DNA of 64,000 nucleotides from Acholeplasma sp. (GTDB lineage: Bacteria; Bacillota_I; Bacilli_A; Acholeplasmatales; UBA5453): contig JAVBWN010000001.1 of NCBI GenBank assembly GCA_036677365.1, positions 16,664 through 80,663 on the forward strand. Direction: 5' to 3'. Below the pieces are notes generated by a model that was not told the DNA's origin, ran no database searches, and worked only from the letters and a program-made list of their open reading frames with translations. Below are positions 1 to 64,000 of this stretch, piece by piece. The translations under genes and the position numbers were made by a program. Positions within the stretch are counted from its first letter, which is position 1. Every line of letters begins with the position of its first letter.

Positions 1-520
1 CGGGTTCATCTAGAATATCAAATGACTTGGTACCGATGATCAATGCTTGTAGTACCATGGCTTGTACGAATAACATGATTTCTGAATTAAAACCACTGAA
101 TATTGTTGTAATGTAGGTCAATTGTTGAAGATTGATTCTCGATAAATCAAACACTAAGGCAGGATTACCACCCAATATTTGATTTTTAATGATGTTTTGC
201 ACATCCACAATTAAGTAATATTTGTACATGTAAACACTGAAGAAGTATGTACATAATACAGAAAATCCGAGCCATAATAATAATCTTAATGTAGATTTTG
301 ATAGGGAAAAGCCGTCATCTTTGACCCATATGCTGATGACGACAAACAGAATTAAGAATGTCAATGTTTTCAAATATATTAGAATATCTGGCAATCCAAA
401 GCCATCCAGGATAGGTGCGATGTATAGGTTTGTGATGATGACCATGATGTCTAAGAATAGGATTGCACCAATGGTGTACATCAAATAACGCATCTTTGTT
501 TCATTGTTACGACTGATCAT
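1..520 (-). CDS. Hypothetical multi-pass membrane protein, runs off the left edge
   Basis: Manual translation MISRNNETKMRYLMYTIGAILFLDIMVII... with several hydrophobic segments; AGAGAGG RBS and a TGgTATAAT extended -10 (plus 561-569) upstream; not in the ORF track. Confidence 0.75.
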   Translation of the reverse strand, partial: MISRNNETKMRYLMYTIGAILFLDIMVIITNLYIAPILDGFGLPDILIYLKTLTFLILFVVISIWVKDDGFSLSKSTLRLLLWLGFSVLCTYFFSVYMYKYYLIVDVQNIIKNQILGGNPALVFDLSRINLQQLTYITTIFSGFNSEIMLFVQAMVLQALIIGTKSFDILDEP

Positions 521-621
521 AAGATAAGTACCTCTCTGTATAGAAAAAATCCGTGTTTTTATTATACCACAACCCATCGTCAACTATGGATAAAGATTGA
601 GATAAAAACACAAGATTTCTA

Positions 622-806
622 TAAAAAAACACCCTAAGGTGTAAATATAAAAAAAAATCACCGTTTACAGATGTTTCGTTATTGAGGATGGCAGATCAAT
701 AACAAAACATCATGATGCGTGGTGTTACGCTTAGGTATTTTTTGGGAGAAAAAATACGTAAATGGTCAATCGCTCGATCATAAAAGGATCTGTTACGCTT
801 TCGACA
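622..806 (-). ncRNA. Candidate small RNA divergent from the suf operon
   Basis: Minus-strand TATAAT at 812-817; 16-bp stem 670-711; second stem 731-761; terminator-like ACACC/GGTGT hairpin plus U7 at 623-642; no ORF in the track. Confidence 0.45.
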
Positions 807-863
807 ATTTCATTATAAACAAATCAAGACAACAATGATTGTGAAAATGCTTTTATTTTTCTA

Positions 864-877
864 TGAAAACGATTACC
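864..877. promoter_or_regulatory. cre-like (CcpA) site upstream of sufC
   Basis: TGAAAACGATTACC resembles TGWNANCGNTNWCA. Confidence 0.45.
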
Positions 878-995
878 AGTTTTTTTCACAAATTATTCCC
901 ACGATTTCATTATAAATAATATAATAAATAGTGTGTATCATTAGATATAGCGTTTCAAATGCGTTATAATACATGTGGTATAAGGAGGACATAAT

Positions 996-1769
996 ATGTC
1001 AACATTAAAAATTAGCAATCTACATGTCTCTATCGAAGACAAGCAAATCCTTAAAGGAGTCAATCTAATAGTAAATAGTGGTGAAGTTCATGCCATTATG
1101 GGACCTAACGGTACAGGTAAGTCTACTTTGGCAAGTGCACTTATGGGTCACCCGAAGTATGAAGTGACAGATGGTGAAGTATTTTTAGATGATCAAAACC
1201 TTTTAGAACTTGAAGTGGATGAAAGAGCCAGAGCAGGTTTATTCCTTGCGATGCAATACCCAGCAGAAGTTCCAGGCGTTACCAACAGTGACTTCATGCG
1301 TTCATCGCTTAAAGCTAAAAATGATGGACAACCCATCCCTTTATTCGATTTTATCGCTAAGTATGAAAAAGCGGCTAAAGAATTAAAAATGCGCGAAGAC
1401 TTACCCCACAGATACCTTAACGAAGGTTTCTCAGGTGGTGAAAAGAAACGCAATGAAATATTACAACTCAAGATGTTGAAACCTAAGTTTGCTGTTTTAG
1501 ATGAAATCGACTCAGGACTAGATATCGATGCGTTAAGAGTAGTCGGTGAAAATGTCAATAGCATGGTCAATTCTAACTTTGGTTGTATCTTAATTACCCA
1601 CTATCAAAGAATTTTGGACCACATCAAACCAACCAATGTTCACATCATGATTGACGGGAAGATTGTTTTAAGTGGTGGTCAAGAATTGATTGAAAAGATT
1701 GATCAAAATGGTTATGAATGGGTGAAGGATGAATTGGGTATCGATTTTGTAGAAACGGACAATGAATAG
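996..1769 (+). CDS. sufC: Fe-S assembly ATPase SufC
   Basis: MGPNGTGKST, FSGGEKKRNE, LDEIDSGLDID motifs; AAGGAGG RBS. Confidence 0.97.
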   Translation: MSTLKISNLHVSIEDKQILKGVNLIVNSGEVHAIMGPNGTGKSTLASALMGHPKYEVTDGEVFLDDQNLLELEVDERARAGLFLAMQYPAEVPGVTNSDFMRSSLKAKNDGQPIPLFDFIAKYEKAAKELKMREDLPHRYLNEGFSGGEKKRNEILQLKMLKPKFAVLDEIDSGLDIDALRVVGENVNSMVNSNFGCILITHYQRILDHIKPTNVHIMIDGKIVLSGGQELIEKIDQNGYEWVKDELGIDFVETDNE

Positions 1770-2646
1770 TATGAATCAAATCATCATCAAAGATCATCAG
1801 GTCCAAGGTGTCTTACCTAAAGGCATCACATTTGATGAACAAGTCCTATCCATTCAAAAAAATCAAACCTTCCAAGACCCGATTAAAATTACACTTAAAG
1901 ACGACAATAATGAGTCTTTAGAAATCGTGGTTGGTGAATCTGCAGAAGTCAAAATCATTTTAGAGATTGCAAGCGGGGACATCAATCCAAATACATATAA
2001 CATCAAATTAACTGGCAAACCAAATGCCAATGTGAAATACCTCTTGGTATGTGACCTTGCCAGCAAAAATGCCAATTTACAACATTATTTCGTGGCTGAA
2101 CGCGATTCCCAACTCGATTTGATTGGTGGATTCGTTTCGAATGTCATCCATGCGAAAATGAATGCGAGATTGGTTGGCCAAGGTGCGAATGTTAAATTAC
2201 AAGCTGTTGCCATCAGTTCAACAGATAACAACCAAGTCATTGACATTGAAATTGTACACGCAGCACCAAACTCCACAGGTACCATGCATAACATCGCCAT
2301 CGCCAATGCCAATGGACGCGTCATTTTAAACGGTGTTGAAAAAATCTTAAAGGGCATGAAACAAGCCGATGCTTATCAAAGTTTGAAAGGTATCATCGCA
2401 AGTGATCAAGCCATCATCGAAGTAAATCCAATCTTATTGATTGATGAATATGACGTCAAAGCTGGACATGGGGCAACCATCGGTAAATTGGATGAAAATA
2501 GCGTTTATTACTTAATGAGTAGAGGATTGACTCGTAAAGATGCAGAACGCTTGATGATCAATGGATTCTTAAATCCAATCATCTCAGAAATCACCGACGA
2601 ACCACTCAAAGAACGATTCGTTTCTTTGGTCAATCAACGTTTATAA
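1762..2646 (+). CDS. sufD: Fe-S assembly protein SufD
   Basis: PILLIDEYDVKAGHGATIG...YYLMSRG; operon position. Confidence 0.93.
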   Translation: MNSMNQIIIKDHQVQGVLPKGITFDEQVLSIQKNQTFQDPIKITLKDDNNESLEIVVGESAEVKIILEIASGDINPNTYNIKLTGKPNANVKYLLVCDLASKNANLQHYFVAERDSQLDLIGGFVSNVIHAKMNARLVGQGANVKLQAVAISSTDNNQVIDIEIVHAAPNSTGTMHNIAIANANGRVILNGVEKILKGMKQADAYQSLKGIIASDQAIIEVNPILLIDEYDVKAGHGATIGKLDENSVYYLMSRGLTRKDAERLMINGFLNPIISEITDEPLKERFVSLVNQRL

Positions 2647-2650
2647 AACT

Positions 2651-3856
2651 ATGCTAGATGTCAAACTTATACGTCAACAATTCCCCATTTACGACCATAA
2701 TCCAAATCTAGTATATTTAGATACAGCAGCCTCTTCATTGAAACCTAAAAATGTCATCGATGTGGTAGATCATTATTACTCAAAACTGGGTGTCAATGTC
2801 CACCGTGGTGTTTATGGGCTATCCTATGAAGCAACCGATTTGTATGAAGCAGCCAGAACCACTGTAGCGAGATTTCTCAATGCGAAATTTGAAGAAATCG
2901 TGTTCACACGTGGGACCACTGCATCACTGAACTTGGTAGCATCTAGCTATCAAAAACAACTTAAAGCAGGCGATGAAATCATCACCTCTGAACTAGAACA
3001 CCATTCATCTGTGTTGCCATGGATGCAAGTATCCAAAAACACAGGCGCTAAATTGGTATATGTACCACTCAATGCTGAGGGGAGAATTACCGTTGAAGCA
3101 TTTAAATCGGTGCTCACTGACCAAACCAAAGTGGTTGCACTAACGTATGTTTCCAACGTCATGGGTTATGTCACACCAATCAAAGAAATCATCGATTTGG
3201 CACATCAAAAAGGTGCCATTGTGGTGGTTGATGCTGCTCAAGCAGCCCCACACATGAAAATCGATGTGACCGCTTTAAATGCAGATTTTCTAGCATTTTC
3301 AGGACACAAGATTTTGGGTCCTACCGGCATAGGTGTTCTCTATGGTAAAAAACACTTACTCAACAAAATGGAACCCACTGAATTTGGTGGTGACATGGTT
3401 GATCAAGTGGAATTGAATGGGGCGACATGGAAAGATACCCCATATCGTTTTGAAGCAGGTACACCTATCATATCTGGTGCCATCGGATTAGGTAGAGCCA
3501 TTGAATTCATTGAATCGATTGGTTTTGATGAAATACACGCACACGTGCACGCATTACATCAATATACATTAGAGAAGATGAAAGCCATTGATGGCATCAC
3601 TGTCTTTAACCCAACCTCAGAAACAGGTATCATTACGTTCAATGTGGACTTTGTTCATCCACATGACGCAGCCAGCATTTTCGATCAAAATAAAGTGTGC
3701 TTAAGGGCGGGGCATCATTGTGCCCAACTCATCACCAAATGGCTCAAACAATTGGCCACGTTGAGAGCAACATTTTACATCTACAATGATTATGAAGATG
3801 CCGATCGATTTGTTGAAAGCATCCAAGAAGCGGTTCGTTTCTTCAAAGCTTTTTAA
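2651..3856 (+). CDS. sufS: Cysteine desulfurase SufS
   Basis: NVHRG, FSGHK (PLP Lys), RAGHHCAQ. Confidence 0.97.
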   Translation: MLDVKLIRQQFPIYDHNPNLVYLDTAASSLKPKNVIDVVDHYYSKLGVNVHRGVYGLSYEATDLYEAARTTVARFLNAKFEEIVFTRGTTASLNLVASSYQKQLKAGDEIITSELEHHSSVLPWMQVSKNTGAKLVYVPLNAEGRITVEAFKSVLTDQTKVVALTYVSNVMGYVTPIKEIIDLAHQKGAIVVVDAAQAAPHMKIDVTALNADFLAFSGHKILGPTGIGVLYGKKHLLNKMEPTEFGGDMVDQVELNGATWKDTPYRFEAGTPIISGAIGLGRAIEFIESIGFDEIHAHVHALHQYTLEKMKAIDGITVFNPTSETGIITFNVDFVHPHDAASIFDQNKVCLRAGHHCAQLITKWLKQLATLRATFYIYNDYEDADRFVESIQEAVRFFKAF

Positions 3857-3867
3857 GGAGAAAATAC

Positions 3868-4308
3868 ATGAGTTCACATTTAGAAAATTTATACCGTCAA
3901 GTCATCATGGATCACTATAAGAATCCATACAATAAAGGCTTGGTTCAAGACCCTACTTACTTTACAGTCCATTTGCATAACCCATCTTGTGGCGATGACA
4001 TGACCGTTCAACTCAAAGAAACGAATGGCGTCATCACCGACATCAAACACCAAGGTACAGGTTGTAGCATTTGCTGTTCTAGTGCCAGTGTGATGAGCAT
4101 TACACTCAAAAACCATACCAAAGCAGAAGGGTTAGACATCATTCAAGCTTATTATCATATGTTGACCAATGAGCACTATGACCAAAAGATTCTAAATGGT
4201 GACGCATTAGCATATCATGGTGTCGCACAATTTCCAGCCAGAATCAAATGTGCCACACTTGCATGGAAAGCAGCTGAACAAGCATTGCTTCACAACAAGG
4301 AGGAATAA
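3868..4308 (+). CDS. sufU: SufU sulfur-transfer/scaffold protein
   Basis: NPSCGD, GCSIC, RIKCA motifs. Confidence 0.95.
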
Positions 4309-4310
4309 TC

Positions 4311-5720
4311 ATGGATGAAAATAAAAAGAAGATAGACGCCATCATTGGTGACTATAAATTCGGCTTCAAAACCGAAAATACACCGGTATTGCGTACCGGA
4401 AAAGGTCTAACAGAAGACGTAGTTCGTGCGATCAGTGAATACAAAAAAGAACCGGATTGGATGTTAGATTTCAGACTTAAAAGCTACAAAAAGTTCTTAG
4501 AACTTAAAAACCCTAAATGGGGTCCAGATTTATCAGGCATTGATTTTGATGAATTTACTTACTTCATCAGAGCCTCTGAAAGAGCTGAAAGTTCCTGGGA
4601 AGATGTCCCATCCGAAATCAAAGATACCTTTGAAAAATTGGGTATTCCTGAAGCGGAAAGAAAATTCTTAGCCGGCGTTTCGACACAATTTGAATCCGAA
4701 GTTGTGTACCACTCGACCATGGCAGAACTTGAAGCAGAAGGCGTCATATTCGTTGATACCGACACCGCACTTCGTGAACACCCAGAACTGGTTAAGAAAT
4801 TCTTTGGTACAGTGATACCTTATTCAGATAATAAATATGCAGCACTCAACAGTGCCGTTTGGAGTGGTGGGTCTTTCATCTATGTGCCTAAAGGTGTCAA
4901 GGTGAAAAAACCATTACAATCCTACTTTAGAATCAACTCAGAACAAATGGGTCAGTTTGAACGTACGCTCATCTTAGTGGATGAAGGTGCTTCTGTGAAC
5001 TATGTCGAAGGTTGTACAGCCCCTGTGTATACCAAGGACTCCTTGCATGCCGCGATTGTTGAAATCGTTGTTATGAAAGGGGCGACTTGCCGCTATACCA
5101 CGGTACAAAACTGGGCCAATAACGTCATCAACTTAGTCACCAAACGTGCCTTTGTTTATGAAGATGCACACATGGAATGGATCGATGGTAACATTGGTTC
5201 AAACGTCAACATGAAATACCCATCTTGTATCCTTTTGGGTGAACGTGCGAAAGGAACCACCATCTCTATTGCATTCGCTGGTAAAGGTCAAAATCAAGAT
5301 ACTGGCGCGAAGATGATTCACGTCGCACCAAATACAACCTCTTCAATCATCTCAAAATCCATCTCTAGGGGTGGCGGTACGGTAAACTATCGTGGTAAAG
5401 TCGATTTTGGTAAACGTGCCAAAGGCGCGAAAGCACACGTGGAATGCGATACCATCATCTTGGATGATTTCTCATTCTCAGATACCATCCCAACCAACAT
5501 CGTTAGAAACTCAGACGTATCCTTAGAGCATGAAGCAACCGTATCTAAGATTTCTGAAGACCAACTCTTCTACCTCATGAGCAGAGGTTTAACCGAAGAA
5601 GAAGCAACAGAAATGATCGTCATGGGCTTCATCGAACCATTCGCAAAAGAATTGCCTATGGAATACGCAGTCGAACTCAACCAACTCATCAAGCTTGAAA
5701 TGGAAGGTTCCATCGGATAA
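4311..5720 (+). CDS. sufB: Fe-S assembly protein SufB
   Basis: [33 protein letters not shown]. Confidence 0.98.
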
Positions 5721-5754
5721 TAAAACAAAATTCCCCAGTTTTTGGGGAATTTTT

Positions 5755-6771
5755 TTACTTTCGTAGGGTTTGAATGGTGCCTTTACCATCTTTCGATTTA
5801 ATTTCAACGTACGCCCCACTAATCAGTGTGAATGTTGGCGGTGTATGGCCAAAATCAGCATCCATGATGATGGGGACATTCAAGTCACCTAAGATATCCA
5901 AGGTGGTTTGGTATTGGTCTAGGTCTATGACTGGTGAAGCATTCAAATGTCTACCAAAAATAAAGCCTTTGGTGTATTTGAACCAACCAGCCAGTTTGAG
6001 TTGCCACAAAGCCCTTTTTAAACCAAATAAGTTTAAGTCACAGGCTTCCATGAACCAAATGATGCCATCATCCTTATACTTTTCAATGAATGTATGGACT
6101 TGATCCAATGGGGTGCCTAAGTGGGATAAAAACACATCGATGCATCCGCCAATCAATCGTCCTGATAGATGGATTTCACTTTCATTTCTTAAATTTACCC
6201 AGCGTGTGGGTTCATTCAATATATAGCCACCCAGTGGGTCATTTTGTTCTGTGCCTTTACCTTCATACATGGGAAAACTATGTTGAATATGTCTTTGACC
6301 GGTTATGATTTCTAAAGCTTGTTTTAATGATTCATCCCAAGATTTCATTCCGAATTCTGTGGTGTGTTGACCGTAAATGGCTGCGGTATCTAGTAAAGTA
6401 TTCATTAACATCGTCAAATGGGTATTGTCAGAATACCCCATAACGTATTTTGGTGGGTATTTTTTTAACGCTTCAAAATCGATGTAAGGCAGCATTTCCA
6501 TCAACCATTCGCCACCACCCACACTCCATAATAAATCGACTTTTGGATTTTTGTATAAAGACTCAAAAGCTTTTGCCCTGGCTTCTTTAGGAGCACTCGC
6601 ACCTTGATAATAGCCAAAAATATCGCCTTCACTGACGATGTTATAGCCCAACGATTTCAATTGTGATATTGCAGATTCCAATCTGGATTTATAGGGTTCG
6701 GTGTTCGCACCAAAACTGCTCGCAAACAAACCAATTGTGCCATTAGGCTTAAGATAATTAGGGTATTTCAT
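5755..6771 (-). CDS. Peptidase S66 family (LD-carboxypeptidase/MccF-like)
   Basis: GYSD (Ser), WFMEA (Glu), DFGH (His) triad motifs; GRLIGGC. Confidence 0.9.
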   Translation of the reverse strand: MKYPNYLKPNGTIGLFASSFGANTEPYKSRLESAISQLKSLGYNIVSEGDIFGYYQGASAPKEARAKAFESLYKNPKVDLLWSVGGGEWLMEMLPYIDFEALKKYPPKYVMGYSDNTHLTMLMNTLLDTAAIYGQHTTEFGMKSWDESLKQALEIITGQRHIQHSFPMYEGKGTEQNDPLGGYILNEPTRWVNLRNESEIHLSGRLIGGCIDVFLSHLGTPLDQVHTFIEKYKDDGIIWFMEACDLNLFGLKRALWQLKLAGWFKYTKGFIFGRHLNASPVIDLDQYQTTLDILGDLNVPIIMDADFGHTPPTFTLISGAYVEIKSKDGKGTIQTLRK

Positions 6772-6867
6772 GTTATCACCAAATTCATTATATCATAGGA
6801 AAATTGACATATTTTTATTATGTACAATATATCTAACCAATTTTGGTATAATTAGGTTGGTGATAAC

Positions 6868-7446
6868 ATGTACAAAGGCTACCTCTTGGTCAGTCCAGTT
6901 GAACAATTGAATCTCGATGAACTCACAACCATTCAAACCTTATTTTCCGATATATTGATCAATCCAAAACAATATGTTGAAAGTGATAAGTTGATTGTTT
7001 TAATCCGTGAACAAAGCGATATTTTGTTTGAAGAACTCATCAATTCCATCAATACTGATTTGTATCAGAGTCTTTCTTTATACGAATCATCATTCTTTGA
7101 TTCGGAACTTGAACTCAAAGAAGATATGCAAAAAAAGATGCTCACATTGAAGTTTGATCGTCCTTATCTGAATGATAAAATCTTGTTTTACGATAAAGTG
7201 CTAGGTTCAATCGATGAACAGTCCAAACAAATGATTTTAAAACAATTTTATGAAGATGAAGAATTTCTCCATTCGATGAAGGTGTTTATAGAGAAGAATC
7301 AAAATACGTCTGAAGCAGCGAAAGCGTTGTATCTACATAGAAACACATTGATTAACCGTCTAGATAAGTTTTATCGTGTCACAGGATTTGATTTAAAAAA
7401 ATTCGAAGACGCAGCGATTATATATTTGTTAATTAAGGAGAACTGA
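6868..7446 (+). CDS. PucR/CdaR-type C-terminal HTH regulator
   Basis: NTSEAAKALYLHRNTLINRLDK motif. Confidence 0.85.
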   Translation: MYKGYLLVSPVEQLNLDELTTIQTLFSDILINPKQYVESDKLIVLIREQSDILFEELINSINTDLYQSLSLYESSFFDSELELKEDMQKKMLTLKFDRPYLNDKILFYDKVLGSIDEQSKQMILKQFYEDEEFLHSMKVFIEKNQNTSEAAKALYLHRNTLINRLDKFYRVTGFDLKKFEDAAIIYLLIKEN

Positions 7447-7955
7447 TGATGTACGAAACACGATTTGATATTACTGAAAATCACTATAAAGAATTCTTAT
7501 GGTCACATTTTTGGCATAAACAGGCGTTGAAATATGGTGTGATTTTCTTCTTATTGATGATTTTGGTTTACATCATTTTATTATCAGAATTTTCACAATT
7601 TTGGATTTGGATTGGCATGGGATTATACGCGATTTTACTCATTTGCGTCCTTTTTATTACCATGTTGATCAAAATGCATCGAGTTACAAAAATAGCCGTT
7701 AGAAACTACAGTAAAAATATTGTGATGTTATATCATCAGGATACGCTAGAAATCAGTTATGACATCAAAGGTATGCCAGCTAAATCCACATCACCCTATG
7801 CTGCCTTTAAGACGGTCACAGTGACAAAAAACTTGATTTTGCTCTATAGGTCACACAACATCGCAACCTTAGTTCCGAAAAATAGTTTAGTACAAGGCAA
7901 TGTAGATGAATTCATTGCCTTTCTTAAAGAAAACATCCATAGACAAAACCAATGA
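7446..7955 (+). CDS. YcxB-like membrane protein
   Basis: Two TM helices followed by a beta-rich domain ending LVPKNSL...EFIAFLK. Confidence 0.6.
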   Translation: MMYETRFDITENHYKEFLWSHFWHKQALKYGVIFFLLMILVYIILLSEFSQFWIWIGMGLYAILLICVLFITMLIKMHRVTKIAVRNYSKNIVMLYHQDTLEISYDIKGMPAKSTSPYAAFKTVTVTKNLILLYRSHNIATLVPKNSLVQGNVDEFIAFLKENIHRQNQ

Positions 7956-8006
7956 TACAAGAGTGTGCAACTTGCACATTTCTTTTTTTTATATACTTTC
8001 GTATAA

Positions 8007-8020
8007 TGTAAGCGTTGACA
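8007..8020. promoter_or_regulatory. cre site immediately after the -10 of the sugar ABC ATPase
   Basis: TGTAAGCGTTGACA abutting TATAAT (8002-8007). Confidence 0.75.
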
Positions 8021-8047
8021 ACTATATACTAATAAAGGAGTGATTGT

Positions 8048-9163
8048 ATGGCAACCCTAGAACTAAAACACATTGATAAGATTTACCCTAATGGTGTCCA
8101 AGCGGTATTCGATTTCAACTTAAGCATCAAAGATAAAGAATTTATCGTATTCGTTGGACCTTCTGGTTGTGGTAAATCCACAACATTACGTATGATCGCT
8201 GGTTTGGAAGAAATTTCCGCTGGTGAATTATACATCGATAACGTCTTAGTAAACGACGTAGCACCAAAAGACCGTAATATCGCGATGGTTTTCCAATCCT
8301 ATGCGCTATACCCACACATGTCCGTTTATGACAACATGGCATTCGGTCTTAAGATTCGTAAGATGCCTAAAAATGAAATTGACGTTAAAGTCAAAGAAGC
8401 AGCAGCCATCTTAGGTCTATTACCGTACCTTGACCGTAAACCAAAAGCGTTATCCGGTGGTCAAAGACAACGTGTTGCCTTAGGTAGAGCGATTGTCCGT
8501 AATGCAAAAGTATTCTTAATGGACGAACCACTATCCAACCTGGATGCTAAACTACGCGTTCAAATGCGTGGTGAATTGATTAAGCTTCATAACCGTATCA
8601 ACACTACAACCATTTACGTTACCCATGACCAAATCGAAGCGATGACCATGGCTAGCCGTATCGTTGTTATGAAAGATGGCTACATCCAACAAGTCGGTGC
8701 GCCTAAAGAAATTTATGACTTCCCTAACAACATGTTCGTTGCGGGATTCATCGGTACACCACCTATGAACTTCATTGAAGGCGTTGTAAACAACGACGGA
8801 TGGTTCGTCACTGGTAACCAAAAACTCGAAGTACCTAAAGGTAAACTTGAAATCATCAAACAAAATTCATTCTATGGCAAACCAATCGTTTTAGGTATCC
8901 GTCCTGAAGACATTCATGACGATAAGTTAGTGTTTGAAACATTCCCTAACAGCATCCTTAAGATTGAAGTTGACGTCGCTGAATTGTTAGGTGCTGAAAC
9001 CAATATTTATACCAACATCAATGGTAATAACGTTTGCGCAAGCGTTGATGCGAGAGCAGACATCCACATTGGTGACAAGATGGAACTGGCTTTAGACATG
9101 AACAAGTGCCATTTCTTCAACCCAGAAACTGAACAACGTTTAGTATTCGACCAAAACAAATAA
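8048..9163 (+). CDS. msmX: Multiple-sugar ABC transporter ATPase (MsmX/MsmK/UgpC family)
   Basis: GPSGCGKST, LSGGQRQR, MDEPLSNLDAKLR, C-terminal GIRPE/TOBE region; terminator GAGACC/GGTCTC plus U-tract follows. Confidence 0.9.
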   Translation: MATLELKHIDKIYPNGVQAVFDFNLSIKDKEFIVFVGPSGCGKSTTLRMIAGLEEISAGELYIDNVLVNDVAPKDRNIAMVFQSYALYPHMSVYDNMAFGLKIRKMPKNEIDVKVKEAAAILGLLPYLDRKPKALSGGQRQRVALGRAIVRNAKVFLMDEPLSNLDAKLRVQMRGELIKLHNRINTTTIYVTHDQIEAMTMASRIVVMKDGYIQQVGAPKEIYDFPNNMFVAGFIGTPPMNFIEGVVNNDGWFVTGNQKLEVPKGKLEIIKQNSFYGKPIVLGIRPEDIHDDKLVFETFPNSILKIEVDVAELLGAETNIYTNINGNNVCASVDARADIHIGDKMELALDMNKCHFFNPETEQRLVFDQNK

Positions 9164-9196
9164 GAGACCGCGAGGTCTCTTTTCTTTTATAAAAAT

Positions 9197-9613
9197 ATGC
9201 TATATATCCAACAACACCCGAGGGGTTCTGCCCTTGTTTTTGAAAAATACACCACACAATCGGAAAAACCGCCGATTAGTATAATTAAACTTTTGTGTCA
9301 GGAATTACTGATGACTTATGAATCCAGAATTCTCTTGACTAAGAAACGTTTTAAGATCCACGCCATGGTCCCAATCTACATCAACCCAACGATATTATTG
9401 ATGCCAACCGGTAGTCCAAGAAGTTATGAAACGATTTGGATCAACTACCTTAAAATCGCGTCAATTCAGAAATATGGCGATCATACCGTCGTCCTTTTTA
9501 CCAATCTTACTGAGATAGAGGTCCATATCTCTTACACGCGGTTCAAAGAAAAAATGAAATATTGTAAAATAATCTATGATTATATGGAGAACCATCAATC
9601 CTTGATTTTATAA
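9197..9613 (+). CDS. ComK-family protein
   Basis: PIYI...LLMPTGSP...IWINY...TVVLFTN pattern typical of the ComK family. Confidence 0.7.
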   Translation: MLYIQQHPRGSALVFEKYTTQSEKPPISIIKLLCQELLMTYESRILLTKKRFKIHAMVPIYINPTILLMPTGSPRSYETIWINYLKIASIQKYGDHTVVLFTNLTEIEVHISYTRFKEKMKYCKIIYDYMENHQSLIL

Positions 9614-9716
9614 AGGATGTGATAACATTTTCATTGGATATTTTCTAGTAAAACAAGATAACTAGTGATATAATATTGTCGATTGATTACCATAACATTA
9701 TTTTACGGAGGATACT

Positions 9717-10910
9717 ATGGGAAAAAAGACGGTTAGAGACATCAACGTCTCTGGAAAGAAAGTATTGATTCGTGTCGATTTTAACGTGCCTATGCAAGAC
9801 GGAAAAATCACAGACGAAAATCGTATTGTGGAAGCGTTGCCTACCATCAAATACGTATTAGAAAAAGGCGGAAGAGCGATTTTATTCTCTCACCTTGGCA
9901 GAGTTAAAACCGCTGAAGACAAAAAGGATGCTACCTTGGCACCAGTCGCGCAACGTTTATCTGAACTATTAGGTAAGCATGTACAATTCGTCCCTGAAAC
10001 CAGAGGTGCAGTATTAGAAGCTGCCATCAACGGTTTGAAAGATGGCGAAATCTTGATGTTTGAAAACACCCGTTTTGAAGACATCGAAGGCAATAAAGAA
10101 TCCAAAAACAACGCTGAATTAGGCAAATACTGGGCATCATTAGGCGATGTATTCGTCAATGATGCATTCGGAACAGCGCACAGAGCGCACGCTTCAAACG
10201 CAGGGATCGCTGCTAATATCCAAGAAACCGTTGCAGGCTTCTTGTTAGAAAAAGAAATTGAATTCATCGGTGGTGCCGTATCCAATCCAAAACGTCCTTT
10301 TGTCGCAGTATTGGGTGGTGCTAAAGTTTCTGATAAGATTGAAGTCATCTCCAACCTGCTTAAAGTGGCTGACAAAGTCATCATTGGTGGCGGTATGGCT
10401 TATACCTTCTTAAAAGCGCAAGGCTTCGAAGTCGGTACATCGATTTGTGAATTAGAAAAAGTTGAATTAGCAAAATCATTGTTAGAACAAGCACAAGGTA
10501 AGATTGTATTGCCTGTTGACTTCGCATTCACTGAAAAATTTGAAAATGAACCGGCAAAACATGTCGGTCCAATTACCGATATTAAACCAAACGAAATGTC
10601 ACTAGACATCGGACCTAAATCCATCGAACTATTCGCATCCGTATTAGCAACCGCTAAGACCGTTGTATGGAATGGACCTATGGGTGTATTTGAAATGTCC
10701 AACTACGCTAAAGGCACCATCGGTGTCTGTGAAGCGATTTCTAAGCTTACAAACGCGATTACCATCGTCGGCGGTGGTGACTCTGCTGCAGCAGCCATCC
10801 AATTTGGTTATGCATCTAAGTTCACACACATCTCCACGGGTGGTGGTGCGTCCTTGGAATACTTAGAAGGCAAATTATTACCAGGCGTCGAAATTGTTGC
10901 TAACAAATAA
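9717..10910 (+). CDS. pgk: Phosphoglycerate kinase
   Basis: [35 protein letters not shown]. Confidence 0.98.
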
Positions 10911-10911
10911 G

Positions 10912-11451
10912 ATGGACATCGGTAGTAAAATTCGAGAATTACGTCTCGAAAATGGTTTGACGCAAGAAGAACTGGCAAATAGACTTGAGTTATCCAAAGG
11001 CTATATTTCTCAGCTAGAACACAATTTGGCGTCCCCATCCATGAATACGTTGTTTTCAATATTAGAAGTATTAGGTACCGATATCTCTGACTTTTTCAGC
11101 AATCAAATTGAAGAACAAGTGGTCTTTAAAAAGAGCGATTTCTTCGAAAAAGAAAGCCCTGAAATGAAGCATAATGTTAGTTGGATCGTACCGAATGCGT
11201 TAAAATATGAAATGGAGCCCATCCTCATTGAGCTCCTACCCAATGGGAAGTCATTTATGGATGATCCTCATGCAGGGGAAGAATTTGGCTATGTCCTTGA
11301 GGGCGAAGTTACATTGGTACTCAATAAGAAGAAACATGTGGTGAAAACCGGTGAAACCTTCTATTACACCGCCAATAAAGAACACTACCTCATGAATCAT
11401 ACAAATAAAAAGGCGAAAGTACTATGGATTAGTACACCGCCAATGTTTTAG
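10912..11451 (+). CDS. XRE-family HTH plus cupin regulator (PuuR-like)
   Basis: N-terminal LTQEELANRLELSKGYISQLE; cupin HAGEEFGYVLEG. Confidence 0.88.
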   Translation: MDIGSKIRELRLENGLTQEELANRLELSKGYISQLEHNLASPSMNTLFSILEVLGTDISDFFSNQIEEQVVFKKSDFFEKESPEMKHNVSWIVPNALKYEMEPILIELLPNGKSFMDDPHAGEEFGYVLEGEVTLVLNKKKHVVKTGETFYYTANKEHYLMNHTNKKAKVLWISTPPMF

Positions 11452-11465
11452 AAAGGTGATAATAT

Positions 11466-11711
11466 ATGGAAAAAGAAGTCATTGTAAAAAGCACGACTGG
11501 ATTACACGCAAGTCTTGCAGTGAAAATCGTTCAAGCCGCTTCAAAATATGCTGTGAATATCGAATTGCACTACAAGGATAAAGTGGTTGACCTTAAATCC
11601 ATCCTAGGATTGATGTCCTTAGCGATTCCTCAAGGTCAAAACGTGCGCATTGTCGCATCCGGCAAAAACGCTGAAGAAGCCATTAACGAAATCGCAGCCA
11701 TTTTAGTGTAA
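11466..11711 (+). CDS. HPr-family phosphocarrier with an atypical active-site motif
   Basis: GLHASLA (canonical GLHARPA); KSILGLMSL retains the Ser46 motif. Confidence 0.88.
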   Translation: MEKEVIVKSTTGLHASLAVKIVQAASKYAVNIELHYKDKVVDLKSILGLMSLAIPQGQNVRIVASGKNAEEAINEIAAILV

Positions 11712-11721
11712 GGAGATTCAT

Positions 11722-12486
11722 ATGAATAAATTACGTAGACCTGTGATTGCAGGTAACTGGAAAATGTATAAGACCAGAGATGAAGCACTCCAATTCATCT
11801 ATGCGGTCAATCAAGAAGTACCGAGCAGAGATTTGGTTGAATCTGTGGTCTGTGCCAACGATGTATTTTTAAGAGATTTGGTTAAAAGACAAGGTGAAAA
11901 CATCAAGATTGGTGCACAAAACATGCACTATGCTGAAAATGGTGCATTCACTGGGGAAACCTCACCACTCATGCTTGAAACCACTGGCGTTGAATACGTC
12001 ATCATCGGTCATAGCGAACGTCGTGCGATGTTCAATGAAACCGATGAAACGGTTAATTTAAAGGTCCATGCAGCCATTAAACACGAACTTACACCCATCA
12101 TTTGTGTGGGCGAATCTTTAGAAATTAGAGAAGCTGGCACGACAGATGCGGTGGTTAAAAACCAAGTGTTGAAAGCATACCTCAACATCGATCGTCATCA
12201 AGCACTCAAAACCATCATTGCTTATGAACCGATTTGGGCGATTGGAACAGGTAAAACAGCGACACCAGAACAAGCCGAAGAAACCATCAAAAACATCCGT
12301 GAAGTGTTGAAAGACATTTATGGTGAAGACGTTTCTAATCGTGTGAGAATTCTTTATGGGGGTTCTGTCAACACCAAAAATGTCGACAGTTTACTCGCTC
12401 AAGAAAACATCGATGGGGCGTTGGTTGGTGGCGCATCTCTCGATGCAGCAAGCTACTTAACACTCGTCAACGCAGCTAAAAAATAA
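11722..12486 (+). CDS. tpiA: Triosephosphate isomerase
   Basis: AGNWKM, IGHSERR, AYEPIWAIGTG, LVGGASL. Confidence 0.98.
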   Translation: MNKLRRPVIAGNWKMYKTRDEALQFIYAVNQEVPSRDLVESVVCANDVFLRDLVKRQGENIKIGAQNMHYAENGAFTGETSPLMLETTGVEYVIIGHSERRAMFNETDETVNLKVHAAIKHELTPIICVGESLEIREAGTTDAVVKNQVLKAYLNIDRHQALKTIIAYEPIWAIGTGKTATPEQAEETIKNIREVLKDIYGEDVSNRVRILYGGSVNTKNVDSLLAQENIDGALVGGASLDAASYLTLVNAAKK

Positions 12487-12606
12487 CAAAAATCAAACGC
12501 TTATTTTCAAAAGAAATGGGCGTTTTATTTTTTCAATTGATTAAGATTTAAAAGCGCGTATAATAAGTGTGGATACGTGCTTTTTTGTTGGTTAGAGGGG
12601 TTATTT

Positions 12607-13725
12607 GTGAAAGCCATTTTAAAATATATATATAAAGATAAAGTCTTTTTTATTGCCTTGATTGCAGCCTTAATTTCTGTATTATTTGTCCCCATCCACC
12701 CAGGGTACATCGATTACATCAACATTGAAGTGTTGGTGGTGATGTTTTCGTTGATGTTTTCAGTCGCAGGCATGACGGATCAAAATTTCTTCACGATGAT
12801 TGCAGTTAAGATGGTCAAACATTTGAAAGATATGCGCACCATTGCACTGGTCATTGTGATGGCTTCGTTTTTCTTAGGGATGTTGGTTACGAACGATGCT
12901 GTGCTGCTCACTTTGGTACCATTCATGTTATTTGTCACCGGTAAGATTGGTCGTACCAAAGAATCCATCATCATCGTCATATTGATGACTTTAGCTGCCA
13001 ATTTAGGCTCAGCGTTGACACCGATGGGTGACCCCCAAAACATTTATTTGTACACGAATTATGATCTGCCGTTTTGGGACTTTATGCGAAGCACAGCGGT
13101 GATCACAATCACTGGATTTGTGCTGTTGTTGATTTCGATTTGGCTCATTTTCAAACAAGACTTGGTCAAACCCATCGTCGAAGATGTGAAAATCAAAGAC
13201 CATCGAATCTATATTTATTTCGTGACATTCTTCATCGCGATATTGACGGTTTTAGGCCTCATTGAAGCCAAAATATCGATTGTGATCGTATTGTTGCTCG
13301 CACTGGTTTTTGGACGTCATCTTTTTAAAAAGGTCGACTATCATTTATTGCTTACGTTCTTTATGTTTTTCATATTTACCGGCAACATCGGACAGATGGA
13401 TGCGATCAAACAATTTTTTGAATCGATATTGAATAACGAACACAGTGTCTTCTTTACAGGCATCATCACCAGTCAATTCATTTCTAATGTTCCGGCGGCG
13501 GTGCTATTATCCACCTTTACCCCAACCGAATTTATGCTCAACCTTTTACAAGGGGTGAACATCGGTGCCATGGGTACGTTGATTGGTTCATTAGCGAGTT
13601 TGATTACCTTTAAATTTGTCACCAGGTTATACCCTGAACGCTTCAAAGAGTACCTCATCAAATATACCATCATATGTATCATTTACATGGTTGTCATCAT
13701 TGGTGTGGTCTATATCCTAAAGTGA
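12607..13725 (+). CDS. SLC13/ArsB/NhaD-type (CitMHS-like) anion permease
   Basis: TND, AANLGSALTPMGDPQN, SQFISNVPAA; GTG start after GAGGGG. Confidence 0.85.
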   Translation: MKAILKYIYKDKVFFIALIAALISVLFVPIHPGYIDYINIEVLVVMFSLMFSVAGMTDQNFFTMIAVKMVKHLKDMRTIALVIVMASFFLGMLVTNDAVLLTLVPFMLFVTGKIGRTKESIIIVILMTLAANLGSALTPMGDPQNIYLYTNYDLPFWDFMRSTAVITITGFVLLLISIWLIFKQDLVKPIVEDVKIKDHRIYIYFVTFFIAILTVLGLIEAKISIVIVLLLALVFGRHLFKKVDYHLLLTFFMFFIFTGNIGQMDAIKQFFESILNNEHSVFFTGIITSQFISNVPAAVLLSTFTPTEFMLNLLQGVNIGAMGTLIGSLASLITFKFVTRLYPERFKEYLIKYTIICIIYMVVIIGVVYILK

Positions 13726-13794
13726 AATCACCTGAATTAGGTGATTTTTTTTCAAAAATATATGTTACAATTGAACCATATTCGGAGGTAAGTT

Positions 13795-15762
13795 ATGCGA
13801 TATATTAAACAAATCGGATTGTTATTTGTCATCTTTATGGCATTCATCGGGGTTGGTTATTTGCTCAGTTTTCTACCAAAAGTTTGGATATTGGTTGGTC
13901 TTTTCACGAGTATTGCTTTGATCATAGCCATCATGATTGGCAATATCATTGGCATGCAAAAAATCAAAAAACTCATGACAAAAGATTTACGTAAACTCAA
14001 AAGCATGTACGATGAATCCAATCTTAAAGGGTTTGACACCATTGAAGATATTCAAAAGATGTTAAGTAAAAACCACCATCTGACGAATGCTTATTTGGGC
14101 ATAGTCATTTCAGCCCTGATACTTTTACCCGCGTTTTTATTCGCATTAGCCCTACATACCCCAAGCATTCAAATCGCTTTAGTGATATTGATGATGTTTT
14201 ACATTTCCATGACATCCGAGTTATTTGTCTCACCGAACGACCCCTATGGGTATCCGATTGATGCCAAACAATACCCAAAACTTCATGACATACTGTCGTT
14301 AGCCAAATCCCTCATGGGCGTGACTTCACCGGTCAAATTGTATGTTGTTATAGGTAACAACGCGACCATCACCTATGGTAATCGTAAACACCACATTACC
14401 TTAGGTTTACACTTGATTCAGTCTTTAAATGAGAAAGAATTGATGAGTATTCTTTTACATGAACTTGCCCATTTGGTTCACGAAGATTCCTCTAATGCCA
14501 ACCGTTGGTACCGTTCGATTGAATGGTTGGATCGATTATCTCATTCAGGGACAACAAACATCCTTACACAGTTTTTGTTTCAAGCCATGGCCATCTATTC
14601 AAGATTTCAATTTGAAACGTTCAAACAACTCAGTTCGAAGTTCATAGAACAACGCGCCGATGACGCTTTGTTGGATAAAGGAATCAATTCAACTTACATC
14701 AGTGCAGGCTTAAAGATTCAATACTATGAAACATTCCTATTGGAACCATTTATTTTTGCTAACTTAACCACGAAAGAAGAACCCTCCACGACCCATTTTG
14801 AGGATATGCATCAAGAATTCTTGAGCTACTTAGCTGCCAATAAACCCACACTGGATGAACTTATTCCATTGGAACTTGTCCGCAAACGCCATACCCATCC
14901 CACCCTCCATCAACGGATGTCACACTTTGGCGTCGATAGCTTTGAAATCGAACCCATGGGTCCATACGATGAAACAGAATTGAAAGAAATGCTAAAGATT
15001 TTCAATGAGCTTGCTCCTGGTGGGAAGGAAGATTACGATTATACCTATAAATATATATACGCCCCAGCCATCCAAGCAGTGAACGACTATGAAAATAACC
15101 CTACCGAAGAGAAGATGTCATTGTACCGATACATTCTCGGATTATATGATATTGGTCAAGTAGAATCTTACATGAAAGCCACCGAACGATTCATTGAGCT
15201 TTATGGGGGAACGGGGTATCTCCACTATGTCAGAGGGGTCATTCTGATCAACCATTACCACGACCCTAAAGGCATCGATGAAATCTATAAGGCCATTGAA
15301 GTTAGTCCAAAATTCACAGAACAACTCGATGTTATTGGCTATGCTTCGGTGCGACTCGGGTTACAAGAAAAACTCGATGAATTCAAAGTGAAAATGATCG
15401 ATTTGATTGAACATGCCTTTGAAACTGGATTATATACCACTAAAAACAGACGTAAACTCGTATCTGTAGAACCATTCAACTATGAAGAACCCATCATGAA
15501 TTACCTATTGGATGTGATCCAAGGAGAGAATCTCGCCTATTCAGCCTATCTGTTTAAGGAAACGTATGCCGATGGCCTACAACAAAACCACCTGATCCTC
15601 ACTGCGAACATCGAAGACCAACAACGATTCTATTTGGGTATTCAAAAAGTGAAGATGGCGTTATCTCTCGACAACCAAATGTATCAACTGACCACCCATA
15701 TGTCGAAATACTACTTCAATAAATTGTTTCAAAAAGTTCAGCCTTTTTACACCAAAGAATAA
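13795..15762 (+). CDS. M48-family membrane zinc metalloprotease with C-terminal helical (TPR-like) region
   Basis: HELAH, EQRAD, THPTL...R motifs; N-terminal TM helices. Confidence 0.8.
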   Translation: MRYIKQIGLLFVIFMAFIGVGYLLSFLPKVWILVGLFTSIALIIAIMIGNIIGMQKIKKLMTKDLRKLKSMYDESNLKGFDTIEDIQKMLSKNHHLTNAYLGIVISALILLPAFLFALALHTPSIQIALVILMMFYISMTSELFVSPNDPYGYPIDAKQYPKLHDILSLAKSLMGVTSPVKLYVVIGNNATITYGNRKHHITLGLHLIQSLNEKELMSILLHELAHLVHEDSSNANRWYRSIEWLDRLSHSGTTNILTQFLFQAMAIYSRFQFETFKQLSSKFIEQRADDALLDKGINSTYISAGLKIQYYETFLLEPFIFANLTTKEEPSTTHFEDMHQEFLSYLAANKPTLDELIPLELVRKRHTHPTLHQRMSHFGVDSFEIEPMGPYDETELKEMLKIFNELAPGGKEDYDYTYKYIYAPAIQAVNDYENNPTEEKMSLYRYILGLYDIGQVESYMKATERFIELYGGTGYLHYVRGVILINHYHDPKGIDEIYKAIEVSPKFTEQLDVIGYASVRLGLQEKLDEFKVKMIDLIEHAFETGLYTTKNRRKLVSVEPFNYEEPIMNYLLDVIQGENLAYSAYLFKETYADGLQQNHLILTANIEDQQRFYLGIQKVKMALSLDNQMYQLTTHMSKYYFNKLFQKVQPFYTKE

Positions 15763-15764
15763 GA

Positions 15765-15792
15765 AAAAAAGCATCCAAATCGGATGCTTTTT
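15765..15792. terminator. Bidirectional intrinsic terminator between the M48 gene and rpsD
   Basis: A-tract, GCATCC stem, loop, GGATGC, T-tract. Confidence 0.8.
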
Positions 15793-15800
15793 AAGTTCAA

Positions 15801-16400
15801 TTAGCGGTTGTAGAATTCAACGATTAGTTGTTCTTTAACGTCTGGCATAACTTCATTTCTTTCTGGATATCTGACGAATGTACCTACCAATGTAGCTTCA
15901 TCGAAAGACACGTAATCCTTGCGTAATACCATCTTTTCAAGCGCAGCCTTGATGACTGTAAGCCCTTTGGATGTTTCACGTAAAGATACTTTTTGTCCAG
16001 GAACTAAACGGTAAGATGGAATATCCACTTTGTTACCGTCAACCAAGAAATGACCGTGGTTGACCAATTGTCTGGCTTGTGCTCTTGTAGCTGCGTAACC
16101 TAAACGATAAACAACGTTATCTAATCTAGATTCAAGTAACTTCAAGAAGTTTTCACCGTGAACACCAGCGAGTTTTCTAGCTTCAACGAATGTCTTATGG
16201 AATTGCTTTTCAGAAACGCCATAGGTAAATCTAACCTTTTGCTTTTCTTGAAGTTGTTGACCATATTCGCTGACTTTACCTCTGCGTTGACCATGTTGGC
16301 CAGGTGCGTACGGACGACGTTGTAATTCTTTTCCTGTTTCAGAAATAGAATAGTTCAAACGACGGGAAATTTTCCAAGATGGACCTGTGTAACGACTCAT
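15801..16400 (-). CDS. rpsD: 30S ribosomal protein S4
   Basis: [44 protein letters not shown]. Confidence 0.98.
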
Positions 16401-16409
16401 TATTTTTAC

Positions 16410-16552
16410 CTCCTTATAGATTTGGTGGTAAAAATGCATGTTCAATGTTAAGGTGATCTTCAAATCGTGTTCGCCTTAAAGCAGAAAGGTTACTAGCTAC
16501 CCCAGTGGGAAGAGATCAGAATCTTAAATTGTTGTGCCTGCTTTTACCGACA
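16410..16552 (-). promoter_or_regulatory. Long rpsD 5' leader (probable S4 autoregulatory leader)
   Basis: TTGACA-17-TATAAT on the minus strand (16560-16588) gives a ~150-nt UTR containing GUAGCU..GUAACC..CUGC..GGCGAA; family assignment inferred. Confidence 0.55.
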
Positions 16553-16587
16553 AGTGATATTATATACAATTGTGTGGGTAATGTCAA

Positions 16588-17031
16588 TTATATTTCATAT
16601 AAATCGATGATGATCTCAGAAAGCTTTTCAAAAAAGATTTGTAGCTTCGAATCAAATCGATTAAATAGCGGACTATCGATGTCCATGACACCGATCGCTT
16701 GTCCATGTTTAAACAAGGGAATCACGAGTTCTGAATTCGAATTGGAATCACAGGCGATGTGACCTTCAAATAAGTGCACATCAGGCACATTTAAAATCTT
16801 TTTTTGTTGTAAAGAAGTGCCGCACACCCCTTTACCCAAATCGATTTCAACACAGGCTGGTAAGCCTTGGAATGGCCCTAGAATGAGTTTGTTTTGTTCA
16901 AACAAGTAAAAGCCTGCCCAGTTTAAATCCGGGACGTAAGCCTTGATAAATGCGCTGGCGTTGGACAACAGTGAGACATTGTTTTTGGTTTCTTTTAAGA
17001 GTGCTTCAGCACTTTGTAATAACAGTTCCAT
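16588..17031 (-). CDS. msrC: GAF-domain free methionine-R-sulfoxide reductase (MsrC/YebR-like)
   Basis: NWAGFY, LGPFQG.PAC, GKGVCG, HIACD, SELVIP, DIDS. Confidence 0.9.
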   Translation of the reverse strand: MELLLQSAEALLKETKNNVSLLSNASAFIKAYVPDLNWAGFYLFEQNKLILGPFQGLPACVEIDLGKGVCGTSLQQKKILNVPDVHLFEGHIACDSNSNSELVIPLFKHGQAIGVMDIDSPLFNRFDSKLQIFFEKLSEIIIDLYEI

Positions 17032-17112
17032 GGGGTATACTCCTTTATCATAACAACACCATTATATCAAAAAATAGCATCAGTTTATGGTAAAATGGTT
17101 TTTGGTGATAAT

Positions 17113-18375
17113 ATGTCCACATATGATAAAGTACTCATTCGCTTTGGCGATTTGATGCTTAAAGGAAAAAATCAAAAAATATTTAGAGAACGTGCCATCG
17201 CACTTTTAAAACAAAATACAAAACACTTGGACGTGACTTTAGAAAAAAGACACGACAGGCTGTTTTTAGTCATTCAAAACGAGGATATGAAAAAGATTGA
17301 ACAAGCCTTAATGCACGTCACTGGGATTGGGTCTTTTAGCTTTGTCATGACCTCAGGCAAAGATTACGATACCATCATTGAAAATGCCATCGCACTCATT
17401 GTCAATGAAGTGAAGACCAAAAAGACATTCAAGGTGGAAACGAAACGTACAGACAAGAGCTTACCACATACCTCTCAAGAAATCACACAAATATTGTCCA
17501 AAGGGATTTTAAAAGGTGTACATGAACTGGTGACGGTAGATGTCAAAAATCCAGAAGTCACCTTACATGTAGAAATCAATGAAACCGAAGCCCTCATCTA
17601 TTTAGATTCGAAAAAAGGGTTGGGCGGCTTCCCTGTGGGTGTTGCTGGTAAAGGGCTCTTACTCATTTCTGGGGGGATTGACTCACCTGTTGCTGGATTT
17701 TTAGCCATGAAACAAGGGGTAGAAGTCGAAGGGATTCACTTTGAATCCACACCGATGACCTCGATCGAATCGGCTCAAAAAGTGATTGAACTCGCAAAGA
17801 AGATGTCTTTATATAGTTACAGACAAGAATTTCGTTTACACATGGTACCTTTCTTTAAATTACATCAAGAAATCATTGCGAGAATCTCACCAAGCTATGT
17901 GATTACAGTGATGCGTCGAATGTTCTTTAGGGTCTCAGAAAAAGTGGCTCAAAAAAGACATGCGTTGGTCATTGTTACGGGTGAATCGATTGGACAAGTG
18001 GCGTCACAAACCTTAGATTCGATGCATACCATTGAAGCCGTGACGAGTATCCCAATCATCAGACCATTGGTCACCACCGATAAGCAAGACATCATTAAGT
18101 TATCCAAACAAATCGATACGTATGATATTTCAATTCAACCCTTTGAGGATTGTTGTACAATCTATACCCCAACCGGTTCTTCGACCAAACCCAACATTAA
18201 AAAAGCATTAATCAACGAGAAGTTTATGGTGGATTATGATAAAATAATAGATGAAATCGTGGCCGAAACGAAGACATTCGTGATTACTCCAAACAGTGAT
18301 ATTCGTTTGGATCAACACGGGTTCACAGTCACGGAAGCCTGGGAGGCTATGCATGATCACATCGAAGGACAATGA
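17113..18375 (+). CDS. thiI: tRNA 4-thiouridine synthase ThiI (no rhodanese domain)
   Basis: THUMP domain, SGGIDSPVA PP-loop, GESIGQVASQT, EDCC. Confidence 0.95.
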   Translation: MSTYDKVLIRFGDLMLKGKNQKIFRERAIALLKQNTKHLDVTLEKRHDRLFLVIQNEDMKKIEQALMHVTGIGSFSFVMTSGKDYDTIIENAIALIVNEVKTKKTFKVETKRTDKSLPHTSQEITQILSKGILKGVHELVTVDVKNPEVTLHVEINETEALIYLDSKKGLGGFPVGVAGKGLLLISGGIDSPVAGFLAMKQGVEVEGIHFESTPMTSIESAQKVIELAKKMSLYSYRQEFRLHMVPFFKLHQEIIARISPSYVITVMRRMFFRVSEKVAQKRHALVIVTGESIGQVASQTLDSMHTIEAVTSIPIIRPLVTTDKQDIIKLSKQIDTYDISIQPFEDCCTIYTPTGSSTKPNIKKALINEKFMVDYDKIIDEIVAETKTFVITPNSDIRLDQHGFTVTEAWEAMHDHIEGQ

Positions 18376-19060
18376 TCAAATCAAACACATCCTTAAACTT
18401 CAAACGAAAAAGCATCGTGATTTACATCAGGCTTTTTTGGTTTATGGCACACATGCAGTAGAAGAAGCCATCAAACAAGGTTTTGAAATCGATGTATATA
18501 CATCAAACCCTAACCAAGCTGGCACTTTAATCAGTGCATCATTGATGAAGCAGTTGTCACTGACCGATTCCCCGTTAACGGTACTCGGTATCGTGAAAAA
18601 ACCACAACCCAAACCCTTATCTAAACGTATTCTTATGTTAGAGGATGTTCAAGACCCAGGCAATGTCGGTACGCTCATTCGTAGCGCCGTTGGTTTTGGA
18701 TTTCAAACCATCATCGCTTCCGATAATTCAGCAGACTTTTATAATGACAAAACCATCCGCGCGACGCAAGGTAACTTGTTTTATGCGAATCTCTTGAGAC
18801 AACCTTTAATAGAAACCATTCACCATTTAAAACAACAAGGCTATACCGTTTACGCGACGGCTTTAGGTAGAAACGCATTAGATATAAAAAACATCCAAGT
18901 ACCCGAAAAGTGCGTATTAGTTTTAGGCAATGAAGGCGCGGGTGTTTCTAAAGAAATCATGGCAATCTCAGATCAATTGATTTATATAAAAACCAAAGAT
19001 ATCGAATCCTTAAATGTCGCGATGGCAGGGTCGATCATCATGTACGAATGGCAGGTGTGA
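18353..19060 (+). CDS. TrmH/SpoU RNA methyltransferase
   Basis: VQDPGNVGTLIR, LGNEGAG, ESLNVA. Confidence 0.92.
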   Translation: MITSKDNDQIKHILKLQTKKHRDLHQAFLVYGTHAVEEAIKQGFEIDVYTSNPNQAGTLISASLMKQLSLTDSPLTVLGIVKKPQPKPLSKRILMLEDVQDPGNVGTLIRSAVGFGFQTIIASDNSADFYNDKTIRATQGNLFYANLLRQPLIETIHHLKQQGYTVYATALGRNALDIKNIQVPEKCVLVLGNEGAGVSKEIMAISDQLIYIKTKDIESLNVAMAGSIIMYEWQV

Positions 19061-19062
19061 CT

Positions 19063-19932
19063 ATGAGTTTAACTGGCTTTTTTGACCAAACAACCCAATC
19101 GATCGATGGACAACTTGAGGTGGCGAAGGACCTTGACATCAAGCTGTTGTCTTTGAGGTACTTTGATAACCAACCCTTGTTATCGGTAGATCCAAATACA
19201 CTCAAACAGCTCCCAATCCGTTTAAAAAAGGATAAATGGAGTCTACAAGTGATCGATGCGATGTATCGTTATCACTTATCCACCATCAACAAAAACGATT
19301 TAACATTACTATTTCAAAATGCCGAGACATTAGGCACGAAATATTTGATTTTAACTTTACCATCCTTAGATAGCTTCGATGTCCAACATGACCAATTGGT
19401 AGAGCATATCAAGTATCTATTGGATGAAACGAAGAAGAAGCATTTTGAATTGGTGTTTGCGATACCTCGTGGATACGCGGTTGGGCAAATCGCTTATTTG
19501 ATCAATGAAATCAAAACCATCCGTTTTGTGTTCGATGCCGGATTGATCCATCAAATCGGGTCATCGGTGACGACCAGTTACAGGATCCTCAAAAACAACA
19601 CACAACTCATCCGCATTTACGATATTGAAAAAGAGAATCAGCCTTACTTATTGGGCTTTGGCGTTTCAAACATCATTGAGGTCTTAAAAAAAGCCAATCG
19701 AGATAAGTTTAAGGGGTTATATGTGATGGATAATAACTTAGCATCCTACATCGAAAATAGACAATCGGTGTATCAACAAAAGAAGTTTTTAGGCCTATTC
19801 TCAAAAAACAAAAAAGAAAAGGTCCAATATCAAAAAATGGACCAAAAGTTACATATTCCAAATGAGCAGGCATTATCGATGCTAGATATGCATAAGATTT
19901 ACATATCCGTCATTAAAAAAGTCATTGAGTAA
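19063..19932 (+). CDS. Degenerate xylose-isomerase-like (AP endonuclease 2) TIM-barrel protein
   Basis: N-terminal LTGFFD...QLEVAK.L.IK.LSLR resembles sugar-phosphate isomerases; metal ligands not evident. Confidence 0.5.
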   Translation: MSLTGFFDQTTQSIDGQLEVAKDLDIKLLSLRYFDNQPLLSVDPNTLKQLPIRLKKDKWSLQVIDAMYRYHLSTINKNDLTLLFQNAETLGTKYLILTLPSLDSFDVQHDQLVEHIKYLLDETKKKHFELVFAIPRGYAVGQIAYLINEIKTIRFVFDAGLIHQIGSSVTTSYRILKNNTQLIRIYDIEKENQPYLLGFGVSNIIEVLKKANRDKFKGLYVMDNNLASYIENRQSVYQQKKFLGLFSKNKKEKVQYQKMDQKLHIPNEQALSMLDMHKIYISVIKKVIE

Positions 19933-19980
19933 AAGGTGATCAATCACCTTTTTTTGATAAAAAAATAACGAGTTTCCTCG

Positions 19981-20565
19981 TTATTCATCCAACAAATCTT
20001 CAGGTTCGAATTCTTCAAACAATGGTTTAGCGCCAGGGATTTCAGGGTACAACTTAGTCGTAAACATGATGCCATCTAAATGGTCATACTCATGTTGGAA
20101 GACGGTCGCTGGATAGCCTGTAAGCGACCCGCGTTTCAACTTAAACCCATTGGATTCGACATCATAAACAAATGCTTCAAATTTGATGCTTAAATGTCTA
20201 GGCGTTAAACCCTCTGTGGGTCTATCGACAGAAAGACACCCTTCGCCCCCATTTAAATAAACCATCTCTTCTGATCTTTGGGTAATTTTTGGGTTAACCA
20301 CAATCATCGAATACAACTTGCCATCGACATCGTGGACATGCATCGCGAACATCCTTTTAGACACATTGATTTGTGGTGCAGCAATCCCAACACCGGGTCT
20401 TAGTTTATATTTTTCTGCCAATTCATCGTCTTGTGAGTTGATTACATATTGAAACAAAGAAAAGGCGATTTGTTTGTCTTCATCCGAAATTGGCATCGCT
20501 ACTTTGTCCGCGACACGCGTTAAAGTAGGGTGACCTTCGCGGATGATATCTTTCATTAAAATCAT
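19981..20565 (-). CDS. def: Peptide deformylase
   Basis: GVGIAAPQ, EGCLS, QHEYDH. Confidence 0.96.
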   Translation of the reverse strand: MILMKDIIREGHPTLTRVADKVAMPISDEDKQIAFSLFQYVINSQDDELAEKYKLRPGVGIAAPQINVSKRMFAMHVHDVDGKLYSMIVVNPKITQRSEEMVYLNGGEGCLSVDRPTEGLTPRHLSIKFEAFVYDVESNGFKLKRGSLTGYPATVFQHEYDHLDGIMFTTKLYPEIPGAKPLFEEFEPEDLLDE

Positions 20566-20661
20566 ATCAAACACCTCGTGTTAATTATAACATATTTACA
20601 AATTATCGTGCTTGTTTTGACAAAAAAACCAAAAAAACGTATAGTATTTATGGGTGATGTT

Positions 20662-21057
20662 ATGGACCGTATGGCCATTATATTTAAAGCATATGAAGTC
20701 GCAGACGAAATTAAATCCACACAAGCGTTTAAAGACTTGGTCTACTATGGCCAGTACATGCAAACCCAGTTGAAAAATGAAGTGGAAGCCTATCAAAAGG
20801 CGATGGCTAAATTCAATGAAGTTCAAAGTCAAGGTGGGTCTTACCACCCCGATTTTAAGCAAATCATTTTAGCCTTGGGGATTGCGAAAAGGGCTTTGTA
20901 TGAAAACGAGGCTGTGAAAAAATACTTAGCGGCGGAAAAAATCATTCAACAAACATTGGATGATTTATCGAGAGATTTGGGTCAAACCATCTCTTCGCAC
21001 GTTAAAGTACCGAATGAACTGGGTTTATTTAAGGAGAATAGTTGTCATGTTGGTTAA
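20662..21057 (+). CDS. YlbF/YmcA-family regulator
   Basis: Helical protein ending TISSHVKVPN; paired with a ylbG-like gene as in Bacilli. Confidence 0.75.
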   Translation: MDRMAIIFKAYEVADEIKSTQAFKDLVYYGQYMQTQLKNEVEAYQKAMAKFNEVQSQGGSYHPDFKQIILALGIAKRALYENEAVKKYLAAEKIIQQTLDDLSRDLGQTISSHVKVPNELGLFKENSCHVG

Positions 21058-21280
21058 TCGTATATCGTATATTGTCTACTTCAAAAATAAAGAAGTGGTC
21101 AACAAAATAGAAGAATTGGACGTCAAAGTGTTCTATGTCTCACAAAAATCCAAGTATTGTACCATCTATTTGGATAAGAACAAAGAAAAAGAAGTGAGAC
21201 AAGCCTTAGAGAAGATGAAAGGTGTATCACGCTATGAACCTTCTTTATTACAAGCACAAGATGTAAAATTCGAAGTGTAA
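21047..21280 (+). CDS. YlbG-family (DUF2129) protein
   Basis: R.SYIVY...YVSQKSKY.TIY...EPS pattern; AAGGAG RBS. Confidence 0.75.
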   Translation: MLVNRISYIVYFKNKEVVNKIEELDVKVFYVSQKSKYCTIYLDKNKEKEVRQALEKMKGVSRYEPSLLQAQDVKFEV

Positions 21281-21353
21281 AGGAAAAATGCTTGACATTA
21301 TCTTTTCCACGCGTATAATAGTAGTGGAAAGATAAAAAAGGAGTGAACAAACT

Positions 21354-21599
21354 ATGGTAAAAATCAGATTACAACGTTTCGGATCCAATAAGAGCCCATT
21401 CTATCGCGTGGTTGCTACTGACGCAACATCACCAAGAGATGGACGTTTCCTAGAAGTCATTGGTACATATAACCCAGTTAAGAATCCAGCTATTGTTGAC
21501 ATCGACAAAGATAAAGCAGCAAAATGGATCAACAACGGCGCTAAACCAACCGAAACTGTCAAGAGCTTATTCAAAAAGTATTCCGTTTTAGAAAAATAA
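21354..21599 (+). CDS. rpsP: 30S ribosomal protein S16
   Basis: [10 protein letters not shown]...PFYRVV...PRDGRF...YNP. Confidence 0.98.
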
Positions 21600-21620
21600 C
21601 ATCAAGGGGGATCGAGGAAC

Positions 21621-21869
21621 ATGGCAATCAATTATGATGGACTGATTAAAAATATCGTTACGCCATTGGTGCTTCACCCTGAGGATGTACTTGTTAAAAC
21701 ACTTGCGGATGATGGGAGTGACCTTACAATCCAGGTTCTGGTCAATCAAGAAGACCTAGGCCGTGTCATTGGCAAGGGCGGTAAAATTGCCTCAGCCATT
21801 CGTACAATTGTTTATGCTGGTGCTTCTAAAGAAGGCAAGCACGTTAAAATTGACATTGACGCATTCTAA
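21621..21869 (+). CDS. khpA: KH-domain RNA-binding protein KhpA
   Basis: DLGRVIGKGG...AIRT; conserved position after rpsP. Confidence 0.92.
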   Translation: MAINYDGLIKNIVTPLVLHPEDVLVKTLADDGSDLTIQVLVNQEDLGRVIGKGGKIASAIRTIVYAGASKEGKHVKIDIDAF

Positions 21870-21926
21870 AGAAGAGATGAAAATCTCTTTTTTTTCGACA
21901 AAAAAGCATCCTATTGGATGCTTTTA

Positions 21927-22856
21927 CTATTTTTCAGGATGATATAAAGTGTAGCTGCCTTTACCTTTGGCTTTGGATTGATACATGGTTTTATCGCCTA
22001 AGTTTAGTAAGTTGTGATAACCCTTGTTTTCTTCTGTGATTTGTACAATCCCAATCGAAACACTGATGCCAACTGTTTTCGCAACCTCAGTCAGATTTTC
22101 AATATCTCGGATGATTTTTTCTGCTCGTGCTTTGATTTGTTCTAAAGTATGGTCATAACAATACATGAAGAATTCATCCCCACCCAACCGGTAGTATAAA
22201 ACATTGTGTTCCCATGTACCAATGAAATAGTGGGCAATGTCAATCAGCAATTGGTCACCAGCCTGGTGTCCAAATTGGTCATTCACATACTTGAAGTCAT
22301 CAATATCGAGGTACATGACATAGGAATTTTGGGTGGAAGTTAAGTGATTCATATGTAATTTGAGCGTTTCTCTAGAAAACAACTTCGTTAATGGGTCTTG
22401 ATAGGTTTTTTGATAGTGGATGATTTCAATCGGTGTTTGTTCATAAATCCTCACCACTTGTGCAAACACGATGTGTTTTTGTTTTACATGGTGTCTTGTA
22501 AATGACATATAAAGCCATAAGGGTTCTAGCTGTCTTTTCACAGGGATATATAAATACAATTCCTGATCAAAGGTGTTGAACTTGTTTCGAATGTTTTGAA
22601 TGAAACTGTGTCTACCCTCAACCTCAGCGAGTAAATTGTTCTCATCGACATAAGCAAACAGATTGTTGACAGGGAAATAGGTCCATTCTGGCAGAGATAC
22701 ACTCGATAATTGACCAGAAGTCACACGACACATCAAAGGCTTTTCATCGATATCGATCACGAAAGACACACGTCTATTTGAAGAAAACGCAATCTCGTTA
22801 TAAAAATCGATGTTGTATTCGGTTTTCAGCCAATCTACGACTTTTGGATCAACCAT
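21927..22856 (-). CDS. Diguanylate cyclase (GGDEF) with uncharacterised N-terminal domain
   Basis: DPLTKL, LDIDDFKYVNDQFGHQAGD, RLGGDEF intact; no RxxD I-site five residues before GGDEF. Confidence 0.92.
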   Translation of the reverse strand: MVDPKVVDWLKTEYNIDFYNEIAFSSNRRVSFVIDIDEKPLMCRVTSGQLSSVSLPEWTYFPVNNLFAYVDENNLLAEVEGRHSFIQNIRNKFNTFDQELYLYIPVKRQLEPLWLYMSFTRHHVKQKHIVFAQVVRIYEQTPIEIIHYQKTYQDPLTKLFSRETLKLHMNHLTSTQNSYVMYLDIDDFKYVNDQFGHQAGDQLLIDIAHYFIGTWEHNVLYYRLGGDEFFMYCYDHTLEQIKARAEKIIRDIENLTEVAKTVGISVSIGIVQITEENKGYHNLLNLGDKTMYQSKAKGKGSYTLYHPEK

Positions 22857-23053
22857 GTTGAAATCCCCCCACATTTACCAAATTCATCATATCATATGCG
22901 AAACCGATTACAATACCAAAATCATAAAATCCATCCAATCGACCATCAAAAGGGGATTGGAACCGTTTTCATTTTTCGTGCCATCGAGAAAATGCCCACG
23001 TTCATCCCGGTTTTGATATGATTTTTTTGTGATATAATAGAACAGGTGATATT

Positions 23054-23536
23054 ATGGCTTACGAAATCGGAAAAGTGATCAACACCCATGGCATCAAGGG
23101 TGAGGTCAAAGTCAAAACCAACAGTGACTTTGATCGTTTCAAGAAAAACAAAAAAATATATACAATAATCAAAGATCAAAAGGTCGAACTGAAGATTCAA
23201 ACAGTCAGGGTGGCTTCTGACCATTTGATCATTGGGTTCGATGCATTCGATAACATCAATCAAGTATTGCATCTCAAGGGTGCCGTTCTTTACACAGACG
23301 AAAAACCCAAACTGAAGAAAGATGAATTCCATTATCAAGATTTAATAGGTAAATCCGTATTCAATCAACATAATGCTTGTGTAGGTATCGTCACAGATAT
23401 TTTAGAAGTGCCTCAAGGCCATTTACTCCAAGTCGAAAAAGACGATAAAAAAGCCCTCATTCCTTTTGTGAATGCGTTTGTTAAAACCATCTCAGAAGAC
23501 CGCATCGATATTGAGGAAATCGAGGGATTGTTATGA
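23054..23536 (+). CDS. rimM: Ribosome maturation factor RimM
   Basis: GKVINTHGIKGEVKV, EFHYQDLIG, LIPFV. Confidence 0.95.
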   Translation: MAYEIGKVINTHGIKGEVKVKTNSDFDRFKKNKKIYTIIKDQKVELKIQTVRVASDHLIIGFDAFDNINQVLHLKGAVLYTDEKPKLKKDEFHYQDLIGKSVFNQHNACVGIVTDILEVPQGHLLQVEKDDKKALIPFVNAFVKTISEDRIDIEEIEGLL

Positions 23537-24267
23537 GAATTGACATCGTGACAATTTTTCCAGACATGTTGAAAGCGTGTCTCGATGAATCCATCATTCG
23601 TCGTGCAGTAGGTATCAACTTAGTTGAAATCAACATCATCGATTTGAGGGACTATAGCATACTTAAACACAAAAAAGTGGATGATACGCCTTATGGTGGC
23701 GGGGCAGGGATGCTCATGCAATTTCCACCATTTTATCATGCGATTGAAGCACTCAAGAAAGACAATTCAACGGTGATCATCACCAGTCCTAGAGGGCAAG
23801 TATTCAATCAAAAAATGGCGGAAAGATATGCTTCATTAGAACATTTAATCATTTTAGCCGGCCATTATGAAGGCATCGATGAACGTGTGTATCACTTCAT
23901 CGATGAGGAAGTATCGATGGGGGACTTTGTCTTAACGGGTGGTGAACTCCCGGCAATGATGATTACGGACGCGGTTGTGAGACTTTTAGAGGATGTCATC
24001 AAAAAAGAATCCCATGAAAATGATTCATTTTCGATGGGGTTGTTAGAACACCCACATTATACCAAACCAGCCACGTATAAGGGGTTTGAAGTTCCAGAGG
24101 TTTTACGCAATGGCAACCATCAGGAAATAGCCAAGTGGCGCCGTTATGAAGCGCTTAAACAAACCCTCATAAAACGCCCAGATTTATTAGAAAAAGCGGC
24201 ATTGTCCAAGACCGATTTGAAGATGTTAGAGGACATCAAAAACGAATTGAACAAAGAATCCAAATGA
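23533..24267 (+). CDS. trmD: tRNA (guanine37-N1)-methyltransferase
   Basis: VDDTPYGGGAGM, GHYEGIDER, GDFVLTGGE. Confidence 0.98.
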   Translation: MRIDIVTIFPDMLKACLDESIIRRAVGINLVEINIIDLRDYSILKHKKVDDTPYGGGAGMLMQFPPFYHAIEALKKDNSTVIITSPRGQVFNQKMAERYASLEHLIILAGHYEGIDERVYHFIDEEVSMGDFVLTGGELPAMMITDAVVRLLEDVIKKESHENDSFSMGLLEHPHYTKPATYKGFEVPEVLRNGNHQEIAKWRRYEALKQTLIKRPDLLEKAALSKTDLKMLEDIKNELNKESK

Positions 24268-24348
24268 TTTGTCGATTAAGTCGTAAAAAGACTTGCGCAA
24301 GACCTATATCTATGATATAATACGAAATGCCGTTAAACCGGTAAAGCA

Positions 24349-24382
24349 CAGTGGTCCGCTAGAGAAACCTTTATGAACACTG
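24349..24382 (+). promoter_or_regulatory. L19 leader (ribosomal protein autoregulatory RNA)
   Basis: CAGTG-GTCCGCT...ATGAA-CACTG stem upstream of rplS resembles the L19_leader pattern. Confidence 0.65.
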
Positions 24383-24402
24383 GAAGATTAGGAGTGAGTA
24401 CT

Positions 24403-24765
24403 ATGGCAAGAGCAAAAGGTCAACAATTGATCCAAGAGCTTACGAGCGCATACATGAAGGAAGTTCCAACTTTCTATCCAGGTGATACTGTAAAAGTGTA
24501 TGTCAAAATTAAAGAAGGTAACCGCGAACGTATCCAATTATTCGAAGGATTGGTCATCAAACGTCAAGGTGGCGGTGTCAGTGAAACTTTCACAGTTCGT
24601 AAGATTTCCTATGGCGTCGGTGTAGAAAGAACATTCCCAGTGAATGCACCTACCATCGACAGATTAGAAGTTGCTAGAAGTGGTAAAGTAAGAAGAGCTA
24701 AGCTCAATTACATCAGAACATTATCCACTAAAGCTGCACGTATCAAAGAAAAGAGATCCGTCTAA
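24403..24765 (+). CDS. rplS: 50S ribosomal protein L19
   Basis: [37 protein letters not shown]. Confidence 0.98.
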
Positions 24766-24909
24766 GGAATTAAAACCAGTGAATGCTGGTTTTTTTCTTT
24801 TTAATGGCTTTACAACGCAAAATGAAAACAAATGTAAAAATTTTCATGAAATGCTTGAAAGCCTTTACACGACATGTTATAATAACATGTGTTATAAGGA
24901 GTTGAAATT

Positions 24910-25905
24910 ATGAGCGTAAAAGTAACGATTTATGAAGTAGCCTTAGCGGCAAGAGTCTCATTAGCAACCGTTTCAAGAGTATTAAACAACCCTGAAAAAG
25001 TTAAACCAGACACGAGAGAACGCGTCTTAAAAGTCATTAAAGAACTCGGCTATCGCCCAAATGCGATCGCTAGAGGTTTGGCGAGCCGTAAAACCACCAC
25101 TGTGGGTGTTTTGGTCTCTGATATCACGAGAGCTTCTGTTGCTGAAATGCTTGGGGGTATCTCCGACATCGCGATGAAGTATAGCTATTCAATCAAACTA
25201 TTCTCTGCCCATGAAGATGTCAACATCATCGAACTCATCAACGACATCGTGGCTGAACAAGTCGATGGCGTGTTGATCTTAAACGATGAGCTCGACGCAT
25301 CTAGAATGAAGAAAGTCAAAGAATTATTTGACGAAAACGAAATCCCATTCGTTTTAGCGAACGTGGTCAATGAGGATAGATCTGTACCAAGCGTATCCAT
25401 CGATTATGAAAAAGCAGGGTATGAAATCACCAAATTGATGATTGAAATGGGTAAAAAAGACATTTACATGCTTTCTACCGTGAGAAAATATTCCGTCAAC
25501 GATAAGAAAGAATTGGGCTACACCAGAGCAATGCAAGAAGCACACTTAATGCCACGCGTGTTCAGAACCTCCGGGACGACATCTGTTAACCGTCAACATT
25601 TCGCAAACTTCTTCGCCGATAAGATCATCGATGGTGCCATTGGTGTCCGTGACTCGATTGCCGTATCTTTCATGAATATTGCGAATGAATCTGGCCGTTC
25701 TGTCCCTGAAATGGTATCTGTCGCAGGCTTCCAAAATACGAAGTATGCGCTTTTATCCCGCCCAACCTTGACATCGATTGATATCCCAGTGTATGATATC
25801 GGTGCAGTAGCCATGAGACTATTAACCAAACTCATGAATAAAGAACAACTCGATTCACTTCAAGTTGTATTACCTCACTACATTGTGAGAAGAGAATCAT
25901 TATAG
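24910..25905 (+). CDS. ccpA: LacI-family regulator, probable catabolite control protein A
   Basis: VTIYEVA...VSLATVSRV...YRPNAIARGLASRKTTTVGV; YDIGAVAMRLLTKLMNKE; cre-like TGAAAGCCTTTACA at 24856-24869 in its promoter. Confidence 0.88.
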   Translation: MSVKVTIYEVALAARVSLATVSRVLNNPEKVKPDTRERVLKVIKELGYRPNAIARGLASRKTTTVGVLVSDITRASVAEMLGGISDIAMKYSYSIKLFSAHEDVNIIELINDIVAEQVDGVLILNDELDASRMKKVKELFDENEIPFVLANVVNEDRSVPSVSIDYEKAGYEITKLMIEMGKKDIYMLSTVRKYSVNDKKELGYTRAMQEAHLMPRVFRTSGTTSVNRQHFANFFADKIIDGAIGVRDSIAVSFMNIANESGRSVPEMVSVAGFQNTKYALLSRPTLTSIDIPVYDIGAVAMRLLTKLMNKEQLDSLQVVLPHYIVRRESL

Positions 25906-26105
25906 GGTCGTTGAAAAAAACACAGTAAGCTTAAACTTTAGAACATAGAGACTTTGTGTTAGGTGAAAACAAAGCTGGGTTTAAACTGAATTACACTTTT
26001 GGAGATCCAACAATTAAAAAGAGTGCTATGGGCAACCATAGAACTAAGGTGGTACCACGATTGTTATAGTCGTCCTTAGATTGATTTTTAAGGACGGCTT
26101 TTTAT
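25906..26105 (+). promoter_or_regulatory. T-box riboswitch (Tyr)
   Basis: AGAGA/GGTGA stem I motifs; specifier UAC at 25992-25994; T-box AAGGTGGTACCACG 26046-26059; terminator before tyrS. Confidence 0.93.
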
Positions 26106-26126
26106 TTTATCTAAAGGAGAAGAACC

Positions 26127-27365
26127 ATGACATTATTTGAAGAATTACAATGGCGCGGATTTGTTAAAGACGTATCCAATGAAGCCAAAGCAAAAGATTT
26201 ATTAGACAACCAAAAAACGAAATTTTATTGTGGATTTGACCCTACTGGTCAAAGCTTAACCGTTGGCCACTTGGTCCAAATCGTTAGAATCATGTTGATT
26301 GCGAAATATGGACACACCCCTGTTGTCCTCATTGGTGGCGCAACCGGCCTCATCGGTGACCCAAGACAAACCAGTGAACGTAAATTACTGACTTTAGAAG
26401 AATCCTTACAAAATGCAGAAAAGATCAAAGTTCAATTGTCGCACTTCCAAAAAGAAGCGATTTTTGTCAACAACTACGATTGGATTTCTAAGATCGATAT
26501 GATCCATTTCTTAAGGGATTACGGTAAAAACTTTAACATCAACTACATGTTATCTAAAGAAACCGTGCAAGCGAGACTGGATACAGGGATTTCTTACACC
26601 GAGTTTTCATACATGCTCATCCAAGCGATTGACTGGTTACACCTCTATCAAACCTTAGAATGCAAAATCCAATTTGGTGGGTCTGACCAATGGGGAAACA
26701 TTACGACTGGGTTAGAACTCATCCGTAAAACCGTAGGTGACCAACACGACGCCGTTGCGATGTCATCACCATTATTATTAAAAGCCGATGGTACGAAGTT
26801 TGGTAAGAGCGAGTCCGGGGCATTATGGTTGGATGAATCCTTAACCAGTGCTTATGAACTCTACCAATATTTCTTAAATACAGCCGATGACGATGTGCTC
26901 ACTTATTTCAAGATGCTCACTTTATTATCCAAAGAAGAAATTGAATCGACTGTCGCTACCTCACAACTTGAACCTGAAAAACGCATCGCCCAAAAACGTT
27001 TGGCTGCAGAAATCGTCGAACTCGTTCATGGCAAAGAAAAACTCAATAGTGCCTTGAACGTGACCGAATCTCTATTCTCAGGCGAGTTCTCTAAGTTATC
27101 GCTTAATGAACTTATGATGGCGAAAAAAGGATTAGATTCAATTACAGTTACAAACGAAATCAATGTCCTCGATGCTTTGGTAGATACGAAATTAGCATCC
27201 TCTAAACGTGAAGCCAGAGAGTTTGTAAAAAGTGGTGCAGTCGTTGTCAATGAAGTAAAAGTCAATGACTTTGATGTTCAAATCAATAAGTCTTCAGCAT
27301 ACTTTGAAAAGTATGTTATTATAAAAAGAGGAAAGAAGAAGTTTGCATTGGTGGAACTCATCTAA
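26127..27365 (+). CDS. tyrS: Tyrosine--tRNA ligase
   Basis: YCGFDPT, TVGH (HIGH variant), [17 protein letters not shown]-terminal S4 domain. Confidence 0.97.
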
Positions 27366-27374
27366 GGAGGGTCT

Positions 27375-28211
27375 ATGGACATCATTCTTTATAACCCATT
27401 ATCACGTAACGGTAAGAGTCAAGGAATTGTGGATGAACTGGTATTGAAACTCGAATCTGAAGGTAAAGTAGTGGCTGTTCACAGCATCCTTGAAATCCCC
27501 TCGGTGGCGAATTTCATCCAAGGGGTTCAAAAAGAAGACCGTGTCATCATTTTAGGTGGTGACGGCACACTCCACCATTTGGTCAATTCGATTCGTGGGT
27601 ATGACATCACCCAACCAATCTATGTATTAAAAGCCGGTACGGGTAATGACTTCATTCGAAGCATCCCATCGAAAGACCACTTGATACAAATCAATGACTA
27701 CATCCAAGACTTACCTAAAGTGACCGTGAATGGGGAAGAATCCTTATTCTTAAATGGGACTGGGATTGGTGTCGATGCCTATGTGTGTCACTTAGTCAAC
27801 ACTTCAACCAAAAAGAAATCTGCTGCCAATTATTTCAAAAATGCCCTCAAAGCATTCTTAACTTATAAACCATCGGAGGCCACCGTCACGATTGATGGGG
27901 TTACCAAATCCTACAAAAAGGTTTGGTTCATCCTCGCAGCGAACTCGGTTTACATGGGTGGCGGTATGAAGTTCTCACCAAGTTCTGTTCGTGGCGATGA
28001 TTTGTTGGAATTTTTGATCATTCATCGTGTACCCAGATTCATTTTATTCCTCATTTTCCCAACCATCTATTTTGGAAAACACGTATGGTTCAAACGCTGG
28101 GTGACCATCATCCAAGGGAAAACCATGGATGTGCATTATGGCAAAGTCTCCTTTCTTCAAAAGGATGGCGAATCGGTCAATCATGTCCAATCCATGCACA
28201 TCGAAAGATAA
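27375..28211 (+). CDS. Diacylglycerol/lipid kinase family protein (DAGK/YegS-like)
   Basis: YNPLS, GGDGTL, GTGNDF, FLNGTGIGVDA, YMGGGM, QKDGE. Confidence 0.9.
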   Translation: MDIILYNPLSRNGKSQGIVDELVLKLESEGKVVAVHSILEIPSVANFIQGVQKEDRVIILGGDGTLHHLVNSIRGYDITQPIYVLKAGTGNDFIRSIPSKDHLIQINDYIQDLPKVTVNGEESLFLNGTGIGVDAYVCHLVNTSTKKKSAANYFKNALKAFLTYKPSEATVTIDGVTKSYKKVWFILAANSVYMGGGMKFSPSSVRGDDLLEFLIIHRVPRFILFLIFPTIYFGKHVWFKRWVTIIQGKTMDVHYGKVSFLQKDGESVNHVQSMHIER

Positions 28212-28304
28212 TTCAAAGACGCTTAGTTCAATATAGAACTTGAAGGCGTCTTTTTTCTTTACCATATTTATGGTACGATATAAACATCTTACACGGTGAA
28301 CAAA

Positions 28305-31300
28305 ATGAAGACACTCAGTCAGCTACAACTGAATATGCTACATGCTTCCAAACAGTATGATCACTATCCGATCCAAATCGGGTGTTTTTTAGATTTATCT
28401 CACCTTGAAATCAACCCAGATAAGATTGAATCCTATTTTCATCACATAGACGAATTACATCAAACCATTATCTTATTGGATCATGTACCCTATTGGATCA
28501 ACATTGATCAAAAACCCAAACTCTTATCAATTCATCAAAGAGATACCCAAGCGTTTTTCGAAGCACCATTTGAGTTGAATTCACCTTTCTATCGAATCGC
28601 CATAGAAAGTGAAACCAACCGTCTTCTGTTCGTAGCGAACCATATATTACTCGATGGCACATCGATTCAGTATTTGATGAAGTCGCTGTATCTTCATTTA
28701 CAAGATTTACCGAATGGGGGATTTTCAAAAGCTAAAGAAACACAGCCCATACAACCGGAGGCGCAAGCCTTTTTTGAAGAAAAAATTAGACAAACGCCAC
28801 CTACGTTCATCAAACCTTATCATCATTTTTCAGGGGTACAACCAGCCAAAAGGAAACATGTGGTACTAAAGAAAAATTTCTTAAGTGACGATGTATCATC
28901 ATTTTCATTATCCACTTTGATAGAAGCTGCCATCGTGCTATATTTATCCTACCTATATCCAAAACAACCTGTCCGTTACGGGATGGTTTTAAGCCAAAGA
29001 CAATCGTCTGAAAAAACAGCTTTAGGGATGTTTTCACAAGTGTATCCAATGCATGTCAATATCACGGAAAACCCTACCATAGAGACATTTTTAAAACACA
29101 TTGAACTTACACATCGTCAAGTCTTAAGAAGAAGATTTGTCGATTTTGAAGCATTGTTGGCTTGTTCCAAAGCCCATCACCAAACAACCCAATTGTTTGA
29201 TTTCACAATCATCAATCAAAGTAGACATTATGATGAACACATTCCGATTGAACCCTTGTTTTACCCCTATATAGATCAGTCTTTGGTTATCAATATACTT
29301 GAGGGGGACGATACCCATCTCTACCTAGATTATCAAACCGGTATATATACGGAACCGATGATTGACCGATTGATTAAGAGACTTAAATACATCATCGTTC
29401 AATTGAGTAAACTCAACAATGTGTCTGATGTCTCTGTGTTGTTTGATGAAGAATTGCCCATGATTTTACCTAAAGTAGAGAAAAAACTCATGGATTTGTA
29501 TCATCAAAACTTAGATTCACATCTAGAAGATATCGCCATCATCGACGATCAAGCCATCACTTATCAAAAGCTAGAAACGGATTCAAACCGTTTGAGTCAC
29601 GCATTGGTAAACATCCAAGTAGATACCATTGTCATCGATGGTCATAAGACATATCGATCCATATTGACAATGCTTTCAGCCATCAAGGCAGGAAAACCAT
29701 TTGTTTTTTATACATCAGAAACCAACACCTTTTTGAATCCACCAATCAATATCGACAATTTAGATTGGCAGCACCAATCACCCTTATACATCGATTATCC
29801 TAAAAATCCGATTCTGGCGTATTATTTCACTTCGGGTACTCAAGGTAGAAAACAAATCGCCACTACAAGAGATGCACTTTACAATCATTTGACTGGGGCA
29901 CCTTATATCAGAGAAGCGAAAGATTTAAAACGGATACCTTTATTATCAGCACTTCATTTCGATATGAGTTTGGAAGAAATCTGGGTTGCATTACTGCACA
30001 AAATCACCTTGGTATTGTTCGATGAAGAGACGTTCAAACAACCATCCAAAAGGCTAAACCGTTTTGATCTTTACCCTGTGGACGGAATCACAACCACCCC
30101 TTCAATGATTAAAATCTTAATGGATGACCCTAAACTCATGTCGACTTTGAAATGGCTGGTTTTAGGGGGTGAAACCTTGACACCTGGATTGGTTAAAAGC
30201 ATCCTCGCTTATCCTAACATCCAGTTATACAATAGCTATGGTCCAACCGAAACCACCATCGCTGTCACATCCACTCAGATAACATCCAGTGCGTCTATTT
30301 CCATCGGTAAAGCCCATTCAAACACCCAAGTAATGATTTTCAATGAGAAGCCATTGCCATGGGGAGATATCGGCGAAATCTATGTTCAAGGTATGAATGT
30401 CAGTCCATCGGTAAAGACGGTGATGTATCAAGACAAACCATTTTACCCAACGGGTGACCTAGGTTATCAAGATGAACATGGGGTTATCTATTTTATCGGT
30501 CGAGGTGACCGAACCATTAAACGCCACGGGGTCAGAATCGATTTGAACTGGATGGATCAAAAAATCCAACAACACCCATCGGTCATTCAAGTTTGTTCGG
30601 TGTTTAACCAAAATCAAATCATCAGCTATGTTCAAACCAATCCAAAAGCAGATGAAGACATCGTGAGACAGTACATCTTCAATACACTTTCCCCGCAACA
30701 TAGACCCAATCGAGTGGTGTTCACACAAAACATCACCAAAGAAGGCAAAATCGAAACACGGGATAATGTGAAACAAACCCCGTTTAAACCAAACAACCTA
30801 AAAGAAAAAGCGATTTTTCACGCTTTATCGATTGTATTAAATCATTCAAAATTTAGTCTGGAAGATGGGATTGTTACCCATGGTGGAGACTCACTCTCAG
30901 TCATCCAAATCTTATCCATCTTAGACCAATATGGGTATGCATTGGATACGGAACATTTAGAAACCAAAACAATAGCGGATATTATCCGCGATACACAAAA
31001 ACGAAACATATCTTATAAACAATTGAAAAAGCACCCAAAGGGTCTACCGATTGCAATGGGTAATTGCATATGTCTTTATGGTGGAAATGGATTTTTAGGC
31101 ATCCATTTATTGGATACTTTTATAGAACAAACCGATGCCAAAGTGATATTACCATTACGTGTTTCAAAAGCAGTACTTGAAGAGACTTATGCGTACTATA
31201 TAAAGAAAAAACTAGACACCAGTCGAGTTCAAGTCATACCTTTTGATGCTACGATAGATCACTTAAATATCGATACCATCATCAACGCTACAGGGTATAC

Positions 31301-31937
31301 GAAGTATCAAGGCAAGCCTGAAATCTATGATTACATCAATGTCGATTTCGTATTAGATCTTGCAAATAAAGCGAAAGATTTAGACATCTCTTTAGTTCAT
31401 ATATCCACCTTAGGTATTGGTGCTTATGAACGGGTATTTGATGAAGCACGCAGACGCATTCGAATGACTTTTAGTAACCCTTATTTAACGTCTAAAGCCA
31501 AGGCAGAAGTGGCGTTAAGTGAAATCGAAGGCTTGAATTACAAACTCATTCGTGTGGGTAATCTGACGCCTAGTCTTAACCAAATGGTACCACAAATAGG
31601 TAACGATAATGCTTTTATGAAGGGATTATCCAATTTAGTACACCATCACAATTCAAACTTATATGGCATTCATTTTGATATCACCCCAGTAGATATCGCT
31701 TCAAACGCAATCGTTATGTTTTTAAAATCAACCATGACCATTGGACATGTGGTTCATCCGAATAGATATCACTATGATGGTGATACAAAAGGTATGGCAA
31801 TAGATGAAACCAAGCCAGTGATTCGAAGCGAAAAAACTCAACAAGTCTTAAAGAAATTAGGGTTTAGATACGCAAAATTAGATACCGATTATTTAAAAGC
31901 CATGGGTGAGATTGCTGAAAAAAACAGGGACGTGTAA
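28305..31937 (+). CDS. Single-module NRPS-like enzyme, C-A-T-R (terminal thioester reductase)
   Basis: C: NHILLDG; A: FTSGTQG, FDMS, GGE, NSYGPTETT, YPTGDLG, GRGDRTIKRHGVRID, EGK; T: GGDSLS; R (SDR): GGNGFLG, HISTLG, YLTSK, RVGN. Confidence 0.9.
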   Translation: MKTLSQLQLNMLHASKQYDHYPIQIGCFLDLSHLEINPDKIESYFHHIDELHQTIILLDHVPYWINIDQKPKLLSIHQRDTQAFFEAPFELNSPFYRIAIESETNRLLFVANHILLDGTSIQYLMKSLYLHLQDLPNGGFSKAKETQPIQPEAQAFFEEKIRQTPPTFIKPYHHFSGVQPAKRKHVVLKKNFLSDDVSSFSLSTLIEAAIVLYLSYLYPKQPVRYGMVLSQRQSSEKTALGMFSQVYPMHVNITENPTIETFLKHIELTHRQVLRRRFVDFEALLACSKAHHQTTQLFDFTIINQSRHYDEHIPIEPLFYPYIDQSLVINILEGDDTHLYLDYQTGIYTEPMIDRLIKRLKYIIVQLSKLNNVSDVSVLFDEELPMILPKVEKKLMDLYHQNLDSHLEDIAIIDDQAITYQKLETDSNRLSHALVNIQVDTIVIDGHKTYRSILTMLSAIKAGKPFVFYTSETNTFLNPPINIDNLDWQHQSPLYIDYPKNPILAYYFTSGTQGRKQIATTRDALYNHLTGAPYIREAKDLKRIPLLSALHFDMSLEEIWVALLHKITLVLFDEETFKQPSKRLNRFDLYPVDGITTTPSMIKILMDDPKLMSTLKWLVLGGETLTPGLVKSILAYPNIQLYNSYGPTETTIAVTSTQITSSASISIGKAHSNTQVMIFNEKPLPWGDIGEIYVQGMNVSPSVKTVMYQDKPFYPTGDLGYQDEHGVIYFIGRGDRTIKRHGVRIDLNWMDQKIQQHPSVIQVCSVFNQNQIISYVQTNPKADEDIVRQYIFNTLSPQHRPNRVVFTQNITKEGKIETRDNVKQTPFKPNNLKEKAIFHALSIVLNHSKFSLEDGIVTHGGDSLSVIQILSILDQYGYALDTEHLETKTIADIIRDTQKRNISYKQLKKHPKGLPIAMGNCICLYGGNGFLGIHLLDTFIEQTDAKVILPLRVSKAVLEETYAYYIKKKLDTSRVQVIPFDATIDHLNIDTIINATGYTKYQGKPEIYDYINVDFVLDLANKAKDLDISLVHISTLGIGAYERVFDEARRRIRMTFSNPYLTSKAKAEVALSEIEGLNYKLIRVGNLTPSLNQMVPQIGNDNAFMKGLSNLVHHHNSNLYGIHFDITPVDIASNAIVMFLKSTMTIGHVVHPNRYHYDGDTKGMAIDETKPVIRSEKTQQVLKKLGFRYAKLDTDYLKAMGEIAEKNRDV

Positions 31938-31951
31938 ATGTCCCTGTTGTG

Positions 31952-32947
31952 TTATTTTATTCGACCTAAACCAATGCGTTTATACACTTTTTGAATCTTT
32001 TTATAAGCGACCGCCCGTGCAGCGTCTCTGCCAGCATCTAAGATATCATCGAGTTCTTTCGATGCGAGTAAGGCTTGGTATTTGTCTTGAATTGGTTTTA
32101 AGTATTGTGCCAGTGCCTCTGCCAAATCGGATTTAAATACCGCGTAATTCGAGTCTATGTATTTGTGTTCTAGTTCAGCGATGGTTAAATCACTGATCAA
32201 TGAATAAATCGTAAGCAAGTTTGAAATGCCAGGTTTGTGTTTGACATCAAAATTAATTTTGGTATCGGAATCCGTCACAGCGGATTTGATTTTATTTTTG
32301 ATGGCGTTGATGTCGTCTAAGATATAAATGATGGCTTTTTGGTTATCATCGGACTTACTCATTTTCTTGGTCGGTTCTTGTAAACTCATGATTTTACCAC
32401 CCACTTTAGGGGTAAATGGTTTTGGAACCACGAAGGTTTCACCGTGTTGACTGTTGAAGCGTTCAGCTAAATTTCTTGTAAGCTCTAGGTGTTGTTTTTG
32501 GTCCTCACCCACAGGCACGATATCTGCGTCGTATAATAAGATATCGGCAGCCATCAATGCTGGGTAGGTCAAAAGATTGGAACGGATGCCTTCCATTTGT
32601 TTTTGTTTTTTGTCCTTGTATTGGGTCATTCTTTCAAGTTCAGGGACATAGACTGTAGATTCCATGATATACCCTAACATCGAATGCTCAACCACTTCCG
32701 ATTGAACAAATAAATGGACTTTATTCGGATCTAACCCACACGCCAAATAGAGTGCTGCCAAGCTGCGAATGTTTTTTCTCAGTTGGGTTTTGTCCTGTGG
32801 CACTGTAATCGCGTGTAAGTCCGCGATAAAAATGAAAAATTCTGTGTCTTTTAATTCTTCTTGTAAAGCGATGAATTGTTTGATCGCCCCTAAATAGTTG
32901 CCTAATGTGATTAAGCCTGATGGTTGAATACCTGATACTAAACGCAT
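31952..32947 (-). CDS. trpS: Tryptophan--tRNA ligase
   Basis: SGIQPSG..TLGNYLGA, YPALMAADILLY, VGEDQKQHLE, KMSKS. Confidence 0.98.
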   Translation of the reverse strand: MRLVSGIQPSGLITLGNYLGAIKQFIALQEELKDTEFFIFIADLHAITVPQDKTQLRKNIRSLAALYLACGLDPNKVHLFVQSEVVEHSMLGYIMESTVYVPELERMTQYKDKKQKQMEGIRSNLLTYPALMAADILLYDADIVPVGEDQKQHLELTRNLAERFNSQHGETFVVPKPFTPKVGGKIMSLQEPTKKMSKSDDNQKAIIYILDDINAIKNKIKSAVTDSDTKINFDVKHKPGISNLLTIYSLISDLTIAELEHKYIDSNYAVFKSDLAEALAQYLKPIQDKYQALLASKELDDILDAGRDAARAVAYKKIQKVYKRIGLGRIK

Positions 32948-32964
32948 GATAAATCCTCCTTATA

Positions 32965-33170
32965 AAAATAAAACGCCCTTAGAAAAATATCTAAGGACGA
33001 CAATGTCGCGGTACCACCTTAGTTCTATGGAAAACCATAGCCCTCGAATGTCTTTATAGCCGACCTGCTCATACTCTGTAGGCCCATTCATTTATGTATC
33101 CTTTGAAGGCTCTCACTGTCCCTCCTCGCTTGTAAAGTCATCGATAAATTACTATTCTACGTCTTCGTAT
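32965..33170 (-). promoter_or_regulatory. T-box riboswitch (Trp)
   Basis: Specifier UGG (plus CCA 33084-33086); T-box AAGGTGGTACCGCG (33007-33020); terminator; TTGACA-17-TAAAAT promoter at 33177-33205. Confidence 0.93.
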
Positions 33171-33307
33171 ATGCCTATTTTATGATAAAAACAGGGTTTT
33201 GTCAAAATATTTCCAACCCAAATCGATAGATAGATCAAATGATATCGCTTTAATGGTTTTATGGGTTGACAATATATTTTTTAATAGTATAATTCAACTT
33301 GTTGATA

Positions 33308-33450
33308 TCTCCGAATCCACAGAGTGGGGGACCCATCCATTTCAGGGGTGAATGGCATCATTTAGATACCTAAGGATACTTAATGTCCTGAATCCGTCAG
33401 CTAACCTCATAGGAGTGATTAAGCGTATAAATCATTTATGCGTTTTTTTT
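33308..33450 (+). promoter_or_regulatory. c-di-AMP (ydaO/yuaA) riboswitch with terminator
   Basis: CCGAATCC..GGGGGACCCA..GGGGTGAAT..CCTGAATCCGTCAGCTAACCTC.TAGG; TTGACA-16-TATAAT (33266-33293); hairpin plus U8 at 33421-33450. Confidence 0.9.
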
Positions 33451-33471
33451 GTTTTTAAAGGAGGACAAAAC

Positions 33472-34809
33472 ATGGATGTATACACCCTGATTTTTAAGAT
33501 TTCCATCGTTTTATTGGTGGGATTCATCGGCGCACTCATTGCGAGAAAATTTAAATTACCAAACGTATCCGGTTACTTGGTTTTAGGGCTATTATTGGGA
33601 CCAAGCATGGGACTGATTTTTAAAGGCTACCCAGGATTCCTAACGATTGAAGAAAATAACAGCATGGAATTCATTGGCGAAATCGCACTCGCGTTCATCG
33701 CGTTTTCGATTGGTAGTGAATTCGCCATCAAAGCGATTAAAAAGATGGGCCGCTCGGTCATCATCTTAACCACCACCGAAGTCATCGGTGCGGTAGTCGT
33801 TGTGTTCTTAGCGATGCTATTTTTACCAAAACCTGTGGACATCATCTCAAGCTATCTACCATTTGCGAATCGTAACATCGCCTTTGGTTTAATCCTAGCT
33901 TCAATGTCAGCAGCCACCGCCCCAGCAGCCACACTCATGGTCATCCGTCAATACCGTGCGTATGGACCTGTGACCAAAGCCATTTTGCCCATCACAGCCT
34001 TAGACGACATTTATGGCATCATCACTTTCGGATTTTTCATTTCCATCGCTCAAATATTGGTCCCACAAGGTGCGAACCAACCGGCTTGGTTGATGTTCTC
34101 AAAACCATTCATTGAAGTCTTTGGTTCAGTATTCTATGGGTTACTCATCGGTACCATCATTTCCAAAGCAGCGAACAAGTTTGATAAGAATCGTGACGAT
34201 ATGCAAGTCATCGCACTCATGGCTGTTTTATTCATCATTGGGTCAGTGACGATGATTAACCACTATTTACACCCTTATGGCATTGGATTCTCACAATTGT
34301 TAGCCAACATCATGGTCGGTTCAACGATCGCGAACTTAGCGAAACAACCTCAAAGAAGTTTCACCGCCATCAACGATTTCGCTACCCCATTTTATGTTAT
34401 GTTCTTCACATTGGCAGGGGCTAGCTTGGATTTAGCGGTATTAAAACAAGATACCCTCATCATTTGGATCAGCCTAGTCTATATTTTAGCCCGCGGTAGT
34501 GGTAAAATATTAGGTATCATGGTAGGTGCTTATATCGTCGATTCACCGAAGACCGTTAAAAAGTATTTAGGGATTGCTTTACTACCACAAGGTGGGGTAT
34601 CGCTTGGGTTACTCGTCATTGTTCAAGCACAGATGAGACCGTATTACCCAACCATTTCCACCATCATCATGTTATCGATTTTAGTGTATGAAACTTTTGG
34701 ACCGGTATTTGCGAAATTCTCAATTTCCAAAGCAGGGGAAGTCAATGGACTCGACCGTTTGGATGAAGCATCCAGTCTTGAAGGTTTAGAAACTGCAGGA
34801 GGACATTAA
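33472..34809 (+). CDS. Cation:proton antiporter (CPA family)
   Basis: About 12 TMs; LPNVSGYLVLGLLLGP, ATAPAAT, ALDD, FFTLAG, LLPQGG; AAGGAGG RBS. Confidence 0.9.
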   Translation: MDVYTLIFKISIVLLVGFIGALIARKFKLPNVSGYLVLGLLLGPSMGLIFKGYPGFLTIEENNSMEFIGEIALAFIAFSIGSEFAIKAIKKMGRSVIILTTTEVIGAVVVVFLAMLFLPKPVDIISSYLPFANRNIAFGLILASMSAATAPAATLMVIRQYRAYGPVTKAILPITALDDIYGIITFGFFISIAQILVPQGANQPAWLMFSKPFIEVFGSVFYGLLIGTIISKAANKFDKNRDDMQVIALMAVLFIIGSVTMINHYLHPYGIGFSQLLANIMVGSTIANLAKQPQRSFTAINDFATPFYVMFFTLAGASLDLAVLKQDTLIIWISLVYILARGSGKILGIMVGAYIVDSPKTVKKYLGIALLPQGGVSLGLLVIVQAQMRPYYPTISTIIMLSILVYETFGPVFAKFSISKAGEVNGLDRLDEASSLEGLETAGGH

Positions 34810-34810
34810 T

Positions 34811-35170
34811 ATGCAAGCCTTATTCATCGTCTTAAATGATTTATCTTACCTAGAACAAATCTTATCCAAATTCTTAGACCTCAAAGTCCGTGGCGCTACC
34901 ATCATTGATTCTCAAGGGATGGCATCTGCAATCATGAATTCAGAAGGACTAAACATGTTGCTTACAGGGCCATTCCAACGCACTTTAGATAACGACCAAA
35001 AAGGCTCTAAAACCATTTTCACTGTTATACCAGAACCAGATAAAGTCGAAGAAGTGGTTGCTGAAGTACGAAAGATTGTTGAAAAATCCAAAAAACAAGT
35101 CATCGGATTTATGTTCACTGTCCCAGTGTCGGGCATTTATCCTATGAAACCAAAATTCATCGAAAAATAA
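34811..35170 (+). CDS. PII-like (GlnB superfamily) protein
   Basis: 119 aa; GATIIDSQGM, SKTIFTVI, GFMFTVPV pattern of PII-like proteins; starts 1 nt after the antiporter stop. Confidence 0.7.
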   Translation: MQALFIVLNDLSYLEQILSKFLDLKVRGATIIDSQGMASAIMNSEGLNMLLTGPFQRTLDNDQKGSKTIFTVIPEPDKVEEVVAEVRKIVEKSKKQVIGFMFTVPVSGIYPMKPKFIEK

Positions 35171-35259
35171 CAAAAAGGAATTCATCGTTGTGATGAATTC
35201 CTTTTTCTATACAATACTGAGCAGATATAACTTGTCTAATCTATATTCATACTTTGAGT

Positions 35260-37815
35260 TTATTTTCTTATCGTGTCCATCGGATGATGAAGGAAATAAG
35301 AATATGTTGGAATTAGAGTTGTTACAAAAAAAATGATGATGTTTAAAATAACTAAAATGAATGCGAGATTCCAGTTAAATATGAATAATATGAATCTGAA
35401 ATCATAGTATTTATACAGAAAGTAATTAACGGATTTAAAAGTGAGTATGATTGCTAATAAAGATACAATGTATGAAATAACACATATAAACCCACTTTGC
35501 ACAGCAAAAATCTTTAATATATCAGCAAATGAACTACCTAACGACCTAAGTATACCTATGTTTTTGCGCATAATCACAATATTGTTTGTAATATATTGAT
35601 AGAATAAGAAAAAACTAATCAAGAGCACAACAATACTCACCAAAAATCCTATCATGGACAAACTCTGAAGTTGGTTATTGAAATGAGCATTTGTTTGGTA
35701 TATTGGATTCAATATAACAAGAGAATCTGTAGTACTTAAGGCTGTTAATTGATTATGGCTATCCACTTTAATTAATGCACCTACATAATATTGAATATCG
35801 TATTTTAATACCATCTCATTGTAAAAATCATCAGAGAACACAATACCATTACTTAAATTTAACGTACTATCATCGTAAAATCCATATAATGAAAATTCTC
35901 TGAAACCAAAGATTAAATCAGAAACGCTGACTTTGATGGTTGAAATCAAATTATAGTTGTTATTTATAAAGTTTTTGATAGCTTCAATGCGGAAATAATT
36001 GTAATCATAACCTGGATGATATGCATTATCAGCGTGGGTCATTATGTATGTTTTATAAGTTCCGCTTTCGTTGTTTTCAAAATCAGTTTGGATAGATGGG
36101 TAGTTTAAGTCGACAAAATTATCAATCAAAACATTCAAATCATGAACAATCATGTCACCATATGTATTATGCATTTCTATCATCGAAAAAGGTAGTAAAA
36201 TTTCATTATCGTTTAAATCTCTGTCATTGGATGAAATTATCTGTACATCAGATTGTGATAGATATGATTTTTGAAGCATTAGATAAGATTGAAACATTGT
36301 TAAATCAGATTTAAAACCCAAATTCATTGTTTGTGGAAGTCTGTTTTGTTTCACAGTATCTTTCAAAAACACATTATTAAAATAAGATGGACTAAAAAAA
36401 GTAATTTGATGTACTTCACTCATAATGACAGATTGAAGTTCAATCGATAATTGTAAGGTTTCAATATTGTTTTGATTTAAATCTACCTCAGTATAACGAG
36501 ATGATACAAACCCAGTATCAACAATGCCGACAACAGTAAAATATGAATCTGATATTTCGAATGCCAATCCTAATAAATCTGAATTCGAACTAATGATGAC
36601 AGGGTTTTGATTCAGATCCAAAAATGGGTTTTTCTTAAGAATGTCATATACATGTGCTGTTATTGCAATTTCATCATCATTTTGAGGCAATCTTCCAGCA
36701 CTTAACTTCCAACCTAAATTGATTAAATCCTCTTGATTAATAGAAATTGAACTATTAGATTCATGAATGAATGTATTGTCCTCTGGTGGATTGATAAATC
36801 TATAATTTGGTGAAAAATGATTAAAAATAGGGATAGGATTACCTGGTAAAGCAATGATTTCATCATACGAACTCGTTCGATAAGGTAATAGACTATCGTC
36901 TGAATTCACAAATTTACCAACGACAATAGAGTCATTGTATGCTCTCATTGCTTGATAAGCATTTGAATCCAATTCGTAGTTTGCAATAGAAAAAGGTAGA
37001 CCAAAGAGGATTAATGATAATGTCGACATTAAAAGTGTAATTACTAATTTCATCTTTAACTTATTTATTTGTCTTAATCCTAGGATAGAGACAAATTTGA
37101 GAGAAAGTTTACCCTTTTTCATGGTTAAATTATCCAAAGAATTATGTTCATGTGTAATTGTGTTTCGAATTACCTTACCACCTTCAAGCTCAACAATGTG
37201 ATCATTAAATTGACGAATTGCATCCATATCATGAGAAGCAACCACAAACAGTCTGTCTTTGGACAACCGCTTTATTAATTTCCAGACCATTAAACTCGAC
37301 TCTGAATCTAACGCACCAGTTGGTTCATCAGCAAGAACTATGGGTGCGTTTTTTATCAAGGCACGTGCGATAGCAACTCTTTGCATTTGTCCACCCGATA
37401 GTGTTTTTGAAAGACGTGTTTCAAAACCTTCCAGGTCAACAAGGGATAAAATCTCAGATATTTTTCTTGAATCTTCTGGTTGACCTGATAAAATCATTGC
37501 TATGGATAAATTATCATAAACAGTGATATCATCAATGAGGTTATAATCTTGAAATACTAAACTAACTTGAGAACTTCTATACAAATTTTGATCATATTTT
37601 GATAATGATGTAACTGAAATGTTCTCATAATCAATATTGCCAGAATCTGGTTTATCAATACCGGCGAGCAGGTGTATCAGTGTTGATTTCCCACTGCCCG
37701 ATTTTCCATAAATGCACACCAGACCTGTTTTTGGAAATGATAAACACATATCATTAATTGCTGTGATTGTTTCATTGCCTTGTAAGTATTTTTTTGTTAA
37801 GTGTTTTATTATCAT
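35260..37815 (-). CDS. MacB-like fused ABC ATPase plus FtsX-type permease
   Basis: GKSGSGKS, LSGGQMQRVAIARAL, ADEPTGALD; C-terminal IGILRSLG plus TM helices; visibly more AT-rich than its neighbours. Confidence 0.88.
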   Translation of the reverse strand: MIIKHLTKKYLQGNETITAINDMCLSFPKTGLVCIYGKSGSGKSTLIHLLAGIDKPDSGNIDYENISVTSLSKYDQNLYRSSQVSLVFQDYNLIDDITVYDNLSIAMILSGQPEDSRKISEILSLVDLEGFETRLSKTLSGGQMQRVAIARALIKNAPIVLADEPTGALDSESSLMVWKLIKRLSKDRLFVVASHDMDAIRQFNDHIVELEGGKVIRNTITHEHNSLDNLTMKKGKLSLKFVSILGLRQINKLKMKLVITLLMSTLSLILFGLPFSIANYELDSNAYQAMRAYNDSIVVGKFVNSDDSLLPYRTSSYDEIIALPGNPIPIFNHFSPNYRFINPPEDNTFIHESNSSISINQEDLINLGWKLSAGRLPQNDDEIAITAHVYDILKKNPFLDLNQNPVIISSNSDLLGLAFEISDSYFTVVGIVDTGFVSSRYTEVDLNQNNIETLQLSIELQSVIMSEVHQITFFSPSYFNNVFLKDTVKQNRLPQTMNLGFKSDLTMFQSYLMLQKSYLSQSDVQIISSNDRDLNDNEILLPFSMIEMHNTYGDMIVHDLNVLIDNFVDLNYPSIQTDFENNESGTYKTYIMTHADNAYHPGYDYNYFRIEAIKNFINNNYNLISTIKVSVSDLIFGFREFSLYGFYDDSTLNLSNGIVFSDDFYNEMVLKYDIQYYVGALIKVDSHNQLTALSTTDSLVILNPIYQTNAHFNNQLQSLSMIGFLVSIVVLLISFFLFYQYITNNIVIMRKNIGILRSLGSSFADILKIFAVQSGFICVISYIVSLLAIILTFKSVNYFLYKYYDFRFILFIFNWNLAFILVILNIIIFFVTTLIPTYSYFLHHPMDTIRK

Positions 37816-38160
37816 AGATTCTCCAAACTGGCACTAATAAAAGAGATAAGAGACTTTTACATCCTTATTAACCCACTCATCTGATCCCAAGTTACCACTA
37901 CCTCTATACTTAATTATATAGATATTTGATATTTCAGCAATAGATTAATTTAGATTAAATAGTTATTCATAAAATAATAATAGTTTCTACTGCGATTTGC
38001 TCAAACTTTTCTTATTCAATTTGGTTAACTAGATAATGAGAAATTTTATATGATTGTATTTTTCTACATAAATTGCACTTGTTAGACCAATCTATCCATT
38101 AAAAAAACAGACGCTTTTCAGGTCTGTTTCAGTAAAAATTACTACTAGAAGTCTTAAACT

Positions 38161-39924
38161 CTAGCTTTTTAAGACGTCTTCTAATTGGTCAATCAATTCG
38201 TTGAAACGGTTGATGACGGCTAAGAATGTTTGCTTATCGGTTAAATCTGCACCAGCAATCTTCGCGATGTCGACTGGATAAGCAGAACCACCTGCTTTTA
38301 ACATCTTGATGTAATTGGACATGGCGTTTGGTACACCCTTTTTGACATTTTCATAAATCTTTAAGGATGCACTATAAGACGTTGCGTATTGGTATACATA
38401 GAATGGGGTATGGAATAGGTGAGGGATATAAGCCCAAACATATTGCTTACCATTTTCTTCTGTAATGTCGATATCATAATAATGCTTGTATAAATCAATC
38501 ATGATTTTAGATAAAGCACCTTCCGTGATTGGAATGCCTTTTTCGACCAGTTTGTTCGCTTCATATTCATAAGTAGCGAATAAGGTTTGACGGAAGAAGG
38601 TTGCCATGATGCCATCGATTTCATTTTCTAACAAGACAATCTTATCTTCTTTAGAAGTTGCTTTGGATAACAAGTAATCACCAAGCAAGTGTTCATTGAA
38701 GGTGGACGCGATTTCAGCCACGAAAATGACATAATCCGCAATCGCCATCGGTTGAGCTTCATTGGAGAAAATCGTATGTGCACTGTGTCCTGCTTCGTGA
38801 GCTAGCGTAAATACAGAGTCCAAAGTTTCATCGTGGTTGAGTAAAATGAATGGGTGCCATCCATAGAAACCACTCGAATAAGCGCCAGTGCGTTTACCAT
38901 CTTTAGGCAAGACATCGACAAACCCATCTTCTAAAGCACGTTTTTCATTTTTCACAAACTCAGGGTCTAAACCTTCAAGGGCTTCAAAGAACATCTTTTT
39001 CGCATCCGCATATGGATACTTGGTGTTACTTTCTGCGAGTTTTAAGAAACGGTCATACGTATGATATTTGTCTAAACCGAGGTATTTTTGTCTGAGTTTA
39101 ATGTAGCGTTTGATTGGTCCGACATTTTCATAAGCCACATCTTTTAAGTTCATGAATACCGATACAGGGATGTTATTACCAAATAACTTTGCTTCTAAAG
39201 CGGATGCATAACCTCTGGATTTGTAAGAAGCAGATAGGTTTTGTAAAACCAAATTATAGAGGTTTGCGAACGCATTTTTATTGTCTTTATAACGTTTGAA
39301 TGCGGCTTCAAAGACCAATTGACGGTCTGCTGGATTTTTTAATGTCGGCAAAATCGAGCGGTAGTTCGCGGTCGTGATTTTCATCTTTTCACCGGTCGAT
39401 AACAACACCTCTTCATCGCTTCGATCGCCAACGGCTAAGGCATTATACATCGAGGTTGGGACACTAGAAATTGGTGAATGGAACGCTAAGATGCGTTCAT
39501 TGTCATCCGATAAAACGTGTGCTTGTTGGTGGAATAATTTCTCGATCACAAACTTATACGGTTGTAAACGTGGGTCTCTTTCAACAAAACTTAAAATCAA
39601 ATCTTGACCAGCAGCGATGACTTCAGGTGAAAAATAAGAAGTCACTTGGCTCAATTTGGATAACTTCAACAATACGCTTTGGTATTTCGAACCCAAAACG
39701 TTGTCTCTTAAGTTCAAATCAGCCGCTAAGTGTGCATACGGGTACACCTTATACAATAACTGTGTGATTTCTTCTTCTAAAAGAATATAATCTCTAAACC
39801 CTTCAAAGGTCGATAATTTACCTTTAAAGGCACTAAATTCATCTATTCTAGACTCGAATAAGTCGACATCTTTTTGCCAGGCTTCAAAATCAGGATAGAA
39901 TATGGATAAATCCCATTGGCTCAT
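38161..39924 (-). CDS. pepF: Oligoendopeptidase F (M3B)
   Basis: WDLS, GKRTGAYS, HEAGH, AEIASTFNE, IPHLF..PFYVYQYA. Confidence 0.95.
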   Translation of the reverse strand: MSQWDLSIFYPDFEAWQKDVDLFESRIDEFSAFKGKLSTFEGFRDYILLEEEITQLLYKVYPYAHLAADLNLRDNVLGSKYQSVLLKLSKLSQVTSYFSPEVIAAGQDLILSFVERDPRLQPYKFVIEKLFHQQAHVLSDDNERILAFHSPISSVPTSMYNALAVGDRSDEEVLLSTGEKMKITTANYRSILPTLKNPADRQLVFEAAFKRYKDNKNAFANLYNLVLQNLSASYKSRGYASALEAKLFGNNIPVSVFMNLKDVAYENVGPIKRYIKLRQKYLGLDKYHTYDRFLKLAESNTKYPYADAKKMFFEALEGLDPEFVKNEKRALEDGFVDVLPKDGKRTGAYSSGFYGWHPFILLNHDETLDSVFTLAHEAGHSAHTIFSNEAQPMAIADYVIFVAEIASTFNEHLLGDYLLSKATSKEDKIVLLENEIDGIMATFFRQTLFATYEYEANKLVEKGIPITEGALSKIMIDLYKHYYDIDITEENGKQYVWAYIPHLFHTPFYVYQYATSYSASLKIYENVKKGVPNAMSNYIKMLKAGGSAYPVDIAKIAGADLTDKQTFLAVINRFNELIDQLEDVLKS

Positions 39925-40158
39925 AATATCAAGTTCCTTTCAATATTAGTTAATATTATAATACAAAGTGTGGCCAATAGAAACCTACGATGTTTCATAA
40001 TCCAAAAAAACACACTTGAAATCATACAATTATGTGATATACTACTTGAAACCGTTTTCGAATATTGCTAATTAGAAATATTTCGTATATAATAATTAAG
40101 CAATCAATAAACACAAAGTGCTATAGGACAACACCTATACCCAGAAAGGGGAAAGACC

Positions 40159-40623
40159 ATGATTACAATTTATACTACACCAAGTTGTTCGTCATGTCGA
40201 AAAGCGAAAAAGTGGTTAGAGGAACATCATTTGCCATATGAAGAGAAGAACTTATTCTCCAACCGTATCACAGCCAATGATATCAATTTAATGCTCAGGA
40301 ATGCAGAAAATGGTTTTGAAGACATCATCTCCACCCGTTCAAAGATTTTTAAAGAACAAAATTTGGATGTAGATGCGATGTCAGTGAACCAATTAAAAGA
40401 TTTCATCATCGATAATCCAAGTGTTTTAAAACGTCCAATCATTTTAGACGATCAAAAGATGCAAGTCGGATACAACGATGAAGAAATTAGGGTCTTTATT
40501 CCAAGACGCTTAAGACAACTTGTGATGTGCGCAGACTGTCCAGCAGGCGAAACCTGTGACTATCAAAGTGCCATCAAACGTTATTTTGAAGAAATCAAAA
40601 AAGAACAACAAAAATCCTACTAA
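40159..40623 (+). CDS. spxA: Spx/MgsR-family regulator with a Cys-rich C-terminal tail
   Basis: PSCSSCRKAKKWL, GFEDIISTRS, LKRPII, GYNDEEIR. Confidence 0.9.
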   Translation: MITIYTTPSCSSCRKAKKWLEEHHLPYEEKNLFSNRITANDINLMLRNAENGFEDIISTRSKIFKEQNLDVDAMSVNQLKDFIIDNPSVLKRPIILDDQKMQVGYNDEEIRVFIPRRLRQLVMCADCPAGETCDYQSAIKRYFEEIKKEQQKSY

Positions 40624-40662
40624 CGATGTCCATGCGACATCGTTTTTATTTTCTATTCAGAG

Positions 40663-40714
40663 TGTAAACGATTACAGAAAAGAGATTGACACCGCTAAAA
40701 GTATCGCTTATAAT
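40663..40714 (+). promoter_or_regulatory. Consensus sigmaA promoter with an upstream cre-like site
   Basis: TTGACA (40686-40691), 17-bp spacer, TATAAT (40709-40714); TGTAAACGATTACA at 40663-40676. Confidence 0.85.
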
Positions 40715-40739
40715 GTGGTTGGTATCGTCATCCAATACT

Positions 40740-40872
40740 ATGTCAATCGCAAACCTAGAGCAATCTAGTGACGCAAAGCTATAGGGTCTTTATGAGACAG
40801 CCAGTTGCCATTTCAGAAGCATTTGTGTGGTAACTTCATTTAAAGTCTACACAAATGGTGGGGACTTTTTTT
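40740..40872 (+). promoter_or_regulatory. c-di-GMP-I (GEMM)-class riboswitch with terminator/antiterminator platform
   Basis: GCAAACC-TAGA-GCAA-TCTAG-TGACGCAAAGC-TATAGGGTCT..GAGACAGCCAGTTGCC follows the GEMM consensus; alternative hairpins at 40820-40857 and 40843-40872. Confidence 0.88.
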
Positions 40873-40985
40873 ATTGGAAAGTCAAAGATTTACATAGATC
40901 ATATTGATGGCTTCAAATGATTTATGACACACCCCTCATAGATGTGAAAACATCAAAAAACCACAGGCGGATGACCTGTGGTTTT
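40873..40985 (+). ncRNA. Putative riboswitch-gated structured RNA (read-through segment)
   Basis: Hairpin 40893-40926, C-rich CACACCCCTC, GATGT-GAAA-ACATC tetraloop hairpin 40941-40954, ends at terminator 40957-40985; no RBS-led ORF. Confidence 0.4.
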
Positions 40986-40990
40986 CTATT

Positions 40991-42073
40991 TTAGTGCCTT
41001 GTGTAAATGTCGTTATATTGTCTGTGTACTCGAATGAATGTCGTACACTTGGACAAATCTTTGAGTGTTTTCGCACCCACATAAGTACAGGTCGAACGGA
41101 TACCACCTAAGATGTCTTTCACGGATGTGTCGACATTGCCTTTGAATGGAATCTTAACGGTTCTACCCTCTGAACTGCGGTAATCCGCAACTTCACCTTT
41201 GTGTTTGATCATGGCCGTAGAAGAACTCATCCCGTAAAACTCAACGAACTTTCTCACTTCATAAATCGGTTCAAAGGTTTTCATATCCTTTTGGTGGGTA
41301 TCGTGGTACTCGGTAATGACTTTACCGCCACCCTCTGAGTGTCCAGCAAACATGCCACCAAGCATCACGAAGTCTGCGCCAGCCCCAAAGGCTTTCGCAA
41401 CATCCCCAGGACAAGTACAGCCACCATCGGAGATGATGTGTGCGCCTAAACCATGGGCAGCATCTGCACATTCGATGATGGCAGACAGTTGTGGGTAACC
41501 CACGCCCGTTTGAATACGCGTGGTACATACAGACCCCGGTCCGATACCGACTTTAACGATATCAACCCCACGCAGGATCAGTTCTTGAGTCATATCGGCA
41601 GTGACCACATTTCCAGCGATGATGACGTGTTTTGGATAATCTTTTCTCACCTTGGACACAAATTCACCAAAAGCCTCTGAGTAGCCATTGGCCACATCGA
41701 TGCAGATGAATTTTAAAGATGGGTTATTTTCTATGGTTGTTTTTAGGTTTAAATAGTCTTCTTTAGAAGTCCCAGTAGATACTGCGAAGTATTCAGGGTT
41801 CAAGGTAGGTAATGCTTCAGTGATTTGAGTCGGGGTGTAATTTTTCACCAAACATGTGAATAATTGACGTTCTCCCAAAGCTTTCGCCATTTCAAGGGTC
41901 CCCACACCATCCATGTTCGCTGCCATGATTGGCACGCCAGTCCATGTTTGGGCGGAATGTTTAAAAGTGTACGTACGATTCAAATCGACTTCTTTTCGTG
42001 AAGCGAGGGTCGAACGTTTTGGTCTAATCAATACATCGCTAAAATCTAACTTTTCATCGAGTTCAATACGCAT
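40991..42073 (-). CDS. guaC: GMP reductase (E. coli/eukaryote-like type)
   Basis: MRIE...[43 protein letters not shown]. Confidence 0.95.
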
Positions 42074-42182
42074 ATATAGGCCTCCCATTAAATTCCATTA
42101 ACAGTATATACGATTTAGTCCGATTTGTGTGAGGTTTTCTAAATATAACGGTTTCATGCAAATTAAAAGACCCGTCAAGGGT

Positions 42183-42731
42183 CTAGTTTTTGGTCTTGTA
42201 AATACGTTCGCTCTTACGCATCGCTGGTTTGTTTTCGATGTGGTGTGTTTCTAAAAAGTGTTCAAAACATTTCTTGCCTAATTCGTAGTTATCGACTTCA
42301 TATTCCAATTCATAATCGACGTTCCCTGAATATTCAATCTTATCAAAGAAGAGTTCGCCATCTTTGTAAGGGGTGGATACACGGTAATTATCCAATGAAC
42401 CAATCAACTTGACGTCACAATCGATGTCGAAATAGTCTTTGGTGTTGAATCCAGCTTCAATCATTTGTAAAGCTTGGGCCTCATCTAAAAGCACATGTTG
42501 TTCAAATGCCCCTTGATCACTGTGGGATTTGAGTGTGACTTTAAAGTAGTTATTGTGCTTCTTACGAATTCTTAATACGGTTTTTTGTTTTCTGAAAAAC
42601 AAGGATTCCGAATCAAAGTAGTAGTTGGTTTGTTTGAATATGTTGTTGTCCAACTCAAACAAACGAATCAGTTCGTTGTATTGTGTTTCAGTTAATGGCG
42701 TTTTAAATTCGATTTCGACATTCGTCTTCAT
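42183..42731 (-). CDS. CYTH-domain protein (YjbK-like)
   Basis: EIEFK, QTNYYFD, LRIR, DYELEYE, KSER. Confidence 0.9.
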   Translation of the reverse strand: MKTNVEIEFKTPLTETQYNELIRLFELDNNIFKQTNYYFDSESLFFRKQKTVLRIRKKHNNYFKVTLKSHSDQGAFEQHVLLDEAQALQMIEAGFNTKDYFDIDCDVKLIGSLDNYRVSTPYKDGELFFDKIEYSGNVDYELEYEVDNYELGKKCFEHFLETHHIENKPAMRKSERIYKTKN

Positions 42732-42812
42732 GTTTATCACCTGTAACTATTATGAACTATTTGGCCAAAAATATCAAGAACTATGATATATTTATAACTA
42801 GGTGATGATACT

Positions 42813-43571
42813 ATGAGATACGCGATTTTACATAAAAACAATGCAGAAAGTTTAGACCTTCGTAAACAGCTTTTAGCCCGTTTTGATGGGATTTATGACG
42901 ATATCAACCCAGAGATCGTTTTCTCGATTGGCGGGGATGGTACGGTATTAAATGTCATTTCAAAATACAATCATTTACTCGATCAAATCCTGATTGTTGC
43001 GATCCACACAGGCACGATTGGTTTTTATACCGAGTTTTTACCAAGTGATTTAGACTGTATTCTCGATTTACTCAAAGGTGAATATCAAACCAACCATTTC
43101 TCCCTTTTACAATATAAAACCGGTCATCATATGGGTTACGCCATGAATGAAGTTTTTGTTTCAGGTTCCCACAAGATGTTAGAAGCGAAAGTTTATATCG
43201 ATGATATTGAAATCATGAACACCAGAGGCAACGGGATTTGTATATCTACACCCACCGGTTCAACCGCCTATAATTATGCTTTAGGTGGGGCAATTGTTGA
43301 CCACGACATCAAAGCAGTTCAATTGACGCTGGCGGCACCATTTGAAACCGTGAAGCACCGTATGGCTTATCCGATTGTACTGTCCGAAAAACACGAGTTC
43401 ATCATTAAACCGAAAAATGTCGATACCGATATCCAAGCCGATAGATTTCATCTAAGCCTCTCCAATGTGAAAGAAATCTGTGTAAAAATATCGAATAAAA
43501 GTGCGAAGTTTTTAAAGAATCCGAATAATGTCTTCGCAGTGCGTATCAAAGATACATTTATTGGCGATTGA
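42813..43571 (+). CDS. nadK: NAD kinase
   Basis: [25 protein letters not shown]. Confidence 0.93.
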
Positions 43572-43689
43572 TAAAACGTTTACATGCTTTTTCATACACA
43601 CTTACATTGTAAAATGCCTTGTTTTTTGGGCATTAAGTGATAAAATATCATTGGAAAGAAAAAAACCTATTATAAGGAGGGTTTATTAC

Positions 43690-44703
43690 ATGGCTATTAA
43701 AGTAGCAATTAATGGATTTGGTCGTATCGGCCGTTTAGCATTCCGTTTAATGCACAACAATCCACAATTCGAAGTGGTTGCATTAAATGACTTATCAAGC
43801 GCAGATGAATTAGCATACCTTTTAAAGTATGACACTGCACAAGGTAGATTCCACGGGGATGTCAAAGTTGAAGGAAACTATTTAGTCGTTGATGGTGTTA
43901 AATCACAAATCATCGCTGAAAAAGATCCAAACAACTTACCATGGGGCGCATTGAATGTCGATGTCGTTCTCGAATGCACAGGCTTATTCTTAGATGAAGA
44001 AAAAGCGTCTGCACACATCAAAGCTGGTGCGAAGAAAGTTGTCTTATCTGCACCTGCAAACACAAAGACCATCAAGACCATCGTTTACAACGTTAACCAC
44101 AACATCCTAGATGGTTCCGAAACCATCATCTCTGGCGCATCTTGCACCACAAACTGCTTAGCACCAATGGTTGAAGTATTAGACAAAGCATTCGGTGTTG
44201 AATGGGGCTTCATGACTACCGTTCACGCGTACACCAATGACCAATCATTGATGGACCAACCACACAAGAAGGGTTATATGACCCGTCGTGGTAGAGCAGC
44301 TGCAGCATCCATTATCCCATCATCTACAGGTGCGGCTAAAGCTGTAGGTAAAGTATTACCACACTTAAATGGTAAATTAGACGGTACTGCATTACGTGTG
44401 CCTACAATCACAGGTTCTATCGTTGACCTTTCTGTTGAACTTAAGAAACAAGTAACTGTAGAAGAAGTCAATGCAGCATTCCTAGCAGCATCCAACGAAA
44501 CATTAGTTTACACCGCTGACCCAATCGTTTCTGCTGACATCGTCGGTTCCGGTTCATCTGTATTTGATGCGAACACCACTCAAATCTTAACCGCAGGTGC
44601 AAAACAAGTCGTTAAAGTCATGGCTTGGTATGACAATGAAATGACATACACAACCCAATTGATCAGAACCCTTGGCTATTTCGCTGGTTTAATTCAAAAA
44701 TAA
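43690..44703 (+). CDS. gap: Glyceraldehyde-3-phosphate dehydrogenase
   Basis: [32 protein letters not shown]. Confidence 0.98.
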
Positions 44704-44792
44704 TTCACAACCCATTAAAGACATTTTACTTCGGTAAGATGTCTTTTTTTCTTCGAAAAAGGCCCTAGTGGTGTTATAATAAACATAGAGAC

Positions 44793-44806
44793 TGAAAACG
44801 CTTTAC
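44793..44806. promoter_or_regulatory. cre-like site just downstream of the PEPCK -10
   Basis: TGAAAACGCTTTAC after TGtTATAAT (44772-44780). Confidence 0.65.
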
Positions 44807-44839
44807 TATAATTAGAACAAAGCACCTCGGAGGTAGGAA

Positions 44840-46627
44840 ATGATCAAAAATGAAACATTGTCCAACTGGATTTTTGACATGGCTCAACTGTGTCAACCCA
44901 AGGACATTTATTGGTGCAACGGGTCAGATATTGAATACCAAACCATCGTTGACCAGTTGGTAAAAGACAAAAAAGCTGTAAAATTAAACGAATCCAAACG
45001 TCCCAATAGTTATGCGTTCTTCTCAGACCCAAGTGATGTCGCTCGGGTGGAAGACAGAACGTTCATCGCTTCTATTTTAGAATCTGACAGTGGACCAACC
45101 AACAACTGGTATGAACCTAAAGCCTTGAAACAAAAAATGACTGAACTATACAAAGGTTCGATGGTTGGTAGAACCATGTATGTGATCCCCTTCATCATGG
45201 GTCCAATTGGGGCGAAAATTGCTCAAATTGGGGTCCAACTCACCGATTCACCGTATGTTGTATTAAATATGAGACTCATGACACGGATGGGATCGAAAAT
45301 ATTACGATTGATAGAAAATGGGGCACCCTTTGTCCCATGTGTACATTCGGTGGGTTACCCACTCAATAATAGACCAGATTTACCTTGGCCATCCGCACCC
45401 ATAGAACAAAAATACATCGCCCATTTTCCCGAAGAACGTTTGATTTGGTCCTATGGTTCTGGGTATGGTGGTAACGCCTTATTGGGTAAAAAATGCCTCG
45501 CACTGAGGATTGCGAGTAAGATTGCGAAAGAAGAACATTGGATGGCAGAACACATGCTCATCCTAAAAATAACCAACCCAACCGGGGTATCTAAATTCAT
45601 TCTAGGGGCCTTTCCAAGTGCCTGTGGGAAAACCAATTTAGCCATGTTGGTACCCACCATCCCTGGATGGAAAGTAGAAACCGTTGGCGATGACATCGCT
45701 TGGATCTTTAAAAAGAAAAATGGCAAGTTCTACGCCATCAACCCAGAAAAGGGATTCTTTGGGGTAGCGAAAGGGACATCCTATCACACCAATCCAAACG
45801 CGATGAAGACGATTGAAAAAAACACGATTTTTACAAATGTGGCGTTAACAGAAGATTTGGATGTTTGGTGGGAAGGTATGGGAGAGGCTCCAAATACCTT
45901 GATTGGATGGAAAAAAGAAATTTGGCATAAAGGGGATAATAACCCAGCCGCCCATCCGAATTCACGCTTCACGGTAGGCATTGAACAAGCACCCAATTTA
46001 GCCAAAGAATATGATGACCCAGAAGGGGTTCTCATCAGTGCAATCCTAGTGGGTGGTAGACGTGCAAACACAATCCCACTGGTCACCGAATCGATGGATT
46101 ACAACCACGGCATTTTCATGGGGTCGATGATGGGTTCTGAAATCACAGCGGCTGCGATATCCAATGACATTGGAAAAGTCAGACGTGACCCATTCGCGAT
46201 GTTGCCATTCATTGGTTACCATGTAGCCGATTATTTGTCCCACTGGTTTGAAATGAAATCTGGGACAAAAGAGAAGGATTTACCAAAGTTTTATTATGTG
46301 AACTGGTTTAGAAAAGACGATCAAGGCGACTACATGTGGCCAGGCTATGGCGATAATGCCAGGGTATTAAAATGGATTTTTGAACGCTCAGAAGGCATGG
46401 CACAAGGCGTTCAAACACCGATCGGTATCATGCCGAATTTGGATGATTTTGATACCTCAGGGTTAAATATTCAAAGAGAAACACTACAACAATTATTTGA
46501 AGTCGATAAAGCGGCGTGGCTCAAAGAGATGGCAGAACTCAAAGATTATTATCAAAAATTAGGTGATAAGATGCCTCAAGCACTTTACGACGAACTCGAA
46601 AAACAAATTCAAAGATTAAACGCTTAG
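44840..46627 (+). CDS. pckG: Phosphoenolpyruvate carboxykinase (GTP)
   Basis: FPSACGKTNLAM, GDDIAW, GYGGNALLGKKC, HPNSRF, DPFAMLPF. Confidence 0.96.
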   Translation: MIKNETLSNWIFDMAQLCQPKDIYWCNGSDIEYQTIVDQLVKDKKAVKLNESKRPNSYAFFSDPSDVARVEDRTFIASILESDSGPTNNWYEPKALKQKMTELYKGSMVGRTMYVIPFIMGPIGAKIAQIGVQLTDSPYVVLNMRLMTRMGSKILRLIENGAPFVPCVHSVGYPLNNRPDLPWPSAPIEQKYIAHFPEERLIWSYGSGYGGNALLGKKCLALRIASKIAKEEHWMAEHMLILKITNPTGVSKFILGAFPSACGKTNLAMLVPTIPGWKVETVGDDIAWIFKKKNGKFYAINPEKGFFGVAKGTSYHTNPNAMKTIEKNTIFTNVALTEDLDVWWEGMGEAPNTLIGWKKEIWHKGDNNPAAHPNSRFTVGIEQAPNLAKEYDDPEGVLISAILVGGRRANTIPLVTESMDYNHGIFMGSMMGSEITAAAISNDIGKVRRDPFAMLPFIGYHVADYLSHWFEMKSGTKEKDLPKFYYVNWFRKDDQGDYMWPGYGDNARVLKWIFERSEGMAQGVQTPIGIMPNLDDFDTSGLNIQRETLQQLFEVDKAAWLKEMAELKDYYQKLGDKMPQALYDELEKQIQRLNA

Positions 46628-46644
46628 ACGTTTGGGAGAACACT

Positions 46645-47685
46645 ATGGCAACCATGATGGCAATCATCAAAGCATCTCGTAGTAAAGGCTTAACCATTGT
46701 AGAAAAAGCAGTCCCTGAAACACTCAATGACCATGAGGTATTGATCGAAGTTTTGAGTGCGTCCTTATGTGGTACAGATGTCCACATTTATGAGTGGGAC
46801 CCATGGGCAGCGAACCGCTTGAATCCGCCTTTAACCGTCGGTCATGAATTTTCTGGACGCGTCGTCAAAGTGGGTCCGAAAGTCGATCGTGTGAAAGTCG
46901 ATGACATCGTATCATCTGAAACACACATCGTTTGTGGTCAATGTGAATTTTGTCGCACAGGTCGTGGTCATATTTGTCAAAATACCCAAATCATCGGGGT
47001 GGACCGTGATGGGTGTTTCGCCGAATTTATCCGCATGCCTGAATCCAATTTAATCATTGATAAGAGTGGGGTAGACCCAAAATTCTTATCTGTTTTGGAA
47101 CCCCTTGGTAACGCGGTCCATACAATGTTACACTTCGATATATCCTGTAAGACAGTCGCTGTGGTGGGCTGTGGTCCGATTGGACTGATGGGCATCAATG
47201 TGGCGAAAGCGGTAGGCGCGAAAAAAATCATCGCGATTGAAGTGAACCCATTTAGAATGAATTTGGCGAGAGAACTGGGTGCCGATGTCATCATCAATCC
47301 TAAAGAAACCGATGTGATTGAAGCGGTCATGCGAGAAACCCAAGGTTTAGGTGTCGATGTGGTCGCTGAATTCTCAGGAAATAAAAAAGCGATTGAACAA
47401 AGCTTTAAATACATCAAAAAAGGTGGACACATGTCCTTGCTCGGTATCGCTTCAGAAAAGATAGAGATTGATATTTCAAATGATGTTGTCTTTAAAGGCA
47501 TCACCATCTATGGCGTCACAGGGCGTAAAATGTATGAAAACTGGGATCAAGTCTCCGCATTATTAGAATCCAAAAAAATTCGTTTAGATAAGATTGTCAC
47601 CCATGTCATTTCAATGAAGGATTATGAAGAAGCCTTTAGAATCATGGCATCCGGTAACAGTGGTAAAGTCGTACTCATCCCATAG
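46645..47685 (+). CDS. tdh: L-threonine 3-dehydrogenase
   Basis: CGTDVH, GHEFSG, structural Zn CxxCxxC...C, EPLGNAVH, GVTGRKM; followed by kbl. Confidence 0.93.
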   Translation: MATMMAIIKASRSKGLTIVEKAVPETLNDHEVLIEVLSASLCGTDVHIYEWDPWAANRLNPPLTVGHEFSGRVVKVGPKVDRVKVDDIVSSETHIVCGQCEFCRTGRGHICQNTQIIGVDRDGCFAEFIRMPESNLIIDKSGVDPKFLSVLEPLGNAVHTMLHFDISCKTVAVVGCGPIGLMGINVAKAVGAKKIIAIEVNPFRMNLARELGADVIINPKETDVIEAVMRETQGLGVDVVAEFSGNKKAIEQSFKYIKKGGHMSLLGIASEKIEIDISNDVVFKGITIYGVTGRKMYENWDQVSALLESKKIRLDKIVTHVISMKDYEEAFRIMASGNSGKVVLIP

Positions 47686-47695
47686 GAGGTTAGCA

Positions 47696-48865
47696 ATGGA
47701 TTTTTTAGAAGCCAAGGTCAATGCTTTAAAAGAAGCCGGTATATACCGTGAATTGCCAGTCAACGATACACCGATTGATGCCATCATTGAACTCAATGGT
47801 AAAAAAGTCATCAATTTATGTTCCAATAACTATTTAGGGTTTGCCAACCACCCAAGGCTCATTGAAGCCTCAAAAAAAGCACTCGACCAATATGGTGTTG
47901 GTGCAGGTGCGGTTCGAACGATTGTTGGTAACATGAAAATCCATGAGCAATTGGAAGAAACCATCGCTAAATTCAAAAAAGAAGCAGCGGCACTGGTCTA
48001 TCAAAGTGGGTTTTTATGTAACTTAGGGGTCATTCAAGCAGTCACCACGGAAAAAGATTTGATTTTATCGGATGAACTCAACCACGCCTCAATCATCGAC
48101 GGCGTGAAGTTATCCAAAGCGGATAAAGCGGTCTTTAAACATTCAAACATGGCCGATTTAGAAAGACTTTTGATTGAAAAAAGAGACCAATATGAACAAG
48201 TATTGATCATCACCGACGGTGTATTTTCGATGGATGGCGATTTAGCAAACCTACCTGAAATCGTGAGATTGGCTAAAAAATACAACGCACTCACGTATGT
48301 GGATGACGCGCATGGGTCAGGGGTGCTTGGTGAACATGGTCGTGGGACCGTGGACCATTACCATTTACACGGAGAAGTGGATTTCATCATTGGCACGCTA
48401 TCGAAAGCGATTGGTGTCGTTGGTGGATATGTTTGTGGATCCAAAGCCATGAAATCGTACTTATTACACAGAAGTAGACCTCATCTATTTTCAACCTCGA
48501 TGCAGCCAAGTGCGGCAGCAGCGATCATTGAGGCCTTCACTATGCTTGAATCATCAAACGAATATACGGAAAAACTGTGGGAAAATGCACGCTATTTAAA
48601 ATCCAAACTCCAGGCGATGGGGTTTGATATTGGCCACTCACAAACCCCAATCACACCGATCATGGTGGGAGATGAAGTAAAAACCATGGCATTTTCAAAA
48701 CAATTGTTAGATAATGGTGTATATGTATCAGGCATCATTTTTCCAACCGTTCAAAAAGGCAAGGGTCGAATTCGTGTGATGGTTTCTGCATTACACACCA
48801 AAGCAATTTTAGACCAAGCATTAACAATCATGGAGAATACAGCCAAAAAGATGCATATCCTGTGA
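47696..48865 (+). CDS. kbl: Glycine C-acetyltransferase (2-amino-3-ketobutyrate CoA ligase)
   Basis: SNNYLG, NHASIIDG, DGVFSMDG, DDAHG, TLSKA. Confidence 0.9.
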   Translation: MDFLEAKVNALKEAGIYRELPVNDTPIDAIIELNGKKVINLCSNNYLGFANHPRLIEASKKALDQYGVGAGAVRTIVGNMKIHEQLEETIAKFKKEAAALVYQSGFLCNLGVIQAVTTEKDLILSDELNHASIIDGVKLSKADKAVFKHSNMADLERLLIEKRDQYEQVLIITDGVFSMDGDLANLPEIVRLAKKYNALTYVDDAHGSGVLGEHGRGTVDHYHLHGEVDFIIGTLSKAIGVVGGYVCGSKAMKSYLLHRSRPHLFSTSMQPSAAAAIIEAFTMLESSNEYTEKLWENARYLKSKLQAMGFDIGHSQTPITPIMVGDEVKTMAFSKQLLDNGVYVSGIIFPTVQKGKGRIRVMVSALHTKAILDQALTIMENTAKKMHIL

Positions 48866-48874
48866 GGTGGCCCT

Positions 48875-49339
48875 ATGTTTATACTGGTAGAAACGAAAGA
48901 AAACATCAAGAAAATTTCTAAAATGTCCAGAACCATTTGGACAGAAGCGTATGAAAAAATCTTATCCAAAGAACAAATCGATTATATGCTCACCACGTTT
49001 TTATCTGTACAATCGATCAAAGACCAAATCAATACGGGTTTTGAGTATTACATCATCAAAGACGATAAACCTGTCGGTTTCGCAGCCATCAAAGATGAAA
49101 CCAACAAAATCTTTCTATCCAAAATATACATTTATAAAGAATATCGCAATCAAGGGTTTATGCGCGGATTCATAGAAAAAATCAAAGAACGTAAAAAACC
49201 GATTTATCTGACGGTCAACAAATACAACCTTGATGCCATCAAAGCGTATCAAAAGATGGGTTTTCAAATCAAAAATGAAGTCATTACCGACATTGGTAAA
49301 GGCTACGTGATGGACGACTATGTCTTGGAGCTTGCATAA
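48875..49339 (+). CDS. GNAT acetyltransferase
   Basis: YRNQG, LTVNKYN..AIKAY.KMGF, DIGKGYVMDDY. Confidence 0.88.
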   Translation: MFILVETKENIKKISKMSRTIWTEAYEKILSKEQIDYMLTTFLSVQSIKDQINTGFEYYIIKDDKPVGFAAIKDETNKIFLSKIYIYKEYRNQGFMRGFIEKIKERKKPIYLTVNKYNLDAIKAYQKMGFQIKNEVITDIGKGYVMDDYVLELA

Positions 49340-49992
49340 TGACCTTTAAAGATATTTATCATCAAGCATCGGAAAAACCGTACTTTCAACAACTCAAAGC
49401 ATTCGTTCAATCGGAACGCATGACAAAAACCATATACCCTAAAAAAGAAGATTTATTTAGGGCATTTGACCTCACACCCTTTGATCAAATCAAAGTGGTC
49501 ATCCTAGGTCAAGACCCGTACCACGGAGAAGGACAAGCCCATGGCTTGTGTTTTTCCGTGAATAAAGGCGTAGCGTTGCCACCATCGTTATTTAATATGT
49601 ATAAAGAAATCGAAAGCTCTTTAGGTGTGAAAATGCCTAACCATGGCGATTTATCGAATTGGGCTAAGCAAGGGGTATTGTTGTTAAATACCATCTTGAC
49701 AGTGGAAGCGAACCGTCCACTTTCGCATCAAAACCGTGGGTGGGAAACATTCACATTAGAAATCATTAAAGCCATCAATCAACTCGATCAACCGATATGT
49801 TTCATGTTATTTGGGGCACATGCCAGAAGCTTCAAACCCTATTTAACCCATCCAAAACACCTCATTTTAGAAACATCACACCCTTCACCACTATCGAATT
49901 ACCGTGGTTTTTCAGGCAGTCAGGTCTTTTTAAAGTGTAACCAATTCTTACAAAATCAAGGCGTTCAAACAATCCAGTGGCAGGATTTATAA
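49339..49992 (+). CDS. ung: Uracil-DNA glycosylase
   Basis: GQDPYH, GVLLLN, HPSPLS. Confidence 0.97.
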   Translation: MTFKDIYHQASEKPYFQQLKAFVQSERMTKTIYPKKEDLFRAFDLTPFDQIKVVILGQDPYHGEGQAHGLCFSVNKGVALPPSLFNMYKEIESSLGVKMPNHGDLSNWAKQGVLLLNTILTVEANRPLSHQNRGWETFTLEIIKAINQLDQPICFMLFGAHARSFKPYLTHPKHLILETSHPSPLSNYRGFSGSQVFLKCNQFLQNQGVQTIQWQDL

Positions 49993-50009
49993 TTCCGTGA
50001 TACAATACC

Positions 50010-50105
50010 CTTACAGAGTAATAAGGAAGCGTTAAGTGATCAACCATGGGATGTCGGGTTGGTACGAACACGTAAGTGGCGGTTTCCTTGTGCGTCCGCT
50101 GTAAG
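50010..50105 (+). promoter_or_regulatory. THF (tetrahydrofolate) riboswitch
   Basis: CAGAGTA..GCGTTAAGTG..ATGGGATGTCG..ACGAA..GCGG..GCGTCCGCTG, upstream of a folate ECF S component. Confidence 0.92.
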
Positions 50106-50144
50106 TTTTTATGGTGGATCTCTAGTAGATGGAGGTCTTTTATT

Positions 50145-50660
50145 ATGAAGAAAAGTGTCAAGTTTTTAGCTTTAGCTGGGGTGCTCACTGCACTGTCGGT
50201 TGCGATCGATGTGGTCATCAAGCAATTCATGCCCAGCAACAATTTTGGCTTACCTTATTATGCCATTCCACTCATCATTGGGGGGATTGTCTTAGGCCCT
50301 GTGTATGGCTTAATGATGGGGTTTGTCAGTGATTTTATCGGGTTCCAATTGGCACCTCAAGGCGATTACATTTTATTATTCGCACTCAGTGCCATGGCGT
50401 GGGGATTCATCCCCGGTATGTTATTAAAACGTAAATCTGGTTTAGAAAGAATCCTCCTCGTATTGTTCTTAACCCATGTCTTCGCGACCGCTTCGAATAC
50501 CGGTGCGATGTTCTTATATGGGTGGGGTGAGTATGCGATGGCATCCTTGGCTTTAAGACTATGGATGTTACCAGTGAACGTGTCATTCATCAGTGTCATT
50601 GTGTTTTATTTGAATACACGATTACAGCCCGTTTACGACGATTTCTTGTTTCAAAAGTAA
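50145..50660 (+). CDS. folT: Folate ECF transporter S component
   Basis: LGPVYG...SDFIG motif, multiple TMs, THF riboswitch upstream. Confidence 0.85.
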   Translation: MKKSVKFLALAGVLTALSVAIDVVIKQFMPSNNFGLPYYAIPLIIGGIVLGPVYGLMMGFVSDFIGFQLAPQGDYILLFALSAMAWGFIPGMLLKRKSGLERILLVLFLTHVFATASNTGAMFLYGWGEYAMASLALRLWMLPVNVSFISVIVFYLNTRLQPVYDDFLFQK

Positions 50661-50777
50661 CAAACAAGCACCTACATCCAAGGTGCTTTTATTTTTTATC
50701 ATTAAAATTCAAAAAAATTCAAAAAGATATTCACATCACATTTCAGTAGGTGTATAATGAAGGTGAGGTGATTTTTT

Positions 50778-51490
50778 ATGCTAGAAATCAAAAATGTCGT
50801 CAAAACGTATAACAAAACCAAACGTGCCAACGACAACATCACATTGTCGATTGAAAAAGGGGATTTATTTGGCTTTGTTGGACACAACGGTGCCGGTAAA
50901 ACCACGTTATTAAAAGCCATCGCAGGGATCATTGATTTTGATTCAGGTGAAATCTTAGTGGATGGTTATTCTGTGAAAAAAGACCCACTGTTGGTCAAAG
51001 AACGCATCGCTTATATTCCAGATAACCCAGATATTTATGAGTCCTTGAGTGGGATTGAATACTTAAACTTTATAGGCGATGTTTTTAAAGTCCCTAGTTT
51101 AGAACGTAAATCCATGATTGAAGCTTACGCGAAAAAGTTTGAGCTTGACCAAGTGTTGAACCACCCAATTTCTCTTATTCACACGGGATGAAACAAAAAC
51201 TAGTCATCATCAGTGCACTCATTCATAAACCTAAATTGTTGTTACTAGATGAGCCATTTGTAGGATTAGACCCAAAAGCAGCCTTCTTGTTAAAAGAAGA
51301 ATTTAAGTCACTTTGTGAAGCAGGTTCAAGTATATTCTTTTCTACCCATGTGTTAGAAGTCGTTGAAAAACTATGTAATAAAGTAGCCATCATCAAACAA
51401 GGTAAGATTGTTGCGGGAGGCTATACCCAAGACATTATCAAAGACCAAACCTTAGAACACCTATTCATGGAGATTGCGAGTGAAGCCTAA
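50778..51490 (+). pseudogene. ABC-2 ATPase split by a 1-nt frameshift near 51170
   Basis: ORF1 has Walker A GHNGAGKTT; ORF2 has Walker B LLDEP; adding one T restores ISSYSHGMKQKL. Confidence 0.8.
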
Positions 51491-53082
51491 TGTATCTAAA
51501 ACTCGTATCCGTATTTTTTAAAGAGAATTTTTCATTAAAGCGACTATTTGGGTTTGATTTAAAGAAAAACAAAACCAAAACGATTTTGATTGGGTTTGCG
51601 ATTATATATGCACTGTCTGCATACATGTTTGGTTTTGGCTATATGTTCTTTGATTTGGCAAAAATCATGAATGAAGCCAATCAAGTTCAAGTCATATTGT
51701 CATTCTCAGTCACTTACGTCATAGGCTTATCGGTCATGATGACGCTGTTTAGGGCGAGTGGATATTTATTCCATTACAAAGATTACGATATTTTAGCCCC
51801 ACTACCGATCCCCGATTTCGTGGTTTTATTGGGTAAGATTACCGTCATGTTGTTGATGATTTATATCACATCTTTCTTTTTCGTCTTACCGATTGCTTTC
51901 GCATACTTTTTCTTTCAAGGGGTATCGTTCCTAGGATTGTTATATTTCTTACTTGGATTCTTATTGACACCACTCATCCCTTTGGTGGTCTTGGCGTTCG
52001 TGTCTTTAGGATTGGATTACATCACTAAAAAACTACCTTTCGCAAAAATCCTAAACATCATCCTATTATTCGTGATTTTCTTAGGCATATTCGCTTTATC
52101 ATTTACATTTAATGACACAGAAGTGAATCCGCTAACCGGTCAAATCGATATGGTCAAAGGGTTGAGCGATGTTTACCCACTCATTGGTTGGTACATCGAT
52201 GCTGTCCATGAATTAAATCATTTGCATATGCTTTATTATCTTTTGGTATCGCTTGGCACATTTGGATTATTCATTTTAGTGGTCAATCGAGTGATTCGAA
52301 AAACGAATCAATCCAAAAATAAAGGGTATATCAGTAAGAAAACCAAAGTCAATTATGATTCTAAAGGATTGGTCTTTACGATGGTGATTAAAGAAATCAA
52401 AAAGTATTTCTCCATCCCAATCTACGCAGTCAATACAGGGTTAGGTCCCGTCATCCTCATCGTGATTGGTGTCGCATCCTTCTTTTTCAAAAATGACATT
52501 CAAAGTTTCCTCAGTCAAATGATGGAAGTAGACTTACCACTTGAGCCATTGTTACTCATACTATTTGGATTTTCGATTGTGATGACCTATACCCCAGCCG
52601 TGAGTTTATCGCTAGAAGGTAAAAACTTTTGGATTTTGAAGAGCTTACCTATTGAACCTAGGACCATCATGATTTCAAAAATCATCTTCAATTTAGTTTT
52701 AATCATCCCGATTGGTTTGATCAGTCTATTGATGTTAGGTATCAACTTGAGTTTAGAACCGTTATCGGTGTTGGTTATGATGTTTGATGTTATCGGGTTA
52801 GCGATTTTATCTTCTTTGATCAATGCCTATCTGAATTTATACATGCCTAAATTTGATTTCCAAAATGAAGTCGAAGTCGTTAAACAAAGCATCGCTTCAT
52901 TTGTGGGTGTTTTTGGTGGGTTCGCCCTCATCGTCACCTTTGGATTTGCTTACTATTTCTTAAGCAAAGCCCTTTCGATGCAAGCCACTTTATTCATCAT
53001 TGGTACGATTATGGTTCTCTTGAGTGGATTGTTATATGTTTATTTAAAGCCGATTTCCGAAAAACAATTTAGGAGTTTCTAA
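51490..53082 (+). CDS. ABC-2 type permease (large multi-TM)
   Basis: KDYDILAPLP, SLSLEGKNFWILKSLP, EVVKQS; translationally coupled to the ATPase. Confidence 0.85.
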   Translation: MYLKLVSVFFKENFSLKRLFGFDLKKNKTKTILIGFAIIYALSAYMFGFGYMFFDLAKIMNEANQVQVILSFSVTYVIGLSVMMTLFRASGYLFHYKDYDILAPLPIPDFVVLLGKITVMLLMIYITSFFFVLPIAFAYFFFQGVSFLGLLYFLLGFLLTPLIPLVVLAFVSLGLDYITKKLPFAKILNIILLFVIFLGIFALSFTFNDTEVNPLTGQIDMVKGLSDVYPLIGWYIDAVHELNHLHMLYYLLVSLGTFGLFILVVNRVIRKTNQSKNKGYISKKTKVNYDSKGLVFTMVIKEIKKYFSIPIYAVNTGLGPVILIVIGVASFFFKNDIQSFLSQMMEVDLPLEPLLLILFGFSIVMTYTPAVSLSLEGKNFWILKSLPIEPRTIMISKIIFNLVLIIPIGLISLLMLGINLSLEPLSVLVMMFDVIGLAILSSLINAYLNLYMPKFDFQNEVEVVKQSIASFVGVFGGFALIVTFGFAYYFLSKALSMQATLFIIGTIMVLLSGLLYVYLKPISEKQFRSF

Positions 53083-53966
53083 TGCATTCAATCAGTTTAG
53101 GTATTTTCATTCTGCTTTGGCTATTTTACGGATTGATGGTGTTTCGAATGTGGACCCATATTCGAGCATCTAAAGACCAATACGATGAAAATAAAATAGA
53201 AACATTTGTAAATGAGTATTTGATAAAACACAACATGAATGACCCAAAACAAGTTAATCTTAAAGTAATGAAGATTGGCTATGTAGTCAAAAAAGTGTCC
53301 CAAACGATTGCCATACTTATGGTTTTTATAGGGTTAATCGTCTTACATACCTATGCTATTCCAAAAGGTTCAAAACCACTCGAATATGACGGTTTAATGT
53401 TTGCTATTATGCCTGCATTTTTGGTGATGCTCACGATGATTGGTTATGTCATATATCCGATTTCATATAAATCACTGGATGTATCTAATTTTATCTATCT
53501 AACAAAGGATAAAATAATGGTCAATGGTGATAGAATTCATGAGTTAAATTTTGATGCAAAATTGGTTCATAAACTGGGCTTTTGGACCTTTACGATATTA
53601 TTCCCATTCTTTATCATGGGATTCCTAACCACAGGCTATTACAATGAAAATGAAGTGGTGTATCGAGGGTACTTTTCATTTCAAACAGAAGTTTATGCAT
53701 ATGATGAGTTGATTGAAGTAAATCGTAATTTTAAAGATTATCGCGGAAAAACGACCAGTGTGCGATATTACATTACCAACGCACAAGGTCAGACGTTGGA
53801 CATCTTGAATGATGATTTTTATGATCAAACAGTTGAAATACATCAATATATTTTGGCTTCTAATCCCAATGTGATTAACCAGTGGACAATCACCCAGAGT
53901 AATTTAGACTATATAAATGAAAAAACTGCACCCATTCAGGCGCAGATTTACGAAATATTTGATTAG
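53082..53966 (+). CDS. Hypothetical membrane protein
   Basis: 294-aa ORF with about 4 TMs, TAATG-coupled to the permease. Confidence 0.7.
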   Translation: MHSISLGIFILLWLFYGLMVFRMWTHIRASKDQYDENKIETFVNEYLIKHNMNDPKQVNLKVMKIGYVVKKVSQTIAILMVFIGLIVLHTYAIPKGSKPLEYDGLMFAIMPAFLVMLTMIGYVIYPISYKSLDVSNFIYLTKDKIMVNGDRIHELNFDAKLVHKLGFWTFTILFPFFIMGFLTTGYYNENEVVYRGYFSFQTEVYAYDELIEVNRNFKDYRGKTTSVRYYITNAQGQTLDILNDDFYDQTVEIHQYILASNPNVINQWTITQSNLDYINEKTAPIQAQIYEIFD

Positions 53967-53990
53967 CAGTTTGTGAAAACAAATTGCTTT

Positions 53991-54959
53991 TTATTTTGTG
54001 GATTCTCTTTCAATCAACTTAACATCCAAAACGCTGTGGAAATCGCCAAGTGGTTCGTCATTTAATAGTTTCACTAAGGACTCTAAAGCGAGCTCACCCA
54101 TGCGACGAATTGGTTGTTCGATGGTGGTAATGGTTGGGGATACCAACTTCGTATAGACGATGTTGTCAAACCCAACGATTTGTACATCCTCAGGGACTTT
54201 ACGACCCAATTTTTGTAAAATGTTTTGTGCGTGGATAGCTAAGAAGTCTGAGGTTGCGAATACAGCGTCGATTTCAGGGTGGTCCTGAATGATTTGAGTG
54301 ATTACATCGATGCTAGGGTTGAGTAAATCGGTATCATAGGAAATATAAGGGATGTTGTTTTGAACCAAGACTTGTCTAAAGCCTAAGGAACGCTCCGATA
54401 CCGTCAGTAAGAACGATGGACCGCGCAGTTCTAAAATATAACGTGCCCCACCAGAAATCAACTTCTGAGCCGCGATGATGCCACCAAGGATGTTGTTTGA
54501 TGTGATGGATGGGATGTTTTCAGATAGAATGTGGTCTACCGTGACAATCGGCAAATCTGACTTAATCAATTGTTCAACGTTGTGAGCATTAGATGCCACG
54601 ATGATACCATCGATGTTGTATTGGGAATAAATGTGGATATAATCTTTTTCACGTTTCGCGTTGTCTTGGGTATTGGATAACATGATTTTGTAACCCAATC
54701 TCATCGCTGAGTTTTCAATACCTTCGATGAGTTCGGCGTAGAACTGTGTATCAAAATGGGGCACCAAAACACCAATCAACTTGGAGTGTTTGTTAAATAA
54801 GCTTCTCGCAAGCTCATTTGGGATATAATTGAGTTGGTGGATTGCATTTTCAACGAGCGCTCTCGTTTCTTCATTCACATACCCTTTTTTGTTAATGACA
54901 CGTGAAACGGTTGCGACACTGACATTTGCTTTTTTTGCGACATCTTTAATGGTTGCCAT
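53991..54959 (-). CDS. LacI-family transcriptional regulator
   Basis: MATIKDVAKKANVSVATVSRVIN, VPEDVQIVGFD, TTIEQP. Confidence 0.93.
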   Translation of the reverse strand: MATIKDVAKKANVSVATVSRVINKKGYVNEETRALVENAIHQLNYIPNELARSLFNKHSKLIGVLVPHFDTQFYAELIEGIENSAMRLGYKIMLSNTQDNAKREKDYIHIYSQYNIDGIIVASNAHNVEQLIKSDLPIVTVDHILSENIPSITSNNILGGIIAAQKLISGGARYILELRGPSFLLTVSERSLGFRQVLVQNNIPYISYDTDLLNPSIDVITQIIQDHPEIDAVFATSDFLAIHAQNILQKLGRKVPEDVQIVGFDNIVYTKLVSPTITTIEQPIRRMGELALESLVKLLNDEPLGDFHSVLDVKLIERESTK

Positions 54960-55029
54960 AGATAACACCTCATGAATATTATATAATAATACTATATTTT
55001 TAGAAAGCAAAAACGAAAGGGACCCCACT

Positions 55030-56307
55030 ATGATCAAAATCATCGGCGCAGGACTTGCCGGCAGTGAAGCTGCTTGGTATCTTGCGAATCAAGGATATAA
55101 AGTAAAACTCTATGAAATGAGACCCATTAAAATGACGCCTGCACATCAAACATCTCAGTTTGCTGAATTGGTTTGTTCGAACTCATTGCGTTCCAATGAC
55201 CCCCACAACGCGGTAGGCATGTTGAAAAATGAAATGATGCGCATTGGCTCACTCATCATGGAAGCAGCGTATCAAAAAGAAGTACCGGCAGGCTCTAGTT
55301 TAGCCGTAGACCGGGTTGGATTCAGTGCTTATGTGACTGAAAAAATAAAACAACACCCAAACATTGAAGTCATCCATGAAGAAGTAACGGACATCGACAT
55401 CGATACCTACACCATCATAGCGACAGGACCACTCACGAGTGACACTTTAAGCGCTAAAATTCAAGCGTTGTTCGATGCGAAACAACTTCATTTTTTCGAT
55501 GCGGTTGCACCAATCATTGATGGCGTAACCATCAATTATGACATCGCCTATTTAAAATCAAGGTACGATAAAGGCGAAGCCGCCTATGTCAACTGCCCGA
55601 TGACCAAAGCACAATATGACCTATTTTATGATGAACTCATGAACGCTGAAAGAGCCACTTTAAAAGACTTTGAAGTCAATGTCTTTGAAGGGTGTATGCC
55701 GGTTGAAATCATGGCTTCTAGAGGCAGAGAAACCCTACTATTTGGACCACTCAAGCCGGTTGGGTTAGAGCACAATAACAACCGTCCTTATGCCGTTGTT
55801 CAACTGAGACAAGACGACGCTGCGCATACGTTATTCAATATCGTGGGTTTTCAAACCAACCTCAAATGGGGCGAACAAAAACGCATCATCCGATTGATTC
55901 CAGGGTTGGAAAATGCCGATATTGTGCGATATGGCGTGATGCATCAAAATACGTATTTAGAATCACCCAACATCTTAAATGGTTGTTATCAATCCAAACA
56001 ATACCCTAAACTGTTTGTCGCGGGACAACTATCTGGGGTAGAAGGTTACATCGAATCTGCGGCCTCAGGTTTATCGGCTGCATATCATTTAGATTTAATT
56101 CTAAAAGGCAAAGACATCGAGCCCTTCCCACGAGAAACGATGATCGGTGCCATGAGTTATTATGTATCTACACCAAACAAAAGTTTTAACCCCATCAATG
56201 CGAATTTAGGGATTTTACCTGCTTTAGACAAACACAAAAAAGCAGATCGTAAACGCCTTTACGCAGAACGCGCTAAACAAGCCTTAGACGATTTCTTAAA
56301 GAGGTAA
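55030..56307 (+). CDS. trmFO: Folate/FAD-dependent tRNA U54 methyltransferase
   Basis: [35 protein letters not shown]. Confidence 0.97.
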
Positions 56308-56311
56308 CTTC

Positions 56312-57229
56312 ATGACAAATGAAATGGCCATACAAACATTTAAAGAGTACCTTTTGATTGAAAAACACTACGCTGAACCGACCATCAAAGCATATACATC
56401 GGACATCACAGCGTTTTTAGAATTCATTCAAAAAGAGGGTTTCGCCGATGCATTGTTAGAGGTCAAAAGAGAACGTATTTTTGGTCATTTCCTGAATCAT
56501 TTGAGTAACCATAATATCAAGAACAAATCCATTACAAGAAAAATTTCTTCACTCAAAGCATTTTATAAATACCATTTCAAAATGAAGCATATCGACGTTA
56601 ACCCCGTCTTAAAACTAAAGTCACCCAAGATTGAAAAAAGATTGCCTAAAGTTGTATCTTCCAAAGAAATCGAACTCATCTATCAGACCATAGACCAAAC
56701 GACACCCTTGGGATTACGGAACTATTTGATTTTTGATTTATTATATTCCACAGGCATCCGTGCATCCGAATTGTGTCAACTGAAAATATCCGATATCGAG
56801 TTATCCAATCAACGCATTTTAATCCATGGAAAAGGGTCTAAAGATCGTTACGTCATCATCCATGATACGTTGAAAGATACGTTTAGAACCTACCTCACCT
56901 ATACCAGACCGATTCTCTTATCCAAAGGGGATACCCTCGACAATAAAGATGTGTTCATCAATTATAAAGGGACGACATTAACCCCACGTGGGCTAAGGGT
57001 GATTTTGAATACACTCTTTGACCGTGCTGGTGAACTCATCCATGTGTCACCACACATGCTTAGACACTCCTTCGCATCCACCCTACTCAACCATGGGGCA
57101 GATTTGAGGGTCGTCCAAGAACTCCTTGGACATGAACATTTGAAAACGACGCAAGTCTACACCCATTTAACCACGGAAAAAATCCGTCAATCCTATAAAG
57201 AAAGCCACCCTAGAGCAACCAAAAAATGA
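56312..57229 (+). CDS. xerC: Tyrosine recombinase XerC/CodV
   Basis: TGIRASE, GKGSKDR, HMLRHSFA, LLGH, TTQVY; follows trmFO as in Bacilli. Confidence 0.85.
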   Translation: MTNEMAIQTFKEYLLIEKHYAEPTIKAYTSDITAFLEFIQKEGFADALLEVKRERIFGHFLNHLSNHNIKNKSITRKISSLKAFYKYHFKMKHIDVNPVLKLKSPKIEKRLPKVVSSKEIELIYQTIDQTTPLGLRNYLIFDLLYSTGIRASELCQLKISDIELSNQRILIHGKGSKDRYVIIHDTLKDTFRTYLTYTRPILLSKGDTLDNKDVFINYKGTTLTPRGLRVILNTLFDRAGELIHVSPHMLRHSFASTLLNHGADLRVVQELLGHEHLKTTQVYTHLTTEKIRQSYKESHPRATKK

Positions 57230-57753
57230 AAAAATTAGCTGACATCATCATCGAATCTGGATTAGAGAATAAAACACCCACCGCGACAAGATTTACCGTG
57301 AGAGCAATCATCTTAAAAGACAAGCAGTTGTTGATGACCTATTCCAAAAAGTTTGACGACTACATGACCCCAGGGGGTGGTGTGGAAGCCGATGAGGACT
57401 TCGTGGTTGCGCTCAAACGCGAACTCGAAGAAGAGGTTGGTGTGGTGGCGAACACCATCGAACCGATTGGGTATATCGAAGAATTGAGAAGTGGACAAAG
57501 GGATGGCATTTTGTATCAAAAGAGTCATTATTATGAAGTGACGATTGCTCATTTGGTAGAAACCAACCCGGAAGATTATGAAATTCGTTTTGGGATGACA
57601 CCAGCCTGGGTGTCGATCGATGAAGTCATAGAACAAAACGATTATCAAATCCGCACCAGATTAAAAAAAGATGGGTTAGAAATCCACCCCTATTCAACAC
57701 TCACAAGAGAAAACATCGTTTTAAAATACATCAAAGAGGTTAAAAAAATATGA
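57226..57753 (+). CDS. NUDIX hydrolase
   Basis: Nudix box GGGVEADED...ALKRELEEEVG. Confidence 0.92.
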   Translation: MKKLADIIIESGLENKTPTATRFTVRAIILKDKQLLMTYSKKFDDYMTPGGGVEADEDFVVALKRELEEEVGVVANTIEPIGYIEELRSGQRDGILYQKSHYYEVTIAHLVETNPEDYEIRFGMTPAWVSIDEVIEQNDYQIRTRLKKDGLEIHPYSTLTRENIVLKYIKEVKKI

Positions 57754-58193
57754 GAAAATTTGAAAAGATCACCGCCTATCAAGCCACCCCGTTTGATTTA
57801 CCAAAACGCGCAACATCCCATTCTGCAGGCTATGATTTGGCGGCCGTCGAAGCGGTAGAAATCAAACCTGGTGACATTCAAAAAGTGTCTACCGGCCTTA
57901 AAGTTTCCATGGAAGATGGTGAGGTATTATTGGTCTTCCCAAGATCCTCATTAGGATTGAAAAAACAATTGATGATGGCCAACAATGTAGGTGTCATTGA
58001 CCAAGATTATTACAACAGCCCAGGGAATGAAGGCCACATCATGATCCCCATTTATAACTTTGGTAAAACCACACAAGTCATTGAAAAAGGCGAAAGGGTA
58101 GCACAAGGCATCTTCGTCCAATACTTGAAAACCGATGACGATATCGCGACCGATGAAAAGCGTATATCAGGGTTTGGTAGTACCGATAAATAA
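57750..58193 (+). CDS. dut: dUTP diphosphatase
   Basis: AGYDL, RSS, GVIDQDY, RVAQG, GFGST. Confidence 0.95.
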   Translation: MRKFEKITAYQATPFDLPKRATSHSAGYDLAAVEAVEIKPGDIQKVSTGLKVSMEDGEVLLVFPRSSLGLKKQLMMANNVGVIDQDYYNSPGNEGHIMIPIYNFGKTTQVIEKGERVAQGIFVQYLKTDDDIATDEKRISGFGSTDK

Positions 58194-58299
58194 GGGTTTA
58201 TTCGCGTATTTACGCAATTCTTAAGATTTATTTATAATTCGCTAAAAAATGGGTTGCAATCTCATTGGATGTGACCTATAATTGATGTATACTTAATCT

Positions 58300-58540
58300 G
58301 GTTTAAGGTGTACTTAGTACATAACAGGGAAGAAAGTTAAAAGCTTTCGCTGCCCCAGCAACCGTAAGATGGACAACTCACAAATACCACTGTGTATAAC
58401 GGGAAGGTGTGATGCGGATGAAATCGAGCCGGTAGACCTACCTAAAACCCAATCAAGTACCGCCTGGGTGATGCGTGTATGAACAACAATTTTTGATTGT
58501 TATTTATATCTATACTCCAGGTGGGTATAGATTTTTTTAT
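58300..58540 (+). promoter_or_regulatory. Cobalamin riboswitch with terminator
   Basis: AAGGT..AACAGGGAA..GCTGCCCCCAGCAACCGT..CCACTG..GGGAAGG..GAGCCGGTAGACCT; TTGCAA-17-TATAAT promoter at 58254-58282; hairpin plus U7 at ~58508-58538. Confidence 0.92.
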
Positions 58541-58568
58541 TGACATCAGAAGGCTGGAGGAGAAAACA

Positions 58569-58961
58569 ATGTCAAAATGGTTTAAAAAGATTTTTTTAGT
58601 TGTGTTTTTACTAACCCTATCATTTGGGTTAGCCGCTTGTCAGGTTAAACCTGAACAAGGCGATAAAGTCCTCATCACGATTGAATTATACGATGAGGTA
58701 TTGTTGGTATCAAAACAGTTCAAAGTGAATGAAAATGTATCTGCAGAAGCTGCCTTAGATGAACATTTAGAAGCGACTTATGAAGTCTATTCATGGGGAA
58801 AAATGCTTTTAACACTCACTTATCAAACCTATAAACTAGAACCCGGCAACCAAGAATTCATTGCGTTTTACATAAACGGCGAATCCTCTATGGTCGGTGT
58901 ATCGGATTATTATGTCAAAGACAATGACGTTTTAGCATTTAAATTAGAAAGCTGGTCTTAG
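58569..58961 (+). CDS. Lipoprotein with DUF4430 (transcobalamin-like) domain
   Basis: Lipobox LAAC; AFYINGESSMVGVSDYYVKDND motif; downstream of the B12 riboswitch. Confidence 0.8.
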   Translation: MSKWFKKIFLVVFLLTLSFGLAACQVKPEQGDKVLITIELYDEVLLVSKQFKVNENVSAEAALDEHLEATYEVYSWGKMLLTLTYQTYKLEPGNQEFIAFYINGESSMVGVSDYYVKDNDVLAFKLESWS

Positions 58962-58962
58962 T

Positions 58963-59496
58963 GTGCGTATTCGAATTTTTGACCTCGTCGTGATGGCGAT
59001 TTTTACAGCCATCATCTTCGTCGTAGAACAAGCCCTATCGTTTATTCCTAACGTCCAATTGACGGTCTTTTTACTGATCCTTTATACCCGTTTGATTGGG
59101 GCAAAAAAAACGATATTTATTGTCATCATTCATACCCTTCTAGACAACATTTACATGGGGACAATGATCTGGCATTTGGTTGTTCCGATGATGATTGGCT
59201 GGTCATTAATTCCCATTTTATTAAGCACAGTCTTTAGAAAAGTTCATAGTGTTTATGGGTTAGCCATCTTCGCTTTTGTCTTTGGTTTTGTTTACGGTAT
59301 TACATTTATCCCATTTCAATCGTATGTTTGGGGATACAATATGTGGCTCTATTTTATGTATGATTTACCGTTTGAATTCGCGATGGGGATCTCTGGGGCA
59401 CTGTCCGTCGCAATCTTATATCAACCGGTATATTATTACATGAATCATGAGATCACCAATTATCAATTATTAGACACAAAACGATATGTTTCCTAA
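58963..59496 (+). CDS. cbrT: Cobalamin ECF S component (CbrT-like)
   Basis: FIPNVQL, FGFVYG, DLPFE motifs; under the B12 riboswitch. Confidence 0.75.
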   Translation: MRIRIFDLVVMAIFTAIIFVVEQALSFIPNVQLTVFLLILYTRLIGAKKTIFIVIIHTLLDNIYMGTMIWHLVVPMMIGWSLIPILLSTVFRKVHSVYGLAIFAFVFGFVYGITFIPFQSYVWGYNMWLYFMYDLPFEFAMGISGALSVAILYQPVYYYMNHEITNYQLLDTKRYVS

Positions 59497-59619
59497 AAGA
59501 AGTCGAAAGATTTCTTTTTCTTTTTGGGGTTTTTTGAATGATTTGATGGGGAATGTGCTTAAATAAAACAAAACGGGTTGCAATCCCATATGTAATATGA
59601 TATAGTTAATAAGGCAGTA

Positions 59620-59705
59620 AAATACACATGCATGAACAGTGGTTTACCAGGTGCCCACACGGGTGGTTGAAACCATGTATGTCATGCAGAGGAAGACTAA
59701 CAAAT
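59620..59705 (+). promoter_or_regulatory. rpsB 5' leader (probable S2 autoregulatory structure)
   Basis: ACACA-TGCATGA...GGTGC...TCATGCA-GAGG stem upstream of rpsB. Confidence 0.6.
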
Positions 59706-59719
59706 GGAGGAAAGAAAAA

Positions 59720-60694
59720 ATGTCAGTCGTTTCAATGAAGCAATTACTTGAATCTGGCGTTCACTTCGGTCACGCAACCAGAAGATGGAACCCAAAGATG
59801 GCTCGTTACATTTACACTGCACGTAACGGCATTTACATCATCGACCTTAAGAAGACTGCAGAGTCTATCGAGAAGGCGTACCAAGCATTGTTCGCCATTG
59901 CACAAAATGGTGGTAAAGTCCTATTCGTAGGTACCAAGAAGCAAGCACAAGAAGCAGTTAAAGAAGAAGCAGCAAGAACAGGTCATTTCTATGTTGACCA
60001 AAGATGGTTGGGTGGAACCTTAACCAACTTCAAAACCATTCGTAGAAGAATTAAGAGATTAAAAGATTTATACGACATGGAAGCACAAGGCACATTCGAA
60101 GTATTACCTAAGAAAGAAGTCATCGGTCTTAAGAAAGAACGCGAAAGACTTGAAAAATTCCTAGGTGGTATCAAAGAAATGCAAAAACTACCTGAAGCCA
60201 TCTTCATCGTAGACCCACGTAAAGAAAGAAATGCCATCCTAGAAGCACGTATCTTGAACATCCCAGTATTCGGTATTGTCGATACCAACTGTGATCCAGA
60301 TGACGTTGACTATGTCATCCCAGCAAATGACGACGCAATCAGAGCCGTAAAACTCATCACTTGGGTTATGGGTAATGCCGTCGTTGAAGCACAAGGTGGC
60401 GTCGTTGAAAAGTTTGAAGATGCTGAAGAAGTCAACATGCAAGAAGCATCTAGAAACGTTGAAAACAAAGAACGTCCAAGACGTCCTCAAAGAGACAATG
60501 CTCAACCTAGAGAAAATAGAGAATACAAGAAGCCTTATGTTAAAAGAGAAGGCCAAGCAGCACCTGCTTCATCCGCTCAACCAACTGAACTAGAAAAACT
60601 AAAAACAAGTGAATTAAGAGAACTTGCAAAAGCAAAGAATGTTCCTGGCTATGAAGATATGAAGAAAGCTGACTTACTTGCAGCATTAAAGTAA
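59720..60694 (+). CDS. rpsB: 30S ribosomal protein S2 with C-terminal extension ending in a Rho-N-like module
   Basis: [26 protein letters not shown]; tail [11 protein letters not shown]...MKKADLL. Confidence 0.97.
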
Positions 60695-60795
60695 AAAGGT
60701 AGATAGGGATGTTAAATCATCCCTTTTATTCTAATAAAGAGTACAAAAGAACCAAAAAAAGGTATAATATTATTGAAATTAGGAGGATATTAACC

Positions 60796-61689
60796 ATGGC
60801 AGTTACAGCAGCACAAGTTAAAGAACTAAGAGACATCACTGGTGCAGGGATGTTAGATTGTAAAAAAGCATTAGAACAAACCGATGGCAATATTGAAGCA
60901 GCCGTTACTTATTTAAGAGAAAAAGGGATTGCAAAAGCCGCTAAAAAAGCCGACAGAATTGCCGCTGAAGGTCTATGCAATGTCATCGTTGAAGGCAACG
61001 TTGCCGTCATTTATGAATTAAACTCCGAAACAGACTTCGTCGCTAAGAATGAAAAGTTCTTAAGCCTATTAGACAATTTAGGTCAAATCATTTTAACCAG
61101 TGGTGCAGAAAACACAGAAGCTGCATTACAAGTGGTTAACAATGGTAAAACCGTTGAAACCTTATTGGCAGAAGCGACTGCAACCATCGGTGAAAAAATC
61201 ACTTTAAGACGTGTTCAAAGAGTCGTTAAACAAGACGCTCAAGTGTTTGGTGCTTACAAACACATGGGTGGTAGAATCGCTACCTTATCCGTATTAAACG
61301 GTGGTAACGAAGCGGTTGCGAAAGACATCGCAATGCACGTTGCAGCACAAAAACCACAATACTTAGACCAATCTCAAATTTCTGCAGACTTCATTGCGAA
61401 AGAAAGAGACGTTTTAGTTCACCAAGCGATTGAAGAAAACTCTAAAGAAGCTAAACCAAAACCACAAGCCATCCTTGAAAAGATGGTCGAAGGCCGTTTG
61501 AACAAACAACTCAAAGACATTTGCTTAGTCAACCAACCATTTGTTAAAAACCCAGATGAAACCGTTGAACAATTCGTTAAGAATAACAAAGCAGTCGTTG
61601 TTTCCTTCATCCGTCTAGAAGTGGGCGAAGGCATCGAAAAGAAAGAAACAGACTTTGCTAAAGAAGTCATGGAACAAGTCAGAGCTTAA
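60796..61689 (+). CDS. tsf: Elongation factor Ts
   Basis: [37 protein letters not shown]. Confidence 0.98.
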
Positions 61690-61721
61690 TAAAAAAATCA
61701 AATCTAAAGATCGAGGTGTCT

Positions 61722-62429
61722 ATGAGCTATAAACGCGTATTACTAAAAATGAGTGGAGAAGCGATGAGAGGTCATACGGAATTTGGCATCGATCCTCAAA
61801 CCGTCATGAAATTAGCAAAAGAAGTCAAGGATGTTAAAGACCTTGGCATCGATGTTGGTATCGTGGTTGGTGGTGGGAACATTTGGCGTGGTAAAACCGC
61901 TGAAGGTCTCGGGATGGATCGTGCACAAGCCGACTACATGGGCATGTTAGCCACCATCATGAATGGATTGGCACTACAAGATGCACTTGAAAAACTCGGT
62001 GTGCCTACCCGTGTCATGAGTTCCTTGAACGTTTCAGAAGTATGCGAACCATACATCCGTAGACGTGCCACACGTCACATGGAAAAAGGTCGCGTTGTAG
62101 TATTTGTAGGCGGGACTGGATCACCTTACTTCTCGACCGACACCGCAGCCGCACTTCGCGCTGCTGAAATCGACGCAGAGGTCATATTGATGGCTAAAAA
62201 CGGGGTTGAAGGGGTTTACAACAAAGACCCAAGAAAATTCACGGACGCCATCATGTACAATGAATTAACCCACAAATTCGTCTTAGAACACGGGCTAGAA
62301 ATTATGGATTCCACCGCAGCTAGCTTGTGCAAAGATAACCACATCGATCTCATCGTATTTAATATGAACCAAGAAGGCAACATCAAAAAAGCCGTCTTAG
62401 GTGAAAAATTAGGCACCATTGTAAAATAG
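61722..62429 (+). CDS. pyrH: UMP kinase
   Basis: [28 protein letters not shown]. Confidence 0.98.
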
Positions 62430-62438
62430 GAGGATAAG

Positions 62439-62993
62439 ATGAACGAACAAGCTGATTTAATTTTAATGGAAGCGGAAGAAAAGATGGAGAAATCCATCCA
62501 TGCCCTTCAACACGATTTCGCATCGATTCGTACCGGTAGAGCTAACCCTGCATTATTAGATGTGGTTCACATCGAATATTACGGTGTCGATAGCCCAATC
62601 AAGCAAATCGCTTCGATTTCCGTTCCTGAAGGCAACCAACTTTATATCAAACCATTCGACAAATCGACATTGAAAAAAATCGAAAGTGCGATTCAAGCGT
62701 CACAATTGGGTTTACAACCTCAAAATGATGGCGTAGGTATCCGCTTGATTTTACCTCAACTCACCACTGAACGCAGAAAAGAATTGGCTAAGCAAGCTGA
62801 AAAATTATCTGAACATGGAAAGATTGCGGTTAGAAATGTCAGAAGAGAAGCCAATGAACACATCAAGAAGTTAGAACTTACAGAAGATGCGGAACATGGT
62901 TACATTGAAGACGTTCAATCGTTGACCGATAAGTTTGTTGAAAAAGTCGATCAGGTGACCAAAGTCAAGATCGAAGAAATCATGGCAATCTAA
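62439..62993 (+). CDS. frr: Ribosome recycling factor
   Basis: IRTGRANP, PQLTTERRKEL, RNVRR. Confidence 0.97.
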   Translation: MNEQADLILMEAEEKMEKSIHALQHDFASIRTGRANPALLDVVHIEYYGVDSPIKQIASISVPEGNQLYIKPFDKSTLKKIESAIQASQLGLQPQNDGVGIRLILPQLTTERRKELAKQAEKLSEHGKIAVRNVRREANEHIKKLELTEDAEHGYIEDVQSLTDKFVEKVDQVTKVKIEEIMAI

Positions 62994-63117
62994 ATGTCAA
63001 AGGCTAAGCAATTGGCCTTTTTCTTTTTCATAATCATAAAAATGAACATAAAACGCCATATAAGTCTTACAAAATTCTTAACGATTCGTTATAATGAATA
63101 TAAAGGAGAGTGATATT

Positions 63118-63348
63118 ATGGCAAAGAAACAAAATTTAAGTTTGTTAGAAATGATTTTAGTCATCATTCCATTTACAAATGCATTGGGAATTGACAGATT
63201 CGTGATGGGAGACATGAAATGGGGTCTCATTCGTTTAGTGGTAGGTATTCTTACTGTAGGTATTGTAGGTACGATTCTTTGGGTCATTGACTTAGTATTC
63301 TTATTCCTAGGTAGATACCAAACAGATATGCTCAAATATTTAAAATAA
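63118..63348 (+). CDS. TM2-domain small membrane protein
   Basis: LGIDRF..G...G...LT.G..G.ILWVIDL TM2 pattern; AAGGAG RBS. Confidence 0.8.
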   Translation: MAKKQNLSLLEMILVIIPFTNALGIDRFVMGDMKWGLIRLVVGILTVGIVGTILWVIDLVFLFLGRYQTDMLKYLK

Positions 63349-63585
63349 TTGAATATTAAAAAGGAACAAGTCGATGAGATTTGTTCTTTTTTATTTACTA
63401 GGAAAGTTCGTCTTTTATTGTTCTATCCGATAACAATTGATTTGTGACTTTTATAAAATTTCCTCTAAAACAACATTTAAAATGCCCTCTTTTAATGACT
63501 TTCTATATAATTAAATATTCATATAAAATATATATTTTATCGGATGTATATGGTATAATTTAGGTAAGAAAGGAGGACATCAATA

Positions 63586-64000
63586 ATGCCTTATAAAGCC
63601 CTAAAAACAAGACTCTATTTGAATTCAAATCAACACCAGTTTCTATTATCATTAATGCGTGCTTCAAGAAGTCTTTATAATCAAGCCCTTTATAATGTAA
63701 GACAACATTTTATCAAAACCAATGGCTATTTGTCATTTTATGGTAACTGTAAGCTACTGAAAGAAAGTGAACACTATCGTTATTTAAGTACCACTCAAGG
63801 TCAAATGGTCATTCGTAAAGTCGATGAAGCGATGAAAGGCTTCTTTGGATCATTGAAGTCAAAAGTCAAACAAACCATCAGACTTCCGAGATACTTAAAG
63901 AAAGACACCCATTATCCCATCTATGACCGAATGGTCTATAAACCAAATCATGAAGTCTATACCTTACCAAGAAGTAACTTCATCAAGAAAGTATCGAAAG
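63586..64000 (+). mobile_element. tnpB: TnpB-like ORF (IS200/IS605 or IS607 OrfB), N-terminal part, truncated by the window edge
   Basis: Manual translation MPYKALKTRLYLNSNQHQFLLSLMRASRSLYNQAL...RLPRYLKKD... matches the OrfB N-terminal pattern; AAGGAGG RBS, TGgTATAAT -10; not in the ORF track. Confidence 0.82.

Follow-up and report, generated by a model that had tools for sequence, protein, structure and literature searches.

A single intact gene for a one-module C-A-T-R nonribosomal peptide synthetase (NRPS) occupies positions 28305-31937 on the forward strand of the window, i.e. the whole stretch of 64,000 nt that was analysed. By a modest balance of probability, we take it to encode a working, streamlined, stand-alone enzyme that makes an acylated, reductively released ornithine or lysine product. 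The analysis itself establishes the integrity of the domains, invariant catalytic residues, purifying selection, a diamino-acid-type pocket and the lack of partner genes. The explanation further proposes an acyl donor, a number of acylations, a depth of reduction, carrier priming by AcpS and a product, which are treated below as predictions.

Locus and domain organization

The source genome belongs to Paracholeplasma in the order Acholeplasmatales, is 99.9% complete and has a G+C content of 39%. The host bacterium is wall-less, and its habitats are sludge and sediment. Under translation table 11 the open reading frame extends on the forward strand from GTG 28296 or ATG 28305 to 31937. Since the N-termini of orthologs read MK[AT]LS, we assigned ATG 28305 as the start, which gives 1210 codons plus TAA in the ORF list and its translation, and a protein of 1210 aa. 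Residue numbers refer to P0001, which begins at GTG 28296, i.e. three codons before this ATG.

Genes flanking the NRPS gene are tyrS, a DagK/YegS-type lipid kinase gene, a convergent trpS and a cation exchanger gene. RNA folding identified an intrinsic-terminator-like hairpin with a U-run at 28215-28259 on the forward strand, which ends the upstream kinase gene. The hairpin (28215-28253) has a folding energy of -16.6 kcal/mol (z -4.5), and 0 of 200 shuffles were equally stable. This agrees with the upstream terminator of the original prediction, and the NRPS gene is therefore expected to form a separate transcription unit. A terminator scan placed a bidirectional terminator-like hairpin at 31923-31948 (both strands), which is common to the convergent trpS and overlaps the NRPS stop codon. 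The claim that no tailoring, transporter or PPTase gene lies alongside holds for the immediate neighbours, and is qualified by an ABC-FtsX gene at 35260-37815, 3.3 kb downstream of the NRPS gene, which is missing at the corresponding locus in all genus-mates examined. Short contigs of three RNA libraries from three studies fall within the NRPS gene and on its neighbours, which is consistent with transcription of the gene but does not prove it. In addition to a possible source sample, half or more of the gene's sampled words were present in 12 runs from 11 studies. Apart from two coded single-organism records, these runs are metagenomes, taken from wastewater, bioreactors, sludge, sediment, soil and algae. 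The organism turns up repeatedly in waters of both engineered and natural settings.

The condensation (C) domain (28305-29471, residues 4-392; Pfam PF00668, 4e-14) begins at the N-terminus of the protein, i.e. in the starter position, and is followed on the forward strand by the adenylation (A) domain (29472-30785, residues 393-830; Pfam AMP-binding, 7.5e-32, and NCBIfam), the thiolation (T/PCP) domain (30786-31040, residues 831-915; PF00550 match at window positions 30849-30989) and a terminal thioester reductase (R) domain of the SDR type (31041-31934, residues 916-1213; PF07993, NAD_binding_4, 2.4e-10). The four domains with recognisable catalytic motifs that had been proposed were recovered by Pfam, PF00550, structure-profile matches and invariant residues, and the motifs then quoted (NHILLDG, TSGTQGRK, HGGDSL, GGNGFLG and YLTSK) are all present in the translation. 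All 13 of 13 family members, down to 27% identity, keep the catalytic residues of the four domains unchanged. In the C domain, NHILLDG spans residues 115-121; the second His (H116) and D120 of the HHxxxDG motif are invariant in 13/13 and 16/16 family sequences, while the first His is N, S, H or C across the family. The core motifs A3 (P-loop), A4, A5, A7 and A8 and the A10 lysine are all invariant across the aligned family (T512, S513, G514 and K519; F555 and D556; N646-E652, reading NSYGPTE; Y717, T719 and D721; G735, R736, D738 and K742 of GR..D..K 735-742; G817 and K818). The P-loop TSGTQGRK (512-519), as read from the sequence, is one residue shorter than the textbook consensus TSGTTGxPKG, and TIGR01733 scored 166.7 bits on this domain, under its cut-off of 317. 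The phosphopantetheine-attachment residue Ser866 (codon 30891-30893) lies in GGDSL (HGGDSL 861-866) and is invariant in 16/16 aligned sequences, as are G863 and D865 in 13/13, although the T domain was weak in the genome scan (PF00550, 20.9 bits vs a cut-off of 20.8). In the R domain, the NAD(P)H motif G929-x-x-G-F-L-G935 (GGNGFLG 929-935; G929, G932, F933, L934 and G935) and the Ser/Thr-Tyr-Lys set (S1037/T1038, Y1063 and K1067, the latter two in YLTSK 1063-1067) are invariant. Concordantly, the family profile aligned with solved NRPS structures over residues 77-910 (C-A-T) and 821-1205 (T-R), with best E-values of 7e-145 for LgrA, 5e-40 for 6vtj and 1.9e-36 for the AusA R domain.

The protein is also compact, as originally noted: three other single-module C-A-T-R proteins (1337-1489 aa) exceed it by about 150 residues, a difference that stems from 19 deletions of 4-24 residues, and the family has no insertion of its own.

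Adenylation pocket and predicted substrate

The pocket code D-M-E-T-V-G-S-I-A-K, previously aligned by eye and taken as a hint at a basic amino acid, was reproduced in two ways, by residue-by-residue HMMER alignment to PosA (8G95-98) and by an extraction script. Both gave DMETVGSIAK, formed by D556, M557, E560, T599, V622, G624, S647, I655, A656 and K818. On unrelated hits the script returned recognisable codes with customary amino-acid assignments, e.g. DLTKIGEVGK, DFWNAGMVHK and DVWHISLIDK. The code is conserved as D-[MLI]-E-[TS]-V-G-S-I-A in 13/13 family members and is unchanged between alleles that are only 44% identical.

The best PDB match for the pocket region was the delta-poly-L-ornithine synthetase PosA (8G95-98, E 3.9e-13), with FDMSxEEIW in both proteins. 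Published work on PosA gives its L-Orn code as DMEHNGTVSK, identifies Asp217 and Glu221 as essential residues, which bind the alpha- and delta-amines, and reports a 183-fold cost of the S313A substitution (PMC10522769). Published Lys codes, DAESIGSV in BacB (PMC3207962) and DIEDVGSVVK in MmaA/Rv0101 and DTEDVGTVVK in ScoA (both bioRxiv 10.1101/121228), follow D-x-E-x-[IV]-G-[ST]-[IV], which is also the pattern of the family code. Six of the ten positions (D, E, V, G, S, K) are identical to DIEDVGSVVK, with differences at positions 4 and 9 among the others. Since the code has the Asp1/Glu3 signature of diamino-acid activators, matching both the PosA pocket, which has been validated by structure and by mutation, and the published Lys codes, ornithine or lysine is the likely substrate of the A domain, which strengthens the earlier hint. 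Position 2 is Met as in PosA, where MmaA has Ile, and position 9 is Ala in the family where PosA has Ser313; the pocket, from which this substrate is called, would suit either amino acid and does not separate the two. In a FastTree phylogeny of 100 A domains the family formed its own long branch (1.09) outside the clade holding 22/24 other D-x-E domains, and the A-domain phylogeny thus adds no support to the substrate call.

The likeness to PosA is confined to FDMSxEEIW and the pocket, where positions 1-3 (D, M, E) and 6 (G) are identical and position 7 is Ser for Thr; position 9 differs, and the tree separates their A domains. PosA, with which the epsilon-poly-lysine synthetases (Pls) are grouped, is a homopolymer maker of A-T plus membrane-embedded tandem C-like domains, and a cationic homo-polyamino-acid synthetase was rejected here because of the C-A-T-R domain order.

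Acyl donor, related systems and candidate products

Two carrier domains were found in the genome, the NRPS T domain and the canonical fatty-acid-synthesis ACP (PF00550), together with a single C domain; FabF is present. The whole-genome search gave no other NRPS and no aryl- or fatty-acid-activating partner; apart from the NRPS, no AMP-binding enzyme exceeded the Pfam cut-off (one sub-threshold PF00501 match, 20.7 bits). Moreover, no partner gene is conserved beside four distant family members, and the surroundings of the NRPS gene lack any conserved gene for immunity or export. As the genome lacks a partner NRPS, a second adenylating enzyme above the cut-off and a second free ACP, the acyl donor would have to come in trans from primary metabolism, and the N-terminal C domain probably takes its acyl group from acyl-ACP or acyl-CoA.

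In the mechanism that we propose, the A domain would activate L-ornithine or L-lysine and load it onto Ser866. The C domain, with neither an upstream module nor a partner synthetase, would then acylate one or both amino groups from a donor in trans, most likely a fatty acyl-ACP of the host FAS II and otherwise acyl-CoA. The terminal R domain with NAD(P)H would free the acyl-amino-acyl thioester as an aldehyde, which a second reduction would convert to the amino alcohol. The predicted product is an N-acyl or N,N'-diacyl ornithinal/ornithinol or lysinal/lysinol; judged by architecture, N-acylation and release as an aldehyde or alcohol are plausible.

The gut peptide-aldehyde NRPSs first cited as an example are less close than the single-module Lys loaders ScoA and MmaA, with one C and an R domain, whose domain order is C-A-T-R. 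In these enzymes, according to bioRxiv 10.1101/121228, both amines of Lys receive acyl groups from an acyl-ACP through the one C domain, and reduction by the R domain yields the alcohol. The likeness, drawn from code and architecture, comprises one C domain, an A-domain code resembling the Lys type D-x-E-x-V-G-[ST]-V-x-K, a terminal R domain, an acyl group on an ACP in trans and reductive release. Positions 4 and 9 of the pocket are T and A in the family vs D and V. According to the same source, ScoA and MmaA act together with four dedicated proteins (an acyl-ACP ligase, an ACP, a thioesterase-like lyase and an Fe(II)/2OG oxidase), whereas none of these adjoins the Paracholeplasma gene or the four distant family members.

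Two further candidates were rejected. The myxochelin NRPS MxcG has the same C-A-T-R architecture, with loading of Lys, acylation of its two amines and reductive release. However, its NF038078 equivalog scored 98.6 bits vs a cut-off of 2300, matched only the A-T part (residues 507-874) and has 1442 model positions vs 1210 aa here, and searches of the genome found no aryl-acid (2,3-DHB) activating enzyme (PF00501) or aryl carrier protein (PF00550) for an MxcG-type system. AusA shares the same SDR-type R domain and gave the best NCBIfam match (1.1e-52), and the structure of its R domain, 4f6l, matches residues 821-1189. However, the NF047350 equivalog reached 178.4 bits vs a cut-off of 2500 and the present protein has a single module, whereas AusA-type and gut dipeptide-aldehyde or pyrazinone NRPSs, as cited in PMC10979478, have two (C-A-T-C-A-T-R) and make dipeptides.

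After the same loading, acylation of the alpha-amine alone and release at the aldehyde stage would let the side-chain amine close to a cyclic imine or hemiaminal, a small reactive molecule that would serve, for instance, as a protease inhibitor or signal and not as a lipid. This corresponds to the peptide-aldehyde reading of the original prediction. The intact Ser/Thr-Tyr-Lys set and the side-chain amine implied by the Asp1/Glu3 pocket agree with such an outcome, as do the R-terminated C-A-T-C-A-T-R NRPSs giving protease-inhibiting aldehydes that are cited in PMC10979478. We nevertheless consider it unlikely, as ScoA and MmaA, the closest single-module Lys precedents, are described as acylating both amines and reducing to the alcohol, and no conserved immunity or export gene accompanies the NRPS gene; two- and four-electron reductases are indistinguishable by sequence. 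A more specific form of the acylated, reduced product, in which an AcpS-primed minimal NRPS with a FAS II acyl-ACP donor would make a mono- or di-acylated ornithinol or lysinol as a cationic or two-tailed membrane aminolipid of wall-less Acholeplasmatales, is decidedly unlikely as a whole.

Family, selection and carrier priming

The NRPS family is small and restricted to Acholeplasmatales: full-length copies occur in 8/201 genomes sampled in the order, so that the rarity anticipated for NRPSs in such genomes applies to this family. Intact orthologs lie in the same slot in three genomes (G040, G014 and G022), at dS values from 0.7 up to saturation, and the slot is cleanly without the gene in four genus-mates (G009, G018, G049 and G025). 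Compared to the closest ortholog (G040), dN/dS was 0.167 overall and 0.085-0.197 by domain (C 0.16, R 0.16, and T lowest with 0.085), and no 100-codon window exceeded 0.29. Purifying selection acts on every domain; the ortholog comparison suggested with the original prediction thus speaks against decay. The dN of the NRPS gene is about 8-12 times that of the flanking tRNA-synthetase genes, which implies that constraint is relaxed relative to housekeeping genes.

A check for a PPTase in the genome, also part of the original prediction, gave a divided answer. The only one found in the source genome (G000) is AcpS-type (118 aa), and an Sfp-type enzyme was detected in none of G000, G040 and G014, while G022 gave only a match at E 0.14. 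With the Sfp-type protein of a relative as query, G000 gave no Sfp-like match at E <= 1, and the sole match of a custom profile at E <= 0.1 was the AcpS frame itself (E 0.018). Outside the genus, three genomes with a family member (G057, G031 and G072) encode Sfp-like proteins of 206-235 aa. AcpS enzymes do not as a rule act on PCP domains. Because no Sfp-type enzyme was found in the Paracholeplasma genomes, priming of the T domain would fall to the housekeeping AcpS or an unrecognised enzyme, or the NRPS could stay apo in this genus.

If an Sfp-type enzyme had been lost and the Paracholeplasma NRPS were never phosphopantetheinylated, the gene would be a non-functional, decaying remnant or would have a role without the carrier arm. 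The distribution of Sfp-type enzymes, the rapid divergence of the protein and the cleanly empty slots fit this scenario. However, each domain has a dN/dS of 0.09-0.20, with the strongest constraint on the T domain, neither Ser866 nor any catalytic residue varies, the diverged alleles carry one and the same pocket code, and about 1200 codons have been kept open in four species at dS from 0.7 up to saturation and 39% G+C, which makes it very improbable. Equally improbable is that the C domain is non-acylating and acts as a structural or activating partner of A while the enzyme, as a Lys2/CAR-type reductase, turns ornithine or lysine itself into a cyclising amino aldehyde: on the single sequence Pfam recognises the C-terminal lobe of the C domain but nothing of the N-lobe, and the hits P0045, P0046, P0048, P0055 and P0057 consist of a C-terminal C part plus A-T-R with a D-L-E code, but the whole C domain is present, with a conserved N-terminal motif starting at residue 5, His116 and Asp120 invariant in 16/16, a family-profile match to complete C domains of solved NRPSs from residue 77 onward, and a constraint equal to that of the R domain.

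Among the entries listed for Acholeplasma or Mollicutes together with NRPS, no title or abstract concerned this family, and hardly any work exists on the secondary metabolism of Acholeplasmatales and mollicute-like bacteria in general. As a natural minimal C-A-T-R, the gene makes it possible to test if an NRPS can be served by an AcpS-type PPTase; if priming by AcpS is true, it would be a natural case of such an enzyme serving a PCP domain. With a protein about 150 residues shorter, no partner genes and one ACP in the cell, it would also be a convenient system for donor choice by a starter C domain. If the aminolipid interpretation is true, it would define an amino-acid lipid route unrelated to OlsBA/OlsF, and the fast change of the protein around a fixed code may reflect between-species tuning of acyl-chain choice. 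An acyl-ornithinol or acyl-lysinol lipid would give these wall-less bacteria an extra membrane or surface-active component, and an aldehyde would be a small reactive metabolite.

Gene structure and conserved catalytic residues

The C-A-T-R NRPS described in the original prediction was confirmed. It is encoded by a single open frame on the forward strand that extends to position 31937 from either GTG 28296 (1213 codons) or ATG 28305 (1210 codons). Since the N-termini of the orthologs read MK[AT]LS, ATG 28305 was taken as the start; residue numbers are counted from the GTG. Pfam searches with the single protein identified Condensation (residues 203-373, 4e-14), AMP-binding (residues 505-703, 7.5e-32) and NAD_binding_4 (residues 929-1139, 2.4e-10) domains, and a weak carrier (T) domain at 30849-30989, where PF00550 scored 20.9 bits at a cut-off of 20.8. 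With a profile of the 13-member family, the C-A-T part (residues 77-910) aligned to the solved NRPSs LgrA (7e-145), SrfA-C (5e-77) and TycB (2e-75), and the T-R part (residues 821-1205) to 6vtj (5e-40) and the AusA R domain (1.9e-36). All NCBIfam matches were far under the curated cut-offs (178 against 2500 bits for AusA, 167 against 317 for the A-domain model and 99 against 2300 for MxcG), which identifies the protein as a divergent NRPS. It belongs to no named equivalog.

A strong hairpin followed by a U-run at 28215-28259 (-16.6 kcal/mol, z -4.5) ends the gene upstream of the NRPS, in line with the terminator previously noticed there, and a bidirectional terminator at 31923-31948, shared with the convergent trpS, overlaps the NRPS stop codon. 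A consensus scan of 28212-28304 found no sigma-70-like promoter. Contigs from RNA libraries of three sequencing runs (X16, X17 and X18, from three studies of sludge and other metagenomes) lie inside the NRPS at 95-100% identity; five, one and two such contigs, respectively, were among the matches listed. Further contigs map to tyrS, to the kinase gene and to trpS. These matches agree with transcription of the NRPS, bearing in mind that the contigs show neither strand nor level and that RNA libraries may hold DNA.

When all 13 members of the family were aligned (mean column identity 56%, lowest identity to the query 27%), the following residues proved invariant: H116, D120 and G121 in the C domain; Y510, T512, S513, G514, K519, F555, D556, N646-E652, Y717, T719, D721, G735, R736, D738, K742, G817 and K818 in the A domain; G863, D865 and S866 in the T domain; and G929, G932-G935, S1037, T1038, Y1063 and K1067 in the R domain. 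H116, D120, S866, the A-domain core and the R triad were still invariant after three more distant members had been added. The first His of the HHxxxDG motif is Asn in the window allele and His in distant members, and the catalytic second His is always retained.

The compactness first noted for this protein was confirmed. Compared to the single-module C-A-T-R proteins P0033 (1489 aa), P0037 (1392 aa) and P0040 (1337 aa), six family members are shorter by about 150 residues, distributed over 19 gaps of 4-24 residues in all domains and linkers, with the C-terminus accounting for about 35, and the alignment contained no family-specific insertion relative to these three proteins. The PDB alignment coordinates agree, residues 87-895 corresponding to 913 in LgrA and residues 821-1189 to 410 in the AusA R domain. 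The enzyme is streamlined throughout, with no subdomain lost.

Distribution, genomic locus and selection

The source genome (1.97 Mb, 37 contigs, 99.9% complete) is congeneric with Paracholeplasma vituli, a contig of which bears a 45%-identical NRPS ortholog. When homologs of 667-2123 aa were sought in a collection of 5.8 billion proteins, only 12 of the 82 matches were further members of the family (P0002-P0013; 1197-1287 aa, 96-28% identity, at least 94% coverage). Their named sources are Acholeplasma/Paracholeplasma vituli, Haploplasma axanthum and an Acholeplasmataceae MAG. After the family the E-value steps from 9e-76 to 3e-45, the next match being a generic NRPS. Among 201 sampled genomes of Acholeplasmatales, 16 gave matches at E <= 1e-20. 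Eight of these hold the full-length family, namely the source genome, its genus-mates G040, G014 (with the copy split over two contig ends) and G022, and the genomes G072, G057, G031 and G052; the remaining eight matched with portions of bigger NRPS frames. NRPSs of this family are hence rare in the order, and the originally proposed rarity stands. The family is confined to Acholeplasmatales. A further full-length member (27% identity over query residues 3-1155) is located on the 10.8-kb contig L044 of a MAG labelled uncultured Staphylococcaceae, which points either to mislabelling or mis-binning of an Acholeplasmatales contig or to transfer outside the order.

Besides the possible source sample, near-identical DNA was present in 12 sequencing runs from 11 studies, comprising wastewater, bioreactor, sludge, sediment, soil and algae metagenomes and two records coded as single organisms. 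A literature search pairing Acholeplasma or Mollicutes with NRPS terms found no title or abstract on the NRPS family. For residues 1-380 of the ortholog P0009, the nearest ESM Atlas clusters were generic 'Condensation domain' proteins of 395-456 aa. A profile of the C domain only retrieved 62,288 matches from 1.84 billion representatives; the best 150 of them were nearly all giant multi-module NRPSs with scores summed over several C domains, and P0003 and P0119 were the only family representatives matching in a single stretch among these 150.

In G040, G014 and G022 the NRPS occupies the identical slot, in the order tyrS, DagK-like kinase gene, NRPS and convergent trpS. Identity to the window's proteins is 86-100% for the products of the flanking genes and just 80%, 54-56% and 45%, respectively, for the NRPS. 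Genus-mates devoid of the gene have empty slots of 32 bp (G009, a bare terminator between flanks 89-98% identical), 69 bp (G049), 179 bp (G018) and 483 bp (G025, with an unrelated 140-aa frame), and tblastn detected no NRPS remnant in these four slots (best E 0.67).

The original prediction had proposed a dN/dS test, with relaxed selection indicating decay as an outcome that would refute it. Comparison to the G040 ortholog by the Nei-Gojobori method gave a dN of 0.120, a dS of 0.717 and an omega of 0.167 for the NRPS, and omega values of 0.00-0.06 for ten flanking genes; the NRPS dS lies at the upper end of the flank range (0.03-0.70). Omega was 0.16 in the C, 0.20 in the A, 0.085 in the T and 0.16 in the R domain, and never exceeded 0.29 in 100-codon windows. 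Selection on the NRPS is therefore purifying, looser than on the housekeeping genes, and no domain is decaying. In all three pairs the NRPS exceeds its flanks in dN by a factor of about 8-12, and divergence increases from G040 over G014 to G022 for the NRPS and the flanks alike. This implies that vertical descent at a steadily higher rate suffices, and horizontal transfer or allele replacement need not be invoked.

No gene was common to the neighbourhoods of four distant members, or to these and the window locus. In H. axanthum (G072; L022, 9709-12809, minus strand) the NRPS is directly followed by a convergent gene for a MacB-type FtsX permease (796 aa), then by genes for an ABC ATPase (238 aa) and a MarR regulator, a set which could serve export or resistance and is not conserved at the other loci. 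In G057 the NRPS is flanked by pgsA and recA on one side and ferritin on the other; small genes without known function and a DEAD-box helicase gene are found nearby in G031 and G052. A functional link to the DagK-like kinase was rejected, as a terminator separates the two genes, genus-mates lacking the NRPS have the kinase gene in the same position, and it is not beside distant members. The ABC-FtsX gene at 35260-37815 was likewise discarded as a partner, since it is missing at the loci of the other NRPS-bearing genus-mates. Among homologs of 667-2123 aa, the NRPS appears to work alone at every locus.

The locus has further features. The gene at 35260-37815 (minus strand) encodes a MacB-like fusion of ABC ATPase and FtsX permease (851 aa) in a stretch of low G+C content (0.315). 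The seven genus-mates examined all lack it at loci that are syntenic in other respects, with the M3 peptidase gene abutting the P-II-like gene or, in G025, trpS. It looks like a strain-specific insertion. T-box leaders precede tyrS (25902-26080, plus strand, 95.8 bits) and trpS (32990-33174, minus strand, 92.8 bits, 0.2 under the gathering score). The two form inverted repeats 6.9 kb apart, of 40 nt (85% complementary) and 44 nt (75%), with tyrS, the kinase gene, the NRPS and trpS between them, and unitigs of one metagenome run end exactly at these repeats. Cyclic-dinucleotide features at 33299-33430 (plus strand), 40738-40812 (plus strand) and 21927-22874 (minus strand) comprise a c-di-AMP riboswitch ahead of a Na+/H+-exchanger-family gene and a P-II-like gene, a c-di-GMP-I riboswitch and a GGDEF diguanylate cyclase; the c-di-AMP and c-di-GMP elements represent cyclic-dinucleotide signalling in a small-genome, wall-less bacterium. 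THF (50012-50103) and cobalamin (58289-58459) riboswitches were also detected.

Priming of the carrier domain

Of the PPTase whose presence in the genome the original prediction regarded as essential, the AcpS type was found in the source genome and the Sfp type was not. The single PF01648 gene there encodes an AcpS of 118 aa that matches the full-length ACPS model with 68.9 bits. G040, G022 and G072 have one AcpS-sized frame apiece; G057 combines an AcpS-sized frame (123 aa) with a match in a 212-aa frame, and G031 has a match in a 222-aa frame. The bigger frames of G057 and G031 correspond to proteins of 211 and 206 aa with the motif WxAKEAxxK, a signature of Sfp-type enzymes. G072 encodes a divergent 235-aa homolog of the G057 protein (E 1.3e-11) that has no Pfam match at E <= 0.001. 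These Sfp-type candidates of G057, G031 and G072 are located at L120 (718-1353, minus strand, 211 aa), L121 (557-1177, plus strand, 206 aa) and L123 (419-1126, plus strand, 235 aa).

With the G057 Sfp-type protein as query, nothing was retrieved at E <= 1 in the source genome, G040 or G014, and G022 gave only E 0.14. A two-protein Sfp-type profile searched against 6136 six-frame ORFs of the source genome matched solely the AcpS frame at E <= 0.1 (E 0.018). Paracholeplasma therefore seems to have kept the NRPS without an Sfp-type partner, which three other family-bearing genera appear to have. As omega is lowest in the T domain and Ser866 is invariant, we infer that this domain is primed by AcpS or an unrecognised enzyme rather than belonging to a dead protein; this is the weakest link of the argument.

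Predicted substrate, acyl donor and product

The best PDB match for residues 540-700 in HMMER searches was the PosA A domain (8G95-8G98, E 3.9e-13), ahead of GrsA-PheA, and the two share FDMSxEEIW. PosA, the delta-poly-L-ornithine synthetase of Acinetobacter, has the published code D-M-E-H-N-G-T-V-S-K, in which Asp217 and Glu221 bind the alpha- and delta-amines, with activity abolished if either is mutated, Thr304 and Ser313 contribute hydrogen bonds to the delta-amine, and Met218 is the proposed chain-length setter (Met for Orn, Ala for Lys, Phe for Dap/Dab; PMC10522769). In the PosA columns the window code is D556-M557-E560-T599-V622-G624-S647-I655-A656-K818, exactly the code earlier aligned by eye. 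A script applied to every A domain among the matches found D-[MLI]-E-[TS]-V-G-S-I-A in 13/13 family members, with position 2 being Met in ten, Leu in one and Ile in two. As a control, unrelated A domains yielded recognisable codes, DLTKIGEVGK, DFWNAGMVHK, DVWHISLIDK and DILQLGLIWK, the usual ones for Asn, Thr, Ser and Gly.

Published Lys codes are DAESIGSV for BacB-M1 (PMC3207962) as well as DIEDVGSVVK for MmaA/Rv0101 and DTEDVGTVVK for ScoA, both of which were shown to prefer L-Lys without activating L-Orn (bioRxiv 10.1101/121228). They have in common the pattern D-x-E-x-[IV]-G-[ST]-[IV]-x-K. The resemblance of the window code to those of PosA and the Lys enzymes gives good support to the prediction that the A domain activates a basic diamino acid, Orn or Lys, and agrees with the hint at a basic amino acid from the pocket residues alone. 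Met at position 2 points to Orn; against this, Lys enzymes can have Ile there, and with Ala at position 9 one of the PosA contacts is lost. A FastTree phylogeny of 100 A domains places the family on a long branch of its own, outside the clade that holds 22 of the 24 other D-x-E domains, so that the substrate call is made from pocket residues and the tree speaks neither for nor against it. A separate clade of about 1200 aa proteins of high G+C content (P0045, P0046, P0048, P0055 and P0057) has only the C-terminal part of a C domain followed by A-T-R; its code is DLE[LV]IG[ST]IVK, of the diamino-acid type, and its A domains group in the tree with poly-lysine/ornithine-synthetase-like ones.

The C domain extends from residue 5 onward, which leaves no upstream module. 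The source genome holds one C domain, two carrier domains (the NRPS T domain and a canonical ACP with DLGADSLD) and a FabF ketosynthase, and no second AMP-binding enzyme was found above the Pfam cut-off, with one sub-threshold match of 20.7 bits. With neither a second such enzyme nor a third carrier domain, aryl capping as in MxcG is not available, nor is the route of ScoA through a dedicated ligase and ACP. Most simply, the acyl donor is a fatty acyl-ACP from FAS II or an acyl-CoA.

In the proposed reaction, Orn or Lys would be adenylated and loaded on the holo-T domain, the C domain would acylate the alpha-amine, and perhaps the side-chain amine too, with acyl-ACP or acyl-CoA as the donor, and the R domain would release the product in an NAD(P)H-dependent manner. 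The original interpretation is partly supported: the basic amino acid, the small size and the rarity hold, and the product class, an N-acyl amino aldehyde or alcohol, is plausible, with protease inhibitor or membrane aminolipid as hypothetical roles. Alternatively, if acylation were limited to the alpha-amine and reduction ended with the aldehyde, ring closure with the side-chain amine would give a cyclic imine, a small molecule. MxcG acylates both amines of Lys with aryl groups and releases its product reductively. In ScoA and MmaA, one C domain acylates both Lys amines from acyl-ACP, and the R domains perform a four-electron reduction to the alcohol (bioRxiv 10.1101/121228). The C-A-T-R NRPS would work like these single-module Lys enzymes, ScoA, MmaA and MxcG, and is a member of none of them, given that it scores under the curated cut-offs, their partner genes are absent, the protein is smaller by about 150 residues and its family is restricted to a single order.

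Follow-up and report, generated by a model that had tools for sequence, protein, structure and literature searches.

The spx-guaC intergenic spacer of a sludge-dwelling Paracholeplasma is probably a stand-alone RNA gene, in which a c-di-GMP switch gates a conserved, structured non-coding tail. Judging from its sequence, we give about even odds (a probability of roughly 0.5) to a riboswitch-gated non-coding RNA (ncRNA) of the EutX/Rli55 kind, with a 3' module that would act in trans. The predicted architecture has everything such a gene calls for, namely a promoter of its own, an aptamer, a switchable terminator, a conserved module, and no ORF. Aptamer, promoter, pairings, switch logic, the lack of a conserved ORF, and the conservation and covariation of the module were all obtained by computation. 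The window is the whole 64,000-nt stretch of DNA that was analyzed, and all coordinates refer to it; its genome is designated G000.

Architecture of the locus

The unit lies between the genes for Spx (174 bits against a cut-off of 123) and GMP reductase (guaC; 542 bits against a cut-off of 397), which bears out the neighbor identities proposed in the original prediction. Its parts are the following.

40622-40650, plus strand: intrinsic terminator of spx and upstream boundary of the unit, from the terminator scan (stem 40622-40644 and T-run)
40663-40676, no strand assigned: 14-nt palindromic LacI-family/cre-like operator box TGTAAACGATTACA, its center about 52 nt ahead of the predicted start
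40686-40714, plus strand: sigma-70-type promoter, perfect TTGACA-17-TATAAT (12/12), from the promoter scan
40721-40739, plus strand: 5' leader, conserved at 74-91% identity across orthologs, whose small 5' hairpin is GGUAU/AUACU
40738-40812, plus strand: c-di-GMP-I (GEMM-I) aptamer, Rfam RF01051, 53.9 bits against a gathering score of 35, model positions 1-87 of 87
40748, plus strand: C at RF01051 model position 11, the ligand-contacting G20 of Vc2, from the alignment to the model
40803-40835, plus strand: anti-antiterminator, aptamer 3' strand AGUUGCCAU with GUGGUAACU, in the unconstrained minimum-energy fold
40820-40857, plus strand: antiterminator hairpin, CAUUUGUGU/ACACAAAUG exactly complementary
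40843-40875, plus strand: switchable intrinsic terminator T1, AAGUCUACAC/GUGGGGACUU and a U7 run
40860-40883, plus strand: GGG and hairpin H1, GACUUUUU/GGAAAGUC, reusing the T1 U-run, predicted in 6 of 6 singly folded orthologs
40893-40926, plus strand: long hairpin H2, -12.2 kcal/mol
40927-40940, plus strand: C-rich linker ACACACCCCUCAUA, candidate seed or binding site, 64-100% identical
40941-40954, plus strand: hairpin H3, GAUGU-loop-ACAUC, -5.2 kcal/mol
40955-40990, no strand assigned: bidirectional terminator T2, common to convergent guaC, and 3' end of the long RNA form, from the scan on both strands

Each element that the original prediction had listed was recovered in its place, including the spx terminator ahead of the unit, the palindromic cre-like box, the perfect promoter, the GEMM aptamer (formerly put at about 40745-40810), all the named anti-antiterminator, antiterminator and terminator pairings, the long hairpin, and the hairpin common to the unit and guaC. 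The last of these (40957-40985, -15.7 kcal/mol) is a terminator on both strands, and T2 is 94-100% identical across orthologs. The full 275-nt transcript folds with z = -3.62, and none of 200 shuffles folds as well.

Transcription is predicted from the sequence to start near 40721. Perfect copies of the promoter occur 15 times in the 1.97-Mb genome against 0.8 expected (10 shuffles), and the -35 and -10 hexamers are retained in all seven aligned sequences, with the variant TTGACC in G005. In the leader of G005, the 5' hairpin still forms with altered bases, and it may serve as a stabilizer.

The box TGTAAACGATTACA fits TGWAANCGNTNWCA, which we take to be the cre pattern. It is kept in 7/7 sequences, being unchanged in G004, G009, M036, and G007 and present as its reverse complement in G005, while the adjoining spacer (40651-40662) is merely 42-50% identical. 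The same 14-mer elsewhere in the genome overlaps the promoter of a beta-glucan gene cluster adjoining a LacI regulator. Genome-wide enrichment of the box is not significant (7 matches, where 20 shuffles averaged 3.3 and reached 7 at most), and the best LacI-family protein scored 292 bits against TIGR01481, used as a test for CcpA, below the cut-off of 442. A CcpA-like protein is encoded in the window at about 24919-25899. As its sequence reads, the box may equally serve as an operator for another LacI-family regulator, rather than for carbon-status control.

A variant c-di-GMP-I aptamer

Orthologous aptamers score 53.8-64.1 bits against RF01051, and their identity to G000 is 99% in G004, G009, and M036 and 86% in G007, compared with 41-64% at guaC fourfold sites. 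Bases were mapped by the correspondence G11/A38/C81 = G20/A47/C92 that PMC11218506 gives for Bc1; in Vc2, G20 contacts one guanine of the ligand and C92 pairs with the other. The first aptamer hairpin carries a GNRA tetraloop (GCAA at 40760-40763), a loop that in this class docks into a receptor in the second hairpin, the intercalating adenine equivalent to A47 is an A at 40775 (model position 38), and the conserved GCC that follows the last helix at 40807-40809 is the candidate region for the C92 equivalent. The guanine expected at the G20 equivalent, 40748, is absent, and a C takes its place in G000, M035, G004, G009, and M036. G occupies this position in the G007 and G002 orthologs, in both paralogous aptamers of the G000 genome, and in 19 of 21 distinct related aptamers, C being found only in the subclade of G000. 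On this alignment, the C at a ligand-contacting position in that subclade is new.

In the cGAMP-riboswitch literature, G-to-A changes at the G20 position shift ligand choice. According to PMC9049102, conservation is lower at G20 and C92 than at A47, and mutants of G20 or C92 have a higher KD. The C at 40748 therefore marks a variant and does not exclude membership of RF01051, and with C at this position c-di-GMP binding is not assured. The aptamer match makes c-di-GMP the most likely ligand, possibly with an affinity altered by that C. The G000 genome holds 20 GGDEF matches and two further RF01051 riboswitches among its c-di-GMP signaling genes, one of the riboswitches lying upstream of a GGDEF gene and the other adjoining a GGDEF-EAL gene.

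Expression platform

Constrained folding supports a four-helix expression platform in which ligand binding would lead to read-through (ON), as originally predicted. The anti-antiterminator joins AGUUGCCA (40803-40810) to UGGUAACU (40828-40835) through seven Watson-Crick pairs and one G-U pair, which is A-U in G007. The antiterminator, extended to 40818-40859, reaches -14.8 kcal/mol and shows one compensatory A-U to G-C change in G007 and one U-A to U-G change in two sequences. In T1, 9 of 10 positions of AAGUCUACAC/GUGGGGACUU are paired, with one A-G mismatch (-8.1 kcal/mol), and the U7 run follows; T1 is kept in G004, G009, M036, and G007, and its 5' strand is missing from G005. A simple terminator scan missed T1.

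The minimum-energy fold of the free leader (40721-40880, -39.6 kcal/mol) contains the anti-antiterminator and T1; withholding 40738-40812 gives the antiterminator in place of T1. This ON logic holds in three of five orthologs (G000, G004, and G007), and the fold proxy fails in two, G009 forming the antiterminator in both states and G002 the terminator in both. Going by their coordinates, the anti-antiterminator and the antiterminator could in principle coexist as a pseudoknot.

A conserved and structured downstream module

The original prediction depended on conservation of the downstream segment in relatives, and such conservation was found. Identity of the tail (40873-40956) to G000 is 57-100% in four other genomes, leaving aside a hairpin that is replaced in G009, compared with 41-64% at guaC fourfold sites in the same comparison and 42-50% in the neutral-looking spacer. 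Together with compensatory pairs, this supports purifying selection on the downstream sequence. The architecture of H1, H2, linker, and H3 is predicted in 6/6 orthologs folded one by one.

Covariation of the downstream hairpins, assessed on just six distinct orthologous sequences, was borne out for H2 (three compensatory pairs), while H1, H3, and T2 never covary. Each pair of H1 is invariant or changed on one side only, so that covariation speaks neither for nor against this hairpin. H2 was recounted on a gapless 34-nt alignment of the four long-form sequences, because the MAFFT/RNAalifold alignment of the tail had misaligned H2 between G000 and G005. G009 and M036 were left out of the count because their hairpin is different and shorter; there, a 7-bp hairpin replaces the largely lost H2, and the aligned tail has an 11-nt deletion. 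In the four sequences counted, 3 of 14 H2 pairs carry compensatory double changes. The share of paired cells is 92.9% (slid controls, 51.8% or less), and 6 of 500 shuffles reach as much.

The CCCU of the C-rich linker is kept in 7/7 sequences, and its C-rich motif is partly paired in the predicted fold, where CCC 40933-40935 meets GGG 40860-40862. At 40941-40954, the hairpin originally described as having a GAAA tetraloop is present with an invariant stem, but the loop is variable and GAAA gives way to other loops in G007 and G005.

Rfam (E<=10) offered no credible known RNA family for the tail, and BLAST against its own genome finds the tail itself only, with no paralogs. A covariance model of the module, R1, recovers the five genomes that built it; two further weak matches (29.1 and 25.8 bits) cover the terminator part only and were set aside. 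A metagenome scan added just two loci, and one of these matches the window at 99.5% identity.

Comparison across Paracholeplasma

The five module-bearing genomes form one clade in the guaC tree, with support of 100/100. Within the genus, P. vituli (G005) has no aptamer at E<=1 and keeps the box, promoter, 5' leader, and module (RNA fold z = -5.9). Retention of the promoter and module without the aptamer implies that the module has value apart from ligand binding. The sister species G002 carries the aptamer at the same place (64.1 bits), followed by a highly structured 315-nt RNA (z = -9.0) with an expanded, remotely similar tail that a search of 22 family genomes located nowhere else. An inner promoter-like TTGACA-17-TAAAAT is also seen in G002. 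The G002 RNA and the module have three collinear 8-mers in common, a chain that arises in 15/5000 shuffles and 14/5000 random genomic pieces, and CCCUCAUA reappears in the 12-nt apical loop of the otherwise unrelated-looking G002 RNA. As read from these sequences, the link between sensor and module appears to be old.

It is conceivable, though doubtful, that these loci form a Paracholeplasma riboregulator family, in which an ancestral c-di-GMP sensor gates a trans-acting sRNA with the seed CCCUCAUA and a selected G20-to-C change retunes the pocket. Of two tails that have diverged everywhere else, CCCUCAUA would then be the sole part to have been retained, and the sensor would have been lost in one species. 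The G20-to-C change would lower the affinity for c-di-GMP or shift specificity to another cyclic dinucleotide.

The persistence of promoter and module in P. vituli without any aptamer also bears on whether the RNA is a sponge like merRNA, binding c-di-GMP as a buffer while the 3' module and T2 merely stabilize the ligand-bound long form. Such a buffer is unlikely, since it does not account for P. vituli and any effect of the C at the G20 position should be to weaken binding (compare the higher KD of the mutants in PMC9049102), although it would suit the strong consensus promoter, an aptamer 99% identical in three species, and the finding of neither a gene nor a target, and has been proposed for a gene-less c-di-GMP riboswitch RNA in Bdellovibrio (PMC3627812).

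The position of the unit raises the further question of local control over guaC. This gene was found in none of 12 genomes from the other three genera of the family and in eight genomes of the genus, six of which have a promoter-led RNA unit aimed at guaC from the spx side, with an aptamer in five of the six. Position and orientation are the same even in G002, where the downstream sequence is largely different, and guaC is a bona fide GMP reductase. The long form could thus regulate guaC by overlapping the 3' end of its mRNA at T2, or through colliding polymerases, which would tie a guanine-nucleotide drain to c-di-GMP. We regard this as unlikely: T2 terminates strongly in both directions, which should leave little antisense read-through, overlap at T2 alone is common to any convergent gene pair, and the conserved module of H2, C-rich linker, and H3 would be left unexplained.

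Coding potential of the spacer

No conserved ORF was found downstream of the switch, in keeping with the original claim that no ORF led by a ribosome-binding site follows; small ORFs vary in start, frame, and length between orthologs, and none is plausible under code 4. With TGA read as W, the sole frame is 55 aa long and runs through both terminators, and it was discounted. A type I toxin on the opposite strand was likewise rejected, there being no conserved hydrophobic small ORF.

A protein gene does occur in relatives, as the distant congeners G001 and G003 carry a 116-aa membrane-protein ORF in the same spacer, but they lack the aptamer, and no similarity of this ORF to the G000 spacer or genome is detectable (best tblastn E = 1.4, in the spacer). 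There is thus no sign of a deletion scar, and we rejected that explanation. It is very unlikely, and was already disfavored, that the unit is a decaying relic whose gene was lost and whose remainder is drifting spacer and terminators. Its conservation far exceeds that of fourfold sites and adjoining spacer, compensatory pairs are present, and promoter and box are kept in 7/7 sequences; set against this are the lack of a downstream gene, the decayed aptamer of G005, the mutated core contact base of G000, and the 116-aa ORF of two congeners, which is unlike the spacer. Least probable of all is a micro-ORF or leader peptide translated on read-through from an (A/T)TG just past the T1 U-run with GGUGGGG as ribosome-binding site: our reading of the alignment gives ATG in M035 and G009, TTG in G004 and M036, and frames of 15-18 aa, and small proteins are reported downstream of c-di-GMP riboswitches in C. 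difficile (PMC13724677), but a 1-nt difference leaves a 7-codon frame in G000, the start position is ATC in G007, G005 has no start in that frame, and the 11-nt deletion alters the C-terminal half in G009 and M036.

Public transcript contigs and target search

The public runs consist of assembled contigs only. In three metatranscriptome studies (X4, X5, and X7), contigs reach 40610-40620 in spx and restart at 40994-40996 in guaC, leaving the spacer uncovered. This is a weak hint at most, and we draw no conclusion from it, since libraries of this type usually lose short RNAs. Pieces of X4 and X7 at 40749/40758-40793 continue into unlike sequence and belong to another aptamer locus. X1, which probably derives from DNA, covers spx, spacer, and guaC without a break.

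A genome-wide duplex scan with a 25-nt C-rich probe gave a broad background of 5462 windows at or below -15 kcal/mol. None of 3351 start-site windows is an outlier (best -24.3 kcal/mol, mean -11.9, s.d. 3.3); the best of 3351 would by chance lie at about -24.3 kcal/mol, and no target stands out. The best start-site candidate, a 247-aa ORF that belongs to no Pfam family, lies upstream of two GGDEF genes. The 11-nt match it offers is unchanged in G004, 10/11 in G009, and weak in G007 and G005, and was not accepted as evidence of a target; the ORF remains a candidate and a lead. Start sites of the TGAGGG type number 64 candidates in the genome listing.

Proposed mechanism and relation to known systems

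For the riboswitch-gated ncRNA with a trans-acting module, we infer that the unit is transcribed, what its ligand is, that this ligand switches it ON in the cell, and that the module acts in trans, as follows. Transcription would begin near 40721 at the consensus promoter, with the LacI-family/cre-like box upstream. In the absence of ligand, the aptamer 3' strand AGUUGCCAU would pair with GUGGUAACU and preclude the antiterminator, so that T1 forms and an RNA of about 150 nt results. With ligand bound, the 3' strand would be held in the aptamer, the antiterminator (40820-40857) could form, and polymerase would read through to T2, so that the RNA reaches about 270 nt. This long RNA would bear H1, H2, the C-rich linker, and H3 as its selected, trans-acting part. 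The C-rich single strand CCCUCAUA would most likely pair with G-rich, Shine-Dalgarno-like sites; protein binding is less likely.

The novelty of such a unit was overstated at first, since gene-less c-di-GMP riboswitch RNAs and c-di-GMP-I aptamers before ncRNAs are already described in PMC3627812 and PMC11477304. Published precedents of the kind are merRNA, RCd11/12, and EutX/Rli55, and what is new here is the tail and the unusual pocket base. EutX/Rli55, the AdoCbl-riboswitch sRNA of Enterococcus faecalis and Listeria monocytogenes, is likewise a stand-alone ncRNA in which aptamer and terminator gate a 3' module, as PMC5821096 describes. It differs in aptamer class and ligand; its ligand shortens the RNA, whereas ligand is predicted to lengthen the Paracholeplasma RNA, and its 3' module is a known EutV-binding dual hairpin, whereas duplex scans for the Paracholeplasma module gave no outlying partner.

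RCd11/12 of C. difficile share the aptamer class, which stands before an ncRNA or nothing. According to PMC11477304, class I switches of C. difficile are OFF switches, while the Paracholeplasma logic appears to be ON, and the C. difficile RNAs, which have a second promoter, lie antisense to a toxin gene as type I antitoxins; no toxin-like ORF was found opposite the Paracholeplasma unit. In Bdellovibrio bacteriovorus, merRNA is also a c-di-GMP riboswitch in an sRNA with no conserved downstream ORF and a narrow lineage. It is 445 nt long, massively expressed, and a proposed sponge (all from PMC3627812), whereas the Paracholeplasma module is also retained by a congener in which the aptamer is missing. 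Vc2 of Vibrio cholerae and Bc1 of Bacillus thuringiensis are GEMM-I aptamers too, but precede protein genes. Vc2 also affects an sRNA, which lies upstream and is controlled through stability (bioRxiv 10.1101/617340); Bc1 has a long platform with two terminators 28 bp apart and no module between them (PMC11218506).

Riboswitches that gate ncRNAs are few, and the purposes put forward for those that sense c-di-GMP are a sponge in Bdellovibrio and a dispensable antitoxin promoter in C. difficile. The practical reach of the present unit is modest, as it comes from a sludge bacterium that has not been cultured and is confined to a narrow clade (5-6 species). P. vituli is obtainable as an isolate, and the sister species offer a natural dissection into sensor with module, module only, sensor with expanded module, and neither. 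Should the Paracholeplasma loci be one riboregulator family, then, as far as the literature was searched, no riboswitch-gated sRNA acting in trans would have been described earlier from the Mollicutes lineage, nor any natural C20 GEMM-I variant whose role is defined. The natural C at the G20 contact could reveal how second-messenger sensors are retuned.

Layout of the spx-guaC spacer

In the 1.97-Mb source genome, spx and guaC are convergent and separated by a 367-nt spacer that is organized as follows.

40159-40623, + strand: spx (Spx model, 174 bits, cut-off 123)
First element of the spacer, + strand: spx terminator (terminator scan)
40663-40676: palindromic box of 14 nt, upstream of the promoter
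40686-40714, + strand: perfect promoter TTGACA-17-TATAAT (promoter scan)
40738-40812, + strand: c-di-GMP-I aptamer (RF01051, 53.9 bits, cut-off 35)
40843-40875, + strand: T1, the hairpin and U7 run that end the expression platform
Between T1 and T2, + strand: structured sequence of about 85 nt, the module (hairpins H1 and H2, C-rich linker, hairpin H3)
3' end of the unit, both strands: bidirectional terminator T2, common to guaC
40991-42088, - strand: guaC (GMP reductase, 542 bits, cut-off 397)

Perfect promoters of this type occur 15 times genome-wide (0.8 expected), and the predicted 275-nt transcript folds better than 200 of 200 shuffles (z = -3.6). The aptamer-led locus without a gene is a real feature of this genome. 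Public runs containing the stretch originate from sludge and wastewater. Further Rfam elements above their cut-offs in the window are a T-box and c-di-AMP (ydaO), THF and cobalamin riboswitches (25902-26080, 33299-33430, 50012-50103, 58289-58459). The Spx encoded here has 154 residues, of which the Spx models span only 1-121; its extra C-terminal tail, with the Cys-rich CADCPAGETC, is retained in all eight genus genomes.

The 14-nt box fits the cre pattern and is conserved across the aligned orthologues. The pattern is not enriched in the source genome (7 matches, 3.3 expected), and the best CcpA-like protein falls below the family cut-off (292 vs 442 bits); a CcpA-like gene lies at about 24919-25899 of the window. 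An identical 14-mer on contig C27 (position 22651; locus L039, about 3152-3165) overlaps the promoter of a beta-glucan cluster encoding GH149-like and glycanase-like proteins and adjoining another LacI-family regulator. A link to carbon status is therefore plausible, but the box may equally be an operator for a LacI-family regulator other than CcpA. A second palindrome, GAAACCGATTTC, occurs twice in the leader of the beta-glucan cluster (L039, 3195-3290).

Predicted switch

All pairings named in the original prediction held in a pairing and energy check, and its OFF state is exactly the unconstrained minimum-energy fold of 40721-40880, in which AGUUGCCAU pairs with GUGGUAACU and T1 is formed (-39.6 kcal/mol). 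When aptamer bases were withheld from pairing, as a proxy for the ligand-bound state, a 15-bp antiterminator hairpin appeared in this region and T1 was absent. The proxy, which covered the five orthologues from genome assemblies, gave a clean switch in the congeners G004 and G007; the antiterminator prevailed in both states in G009, and the terminator was present in both in G002. One antiterminator pair changes from A-U to G-C in G007 and another from U-A to U-G in G009 and the metagenome variant M036. In G007, A also replaces the G of the aptamer strand that forms a wobble pair with U in the anti-antiterminator. Comparative support for the switch helices is small but consistent. Together, the proxy and this support suggest that ligand binding turns read-through on, to which we assign a probability of roughly 0.65. 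From their coordinates, the two competing helices could alternatively stack as a pseudoknot.

A C at a ligand-contacting position

Position 11 of the Rfam model is a conserved unpaired G. G11 and A38 of Bc1 correspond to G20 and A47 (PMC11218506), and by this spacing position 11 is the G20 equivalent; G20 contacts one guanine of c-di-GMP (PMC5888326). At this contact, a feature missing from the original prediction, the source genome has C (40748), and so do G004, G009 and the metagenome variants M035 and M036. The orthologues of G007 and G002 carry G, as do both paralogous aptamers of the source genome. Among 21 distinct related aptamers, drawn from 22 loci by a regular expression with identical 45-nt starts counted once, 19 have G; C is confined to this subclade. 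The change from G to C arose in the ancestor of the source genome, G004 and G009 (clade support 93/97). Aptamer identity to the source genome is 99% in G004 and G009 (86% in G007), so the aptamer has remained under constraint since the change. A modelling paper (PMC9049102) reports lower conservation for G20 and C92 than for A47, and weaker binding by mutants; beyond it, a search for G20C in c-di-GMP riboswitches returned nothing relevant. The base before C40748 is U instead of A, also in the orthologues in L025, L026 and L036, and directly after the last helix the C-bearing aptamers have G where the G-bearing ones of G007 and G002 have A. With these changes around the junction, a C-G pair across it is conceivable.

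The source genome has 20 GGDEF matches and two further RF01051 aptamers, one upstream of a GGDEF gene and the other upstream of a gene pair without Pfam family that adjoins a GGDEF-EAL gene. GGDEF/EAL proteins were already recorded in Acholeplasma laidlawii in a 2008 genome survey (PMC2408644). Judged by sequence, the source organism uses c-di-GMP; literature searches on Acholeplasma and c-di-GMP turned up no work on riboswitches of this group. In relatives of the same order, GEMM-I matches occur in tandem, two or three of them spaced no more than a few hundred bases apart (G037:C1:1397827-1398142; G008:C1:1034511-1034695; L021 of G014). Contigs from the metatranscriptome runs X4 and X7 match 36-45 nt of the aptamer core (40749-40793) and continue into unlike sequence; their word depth is high (83.8 in X4). 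These contigs come from a different c-di-GMP aptamer locus that is well expressed in the same communities.

Probable gain and loss among relatives

Of 22 family genomes, 8 were found to have guaC, and all of these belong to this genus. It is convergent with spx in all eight, and the spacer takes four states.

States of the spx-guaC spacer
A: source genome, G004, G009, G007, M035, M036; box, promoter, aptamer, T1, module, T2
B: G005; box as reverse complement, promoter, 5' leader, module
C: G002; promoter, aptamer (64.1 bits) and a terminator, followed by an extremely structured 315-nt RNA (L029, 2576-2890, - strand, 3' of the orthologous aptamer, z = -9.0)
D: G001, G003; 116-aa membrane-protein ORF with ribosome-binding site, without aptamer

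G005 is 100% identical over 3534 nt to Paracholeplasma vituli strain 92-19. In its spacer no aptamer was found at E<=1 and the T1 5' strand is absent; the predicted RNA nevertheless retains strong structure (z = -5.9). The G002 RNA carries an inner promoter-like site (TTGACA-17-TAAAAT) and a 25-nt long-range inverted repeat, with no Rfam match and no copy in the 21 other family genomes. A deletion scar was rejected, the 116-aa ORF having no similarity to the other spacers. Upstream of this ORF lies a GC-richer stretch of ~150 nt (L030, about 935-1080, in G003; L031 in G001), which has no Rfam match at E<=1 and could be a new leader. In a guaC tree rooted by midpoint only, the five genomes that carry the module fall into a single clade (support 100/100), and the closest relatives of G002 are G001 and G003. 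We infer, as the most economical reading, an old aptamer at this site that P. vituli has lost.

Conservation of the module

Identity to the source genome at fourfold-degenerate guaC sites is 64% in G004, 41% in G009 and G007, and 45% in G005, and in the spacer at 40651-62 it is 42-50%. H2 is 97%, 91% and 74% identical in G004, G007 and G005, and the ranges are 64-100% for the C-rich linker, 69-100% for H3 and 94-100% for T2. By these comparisons the tail is under selection. Covariation in the downstream hairpins, for which the original prediction had looked to relatives, was found in H2, with compensatory pairs in four sequences: three pairs changed on both sides, all from one lineage in this small test, and one G-U became A-U. 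In H2, 92.9% of cells are paired vs at most 51.8% with slid partners, a value matched by 6 of 500 shuffles. G009 and M036 have lost 11 nt, and accompanying changes restore a hairpin of 7 bp in that position. H1, H3 and T2 offer no variation that would probe pairing. When six orthologues were folded singly, GGG...CCC closed a junction with H1 and H2 in all six, followed by H3 and T2.

The module matched no Rfam family and was not found beyond its own loci in the 22 family genomes. By BLAST the G002 tail looks unrelated to it; the two share three collinear 8-mers (H2 apex, H2 3' strand and CCCUCAUA), a chain that arose 15 times among 5000 shuffles and 14 times among 5000 random pieces of genome. 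CCCUCAUA lies within a 12-nt apical loop of the G002 RNA.

Proposed function and relation to known RNAs

P. vituli has the module without the sensor; in G002 the sensor is present and the module, although diverged, still carries the C-rich motif. This argues that the module would be the working part of the RNA, in which the C-rich single strand is the segment most likely to act. Tentatively, this strand may pair with G-rich sites. A trans-target scan of the source genome (genome-wide and start-site duplexes) gave no standout target. At G000:C20:24394-24426 (L047, about 895-927) lies the start region of a 247-aa ORF without Pfam family, the first gene ahead of two GGDEF genes. Its ribosome-binding site lies within an 11-nt stretch fully complementary to the C-rich motif; this match is kept in G004, at 10/11 in G009 and weak in G007 and G005.

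Among the alternatives, a c-di-GMP buffer has a published parallel in merRNA, a gene-less c-di-GMP riboswitch RNA (PMC3627812), and is improbable. Local action on guaC, with which the unit shares T2, is marginally less probable still. That the locus is a relic, set beside the selection on its tail, is highly improbable. Least probable is a translated micro-ORF: as predicted, no gene follows, and the small ORFs within the platform and beyond it (21-26 aa in the source genome) vary in start codon, frame and length across orthologues. Directly after the U-run, a micro-ORF could begin with ATG in two sequences and with TTG in two others; one more has ATC at that position. This ORF has only 7 codons in the source genome and no start in G005. 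Reading TGA as Trp over the unit gave nothing plausible, and no hydrophobic toxin-like ORF was found on the opposite strand.

Under the preferred reading, the aptamer-controlled terminator would decide inclusion of the 3' module. EutX/Rli55, where a terminator of this kind governs production of a functional 3' module (PMC5821096), has the same architecture as predicted here; the sign would be reversed, ligand adding the module. Published gene-less or RNA-gating c-di-GMP riboswitches include merRNA and, in C. difficile, class I members that precede the antitoxin RNAs RCd11/RCd12, together with an orphan (PMC11477304); Vc2 has been linked with an upstream sRNA (bioRxiv 10.1101/617340). New here are this module itself, the piecewise way in which it was gained and lost between sister species, a wiring predicted to be ON, and an aptamer variant with C20.
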